A stretch of DNA of 10,446 bases from an uncultured bacterium. GTDB taxonomy: Bacteria > Hinthialibacterota > Hinthialibacteria > Hinthialibacterales > G963663365. The translations under genes were made by a program, and so were the position numbers. Under the pieces are notes generated by a model that had not been told where the DNA came from, made no database searches, and saw only the letters and a list, made by a program, of their open reading frames with translations. Shown piece by piece: positions 1 through 10,446 of the stretch. The stretch is taken from positions 1 to 10,446 of the forward strand of contig CAYTDF010000120.1 in assembly GCA_964436365.1 (NCBI GenBank), read 5' to 3'. Positions within the stretch are counted from its first letter, which is position 1. Each line of letters begins with the position of its first letter.

Positions 1-174
1 TTTGATATGCTTCTGAAAAGCCTCTACGAAAGGCTCCGCATATCCCTCATATTCGGATATCCGCACGTGGACTGTCTCTGCTGCGGATGGAGCCAAGACG
101 CAACATAGAGCAAATAGAATTGCCACTGGAGCAAGTCTGGGAAATTCTCTAGTCATTTTTGCGCCGCTAGGCAT
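1..174 (-). CDS. 5'-partial CDS running off the left edge: N-terminus of a secreted protein (Sec signal peptide). It is possibly a periplasmic solute-binding protein.
   Basis: Reading the minus strand from ATG at 172..174, the frame is open for 58 codons to position 1: MPSGAKMTREFPRLAPVAILFALCCVLAPSAAETVHVRISEYEGYAEPFVEAFQKHIK... GGAG sits 8 nt upstream of the ATG (plus 183..186). The n-region/hydrophobic core/SAA-cleavage layout is typical of a signal peptide. The mature N-terminus resembles the start of ABC-type substrate-binding proteins, but that is inference from about 25 residues. An alternative start is M7 at 154..156. The gene is not in the supplied ORF track because it lacks a stop within the window. 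Confidence 0.5.
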   Translation of the reverse strand, partial: MPSGAKMTREFPRLAPVAILFALCCVLAPSAAETVHVRISEYEGYAEPFVEAFQKHIK

Positions 175-229
175 GGCGGTCGCTCCTCTGGCGGGGAAAT
201 CGCGGAAGTTACATAACCCTTTGGAAACC

Positions 230-1276
230 TCAACGAACCTCGGACCCTCCCCACGAATCCAACGTCCCGATGAGGTCCGAAAACTCCGTGCCGATCGAGT
301 CGAGCAGGCGGGGTACGGCAGTAGAATCATGAATACCGGCGGCTGATGCCGACAGCGGTAGCGCCGCAGCCGCGTGGGCTGCGGGCGGAGCAGCCATATC
401 ACCGGTGTTGAGGATTAGCGGTAGGCCATCTTGAGGTCCGCCGATAATAACGATCTTCGCGTTCGGCGATTGCGCCAGCGCCAGAGTGGCCTCGATTCCC
501 CTCCAACGCAGAAGCTGTGGCGAGATGCCCTCGCCCACAATGTCCTGAAAGTCCCGGATACCGGTAGCCAAAATCACCTTGCGTTTGGCCTCCTCTTCCG
601 CCTGCATCAAAATGTATTTGTATTTTTGCGCGTTGTGCTGTTCGCGAAGTTTGTCTTCGATCGCCTCCTGCACCATCTGCGGCAATACAAGCCGGGTGAT
701 CAGCAGATCATCCAAGGTCACGAATTCCTCCGTCAATTGCAGGAGCGACTCGCTTAATGCGCTTTCGAGCAATCCATATTCCGCCTGATACAGCTCCGCA
801 GGCTCGTACTTGCCGATGATCATACGCAGAGCCGCTTCGACTTCTGGGATAATCACCGCTTCCAAATAATCCGGCCCCAGCTCTTGGTGCAAGTGGTTTA
901 GCTGTATATCCCGATGTGGGTGGTAGCGAATCGAGACAAAAATATCGATGCGTAAACCATCCTGGCTCAAGACATGAAACTCGTGAGTCACTTGTTGCTC
1001 GCGAACGTTATAGATTTCAATCTTGTCCCACGGGTAGATCACATGCAAACCCTCCGAAAACGGCGGTTTGTCTAGCACAGTGCCGCCTCCGAAACGCTTG
1101 AAATAGACGCCGAGTTCGCCCGCATGCACGGTAATGAAGATGCTCTTCCAGAAATAGACAATAAGCAACACGGTCAGGAATAATCCGATCTCAGCCTTGA
1201 ACCGATGCCGCACCACCCATTCACGGATGCGACCAAATACGCCTGGAGGCGCTTGCCCGCCATTCTCGGATGCCAT
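230..1276 (-). CDS. SPFH/band-7 family membrane protein (prohibitin-like), with an N-terminal TM anchor and an Ala/Pro-rich C-terminal tail.
   Basis: A 348-aa ORF has GAGGA 6 nt upstream of its ATG (plus 1283..1287). There is an N-terminal hydrophobic helix (IGLFLTVLLIVYFW), and a colinear match to the prohibitin/HflC pattern follows. The matching motifs are GLHVIYPW, LGPDYLEAVIIPEVEAALRMIIGKYEPAELY, LDDLLITRLVLPQMVQEAIEDKLREQHNAQKYKYILMQAEEEAKRK and AKIVIIGGPQDGLPLILN. The last ~60 aa are a low-complexity A/P/S-rich tail. Confidence 0.85.
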   Translation of the reverse strand: MASENGGQAPPGVFGRIREWVVRHRFKAEIGLFLTVLLIVYFWKSIFITVHAGELGVYFKRFGGGTVLDKPPFSEGLHVIYPWDKIEIYNVREQQVTHEFHVLSQDGLRIDIFVSIRYHPHRDIQLNHLHQELGPDYLEAVIIPEVEAALRMIIGKYEPAELYQAEYGLLESALSESLLQLTEEFVTLDDLLITRLVLPQMVQEAIEDKLREQHNAQKYKYILMQAEEEAKRKVILATGIRDFQDIVGEGISPQLLRWRGIEATLALAQSPNAKIVIIGGPQDGLPLILNTGDMAAPPAAHAAAALPLSASAAGIHDSTAVPRLLDSIGTEFSDLIGTLDSWGGSEVR

Positions 1277-1297
1277 TACATTTCCTCGCGATTGCGG

Positions 1298-1314
1298 CCC
1301 GCCATTCTGGCGGG
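1298..1314 (-). promoter_or_regulatory. GC hairpin in the 5' leader of the SPFH gene (6-bp stem CCCGCC/GGCGGG, 5-nt loop), about 10 nt upstream of its SD.
   Basis: The sequence cccgcc-attct-ggcggg, a perfect inverted repeat, is seen directly. There is no flanking U-run on either strand, so it is not an intrinsic terminator. A 10-bp perfect palindrome AAACCGGTTT at 1343..1352 lies just upstream, adjacent to an A8/T8 tract at 1338..1345. Confidence 0.3.
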
Positions 1315-1593
1315 GGAGTTCGCTAGAATCACCACTTAAAAAAAACCGGTTTATTGAATTCCGACACTAATGCGCATGTTACTGCTGAGAATGTCGGACC
1401 GCAAGGTCCACAGCACTCTGGCGCCGCTAATGAGAAGGCAGTGCGCAAACACCACACGCACTGCATCCGACCTACGGATTCGAAAAGGGCCACTTGCACG
1501 GGTGCTCTTCTGTCCGCTTTCACCGACTGGCGATCTCAGTGCGCCACACCGGCGCCCCGGTCTCACACGCGCCTTTCCTCCCAAGACAGGTCG

Positions 1594-1610
1594 GCCGGTA
1601 TCGGCTTTTT
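1594..1610 (+). terminator. Weak intrinsic-terminator-like motif in plus orientation (GCCG-gtat-CGGC followed by TTTTT) inside the 415-bp non-coding gap.
   Basis: A 4-bp GC stem (5 bp with one G-U pair) is followed by T5 at 1606..1610. No plus-strand gene lies upstream, and the stem is short, so this may be chance. Confidence 0.2.
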
Positions 1611-1692
1611 CTGTAGCCAAGGTCATTCCGTCGCACCATGAACAAATGACCAGTCACCGCACCTCAGGATGTACCGTCCCACAATCCGACTC

Positions 1693-3126
1693 CTAGGCCC
1701 TCGCATCGGTGACGGTTCCGTCGGCTGCGTCACACTTGACGACGGCAATCGCACCCTTGTAATCGCCGCCGAGCGCACCGAGAAACTGCTCCATCAGTTG
1801 GTCCGGCGGCATGGTTAATAAATGCCGCTGATAGATGCCGATCCGATGCGCAGCCTCACCCGCGAAGGTATGAAGAACAATAGACTCTCCTGCCGCCAGA
1901 GTTCCTTCCCAGGTCGTCAACTGGTCCAGGCCAAGTCCCTGGAGCCAGATTTGGAACCGGCCGGTCGTCAAATCGATTTCGACACAGTGAAAAAAGTCAA
2001 TCTCGTAAAATCCTGCCAGGATTTCGTAGACATTCGCATCGCCGTCACCGTCGAGATAACTGCGGATCAGCGTGCTGACGGTCGACACACCGAGGAAGAG
2101 ATTCGACTCGTCCGTTCCCTTCAGGGACCCGGTCACCCCAAGTAACTTCTGCGGCGTGCATTGCACGTCGAGGAAATCCCGGCCCGCGGGGCCGATTATC
2201 CTGCCGCATGCGATAAAGGCGCCCGAGGAAACGCGTACGGGGGCCTGGAATTCGGCTGCGTATTTCGCCCGCAAGCCCTCTCGCGTTCTGTGTCTCTCTT
2301 GTTGCATGAGATTCCGGCTGAAGCGGGAATCGGCCTCATCCAGGACACTGATCATCGTATTGTAGGCGTCCCCCAGTTCTTGGAACTCTTGTATACGGAG
2401 AAAACCGAGCCACCGGCGATCCCCCCCCTCCACAGCCGCTCGAAACGCCTCGGTGAGAATCCGGACCGGCCGCCCGATAAACGTAGAAAGCATCTGAATG
2501 GCAACAACTCCCAGGAGCGCGATCGACAATCCGGTTTTGGCAACGTGGGCGATGACGCCGTGGGACCGCTCAGCGATATGTGAAACATCTGTTTCCACGG
2601 CCACAACCGCGACCATTGCGCCGCTGCCGTCGGAGACGGGCGCCAGTGCGCGTAGAACGGGAATAAGTCTGTCCTCAGACTGGTGCCGCAACCGGCGCAC
2701 GACCGCGCGCTCCATCTCTCCGGCATCACTTCGGTCGTGTGAGAGCAACGCCCGGACCGCCTGCAGATCTTCTTCTGAAATCTTCTCCATATCCACCGCT
2801 GTCCAGACTCCTCGCACATACAGAAGCTGTTCGCCGTCTCTTCCGTAAATCGCCAGGCTGCGAAGCAGTCCGGACTCATAGACGCGTTGCAGTGGAGTCA
2901 AAAGGTGCGACACGGTCTCTGCGTCTTCGGCCTCCTTCCCGCCGAGTCGTTCGAGATAGACGGGATTGATGGATTCCGCCAACGAAACGGCGAAGGCTTC
3001 GATTTCGCCTTGCGCCCCCCACATCATTTCATTTCGCTCGGACAGGTACCTGCTAATTCCCATAATCACGACCGCCCCGAGGAGGAGAGGTAAGATCACG
3101 ATTGAGCTTTGGGTGCGGAGTTTCAT
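1693..3126 (-). CDS. Membrane sensor protein with the order TM, periplasmic Cache-like domain, TM, HAMP, then a C-terminal SpoIIE/PP2C-like domain whose catalytic motifs are degenerate (putative pseudo-phosphatase, RsbU-like architecture).
   Basis: The ORF is 477 aa. TM1 is IVILPLLLGAVVIMGI. A ~170-aa extracytoplasmic region ends in the Cache-type pattern GAMVAVVAVETDVS. TM2 is LSIALLGVVAIQMLSTFI. The HAMP pattern is PVRILTEAFRAAVEGG...EFQELGDAYNTMISVLDEA. The C-terminus aligns colinearly to SpoIIE/PP2C motifs at four places. GRDFLDV matches GGDFYDV. LGVTGSLKG matches GDVSGKG with the Asp lost. FFHCVEIDLTTGRFQIWLQGLG matches FTLLYxVLDxxTGxLxYxNAGH. GESIVLHTFAG matches GDRLLLYTDG with the Asp lost. 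Its start codon lies 1 nt after the stop of the upstream gene. Confidence 0.75.
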   Translation of the reverse strand: MKLRTQSSIVILPLLLGAVVIMGISRYLSERNEMMWGAQGEIEAFAVSLAESINPVYLERLGGKEAEDAETVSHLLTPLQRVYESGLLRSLAIYGRDGEQLLYVRGVWTAVDMEKISEEDLQAVRALLSHDRSDAGEMERAVVRRLRHQSEDRLIPVLRALAPVSDGSGAMVAVVAVETDVSHIAERSHGVIAHVAKTGLSIALLGVVAIQMLSTFIGRPVRILTEAFRAAVEGGDRRWLGFLRIQEFQELGDAYNTMISVLDEADSRFSRNLMQQERHRTREGLRAKYAAEFQAPVRVSSGAFIACGRIIGPAGRDFLDVQCTPQKLLGVTGSLKGTDESNLFLGVSTVSTLIRSYLDGDGDANVYEILAGFYEIDFFHCVEIDLTTGRFQIWLQGLGLDQLTTWEGTLAAGESIVLHTFAGEAAHRIGIYQRHLLTMPPDQLMEQFLGALGGDYKGAIAVVKCDAADGTVTDARA

Positions 3127-3127
3127 A

Positions 3128-3532
3128 TCACTTATCGAATGCTTCGCAGATTCCTTCCCGGTGAGCGAGTGGCAGTAACCCCACCACGAATGCCGGGCAG
3201 TCGTTCAGGATGGTAAAGAAGTGTCCTTTTTGAATCGTCAGACAATGTGCCCCCGCCTCTTCTCCCGCTACGAGTTCGCACGACAGCGGAGCGTCGAAGA
3301 GCAGTGAGTGCAGACCGATGGCTGTCGGCAGTTCCTCTCCCCCAGGCGTCACCAATCGTCCCTCGACGGCGACGATCAGACGCGAGAGCACAGTACCCGG
3401 CTGTACCACAATCTGCCCGGGACGGTAGGTGCGCTCCTTCGCCACCTCCGCGACAAGACCCAGTTCGCCGTCCCGTAGCGCGTCGAAGGGAGGCACATTG
3501 CGAAGTGCGAAAAGTTTCTCAATGAGATTCAT
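3128..3532 (-). CDS. Stand-alone cyclic-nucleotide-binding (CAP/CNB-fold) domain protein of 134 aa, with an atypical phosphate-binding cassette.
   Basis: The stretch LFALRNVPPFDALRDGELGLVAEVAKERTYRPGQIVVQPGTVLSRLIVAVEGRLVT follows the CNB helix and beta-roll consensus. The PBC region (LHSLLFDAPLSCELVAGEE) lacks the conserved Arg. The ATG overlaps the stop of the upstream sensor gene by 4 nt (ATGA). Confidence 0.7.
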   Translation of the reverse strand: MNLIEKLFALRNVPPFDALRDGELGLVAEVAKERTYRPGQIVVQPGTVLSRLIVAVEGRLVTPGGEELPTAIGLHSLLFDAPLSCELVAGEEAGAHCLTIQKGHFFTILNDCPAFVVGLLPLAHREGICEAFDK

Positions 3533-5928
3533 GATCTTGGCCTAGCCACAATCGTAACGGTTGATGCAGGGACACAAACCCCTGCGGTCCTCACCCTAAC
3601 TCTTATTTGGTCCGCCAGGACGTGCGCTCCGGAAGCCGCCATCTGTCCTGCGGTGCTTCCTTCCAGAAAAGAAGCCACCAGTGGCGCTGCTTCCGGAGAA
3701 CTCAGAATCAGCGCCTGGCTCTCTTGGATCGACGTCGATGTAATCTCAGACAGTGGCAGCTCCCGGCGATGCCCCTGAGCGTCAATGGACACACAGGCGA
3801 GCGGACAATTTGGTAAAACGCGCGTCTCGCCGTTCTCGCTGTCCATATAGACGAACCATTCGACGCGGTCCGGGTAGATCCTTTCGAGCAAGGAAGAAAT
3901 CGCGTTCCAGTCACCCCCATGTTTCTCCAGCAAACAAACCGAAGCATAGGCGATCTCGCAACGCAGTTTGGCTTCTTGCAACGCGTCTCCACTTTGCTTC
4001 CCGGCCCAGGCAATTACACGGCTTTCCCATTCCACGGCGCCCGAAAAGTTCCCCACAGTCTCTTCCACGCCGATGTGCAAACTGCCCACGGCCCCCTCAC
4101 GCAACTTCGCGAGGGCGGCATACTCCCGCGATAGCATACGCGTGAGTTCCCGGCGTGCGGATTCATCGGTCAATCGTCTTCGCGCGCTGGATCGCTCGTC
4201 AGACGATTTCTTGAGTGCTTGGCTGAGCCGATTGAACGCGCTGCACAGTTCTTTGACTTCCGCTGGCCCCTCAATCGGGGCTTGCTCGCCGTAGTGCCCC
4301 GCAGCCACGCTGATCGTCTTCTCACGCAACTGCGCGATGGGTTTGGTGAGGGCCAAAATAACGAGGTAGACCGCCAAGAGTGTTGCAAAGAATGCGAAGA
4401 GCCCCACCGCCAGCGTCTTCAACAAGGCGATGCGTGCTTTTGGCTCGATGATAGAAACATCGATATCCGTTCCCACAATCGCACAAACCAAACCGGCGGT
4501 GTCATAGATCGGTGCGTAGCCGGTTTTCAGCAGCCCCCACTCCGCCCACTCCTCGACGTCGGATTGATAGACACCCCCCAATGTGACCTTCCCATAAACC
4601 TGGTACCCAGTGCCCTCCGGATACGTATCTTCGTCACCAATCGCCGAGTGGTCCTCATCGGTACTCGCGTCGAGGAGGTAAATAATATCGTCCGGGCCCT
4701 GTTTCTCCGGATGGTAAAACGCGTACAAATACGTGACGTTCAGTTTCTCTTTGATCCGGCGCATGGGCAAAACTTCGTCGAGGTACGCGTCGCTGACTTC
4801 ATTGTGGAATCCACGCCACCAACCTTCTTCCCAGACGGTCCCGCTGTTTGGATCGATGCCCACCAAACCGTCCGCGGCAGCAAGCAAGTACTGCCGTTCG
4901 GCGTCCCAGGCCAGTCCCCGGATCGCCGACTCGAACAAGAGCAGCGGGGCCGACTCGGACTCCACCACCTCCACGGGACCGTTTTCCTCCGCATCGGGCG
5001 TCTCTACCTCTGTGTCGGCCGGATGCTGCACGTCATGAATATGTTGGGCGATATCCAACACCAGGGAGCGTGCGGCGGCGGTCTCGCCGGGCGACGCCAT
5101 TCCGCGTACGCGGTCGTATTCCAACGCCCGCAAGAAATCCTGTCTGTCGATTTGGACCGGTGCCGAGCGCGCTACCGCCGTCGGCTGAGGACCGGATCGA
5201 AGCCGTCCGAGCGGACGAACGGCCGCTGTCTGCGGATCGATGGCCACCAGTTTCTGGGCTGTTTCGTCGATCCCGAGCAAGCGCCCGGCGGATGGATCGT
5301 AAACAAGGCCTGTCAAAGAAACCGAAAGCGGCCCCACAACCTTGGCGTCTCCCGAGATCGGCTCCACACGGAGCAGCGCGGCCCCGCCCGCGTACAGGGT
5401 CTTTTCCTCCAAGTGATACGCCAGCCCGGTACAGGGTTGCGGCAGAGGCGTAGTAGCCGTTGCTTCACCACGATCCATTGCGATGACGGCCAAATGCGAA
5501 CCTGAGCGGTCCAAGCCGTACAGCACGTCCGCGCCGGGGTCGTGAGCGAGTGCGGTGATTCCTTCCAGTCCGTGCCCTTGAGTCGCTTCCAGGCCGCCAT
5601 GACGCGGATCAATGGTCACCAGTTGCCCTGACTCCCGGTCAATCCCGAACAGCGCAGATCGTGAGTCCACGTACGCCAGGCATTCAACGGCAGGTTTCCG
5701 GAGAATCGTCTTCATCCCCCGATCGCCATCGATAAACGCGCCCACCACCGTGCTAACCGCTGAGAGCTGGCGACCAAAACCGTCGTCAATGCCGCTGTAG
5801 AGGTCTCGATAGGTGTTTGCGCCCATCCAGACCGTTGCCGCCAATAGAATCGGCAGCAGAAAGGTCAGGTACGCCGACTGCATCCGGAATCGGAGCCCAT
5901 CTCGCTTATGGTCTTGCCGTGCGCTCAT
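3529..5928 (-). CDS. Large membrane sensor protein with the order TM, periplasmic YVTN-like beta-propeller repeats plus a Cache-like module, TM, HAMP, then a highly degenerate SpoIIE/PP2C-like C-terminal domain.
   Basis: The ORF is 799 aa. The N-terminal TM is LTFLLPILLAATVWMG. At least four ~40-aa repeats have the form GLAYxxxxxxLYGxDxxxxxLxxIDPxTG, for example GLVYDPSAGRLLGIDETAQKLVAIDPQTAAV and GLAWDAERQYLLAAADGLVGIDPNSGTV. The Cache-like pattern is YDTAGLVCAIVGTDIDVSII. The second TM is LAVGLFAFFATLLAVYLVILAL, and the HAMP pattern is KPIAQLREKTISVAAGHYGEQ...VKELCSAFNRLSQAL. The C-terminus matches the SpoIIE-fold motifs but with the metal-binding Asp residues substituted. VGNFSG stands in place of VGGDFYD. 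FVYMDSENGETRVLPNCPL stands in place of the FTLLY..AGH motif. The GDxLLLYTDG motif has no recognisable counterpart. AGGTGA lies 8 nt upstream of the ATG, and the ATG abuts the stop of the upstream gene (TGAATG). Confidence 0.85.
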   Translation of the reverse strand: MSARQDHKRDGLRFRMQSAYLTFLLPILLAATVWMGANTYRDLYSGIDDGFGRQLSAVSTVVGAFIDGDRGMKTILRKPAVECLAYVDSRSALFGIDRESGQLVTIDPRHGGLEATQGHGLEGITALAHDPGADVLYGLDRSGSHLAVIAMDRGEATATTPLPQPCTGLAYHLEEKTLYAGGAALLRVEPISGDAKVVGPLSVSLTGLVYDPSAGRLLGIDETAQKLVAIDPQTAAVRPLGRLRSGPQPTAVARSAPVQIDRQDFLRALEYDRVRGMASPGETAAARSLVLDIAQHIHDVQHPADTEVETPDAEENGPVEVVESESAPLLLFESAIRGLAWDAERQYLLAAADGLVGIDPNSGTVWEEGWWRGFHNEVSDAYLDEVLPMRRIKEKLNVTYLYAFYHPEKQGPDDIIYLLDASTDEDHSAIGDEDTYPEGTGYQVYGKVTLGGVYQSDVEEWAEWGLLKTGYAPIYDTAGLVCAIVGTDIDVSIIEPKARIALLKTLAVGLFAFFATLLAVYLVILALTKPIAQLREKTISVAAGHYGEQAPIEGPAEVKELCSAFNRLSQALKKSSDERSSARRRLTDESARRELTRMLSREYAALAKLREGAVGSLHIGVEETVGNFSGAVEWESRVIAWAGKQSGDALQEAKLRCEIAYASVCLLEKHGGDWNAISSLLERIYPDRVEWFVYMDSENGETRVLPNCPLACVSIDAQGHRRELPLSEITSTSIQESQALILSSPEAAPLVASFLEGSTAGQMAASGAHVLADQIRVRVRTAGVCVPASTVTIVARPRS

Positions 5929-8900
5929 TCAGTCGCTCACCTGCACTTCGAGAAAACCGAGGGCGATACGCGGGTACGTCCGTGCGCATTTCGACAGATG
6001 ATCCCTGTCCAGTCGATAGACGGTAACCGAACCGGCAGCCGAGGCGCTATGGGGACACGTTCGGATTCCCCGAAGGATTTCCTCTCCGAAGCAATCGTAT
6101 TCCCCACACGTCTTCGTATCCCCGTTCACAAGCCGGACTTCTCCCGACTCGATCGCGTAAATGCAGTCGGCCACATCTCCTTCTGCGTAGATTCGTTCAC
6201 CGTCTTGATAGAAATGCGGCCGTGCTCCGGCTCCAAGGGAAAATAGATCCATTGTGGATATTTGGGAGAACAATCGCGTGCGTGCAAGAATCGCGGTCCG
6301 CTGGATCGAATTGCGGAGCGCTGACCGGTCTCCTTCGTGTTGCAAGATCGAAAACACCGTGTCGCGCACCAATGACGAAGCCGCGCCGATCCCGTAACCG
6401 AGGCGCTCCCGTACGCGGGATAACTGGAAATCTTCAGTCGCCGCCGAACCTGCCGGCATCCAACCAGATGCAGCCAACTCCCACTGTGCCTGAGCCGCTG
6501 CGGAGCGCTCCACTTCCACGTGGCTGTCCCAGGCGGCATTCAGGACCTTTTCGGGCGACATTCGGTCCGCCTTGTAATGACGCAAATAGAACGCAATTCG
6601 ATCTTCGATAGCCCGGCCGTCGATAAGAGGCAACAGAAGATTGAACGTCGAGCGGTCTACGGCCTGTTCAAGCGTTTCCATCGCATTGCCACGTGTCTTC
6701 GGACTTTTCGAACGTAGCGAAGTGGCGATCAATTCATGGCTCGGCAGCTGTCCTCCCAGAGCGAGTATCTCAAGAATGAATTCCAAGGTCGTGATCTGTT
6801 CATCCCGGTAGAAGCGCGACAGCACCTCCAATCCGTACGATGGCGTTTCTAATGCTTCGAGCGCGGCATGGTACTGCAACATCTGGTAAGCGCGAGGCAC
6901 TTCGGCTTCGACCAGTTTGGGGACCAGATACTGCAATTGCGCAAACGCCGACCGGGCCACGGCCCGCACAGCGATGGACCGTCCGGCATAAGGATAGGTT
7001 ACATCGCAGAGCACCTGCGCGCAGGCAGGGACGCTCCGCAGCTCCATGCGGGCAATCGCCTGTTGGGCTTTGCGGCGCTCGAAGGGTGAGAAGGACCGGG
7101 CCTTGGAGAGCATAAGAGGGATCGCGTTCGAGTCGCGAATCCGCTCCAGTGCCTGGAATCCGGCGGAGCGCACGGCTTCATCGTCCTCGTCCAAAGCGGA
7201 TAGGATCGTAGGCAAAATACCGGCCGTACTGCTGTCGGCGAGGTCCGCGACAGCGATCTGCGCGGCGCGGCGCACCTCCGGTTCTGGATCGTGCAAGTAC
7301 TTGGTGAGATAGATCGCGTACCGGCTCTGCCCCGTGTGCCCGAGCGATCGGATTCCCGCCACGCGCTCCTTGTCGCCGCCTTCCAGAAGACTGCGGAGAG
7401 CAGTGCTTGCGAGGCAGCCTTGTTCGACGTCCCAGCTATTCCACAGAACCGCCGTCGCCGTCCCCCGGGCTTCCCTGTGCCGCGATTTCAGCATTCGGAG
7501 TGTGATTTCTGTCGGAATCAGATGATAGCGCCCGAGTTCTTGAATCACCGCATTGCTCACGTCGCGCTCGTGATTCATGACCCAGTCGATCAAGATCAGC
7601 AAGACCTCACCGTCGCGCGCGGCCAGCATCTCCGCCAAGACTTCGTAAATACACTCCAATTCCGCCCCACCACCCCGTTCGAGCAATTGCAGCAACATCC
7701 GCACGGCTCGTTTGCGGTCCTTCAGCCAGAGGATACGGCAAGCGGCGACAGCGTTCTCCAGGTCTTCAGATGCTCCCTGCCGCACGAGCGTTTCGATTTC
7801 CGGTTCATCCATATCCTCAAAAATCTCGGCATCCGCTTCCGAGAAATCCAACCATTCTTTCCGAAGGTTGCCGAGCATCGCACCCACATAATGGTGGCGT
7901 AGACACAGGACGATCCCCATGTACACAGCCGTCAAGCCAACGGCGGCGACCGATACTTGCAAGTGATTCCACGATAGGTAACGGTCCAGTACGAGCAAGC
8001 AGAGACCCGCCAACGCGCCGCCCACGGGGTCGCTGACACCTTCGGTAAACGCGCGAACTCTGGCTTTCACGCCCTTCGGCACGGGATTCAGCATGAGATT
8101 GTAATTGTTGTACTCGATGGCTGTCTGTACTCCCTGGAAGGCAAAGAACGCGAAAATGGCCGCGTAAAACATGGGATTCACGTTTCCGTAAACGGCGATG
8201 AAGGCCACGAAGGTGACAATATAGGCGGTCGGTTGAATCAGTGCCGTGTTGCGTACGCCTATCCGCGTAACCAGACGATTGAAAACAATGAAGGTTACCA
8301 CGGTATTAAAGATATTGACGTACATGAACAAGTATCCAAAGAGTTTTGCCAGTTCACGTTCGTCCGTGTAGCGCAGTTCGAATGCGCGCATATACTGAAA
8401 CTCACAGATGTTCGTAATAAACATCAATGAAAAAGAGGAGAGTGTAAAGAAAAGAACGTACTTCGTTTTCCTGTATGCGCGTCCAACAGTGCGTATCTGG
8501 TCCCAGAAGGCACTCGTTTCCTCTTCTTCTTCTGCTTCGATATAGGAAAAGCGTTTCCCGATGCGCCACATCGGCAGGTTCGCGGCCAGCCCGAGTCCCG
8601 CCCAGATCAAATAGAGATTGGAGACCGCCCAACCGTGATCCATGAATGCCGTCACAGCGTAACCGCCTGCGGTAGCGCCCACCATTCCCATACCGCTGAA
8701 TACGGGAAACAGCCGCTTGGCGCTGAGGATGTCGAAATAGGCGTCGACAAAATTCCAATAGATGGTAAAGACACAGATATAGAAAATGCTGGAGTATATC
8801 TTGATGCCGTAGTAATAGAGCCATCCCAGCGGATGCCCTGCCAAAGCCGTCTCATCTATCAGAGCGATACAGACCCCCCCGGCAAAGAGGATGAAGTTTG

Positions 8901-9159
8901 TCACGGTCTGAAGGCGATACACACCGAGCTTCTGCGTCAAATAGGAGACCAGTGGCGCTACCAAAAACATGACTGCGGGCAGGATAAAATAGACGTAGGG
9001 CAGCTTCTGAGAGCCCAGATTGGAGAGAAACAGAGAGTCGGAAGCAGCAAATCCGATGGCCACACCGGCTTGCAGAAGTCCGCCGACGAGTGAGAACAGA
9101 ACGACTTTTCCGCCTTCGCCTTCGTAGACGCGACAGATTCTCATGACAGCCTTTATCAT
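5929..9159 (-). CDS. Fusion protein of an N-terminal 12-TM TLC-family (ATP/ADP translocase / Npt-like, MFS-fold) nucleotide-transporter domain, central HEAT repeats and a C-terminal cyclic-nucleotide-binding domain.
   Basis: The ORF is 1076 aa. Twelve hydrophobic helices are seen in the first ~420 aa. The TLC signature YWNFVDAYFDILSAKRLFPVFSGMGMVGATAGG matches the FWxFANEIxTxEEAKRFYxLxGxGANxG pattern. The acidic 6/7 loop is EAEEEEETS. HEAT/PBS-lyase-like repeats include DPEPEVRRAAQIAVADLADSST...LDEDDEAVRSAGFQALERIRD. The C-terminal CNB domain reads LFSQISTMDLFSLGAGARPHFYQDGERIYAEGDVADCIYAIESGEVRL...GEYDCFGEEILRG...YRLDRDHL. The alternative start at M6 (9142..9144) has a weak AAGG SD. Confidence 0.9.
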   Translation of the reverse strand: MIKAVMRICRVYEGEGGKVVLFSLVGGLLQAGVAIGFAASDSLFLSNLGSQKLPYVYFILPAVMFLVAPLVSYLTQKLGVYRLQTVTNFILFAGGVCIALIDETALAGHPLGWLYYYGIKIYSSIFYICVFTIYWNFVDAYFDILSAKRLFPVFSGMGMVGATAGGYAVTAFMDHGWAVSNLYLIWAGLGLAANLPMWRIGKRFSYIEAEEEEETSAFWDQIRTVGRAYRKTKYVLFFTLSSFSLMFITNICEFQYMRAFELRYTDERELAKLFGYLFMYVNIFNTVVTFIVFNRLVTRIGVRNTALIQPTAYIVTFVAFIAVYGNVNPMFYAAIFAFFAFQGVQTAIEYNNYNLMLNPVPKGVKARVRAFTEGVSDPVGGALAGLCLLVLDRYLSWNHLQVSVAAVGLTAVYMGIVLCLRHHYVGAMLGNLRKEWLDFSEADAEIFEDMDEPEIETLVRQGASEDLENAVAACRILWLKDRKRAVRMLLQLLERGGGAELECIYEVLAEMLAARDGEVLLILIDWVMNHERDVSNAVIQELGRYHLIPTEITLRMLKSRHREARGTATAVLWNSWDVEQGCLASTALRSLLEGGDKERVAGIRSLGHTGQSRYAIYLTKYLHDPEPEVRRAAQIAVADLADSSTAGILPTILSALDEDDEAVRSAGFQALERIRDSNAIPLMLSKARSFSPFERRKAQQAIARMELRSVPACAQVLCDVTYPYAGRSIAVRAVARSAFAQLQYLVPKLVEAEVPRAYQMLQYHAALEALETPSYGLEVLSRFYRDEQITTLEFILEILALGGQLPSHELIATSLRSKSPKTRGNAMETLEQAVDRSTFNLLLPLIDGRAIEDRIAFYLRHYKADRMSPEKVLNAAWDSHVEVERSAAAQAQWELAASGWMPAGSAATEDFQLSRVRERLGYGIGAASSLVRDTVFSILQHEGDRSALRNSIQRTAILARTRLFSQISTMDLFSLGAGARPHFYQDGERIYAEGDVADCIYAIESGEVRLVNGDTKTCGEYDCFGEEILRGIRTCPHSASAAGSVTVYRLDRDHLSKCARTYPRIALGFLEVQVSD

Positions 9160-9205
9160 GGCGTTGAGGGTGATCTCTTCTCAAGAACTTAGGTTAAACG
9201 GCCCG

Positions 9206-9233
9206 ACGGCAAGGACTGTGAAGCCGGACGGCG
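9206..9233 (-). promoter_or_regulatory. Candidate sigma70-like promoter for the four-gene operon: -35 CTTGCC, a 16-nt spacer, then -10 TAAGTT, read on the minus strand.
   Basis: The hexamers were found by eye in the 178-bp gap upstream of the 9159 start. The TAnnnT -10 pattern is satisfied. This is inference only. Confidence 0.2.
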
Positions 9234-9337
9234 AAAAAGAACCACGCAAACACCGCTCCGGAGAGCAACAAGCCACCCGAAAGCAACGGCCGGAGAGCGA
9301 GGTCTTCGCTATGAATGCACGGCACACGAAGTCCCGG

Positions 9338-10177
9338 CTAGAAACTCCATCCCACGCTGATGAGCGCGCAGAACTCGTCATCGGGATTCACAGAATCCTC
9401 AAACGAAAACTGATAGTGGATCGCAGGAGTGACATACATCTGTTTCCACTCGAATGTCGTGGAGACGCCCGCCGTCGCGTGGCTCCACGCCGACGACGAT
9501 CCGTACGCACCGTCGTTGTATACGACTTGTCCGCTCAAGGACAGTGCTTGCTCCTCCTGGTCCGGCAGCAGGGTCGGAATCGGGACATCGTAACCCAAAC
9601 CGAGGTAGTGAAACCAGCCGTTATCGACCGCGTCCGAACTCTGTACGCCGTCCCAATCGTAATAAACTTCGTAAGAGGGAACGAGAGCCGAAGGCCCGAG
9701 CGAAATCAAGTTAGGAAATGAAATACCCAACCAGATTTCCTCAGAATCGCTCCTGCTGTCGATTTTCGGAAAGGAGAAATAAGTGAACCCGGTCGCGGCG
9801 TCGATCGCATAGCGTTCGTCACTGAAAAACGAACACGCGTAACTCGCGAAGTAGTCGAGTTCCGTAAGATCCTCAAAACCACTCGAGGCTGGCCAAGCCC
9901 CCCACACGCCGGCCGAGCCCCCCCAAAAGTCGAAGGTGATGCTGGGCTGAAGGGTAGCGTGGTCGTCAAAGACATCGTAGCCGTGCCACATGTATTTGGT
10001 GGCGTATGTGAAATCGAGCGTCACGCCAAGATCGTGCTCTCCGATTTCAAAGGCTTGTGACGATCTTGTTCCCAATGTGACAGCCGCCAAAGCCGCGATA
10101 GAAACGGCGAGACGTCGCAAACGGCTCTCGTGCAGAATTCCCATGGAAGAGCGTGTGCCTTTCATTATGTTCCTCAC
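9338..10177 (-). CDS. Secreted outer-membrane beta-barrel protein of the TorF/Gcw_chp-like putative porin family.
   Basis: The ORF is 279 aa. The signal peptide is RLRRLAVSIAALAAVTLGTRSSQA|FE. The N-terminal motif LDFTYATKYMWHGYDVFDDHATLQPSITFDFWG resembles the family signature (S/T-DY-x-x-RG-x-x-Q..PA-x-Q-x-x-x-D-Y). Alternating aromatic and small residues suggest beta-strands, and the protein ends on an aromatic residue (..VGWSF), which is typical of OM barrels. The start could equally be M5 (10163..10165, preceded by AGGAAC) or M12 (10142..10144). Confidence 0.75.
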   Translation of the reverse strand: MRNIMKGTRSSMGILHESRLRRLAVSIAALAAVTLGTRSSQAFEIGEHDLGVTLDFTYATKYMWHGYDVFDDHATLQPSITFDFWGGSAGVWGAWPASSGFEDLTELDYFASYACSFFSDERYAIDAATGFTYFSFPKIDSRSDSEEIWLGISFPNLISLGPSALVPSYEVYYDWDGVQSSDAVDNGWFHYLGLGYDVPIPTLLPDQEEQALSLSGQVVYNDGAYGSSSAWSHATAGVSTTFEWKQMYVTPAIHYQFSFEDSVNPDDEFCALISVGWSF

Positions 10178-10227
10178 GTGCGGCCTGGTGTTTTCACCGA
10201 CGAACCTAGACGTTCAGCATCGATACA

Positions 10228-10249
10228 TTATATAGGAATTTACATCAAG
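10228..10249 (-). promoter_or_regulatory. AT-rich promoter-like box upstream of the porin gene: TTGATG then TATAAT on the minus strand, with a non-canonical 10-nt spacing.
   Basis: Minus-strand sequence cttgatgtaaattcctatataatg was seen directly. A perfect TATAAT lies ~50 nt upstream of the ORF start. The -35 assignment is uncertain. Confidence 0.25.
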
Positions 10250-10446
10250 AAAAGCGCTCTGTACAGTGAAGCGTTGTTGAGTCATGTCCGGTGCCCAATG
10301 CCAGGTTTTGCGTCTTTTCGGAGCGGAAAGAAGAGCCGGGCTGCGAAAGAGAAGAGAGATTGATCGACGGCCTTGTACGCCTGCACGGGGCGCGTGACCG
10401 GGGCTAGAGGGCATTGACTTCGCCCGGAGTATGTGCCATAGTTAGT

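Follow-up and report, generated by a model that had tools for sequence, protein, structure and literature searches.

A conserved four-gene bacterial module in which an NTT/TLC-like transporter fusion accompanies two probable membrane pseudophosphatases and a degenerate CNB-fold protein

Four closely packed genes on the minus strand of a contig from an uncultured bacterium raise the question of whether they form a functional unit and, if so, which signal might reach the transporter that one of them appears to encode. A first-pass annotation of this DNA, made from its letters alone, had proposed a co-oriented, tightly coupled operon for cyclic-nucleotide signalling and nucleotide transport. The window analysed here (the whole stretch of 10,446 nucleotides) contains these genes, designated G1 to G4, together with a porin-like gene upstream (G0) and a Band_7 gene downstream (Table 1). 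All four open reading frames were re-read exactly as first described, as were their junctions. The G1 stop codon directly abuts the G2 start codon (TGAATG, within GACTGAATG), G2 and G3 overlap by 4 nt (ATGA), and G3 and G4 are separated by 1 nt (TGAtATG). Junctions in the orthologous loci L001-L005 are likewise tight (-14 to +13 nt), with the exception of one 98-nt gap.

Table 1. Positions of the genes and domains of the four-gene locus and its neighbours in the window
Feature	Position	Strand	Length or residues	Description
G1	5929..9159	-	1076 aa	NTT/TLC-like 12-TM MFS transporter, HEAT solenoid, C-terminal CNB
G1 transmembrane domain	7840..9159	-	aa 1-440	Predicted MFS fold; best matches are NTT ATP/ADP translocases
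G1 HEAT-repeat solenoid	6340..7833	-	aa 443-940	Pfam HEAT_2 and HEAT
G1 CNB domain	5932..6309	-	aa 951-1076	C-terminal; Pfam cNMP_binding
G2	3529..5928	-	799 aa	TM, PAS/sCache-like sensor with beta-propeller insert, TM, HAMP, probable pseudo-PP2C
G2 beta-propeller insert	4813..5688	-	aa 81-372	Predicted periplasmic, YVTN/YncE-type
G2 HAMP	4210..4362	-	aa 523-573	Pfam E=1.3e-8, 35.5 bits (cut-off 25)
G2 C-terminal domain	3532..4131	-	aa about 600-799	Degenerate, PP2C-like
G3	3128..3532	-	134 aa	Stand-alone CNB-fold protein, degenerate phosphate-binding cassette
G4	1693..3126	-	477 aa	TM, PAS/sCache sensor, TM, HAMP, probable pseudo-PP2C
G4 sensor	2587..2964	-	aa about 55-180	PAS/sCache
G4 HAMP	2293..2484	-	aa about 215-278	
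G4 C-terminal domain	1732..2244	-	aa 295-465	Probable pseudo-PP2C
G0	9338..10177	-	279 aa as listed	Gcw_chp/TorF-family outer-membrane beta-barrel
SPFH/Band_7 gene	230..1276	-		Pfam Band_7 E=5.6e-24

Neighbours in a single genome could owe their position to chance or local genome history and share no function. In 62 of the 65 genomic loci where 4 kb or more of sequence lies downstream of G1, the genes G2, G3, and G4 follow it in this order as separate open reading frames, and the three exceptions are not clean absences: G2 and G3 are merged in a single ORF call in L040 and L041, and the G4 slot of L062 holds an unrecognised ORF of 448 aa. A reverse search from G2 recovered the same gene set in 35 metagenome loci, including a permuted order, G2-G3-G4-x-G1, so that the association outlasts the gene order itself. 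The loci come from over a dozen bacterial phyla and reach from Omnitrophota-like MAGs to cultured Sphingomonadales; cultured carriers include Sphingopyxis witflariensis DSM 14551, Novosphingobium naphthalenivorans NBRC 102051, and Azospirillum sp. RU38E. Because all informative loci, from many phyla and from both search directions, carry the genes together, chance adjacency is vanishingly improbable and is ruled out by the synteny data. The four genes are effectively inseparable, and we are highly confident that they constitute a conserved module with the domain identities given in Table 1. G2-G4 were not found beside distant classical NTT-HEAT relatives. The first-pass annotation had recognised no named system in the combination, and no description of it was found in the literature searched.

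The domain architecture first guessed for all four products proved essentially right. In Pfam searches, the expected TLC, HEAT_2, and cNMP_binding models matched G1 and HAMP matched G2, while G3 stayed below threshold and SpoIIE gave no match. G1, whose database gene call begins at Met6, has about 100 homologues of the same architecture. Its match to TLC (PF03219) is marginal (23.2 bits, cut-off 21; profile positions 151-374 of 491) and is accompanied by one to MFS_1, and its CNB domain matches cNMP_binding (PF00027) with 45.2 bits (cut-off 27.5). The AF2 model (pLDDT 90.2) contains a complete 12-TM MFS fold and an all-helical HEAT region forming a cytoplasmic solenoid of about 500 aa, and its pTM of 0.83 indicates a defined TM-HEAT-CNB arrangement. 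Profile searches agree: the HEAT profile matches alphaRep/HEAT structures (E down to 1e-40), the CNB profile matches the CNBs of PKG and PKA, and the sole strong PDB matches of the transmembrane profile are NTT1 (E=2.5e-7) and AtNTT1 (1.1e-4). The region of the AKR(F/L)(Y/F) motif aligns between G1 and NTT, and residues such as W135, K148, R149, N352, N354, R369, and E373 are invariant in 90 homologues. These invariant polar and charged intramembrane residues favour a working transport path. With regard to its cargo, the nucleotide transport proposed at first is weakly supported, since the NTTs are the nearest relatives of G1 in sequence and the top three Foldseek matches are ATP/ADP translocators, but identity is only 14-15%.

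The G1 CNB domain of the window protein retains FGE, with Cys in the column of the canonical Arg (FGEEILRGIRTCPHSASA). In the cassette columns of 90 homologues, Gly occurs in 73, Glu in 36, Arg in 31, and Tyr, in place of Arg, in 26, and the G-E...R signature is intact in about one third. In alphaproteobacterial G1 proteins, tblastn matches stop near residue 846 and the ORFs measure about 876 aa; this branch appears to have lost the CNB domain entirely.

The single G3 sequence falls below the Pfam cNMP_binding threshold (E=0.016, 15.6 bits), and a profile of six orthologues retrieves CNB domains from the PDB at E=2e-20 and matches a single PfPKG CNB-D at 1.2e-10. Across 69 family members, the Glu column of the cassette is occupied by A/V/L, with Glu in just two, the Arg column by A/V/L/I/T, with Arg absent among the common residues, and Gly is present in 32. 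Judged by these profiles, G3 is a CNB fold without the Glu and Arg that bind the cyclic phosphate. The expectation that two products carry cNMP-binding domains therefore holds for the fold in both G1 and G3, and fails for the cassette of G3.

These observations bear on the reading closest to the original proposal, in which cAMP or cGMP bound to the G1 CNB and to G3 adjusts NTT-mediated nucleotide exchange in an ATP/ADP-type carrier, while G2 and G4 pass periplasmic signals into cyclase activity. The Pfam TLC and cNMP_binding matches of G1, the NTTs as its best sequence and Foldseek matches, and the G-E...R signature kept in a third of its homologues are in keeping with it, as is the cAMP control proposed for NTT-HEAT-cNBD proteins (PMC5381601). 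In loci from Bdellovibrionota and Bacteroidota, class III cyclases adjoin the module, and a possible divergent cyclase-like family (C5, E=0.03) occurs in alphaproteobacterial ones. However, no more than 7 of the 69 loci have a recognisable cyclase next to it, and the C5 family has no Pfam match. The near absence of the binding residues from G3, the Cys of the window G1 and the Tyr of many homologues, the alphaproteobacteria that retain all four genes apparently without a G1 CNB, and the low identity of G1 to the NTTs also argue against it, and we judge this whole reading unlikely. The cyclic-nucleotide signal originally inferred is thus weakly supported, given the degenerate G3 cassette and the Cys in the window G1, and the annotation of a CNB fold is here no proof of cyclic-nucleotide signalling.

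Pfam finds only HAMP and a weak DUF4394 match in G2, the latter being present in 10 of 11 G2 members. A profile search confirms the propeller, with matches to the PDB entries 1l0q (E=1.4e-12), YncE 3vgz (6.8e-12), and LRP6 (2e-9). According to a coverage map, the orthologues of alphaproteobacteria, L015, and L021 have no propeller, and a profile of this short form matched HAMP only in the PDB, not Cache/PAS; the fold of G2 is inferred by homology only. The single G4 sequence gave no HAMP match, which was obtained in 36 of 81 family members and, weakly, at positions 217-264 of the G4 profile. In the AF2 model of G4, helices run on unbroken from TM2, and a PAS fold and a PP2C (PPM) fold are predicted. 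The sensors of G2 and G4 are homologous (hhalign, 98.1%, E=1e-13), and so are their C-terminal domains when deeper profiles are compared (94.5%, E=1.6e-8; small alignments had remained non-significant at E=0.033). Each of them also shows homology to the sensor of the active neighbouring PP2C (98.4% and 98.8%). On these comparisons, G2 and G4 are full-length paralogues. The depth of the search mattered for G4: word-indexed searches gave two and then seven homologous proteins, and exhaustive HMMER with the C-domain gave 127 representatives.

The PP2C identity of the C-terminal domains rests on structure, because hhalign to genuine neighbouring PP2Cs stayed non-significant (E=0.007-0.06). Up to E=10, neither G2 nor G4 was matched by SpoIIE/PP2C models, the SpoIIE HMM matched none of the 81 G4-family members, and a profile search of the PDB gave no PP2C. 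The metal-binding Asp motifs (GGD, GDxxGxG, TDG, and DD) were scored through a low-confidence profile alignment, which agrees with the strand and helix order of the model; the resulting call is backed by fold and topology, not by superposing structures residue by residue. In the genuine neighbours, the motif Asp is present in 28-30 of 35 rows, a set that still held about six misaligned cyclases. Among the 81 G4-family members, Asp occupies motif I in 20, including the window protein (GRDF); motif II is most often Arg (38) and motif IV Gly (74), with Asp not among the common residues of either, and motif III has Thr in 43 and Asp in 11. In the 42 members of the G2 family, Asp is conserved at none of the motif positions, and the only conserved residue is one Trp (41/42). 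The eroded catalytic residues noted in the first-pass annotation are therefore a property of both families, and because neither conserves the four metal-binding Asp, G2 and G4 are very probably pseudophosphatases.

Alternatively, G2 and G4 might be active atypical phosphatases that employ another set of metals or ligands, such as a conserved family-specific His; the module would then amount to an ordinary sensor-phosphatase system with G3 or G1 as its target. Where the motifs align, the G4 family does conserve residues of its own (F in 65, G in 70, H in 65, and G in 74 of 81 members), and 20 of its members keep the first Asp. Nevertheless, we consider such activity very unlikely: motifs II-IV of the G4 family are not conserved as Asp, the G2 family retains no motif, the SpoIIE HMM is unmatched throughout the G4 family, and a genuinely active paralogue is kept beside the module in 42 of 69 loci. 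This retention suits a split of roles between one working enzyme and its inactive copies.

The neighbour census comprises 69 loci and is skewed, with about 42 of them alphaproteobacterial. Besides the active HAMP-PP2C paralogue, whose cluster is heterogeneous and includes HAMP- or TM-linked cyclases, a STAS gene flanks the module in 34 loci and an RsbW-like kinase in 35. The STAS genes correspond by Pfam to a minus-strand cluster of 135-aa ORFs in related loci; plus-strand ORFs of 100 aa, also considered as candidates, were rejected, since Pfam places STAS on the minus strand. No active PP2C, STAS, or kinase gene lies within the 10.4-kb window. The reported lack of a STAS antagonist and a GHKL kinase thus applies to this contig and not to many related loci, and the module is linked to partner-switching systems without itself being one.

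Other neighbours are more variable. G0 ends 178 nt upstream of G1 and shows a signal-peptide-like N-terminus (..SSQA/FE) and the C-terminus ..VGWSF; its match to TIGR02001 is under the cut-off (E=3.4e-4). The representative of the porin cluster matches Pfam Gcw_chp (28.5 bits, cut-off 24), and the HMM of this family, which also matches G0, detects a porin close to the module in 38 of the 69 loci, immediately upstream in L001 and L002. G0 is probably a fifth, facultative member. Its true start may lie further downstream than listed. The Band_7 gene, on the same strand after a gap of 416 nt downstream of G4, is a recurrent yet infrequent neighbour (6/69) outside the core module. A 91-aa ORF at 1351..1626 appears spurious. 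Promoter and terminator scans gave signals no better than chance, and an Rfam search gave no match and thus no riboswitch clue to the ligand. The module is not a known defence system, as PADLOC returned generic HEAT matches only. A LysA-like decarboxylase occurs near the module in 44 of 69 loci, and an N-methyltransferase is a recurrent neighbour. As hints to the cargo of G1, these genes and the porin suggest a small amine or a derivative of an amino acid at least as much as a nucleotide.

The same neighbours could also be taken to mean that G1 is not primarily a carrier but a membrane scaffold or "transceptor" that brings G2, G3, and G4 together on its HEAT solenoid. The output of the module would then lie elsewhere, for example in control of the decarboxylase/methyltransferase pathway or of a partner-switching target. 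A large HEAT solenoid is a typical platform for protein interactions, the decarboxylase, STAS, and kinase genes recur at the frequencies given above, and neither a sigma factor nor another obvious output gene was seen in the loci. On the other hand, the transmembrane domain is highly conserved, with its invariant intramembrane residues, and the model retains the complete transporter fold, so that we hold a scaffold role to be quite unlikely.

The preferred model is a pair of pseudophosphatase receptors derived from partner switching that regulates the transporter G1 through its HEAT/CNB tail. Briefly, an active sensor phosphatase would have been duplicated to give G2 and G4, which may act as a receptor that senses the periplasm. 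This receptor is plausibly a G2:G4 heterodimer, as HAMP proteins are dimeric and the two genes always occur together. The dead PP2C domains of the pair would serve as binding modules, by analogy with RssB and TAB1, and would attach to G3, to the HEAT/CNB tail of G1, or to both, and so turn the transporter on or off. In loci with an active PP2C, STAS, and a kinase, this switch might be coupled to a phosphorylation cycle. As a whole, this mechanism is tentative, and we give it slightly less than an even chance. The more specific proposal, that a heterodimeric dead-PP2C receptor and a ligand-blind CNB-fold adaptor gate an NTT-like carrier on periplasmic cues by docking on its HEAT/CNB tail and thereby represent a previously unrecognised form of regulation, is possible but doubtful. 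If true, a lineage of partner-switching phosphatases would have been re-purposed as a non-enzymatic transporter switch, and the enigmatic NTT-HEAT proteins would gain their first functional handle.

Among known systems, the closest are the NTT-HEAT(-cNBD) proteins, described as a widespread, monophyletic, and uncharacterised class (Major et al. 2017, PMC5381601). The three-part layout of the NTT-HEAT-cNBD fusions, a TLC/NTT-type transporter followed by HEAT and cNBD, is also that of G1. As their companion, no more than a cNBD gene immediately downstream has been reported (PMC5381601), an arrangement that P0113 and P0116, two distant relatives, also show. In contrast, the subfamily of the window G1, only 20-23% identical to distant NTT-HEAT relatives, is always accompanied by two putative pseudo-PP2C receptors and a degenerate CNB protein. 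NTT-HEAT(-cNBD) proteins reach Chlamydiae, cyanobacteria, and oomycetes and were catalogued in 2017, with no function assigned since; as one large subfamily is strictly tied to defined signalling partners, their function becomes experimentally approachable.

SLC9C1, the sperm Na+/H+ exchanger, is likewise a secondary transporter whose large regulatory extension in the cytoplasm ends in a CNB, and it is among the Foldseek matches of G1. However, it has an NhaA-type fold and a voltage sensor where G1 has an MFS fold, and given a global TM-score of 0.11, it is a design analogy only and no relative. The C-terminal domain of RssB and eukaryotic TAB1 are pseudo-PP2C binding modules in soluble adaptors, whereas the predicted pseudo-PP2C domains of G2 and G4 form the output of transmembrane HAMP receptors, with putative binding partners. 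HAMP-PP2C sensor phosphatases, such as SiaA of the Pseudomonas aeruginosa SiaABCD system and those of the RsbU type, differ in that the catalytic Asp are unconserved and the SpoIIE HMM unmatched in G2 and G4, that each module has two apparently dead copies, and that the window contains no STAS or kinase gene; the partner here is a transporter, not a sigma factor or a diguanylate cyclase. The module offers a clear bacterial case of paired, probable membrane pseudophosphatases, presumably descended from an active sensor PP2C, STAS, and kinase set and often still found beside it, which bears on the diversification of partner-switching modules.

The four minus-strand genes of the module encode a transporter/HEAT/CNB protein (G1), two HAMP receptors with a degenerate PP2C-like domain (G2 and G4), and a stand-alone CNB-fold protein (G3), and lie in a window that spans the entire 10,446-bp NCBI contig. 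The ORF coordinates and junctions in the first-pass annotation, which had proposed a cyclic-nucleotide signalling and nucleotide-transport operon, were matched exactly by the ORF listing and by direct reading of the sequence: G1/G2 reads GAC-TGA-ATG with no gap, G2/G3 overlap by 4 nt (ATGA), and G3/G4 are separated by 1 nt (TGA-t-ATG). In the G1 start region (9145..9159), the public gene call begins at Met6 (1071 aa, MRICRV...) rather than at the first ATG (1076 aa). The spacer downstream of G4 (1277..1692) holds a 91-aa ORF (1351..1626, minus strand), rich in Arg, Gly, and Ser and without database matches, which is probably spurious; the sole terminator-like feature there is a hairpin (1464..1438) that has a weak T-tract.

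Genes in the window (G1 to G4 as in the ORF listing)
Gene	Position	Strand	Length (aa)	Remark
G1	5929..9159	-	1076	
G2	3529..5928	-	799	
G3	3128..3532	-	134	
G4	1693..3126	-	477	
Gcw_chp barrel	9338..10177	-	279	upstream ORF, 178 nt from G1
SPFH/Band_7	230..1276	-		downstream of G4 after 416 nt

The order G1-G2-G3-G4 and its tight junctions were present in all of the first five loci examined (an Omnitrophota MAG, Ca. Hinthialibacter, Cloacimonadota, Bdellovibrionota, and a JGI contig; 49-29% identity). Scanning a single genome for each GTDB species yielded 75 loci, whose six-frame ORFs were searched with HMMs of the four proteins; of these and the first five together, 65 had at least 4 kb downstream. 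Synteny in related genomes was clear: in 62 of these 65 loci G2, G3, and G4 follow one another in order, each as its own ORF, two others combine G2 and G3 in a single ORF call, and one has an unrecognised ORF in the G4 slot. In two Sphingopyxis MAGs (L040 and L041, 12405-13796), a single 463-aa ORF is matched by both the G2 and G3 HMMs and is either a fusion or an ORF-calling artefact. In a Verrucomicrobiota MAG, the 448-aa ORF in the G4 slot (L062:15286-16632) had no match to Pfam or to the G4 HMM; it may represent a G4 that has diverged very strongly.

The loci, cultured strains among them, come from Acidobacteriota, Kiritimatiellae, Verrucomicrobiota, Gemmatimonadota, Bacteroidota including Balneolales, Armatimonadota, Campylobacterota, a Leptolyngbya MAG, Deltaproteobacteria, and many Alphaproteobacteria. 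The reverse search, from G2 in metagenomes, agreed: in 35 loci G3 and G4 adjoin G2, and G1 is near wherever space allows. Co-occurrence survives rearrangement, and four Ga0272440 contigs (L082, L083, L084, and L086) carry the permuted order G2-G3-G4-x-G1, with G1 2-3 kb downstream of G4. On the other hand, three classical NTT-HEAT(-cNBD) proteins that are distant relatives have no G2, G3, or G4 beside them. Chance therefore does not account for the association, which belongs to this G1 subfamily specifically, and the four genes form an obligatory module.

Single-sequence Pfam searches bore out only part of the domain assignments of the first-pass annotation. The domains of G1 (TLC at 23.2 bits against a cut-off of 21, MFS_1, HEAT_2, and cNMP_binding at 45 bits) and the HAMP domain of G2, its sole match besides a weak one to DUF4394, were recovered, whereas G3 was sub-threshold for cNMP_binding (E=0.016), G4 had no match, and SpoIIE/PP2C was matched in none of the four products at E up to 10.

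In the predicted model of G1 (pLDDT 90.2, pTM 0.83), 12 TM helices are followed by a HEAT solenoid at aa 443-940 and then by a CNB domain at aa 951-1075; its top three PDB matches in Foldseek are the ATP/ADP translocators NTT1 and AtNTT1. A TM-only profile searched against the whole PDB returned NTT1 (E=2.5e-7), AtNTT1 (1.1e-4), OxlT, and nothing else, and its alignment covers the AKR(F/L) signature. About 100 G1 homologues share length and architecture. A rival to the carrier assignment suggested by these matches is that G1 serves as a scaffold without a transport role.

With regard to the CNB domains, a six-ortholog G3 profile matched solved CNB domains at E=2e-20 and the isolated PfPKG CNB-D at 1.2e-10. 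In the cassette (the cyclic-phosphate-binding motif) of the G3 family (69 sequences), the Glu column holds A/V/L, the Arg column A/V/L/I/T, and Gly is kept in 32/69. Among 90 G1 homologues, Glu and Arg are kept in about one third, Tyr occupies the Arg column in 26, and the window protein has Cys there. Because these residues are degenerate, the CNB fold in G1 and G3 does not establish cyclic-nucleotide binding, which the alternative of a cNMP-gated nucleotide carrier would involve.

Deep profiles of G2 and G4 matched each other in the C-domains (94.5% probability, E=1.6e-8) and in the sensors (98.1%, E=1e-13), by which the two are full-length paralogues. G2 has some 290 extra residues (aa 81-372), which a profile search assigned to a YVTN/YncE-type beta-propeller (1l0q, E=1.4e-12; 3vgz, 6.8e-12); DUF4394 was matched in 10 of 11 members for this insert, which is absent from some lineages. 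PP2C motif columns were mapped by profile alignment to genuine neighbouring PP2Cs, in agreement with the strand/helix order of the G4 AF2 model (81-sequence alignment, pLDDT 89.4). The neighbours keep the Asp motifs GGD, GDVSGKG, TDG, and DD in 28-30 of 35 rows, a set that includes about six misaligned cyclases. In the G4 family (n=81), motif I has Asp in 20 members, the window protein among them (GRDF); motif II has Arg in 38, with Asp not among the common residues; motif III has Thr in 43 and Asp in 11; and motif IV has Gly in 74. None of the four Asp motifs is kept in the G2 family, where one Trp is the sole strongly conserved residue. The erosion of catalytic residues noted in the first pass thus holds across both families, and since the catalytic Asp is not conserved, G2 and G4 are very probably both pseudophosphatases; the rival reading is that they are atypical but active phosphatases.

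Flanking ORFs were clustered and annotated with Pfam and NCBIfam at 69 loci, a sample skewed by about 42 alphaproteobacterial ones. The neighbours comprise a LysA-like fold-III PLP decarboxylase (44/69), an active HAMP-SpoIIE phosphatase (42; SpoIIE E about 1e-47 to 1e-53), a Gcw_chp/TorF-type outer-membrane barrel (38), an RsbW-like HATPase_c_2 kinase (35), a STAS anti-sigma antagonist (34), a GntF-like N-methyltransferase (9), an MTS-type methyltransferase (8), an ABC transporter ATPase (7), Band_7 (6), and a solute-binding protein (6). Band_7 beside the module is usually accompanied by the ABC ATPase and an SBP_bac_8 binding protein.

The active phosphatase (L036:8241-9881(-), L015:17487-19148, L014:17389-18741, and others) has a periplasmic sensor homologous to the G2 and G4 sensors (98.8% and 98.4%). 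This neighbour is thus a third, catalytically intact paralogue, and the homology suggests that a sensor phosphatase of this kind was duplicated to give G2 and G4. In alphaproteobacterial loci, G4 is followed immediately by STAS, which is convergent with it, and the RsbW-like kinase, and then by the decarboxylase; the module is tied to partner-switching parts by evolution and often also by position. In L033, for example, the STAS gene is at 15508-15858(-) and the kinase at 15943-16386(+). The short contig that makes up the window carries no active PP2C, STAS, or kinase gene, and such genes may lie elsewhere in its genome. The window ORF upstream of G1, which has a signal-peptide-like N-terminus and ..VGWSF at the C-terminus, is probably a fifth, facultative member outside the first-pass coordinates, because the same Gcw_chp family adjoins the module so often elsewhere.

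Class III cyclases were recognised in at most 7 of the 69 loci. Conserved proteins of some 265 aa (alignment A12; L033:7429-8220 and 33 other alphaproteobacterial loci) form a family that has no Pfam match; its motifs flsvDlvGST and D..G..l.lG.Rl resemble class III nucleotidyl cyclases, and the cyclase domain of Rv1900c (1ybt, E=0.03) is its single, weak match. The association would extend to about 41 of the 69 loci if these proteins are truly cyclases. In a Bdellovibrionota MAG (L004), an aquaporin (MIP)-cNMP_binding fusion (8611-9714(-)) and a HAMP-guanylate/adenylate cyclase (17128-19002(+)) flank the module.

As to mechanism, we infer that G2 and G4 form a receptor sensing the periplasm, plausibly as a heterodimer, whose pseudophosphatase domains would bind G3 and/or the HEAT/CNB tail of G1 and so regulate the carrier. 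Rather than a nucleotide, G1 may carry an amine-type metabolite. The NNMT/PNMT-type N-methyltransferase, nearest to guanitoxin GntF, adjoins both module and decarboxylase where it occurs (L023:12084-12911, L021:9228-9977, and others) and hints at a methylated-amine product.

Rfam and PADLOC added nothing for the window, and full-text literature searches for NTT-HEAT with PP2C, partner switching, pseudophosphatase, HAMP, or STAS gave nothing relevant. NTT-HEAT and NTT-HEAT-cNBD fusions have been catalogued as widespread and uncharacterised, some NTT-HEAT-type genes being followed by a cNBD gene, and HAMP or PP2C partners were not mentioned (Major et al. 2017, PMC5381601). The module joins an NTT-like MFS-HEAT-CNB protein to two paralogous HAMP receptors, whose PP2C folds lack conserved catalytic Asp, and to a CNB-fold protein whose cassette is degenerate; it is real and widespread, and is built from known kinds of parts.

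Follow-up and report, generated by a model that had tools for sequence, protein, structure and literature searches.

Transporters of the NTT/TLC type are commonly taken as a sign of energy parasitism. The genome of an uncultured bacterium of the Hinthialibacterota encodes a transporter of this type continued by a long HEAT solenoid and a CNB-fold domain, which raises the question of what such a protein moves or senses, and what its C-terminal arm responds to. The window, meaning the whole stretch of 10,446 nucleotides analysed (contig CAYTDF010000120.1, assembly GCA_964436365.1), carries the gene together with the neighbours listed in Table 1.

Gene model and relation to described NTT-HEAT-cNBD proteins

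The open reading frame lies where a sequence-only reading of the window had placed it, and the domain calls of that reading (TLC, HEAT and CNB) proved right by Pfam, PDB profile search and Foldseek. The start codon at position 9159 gives 1076 aa, compared with 1071 aa in the database version, and is preferred because the first residues of the ORF align with homologues from residue 1 on. The homologue search revealed about 100 full-length homologues with 28-49% identity, thus the ORF represents a real, conserved gene. Fold and family could be assigned for every domain. The AlphaFold2 model (pLDDT 90.8, pTM 0.84) possesses twelve long transmembrane helices, a helical solenoid at residues 443-960 and a beta-roll at 980-1051, and Pfam and AlphaFold2 agree on the order NTT domain, HEAT repeats and C-terminal cNBD in one polypeptide. 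Pfam detected HEAT_2 (45.9 bits, GA 27.7) and HEAT (37.8 bits) in the solenoid, where phmmer matched alphaRep/HEAT proteins of the PDB and the model shows helix pairs.

Table 1. Features of the window and of the protein encoded by the transporter gene
Feature	Length or residues	Position	Strand	Evidence or remarks
Putative outer-membrane beta-barrel	279 aa	9338..10177	-	upstream of transporter; signal-like N-terminal segment; C-terminal ...GWSF
NTT/TLC-HEAT-CNB ORF	1076 aa	5929..9159	-	complete, ATG start; end coordinate includes stop
NTT/TLC-type MFS domain, 12 TM (helices ~16-435)	residues 1-440	7840..9159	-	PDB profile, Foldseek, hydropathy, AlphaFold2
HEAT/ARM-type solenoid, cytoplasmic, all-helical	residues 443-960	6280..7833	-	Pfam, phmmer against PDB, AlphaFold2
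CNB-fold domain (N-helices, 8-strand beta-roll, C-helices)	residues ~961-1076	5932..6279	-	Pfam, phmmer, Foldseek
Phosphate-binding-cassette (PBC) region FGEEILRGIRTCPHSASA	residues 1024-1041	6037..6090	-	FGEEIL at 1024-1029
HAMP membrane sensor	799 aa	3529..5928	-	start codon abuts transporter stop codon
Stand-alone CNB-fold protein	134 aa	3128..3532	-	4-nt overlap with preceding 799-aa gene
Membrane sensor	477 aa	1693..3126	-	TM, PDC/sCache-like periplasmic domain, TM, HAMP-like region, PP2C fold
Terminator-like hairpin		1438..1464	-	past last cassette gene; consensus scan only

The architecture had been considered unusual in the sequence-only reading, yet NTT-HEAT-cNBD fusions were already described in free-living bacteria, as proteins of uncharacterised function (Major, Embley & Williams 2017, Genome Biol Evol 9:480; PMC5381601). 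The 1076-aa protein is a member of this described family and not a new kind of protein. Over its whole length, the transmembrane domain shares 39% identity (E 1e-91) with WP_007011509.1 of N. pentaromativorans, which carries the label HEAT in the supplementary data of Major et al. 2017 (PMC5381601), and phmmer aligns 99% of the protein with TLC-positive NTT-HEAT-cNBD proteins (E 1e-35). By sequence comparison, its NTT domain belongs with the NTT-HEAT sequences of that study.

The domain order is the same as in the fusions of Major et al. However, the subfamily to which the protein belongs is divergent, with only 18-21% identity to those TLC-positive members whose PBC is canonical. It differs from these in its degenerate PBC, in an EYNNxN motif and in a fixed neighbourhood of HAMP, CNB-like and pseudo-PP2C genes. 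This neighbourhood was absent from the three canonical NTT-HEAT-cNBD relatives examined, and the accessible part of Major et al. 2017 (PMC5381601) makes no mention of it. The subfamily is widespread in free-living bacteria and, as judged from the aligned residues, lacks the canonical nucleotide-phosphate-binding lysines of NTTs and has a degenerate PBC.

Residues of the transporter and CNB domains

Pfam TLC (PF03219) scored 23.2 bits against a GA of 21 as a partial match (residues 115-326, profile positions 151-374 of 491), and MFS_1 scored 31.1 bits, under its GA of 33.4. A family profile of the N-terminal domain, searched against all PDB sequences, retrieved nothing but NTT1 of C. pneumoniae (E 1.4e-7) and AtNTT1 (E 3e-3); other MFS proteins were absent from the matches. 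The best three Foldseek matches in the PDB were likewise NTT1 structures (9j3n, 9j3l and 9j3m; target-normalised TM-score, TMt, 0.68-0.75). A generic MFS protein, named beforehand as the alternative to TLC, is ruled out by these profile and structure matches.

The canonical NTTs AtNTT1/AATP1 and Chlamydia Npt1/NTT1 (PDB 9j3j-9j3o) are therefore both the best structural and the sole PDB sequence-profile match. The transmembrane domain possesses the TLC signature W135-N-F-x-D-x-Y-F-D-x(3)-A-K148-R149-L-F and the subfamily motif E-Y-N351-N352-x-N354; the pattern W-x-F-x(n)-A-K-[RK]-[FL]-[YF] and the acid equivalent to E385 of AATP1 are common to it and the canonical NTTs. In contrast, identity to the canonical NTTs is only 13-15%, the equivalents of K155, E245 and K527 are missing, and the transmembrane domain spans about 440 residues compared with about 500, with about 640 extra cytoplasmic residues. 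A further difference is that the window shows no sign of an intracellular lifestyle of the bacterium.

Four charged residues of AATP1, namely K155, E245, E385 and K527, are important for ATP/ADP exchange (PMC4256464), and this mutational set, rather than ligand contacts from the NTT1 structures, was used for the residue comparison. One of the four is kept: E385 corresponds to E253, present in 77 out of 79 subfamily sequences. E245 corresponds to S124, a position occupied by T, A, S or G across the subfamily. K527 falls on G381 (T in 50/79 sequences) and K155 has no lysine equivalent, both with lower confidence, since the mapping combines a weak HMMER part (domain 2, not significant) with motif spacing. 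The microsporidian ThNTT1 and ThNTT3 also lack three of the four residues (PMC4256464), so that such a loss alone does not exclude nucleotide transport. At the residue level, ATP/ADP exchange by the NTT-HEAT(-cNBD) group is nevertheless unlikely. Polar residues are conserved inside the transmembrane helices (K120, E253, Q255, N282, N285, R369 and E373), which argues for functional constraint on the membrane domain.

The CNB domain was detected by Pfam cNMP_binding (PF00027; residues 983-1061) with 45.2 bits against a GA of 27.5, so the HMM test on which the sequence-only reading had staked this call came out in its favour. Phmmer matched the CNB domains of PKG, PKA and SthK (E 5e-9), and Foldseek matched CRP and GlxR with an rmsd of 2.2-2.6 A. 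In the AlphaFold2 model, the strands lie within residues 980-1051 and the PBC helix at 1026-1030. The earlier description of the domain as well conserved fits its fold; the ligand-contact residues do not bear it out. The FGEEIL motif is present as reported, and with it G1025-E1026, but the position of the canonical Arg is occupied by Cys1035 in the ungapped register or by His1037 in the HMMER register. Arg1033 and His1037 are close to the site and might substitute for the missing Arg.

Within the subfamily, Gly-Glu is kept in 34 out of 92 members and Gly-Glu plus Arg in 18, and the full motif G-E...R-[ST]-A (tested as G-E-x(8-9)-R-[ST]-A) was found in none of the 92. Among distant TLC-positive NTT-HEAT-cNBD relatives, eight were aligned; all of them keep G, E, R and S/T, and seven also Ala. 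Classical cyclic-nucleotide binding is thus unlikely in this subfamily on the residue patterns, as is classical cAMP/cGMP gating in this copy; with Gly-Glu plus Arg kept in eighteen members, some of the subfamily could nevertheless be able to bind one. Neither the window nor the conserved neighbourhood contains an adenylate or guanylate cyclase gene. Cyclic nucleotides are not bound by some CNB-homology domains, such as those of KCNH/EAG channels (CNBHD) and of CooA and CprK (CRP/FNR family). The domain described here resembles them, by analogy only, in keeping the CNB fold with the canonical phosphate-contact residues replaced, and structures of KCNH, CprK, CRP and GlxR appear among the matches.

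Conserved cassette of membrane sensors and a CNB-like protein

The genes following the transporter gene are tightly packed, with a stop codon abutting a start codon and an overlap of 4 nt (Table 1). The 799-aa protein comprises a TM segment, YVTN/beta-propeller-like periplasmic repeats (PDB profile match 1l0q, E 3e-7), a sensor module shared with the N-terminus of SpoIIE (hhalign 99.9%), a second TM segment, HAMP (Pfam, residues 523-573) and a C-terminal domain. This last domain reached 78% in hhalign against the PP2C domain and 93% against the C-terminus of the 477-aa protein, and is probably a PP2C-like domain that lacks the catalytic Asp motifs. The 134-aa protein matched PKG CNB domains of the PDB as a profile (E 1.4e-10) and the CNB domain of the transporter itself (hhalign 99%, E 2e-18); its Pfam score is sub-threshold (15.6 bits), and its degenerate PBC lacks both Glu and Arg.

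The 477-aa protein was modelled by AlphaFold2 with a pLDDT of 89.6, and Foldseek matched RsbX 3w40 (TMt 0.64, E 2e-6), RssB 3f79 and Rv1364c 3ke6, as well as the sensor domains of WalK/CitA. HAMP is found in 26 out of 58 members of its family. Its predicted PP2C-fold domain lacks the catalytic Asp motif and would represent a pseudo-phosphatase. The protein thus shares the PP2C fold of RsbX, RssB and RsbU; however, unlike in the Rsb modules (RsbU/RsbX-RsbV-RsbW), both PP2C-like domains of the window lack the metal-binding Asp motifs. In the alphaproteobacterial loci, its orthologue is encoded by the fourth gene (hhalign 98-99.6%), and an exhaustive search of representatives for homologues of the two sensors yielded 145 clusters.

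Related loci were searched with an alignment of twenty sequences. The order transporter, HAMP gene and CNB-like gene on the same strand was found in 64 out of 68 informative loci, a non-redundant set in which each locus extends at least 4.5 kb downstream of the transporter gene. The CNB-like gene is usually followed by a second HAMP sensor, with a PP2C fold lacking the catalytic Asp motifs. Cassettes were found in Alphaproteobacteria, Verrucomicrobiota, Gemmatimonadota, Acidobacteriota, Cyanobacteria and others. The 279-aa barrel gene has homologues with 48-54% identity in loci L001-L003, and lies directly upstream of the transporter gene only in the closest relatives; it gave a weak match to the TorF-porin family TIGR02001 (E 3e-4, below cutoff) and no PDB sequence match, and may encode a porin.

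RsbU/V/W-type partner-switching genes and a decarboxylase gene are found close to the cassette in many phyla. SpoIIE, HATPase_c_2 and STAS next to it were counted by tblastn and confirmed by Pfam in L033, L040 and L012. The SpoIIE count of 52 includes four matches inside the HAMP gene itself (L009, L019, L027 and L029), which reflect the shared sensor module and not a separate phosphatase. The full partner-switching set lies beside orthologous cassettes in Alphaproteobacteria and some Verrucomicrobiota. The window contains no STAS gene, no RsbW-like kinase/HATPase_c_2 gene and no active PP2C, so that the three components and a competent PP2C are not encoded together here and the present bacterium cannot be shown to have a partner switch. 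No output, such as a sigma factor, was identified.

A Band 7/SPFH gene at 230..1276 does not belong to the cassette, being near a homologue only in L009. PADLOC found generic HEAT-repeat similarity only in the cassette proteins, giving no support for an anti-phage defence system such as a Pycsar-like cNMP effector. Rfam found no structured RNAs in the window. The promoter and terminator scan was uninformative; terminator-like sites were not enriched over shuffles, and the hairpin past the last cassette gene is therefore weak.

Possible functions of the fusion protein

The transporter gene is the first inner-membrane component of the conserved cassette, to which a putative barrel is added upstream in the closest relatives, and an active PP2C, an RsbW-like kinase and a STAS protein in other phyla. 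Its product most likely works as a transporter or transceptor that forms part of an envelope signalling module. We lean slightly towards an NTT-HEAT-cNBD protein of a distinct subfamily, within a conserved cassette, that couples transport or sensing to envelope signalling. The transmembrane domain would move or sense a small solute other than ATP/ADP, the HEAT-CNB arm would serve the HAMP/PP2C-type partners and the CNB-like protein as a platform for docking and regulation, and transport and envelope signalling would thereby be coupled; the physical coupling, the direction of regulation and the substrate are what we infer here.

The sequence-only reading proposed a transporter gated by a cyclic nucleotide; the form weighed here, along the lines of which Major et al. 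2017 (PMC5381601) also speculated, is an exchanger of ATP/ADP or other NTPs controlled by cAMP or cGMP at the CNB domain, with the HEAT repeats transmitting the signal or auto-inhibiting. The NTT fold with its TLC motif, the CNB fold with the Gly-Glu of the PBC, the fully canonical PBC of distant TLC-positive relatives and the eighteen subfamily members with Gly-Glu plus Arg are consistent with it, as is the idea that the cNBD could tune ATP uptake (Major et al. 2017; PMC5381601). However, the PBC Arg is absent in both registers and the full motif from the whole subfamily, only one of the four AATP1 residues is kept, with K527, linked to triphosphate transport, among those lost, and no cyclase gene accompanies the cassette, which together make such gating of nucleotide transport quite improbable. 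A precedent for cNMP-regulated carriers is SLC9C1, the sperm Na+/H+ exchanger with a C-terminal CNBD. It shares with the present protein a secondary-transporter-type domain followed by a CNB domain and appears in the Foldseek list, but through the CNB domain only (global TM-score 0.11), and it differs in its transporter fold, its lack of a HEAT solenoid and its canonical ligand site.

The strict synteny with signalling proteins, the long HEAT scaffold and the degenerate catalytic or ligand sites of all three partner domains would also suit a receptor or scaffold without transport, whose NTT-like domain binds a ligand or serves as an anchor while a signalling complex with the pseudo-PP2C sensors forms around the HEAT-CNB arm. 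The conserved polar and charged transmembrane residues and the confident twelve-helix MFS fold are expected of an active carrier, and we regard this possibility as unlikely. NTTs are exchangers by mechanism, and decarboxylases can be paired with antiporters, as in CadA/CadB and AdiA/AdiC. By this analogy, drawn from general knowledge, the protein could exchange an amino acid for its amine, as precursor and product of a co-located decarboxylase, under control of the signalling partners. In 52 out of 83 loci, spread over several phylum-level groups, a LysA-like PLP decarboxylase is encoded within a few kb, L002 and L003 carry instead an unrelated AdoMetDC-like pyruvoyl decarboxylase, each beside a SET-domain gene, and the transmembrane domain has lost lysines and retained the acidic residues D41, E253 and E373. 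However, the association is mostly found in Alphaproteobacteria and Verrucomicrobiota, the decarboxylase is absent in the loci of Gemmatimonadota and Acidobacteriota, and the LysA-like protein scores under the lysA equivalog cutoff; no decarboxylase is visible in the window, as the contig extends only 270 nt past the barrel gene. An exchanger of this kind therefore seems very unlikely. Doubtful, but more plausible than that exchanger, is a broader version in which the NTT-HEAT subfamily would be, instead of a nucleotide transporter, the transport or sensing arm of a widespread, undescribed envelope signalling module handling an amine or another product of the co-located decarboxylase. Such a module would consist of two HAMP sensors with inactive PP2C domains and a CNB-like adaptor, with an RsbU/V/W-type partner switch added in many phyla, and the HEAT-CNB arm would dock the partners and couple flux to signalling.

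NTT-HEAT(-cNBD) fusions form the largest NTT group in free-living bacteria, and none has been characterised. To the published record, the present analysis adds residue-level evidence against ATP/ADP exchange, and against classical cNMP binding in this subfamily. The genetic context is apparently new, the genes of this subfamily being tied to those for HAMP/pseudo-PP2C sensors and a CNB-like protein. Cultured hosts of the cassette include Novosphingobium, Sphingopyxis, Phenylobacterium, Niveispirillum and Azospirillum, in which the function of the cassette is genetically testable.

Domain architecture and family of the transporter

The window encodes a 1076-codon open reading frame on its minus strand, and the ORF list and translation place it exactly at the coordinates given by the sequence-only reading. 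Its product matched the Pfam profiles HEAT_2 (45.9 bits), HEAT (37.8 bits) and cNMP_binding (45.2 bits, residues 983-1061), as well as TLC (23.2 bits, slightly over the gathering score of 21), with MFS_1 slightly under its gathering score (31.1 against 33.4 bits). The AlphaFold2 model is confident (pLDDT 90.8, pTM 0.84) and comprises twelve long transmembrane (TM) helices at residues 16-435, also indicated by hydropathy, an all-helical solenoid (443-960), and a beta-roll with flanking helices (961-1076). Public data contain about 100 full-length homologues (28-49% identity), the nearest named one belonging to an Omnitrophota MAG. Gene and three-domain architecture are both genuine, and the fusion of a TLC-type transporter with HEAT repeats and a cyclic-nucleotide-binding (CNB) domain, noticed earlier from the sequence, is confirmed by Pfam, hydropathy, AlphaFold2 and the homologues. 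The database protein P0001 (1071 aa) begins at the second methionine (MRICRV...); the upstream ATG at 9159 (MIKAVMRICRV...) is favoured as the start, since homologues align from residue 1.

Single-sequence bit scores alone are ambiguous between TLC and MFS, and therefore two further tests were performed, a profile search against the PDB and a Foldseek comparison. The profile of the N-terminal domain, built from 33 family members and searched against every PDB sequence (E up to 10), matched NTT1 of C. pneumoniae (E 1.4e-7) and of Arabidopsis (E 3e-3), and otherwise two irrelevant non-transporters; none of the many other MFS structures in the PDB was matched at this threshold. Foldseek ranked the NTT1 structures 9j3n and 9j3l, both ATP-bound, and 9j3m first among PDB entries, with target-normalised TM-scores of 0.68-0.75. 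The TLC signature is visible in the alignment, as W-N-F-x-D-x-Y-F-D-I-x-x-A-K-R-L-F in the transporter versus F-W-G-F-A-N-E-I-T-x-x-x-E-A-K-R-F-Y. The TM domain is therefore of the NTT/TLC type (ATP/ADP-translocase family). A better fit to generic MFS, named in the sequence-only reading as the outcome that would count against it, was ruled out by the profile search and the Foldseek ranking.

NTT-HEAT and NTT-HEAT-cNBD fusions form a monophyletic group, widespread among bacteria and of unknown function, for which tuning of ATP uptake by the cNBD was a speculation (Major, Embley and Williams 2017, PMC5381601). The sequence file of that study labels Novosphingobium pentaromativorans WP_007011509.1 as HEAT. 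The TM domain of our transporter is 39% identical to this protein over its full length (E 1e-91), an identity that places the transporter as a new member of the published NTT-HEAT-cNBD family. No later functional characterisation was found in the searchable literature; the architecture is already published and the family is still uncharacterised.

Residues for nucleotide exchange and cyclic nucleotide binding

Characterised NTTs show strong conservation of four charged residues that matter for transport, K155, E245, E385 and K527 of AATP1 (AtNTT1), and K527 is linked to triphosphate transport (PMC4256464). The numbering of the AtNTT1 PDB chain is offset by 84 from that of AATP1; the offset is validated by E161, E301 and K443 of the chain, which then coincide exactly with E245, E385 and K527. 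E385 corresponds to E253 of the transporter (Glu in 77 of 79 family members), E245 to S124 (Thr, Ala, Ser or Gly in the family), and K527 to G381 (Thr in 50/79). At K155 the family has no Lys, and neither does the transporter, where the position lies in a stretch inserted relative to the family. The same three residues are also missing from TLC-positive NTT-HEAT relatives. We are moderately confident of the K527 and K155 mapping, because it uses a weak alignment segment together with the conserved motif spacing [KR]-x3-[DE]-x4-P. These predicted losses argue against canonical ATP/ADP exchange; nucleotide transport as such may still occur, since three of the four residues are likewise absent from some NTTs of microsporidia (PMC4256464).

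The CNB fold of residues 961-1076 is clear from Pfam, PDB sequence search, AlphaFold2 and Foldseek. Its phosphate-binding cassette (PBC, residues 1024-1041) reads FGEEILRGIRTCPHSASA, with canonical Gly1025 and Glu1026. The Arg that contacts the cyclic phosphate is expected 11 residues past the Phe, where the transporter has Cys1035, or His1037 in an alternative HMMER alignment to PKG with a two-residue insertion; Arg1033 lies near this position, out of register. Among 92 full-length subfamily members, 34 possess G-E, 18 possess G-E plus Arg, and none has the full G-E...R-[ST]-A motif. In the same alignment, the distant NTT-HEAT-cNBD proteins that are TLC-positive have G, E, R and S/T in 8/8 cases and Ala in 7/8. 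Given the missing Arg and the absence of the motif across the 92 members, classical cAMP/cGMP gating is unlikely in this copy and, judging from the alignment, is not a subfamily-wide property.

Partner proteins and conserved gene neighbourhood

The stop codon of the transporter abuts the start of a gene for a 799-aa HAMP sensor, which overlaps by 4 nt with a gene for a 134-aa CNB-like protein, followed by the 477-aa sensor gene; a 279-aa protein is encoded 178 nt upstream of the transporter. The same five genes occur in the same order in three relatives, whose transporters are just 41-49% identical to ours. From species-representative genomes and MAGs, 83 loci with transporter homologues (L001, L002 etc.) were taken, including 68 non-redundant ones with at least 4.5 kb downstream. 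According to tblastn, the transporter, HAMP and CNB-like genes share order and strand in 64 of these 68; the remaining four comprise three Chlamydiota loci (24-25% identity) and a Caulobacteraceae MAG. The HAMP/CNB-like partners were not found beside three canonical TLC-positive relatives, and therefore the synteny appears specific to the subfamily of our transporter. One of the three has NTT-HEAT directly followed by a cNBD gene, the layout of Major et al. 2017 (PMC5381601). We found no earlier description of this conserved signalling context in the literature.

Halalkalibaculum (L085) harbours a canonical TLC-positive NTT-HEAT gene, preceded by a gene for a 446-aa plain TLC/MFS transporter and, immediately after it, a distinct gene for a 143-aa cNMP_binding protein; Major et al. 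2017 (PMC5381601) described this split arrangement, and HAMP partners are lacking.

Features of the window and of loci carrying homologues of the transporter
Feature	Location	Strand
Transporter, 1076 aa	window 5929..9159	-
Alternative-start region	window 9144..9159	-
HAMP sensor, 799 aa	window 3529..5928	-
CNB-like protein, 134 aa	window 3128..3532	-
Sensor, 477 aa	window 1693..3126	-
Upstream protein, 279 aa	window 9338..10177	-
Band 7/SPFH protein, 348 aa	window 230..1276	-
Terminator-like hairpin	window 1438..1464	
Upstream-protein homologues	L001:7101-7937; L002:3214-3999; L003:7158-7946	
Decarboxylases	L033:2482-4069; L040:13397-15099; L012:4960-6276; L002:1237-2087; L003:6162-6967	
Partner-switching set, L033	5159-6814; 11855-13603; 13600-13941	first (-)
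Partner-switching set, L040	5240-6886; 12903-13349	first (-)
Partner-switching set, L012	1754-3044	-
NTT-HEAT region, Halalkalibaculum	L085:5648-10193	

The 134-aa protein is a CNB fold on its own, with a profile match to PKG CNB domains (E 1.4e-10) and homology to the CNB domain of the transporter (hhalign, 99%); its PBC lacks both Glu and Arg. In the 799-aa protein a first TM segment is followed by YVTN/propeller-like repeats (1l0q, E 3e-7), then by another TM segment and HAMP. By hhalign (99.9%), the sensor module in its middle is homologous to the N-terminal part of SpoIIE-type phosphatases whose genes lie next to alphaproteobacterial cassettes; its C-terminal part is similar to the catalytic domain of PP2C (78%) and to the C-terminal part of the 477-aa protein (93%). 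The 477-aa protein has 145 representative clusters in public data, and its AlphaFold2 model (pLDDT 89.6) matched RsbX (3w40, TMt 0.64, E 2e-6) in Foldseek, as well as the phosphatase-like domain of RssB, the RsbU domain of Rv1364c and the PDC sensor domains of WalK/CitA. Where PP2C has the metal-binding motifs GGD...GDVSGKG...TDG, the 477-aa protein reads GRDF...VTGSLKG...HTF; the motifs are conserved neither in its family nor in that of the 799-aa protein, so both proteins are probably pseudo-phosphatases.

The 279-aa protein has a signal-like N-terminus, a C-terminal GWSF and a weak TorF-type porin model match; no PDB sequence matched it. In the closest relatives, proteins of 262-279 aa that begin with a signal-like segment and end in an aromatic residue are encoded directly upstream of the transporter; at 48-54% identity, their conservation exceeds that of the transporter. 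The 279-aa protein probably forms an outer-membrane barrel dedicated to the cassette. A Band 7/SPFH-domain gene lies downstream of the cassette on its strand, after a 416-nt gap holding a terminator-like hairpin; it was rejected as a cassette member, as a homologue lies nearby solely in L009.

A complete partner-switching set, comprising a SpoIIE PP2C, an RsbW-like HATPase_c_2 kinase and a STAS protein, flanks orthologous cassettes. By Pfam, these genes, the SpoIIE PP2C being a bona fide one, lie beside the cassette in Niveispirillum, Novosphingobium and a verrucomicrobial MAG, together with a PLP decarboxylase from the Orn/DAP/Arg family. The PP2C carries the same sensor module as the 799-aa protein, and the Niveispirillum kinase occurs as a fusion with a homologue of the 477-aa protein. 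Pfam also detected a SET-domain protein in Novosphingobium, and tblastn one in Niveispirillum.

The decarboxylase is LysA-like, yet scores under the NCBIfam lysA equivalog cutoff. According to tblastn it is present in 52 of the 83 loci, across several phylum-level groups; it usually lies beside the SET-domain gene, a few kb from the transporter; this holds for Alphaproteobacteria and Verrucomicrobiota and for individual loci from other phyla. L002 and L003 have in its place a SET gene and an AdoMetDC-like decarboxylase that is unrelated to it. The window, which extends 270 nt past the putative barrel gene, shows none of the SpoIIE PP2C, kinase, STAS, decarboxylase and SET genes. The recurrent decarboxylases suggest a link to a decarboxylation product.

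Among the alphaproteobacterial loci (L040, L042-L083), those examined for ORFs or Pfam domains give a mixed picture. The transporter of Novosphingobium mathurense (L040) has 879 aa and no CNB match, and a stand-alone CNB-like gene may substitute there for the fused domain; that of Niveispirillum (L033) is full length with a weak CNB match. At most of the remaining loci from Alphaproteobacteria, the tblastn match to our transporter stops near residue 850, which suggests truncation as in L040. The pattern echoes the lability of cNBD fusion and fission noted in 2017 (Major et al., PMC5381601).

Possible roles of the fusion

The transporter is an NTT-fold, HEAT and CNB-fold fusion of the published family. 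Its gene is coupled to those for HAMP/PP2C-type membrane sensors and for a CNB-like protein, and it lacks hallmark residues for both ATP/ADP exchange and cNMP binding. The sequence-only reading had proposed a nucleotide transporter gated by a cyclic nucleotide; its observation and domain identities stand, its interpretation holds in part, and the proposed mechanism is weakened by those missing residues. Such a gated exchanger now seems distinctly unlikely. We consider it most likely that the HEAT-CNB arm would serve as a docking and regulatory platform joining solute transport or sensing to the signalling module, with a substrate that would be other than ATP/ADP and possibly related to the neighbouring decarboxylase.

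A scaffold that transports nothing is rather unlikely: conserved polar positions within the TM helices (K120, E253, Q255, N282, N285, an EYNNxN motif, R369 and E373) show, at the level of the alignment, a membrane domain under constraint. An amine exchanger linked to the decarboxylase is very unlikely. The conserved signalling context makes this uncharacterised family experimentally approachable in cultured Alphaproteobacteria.
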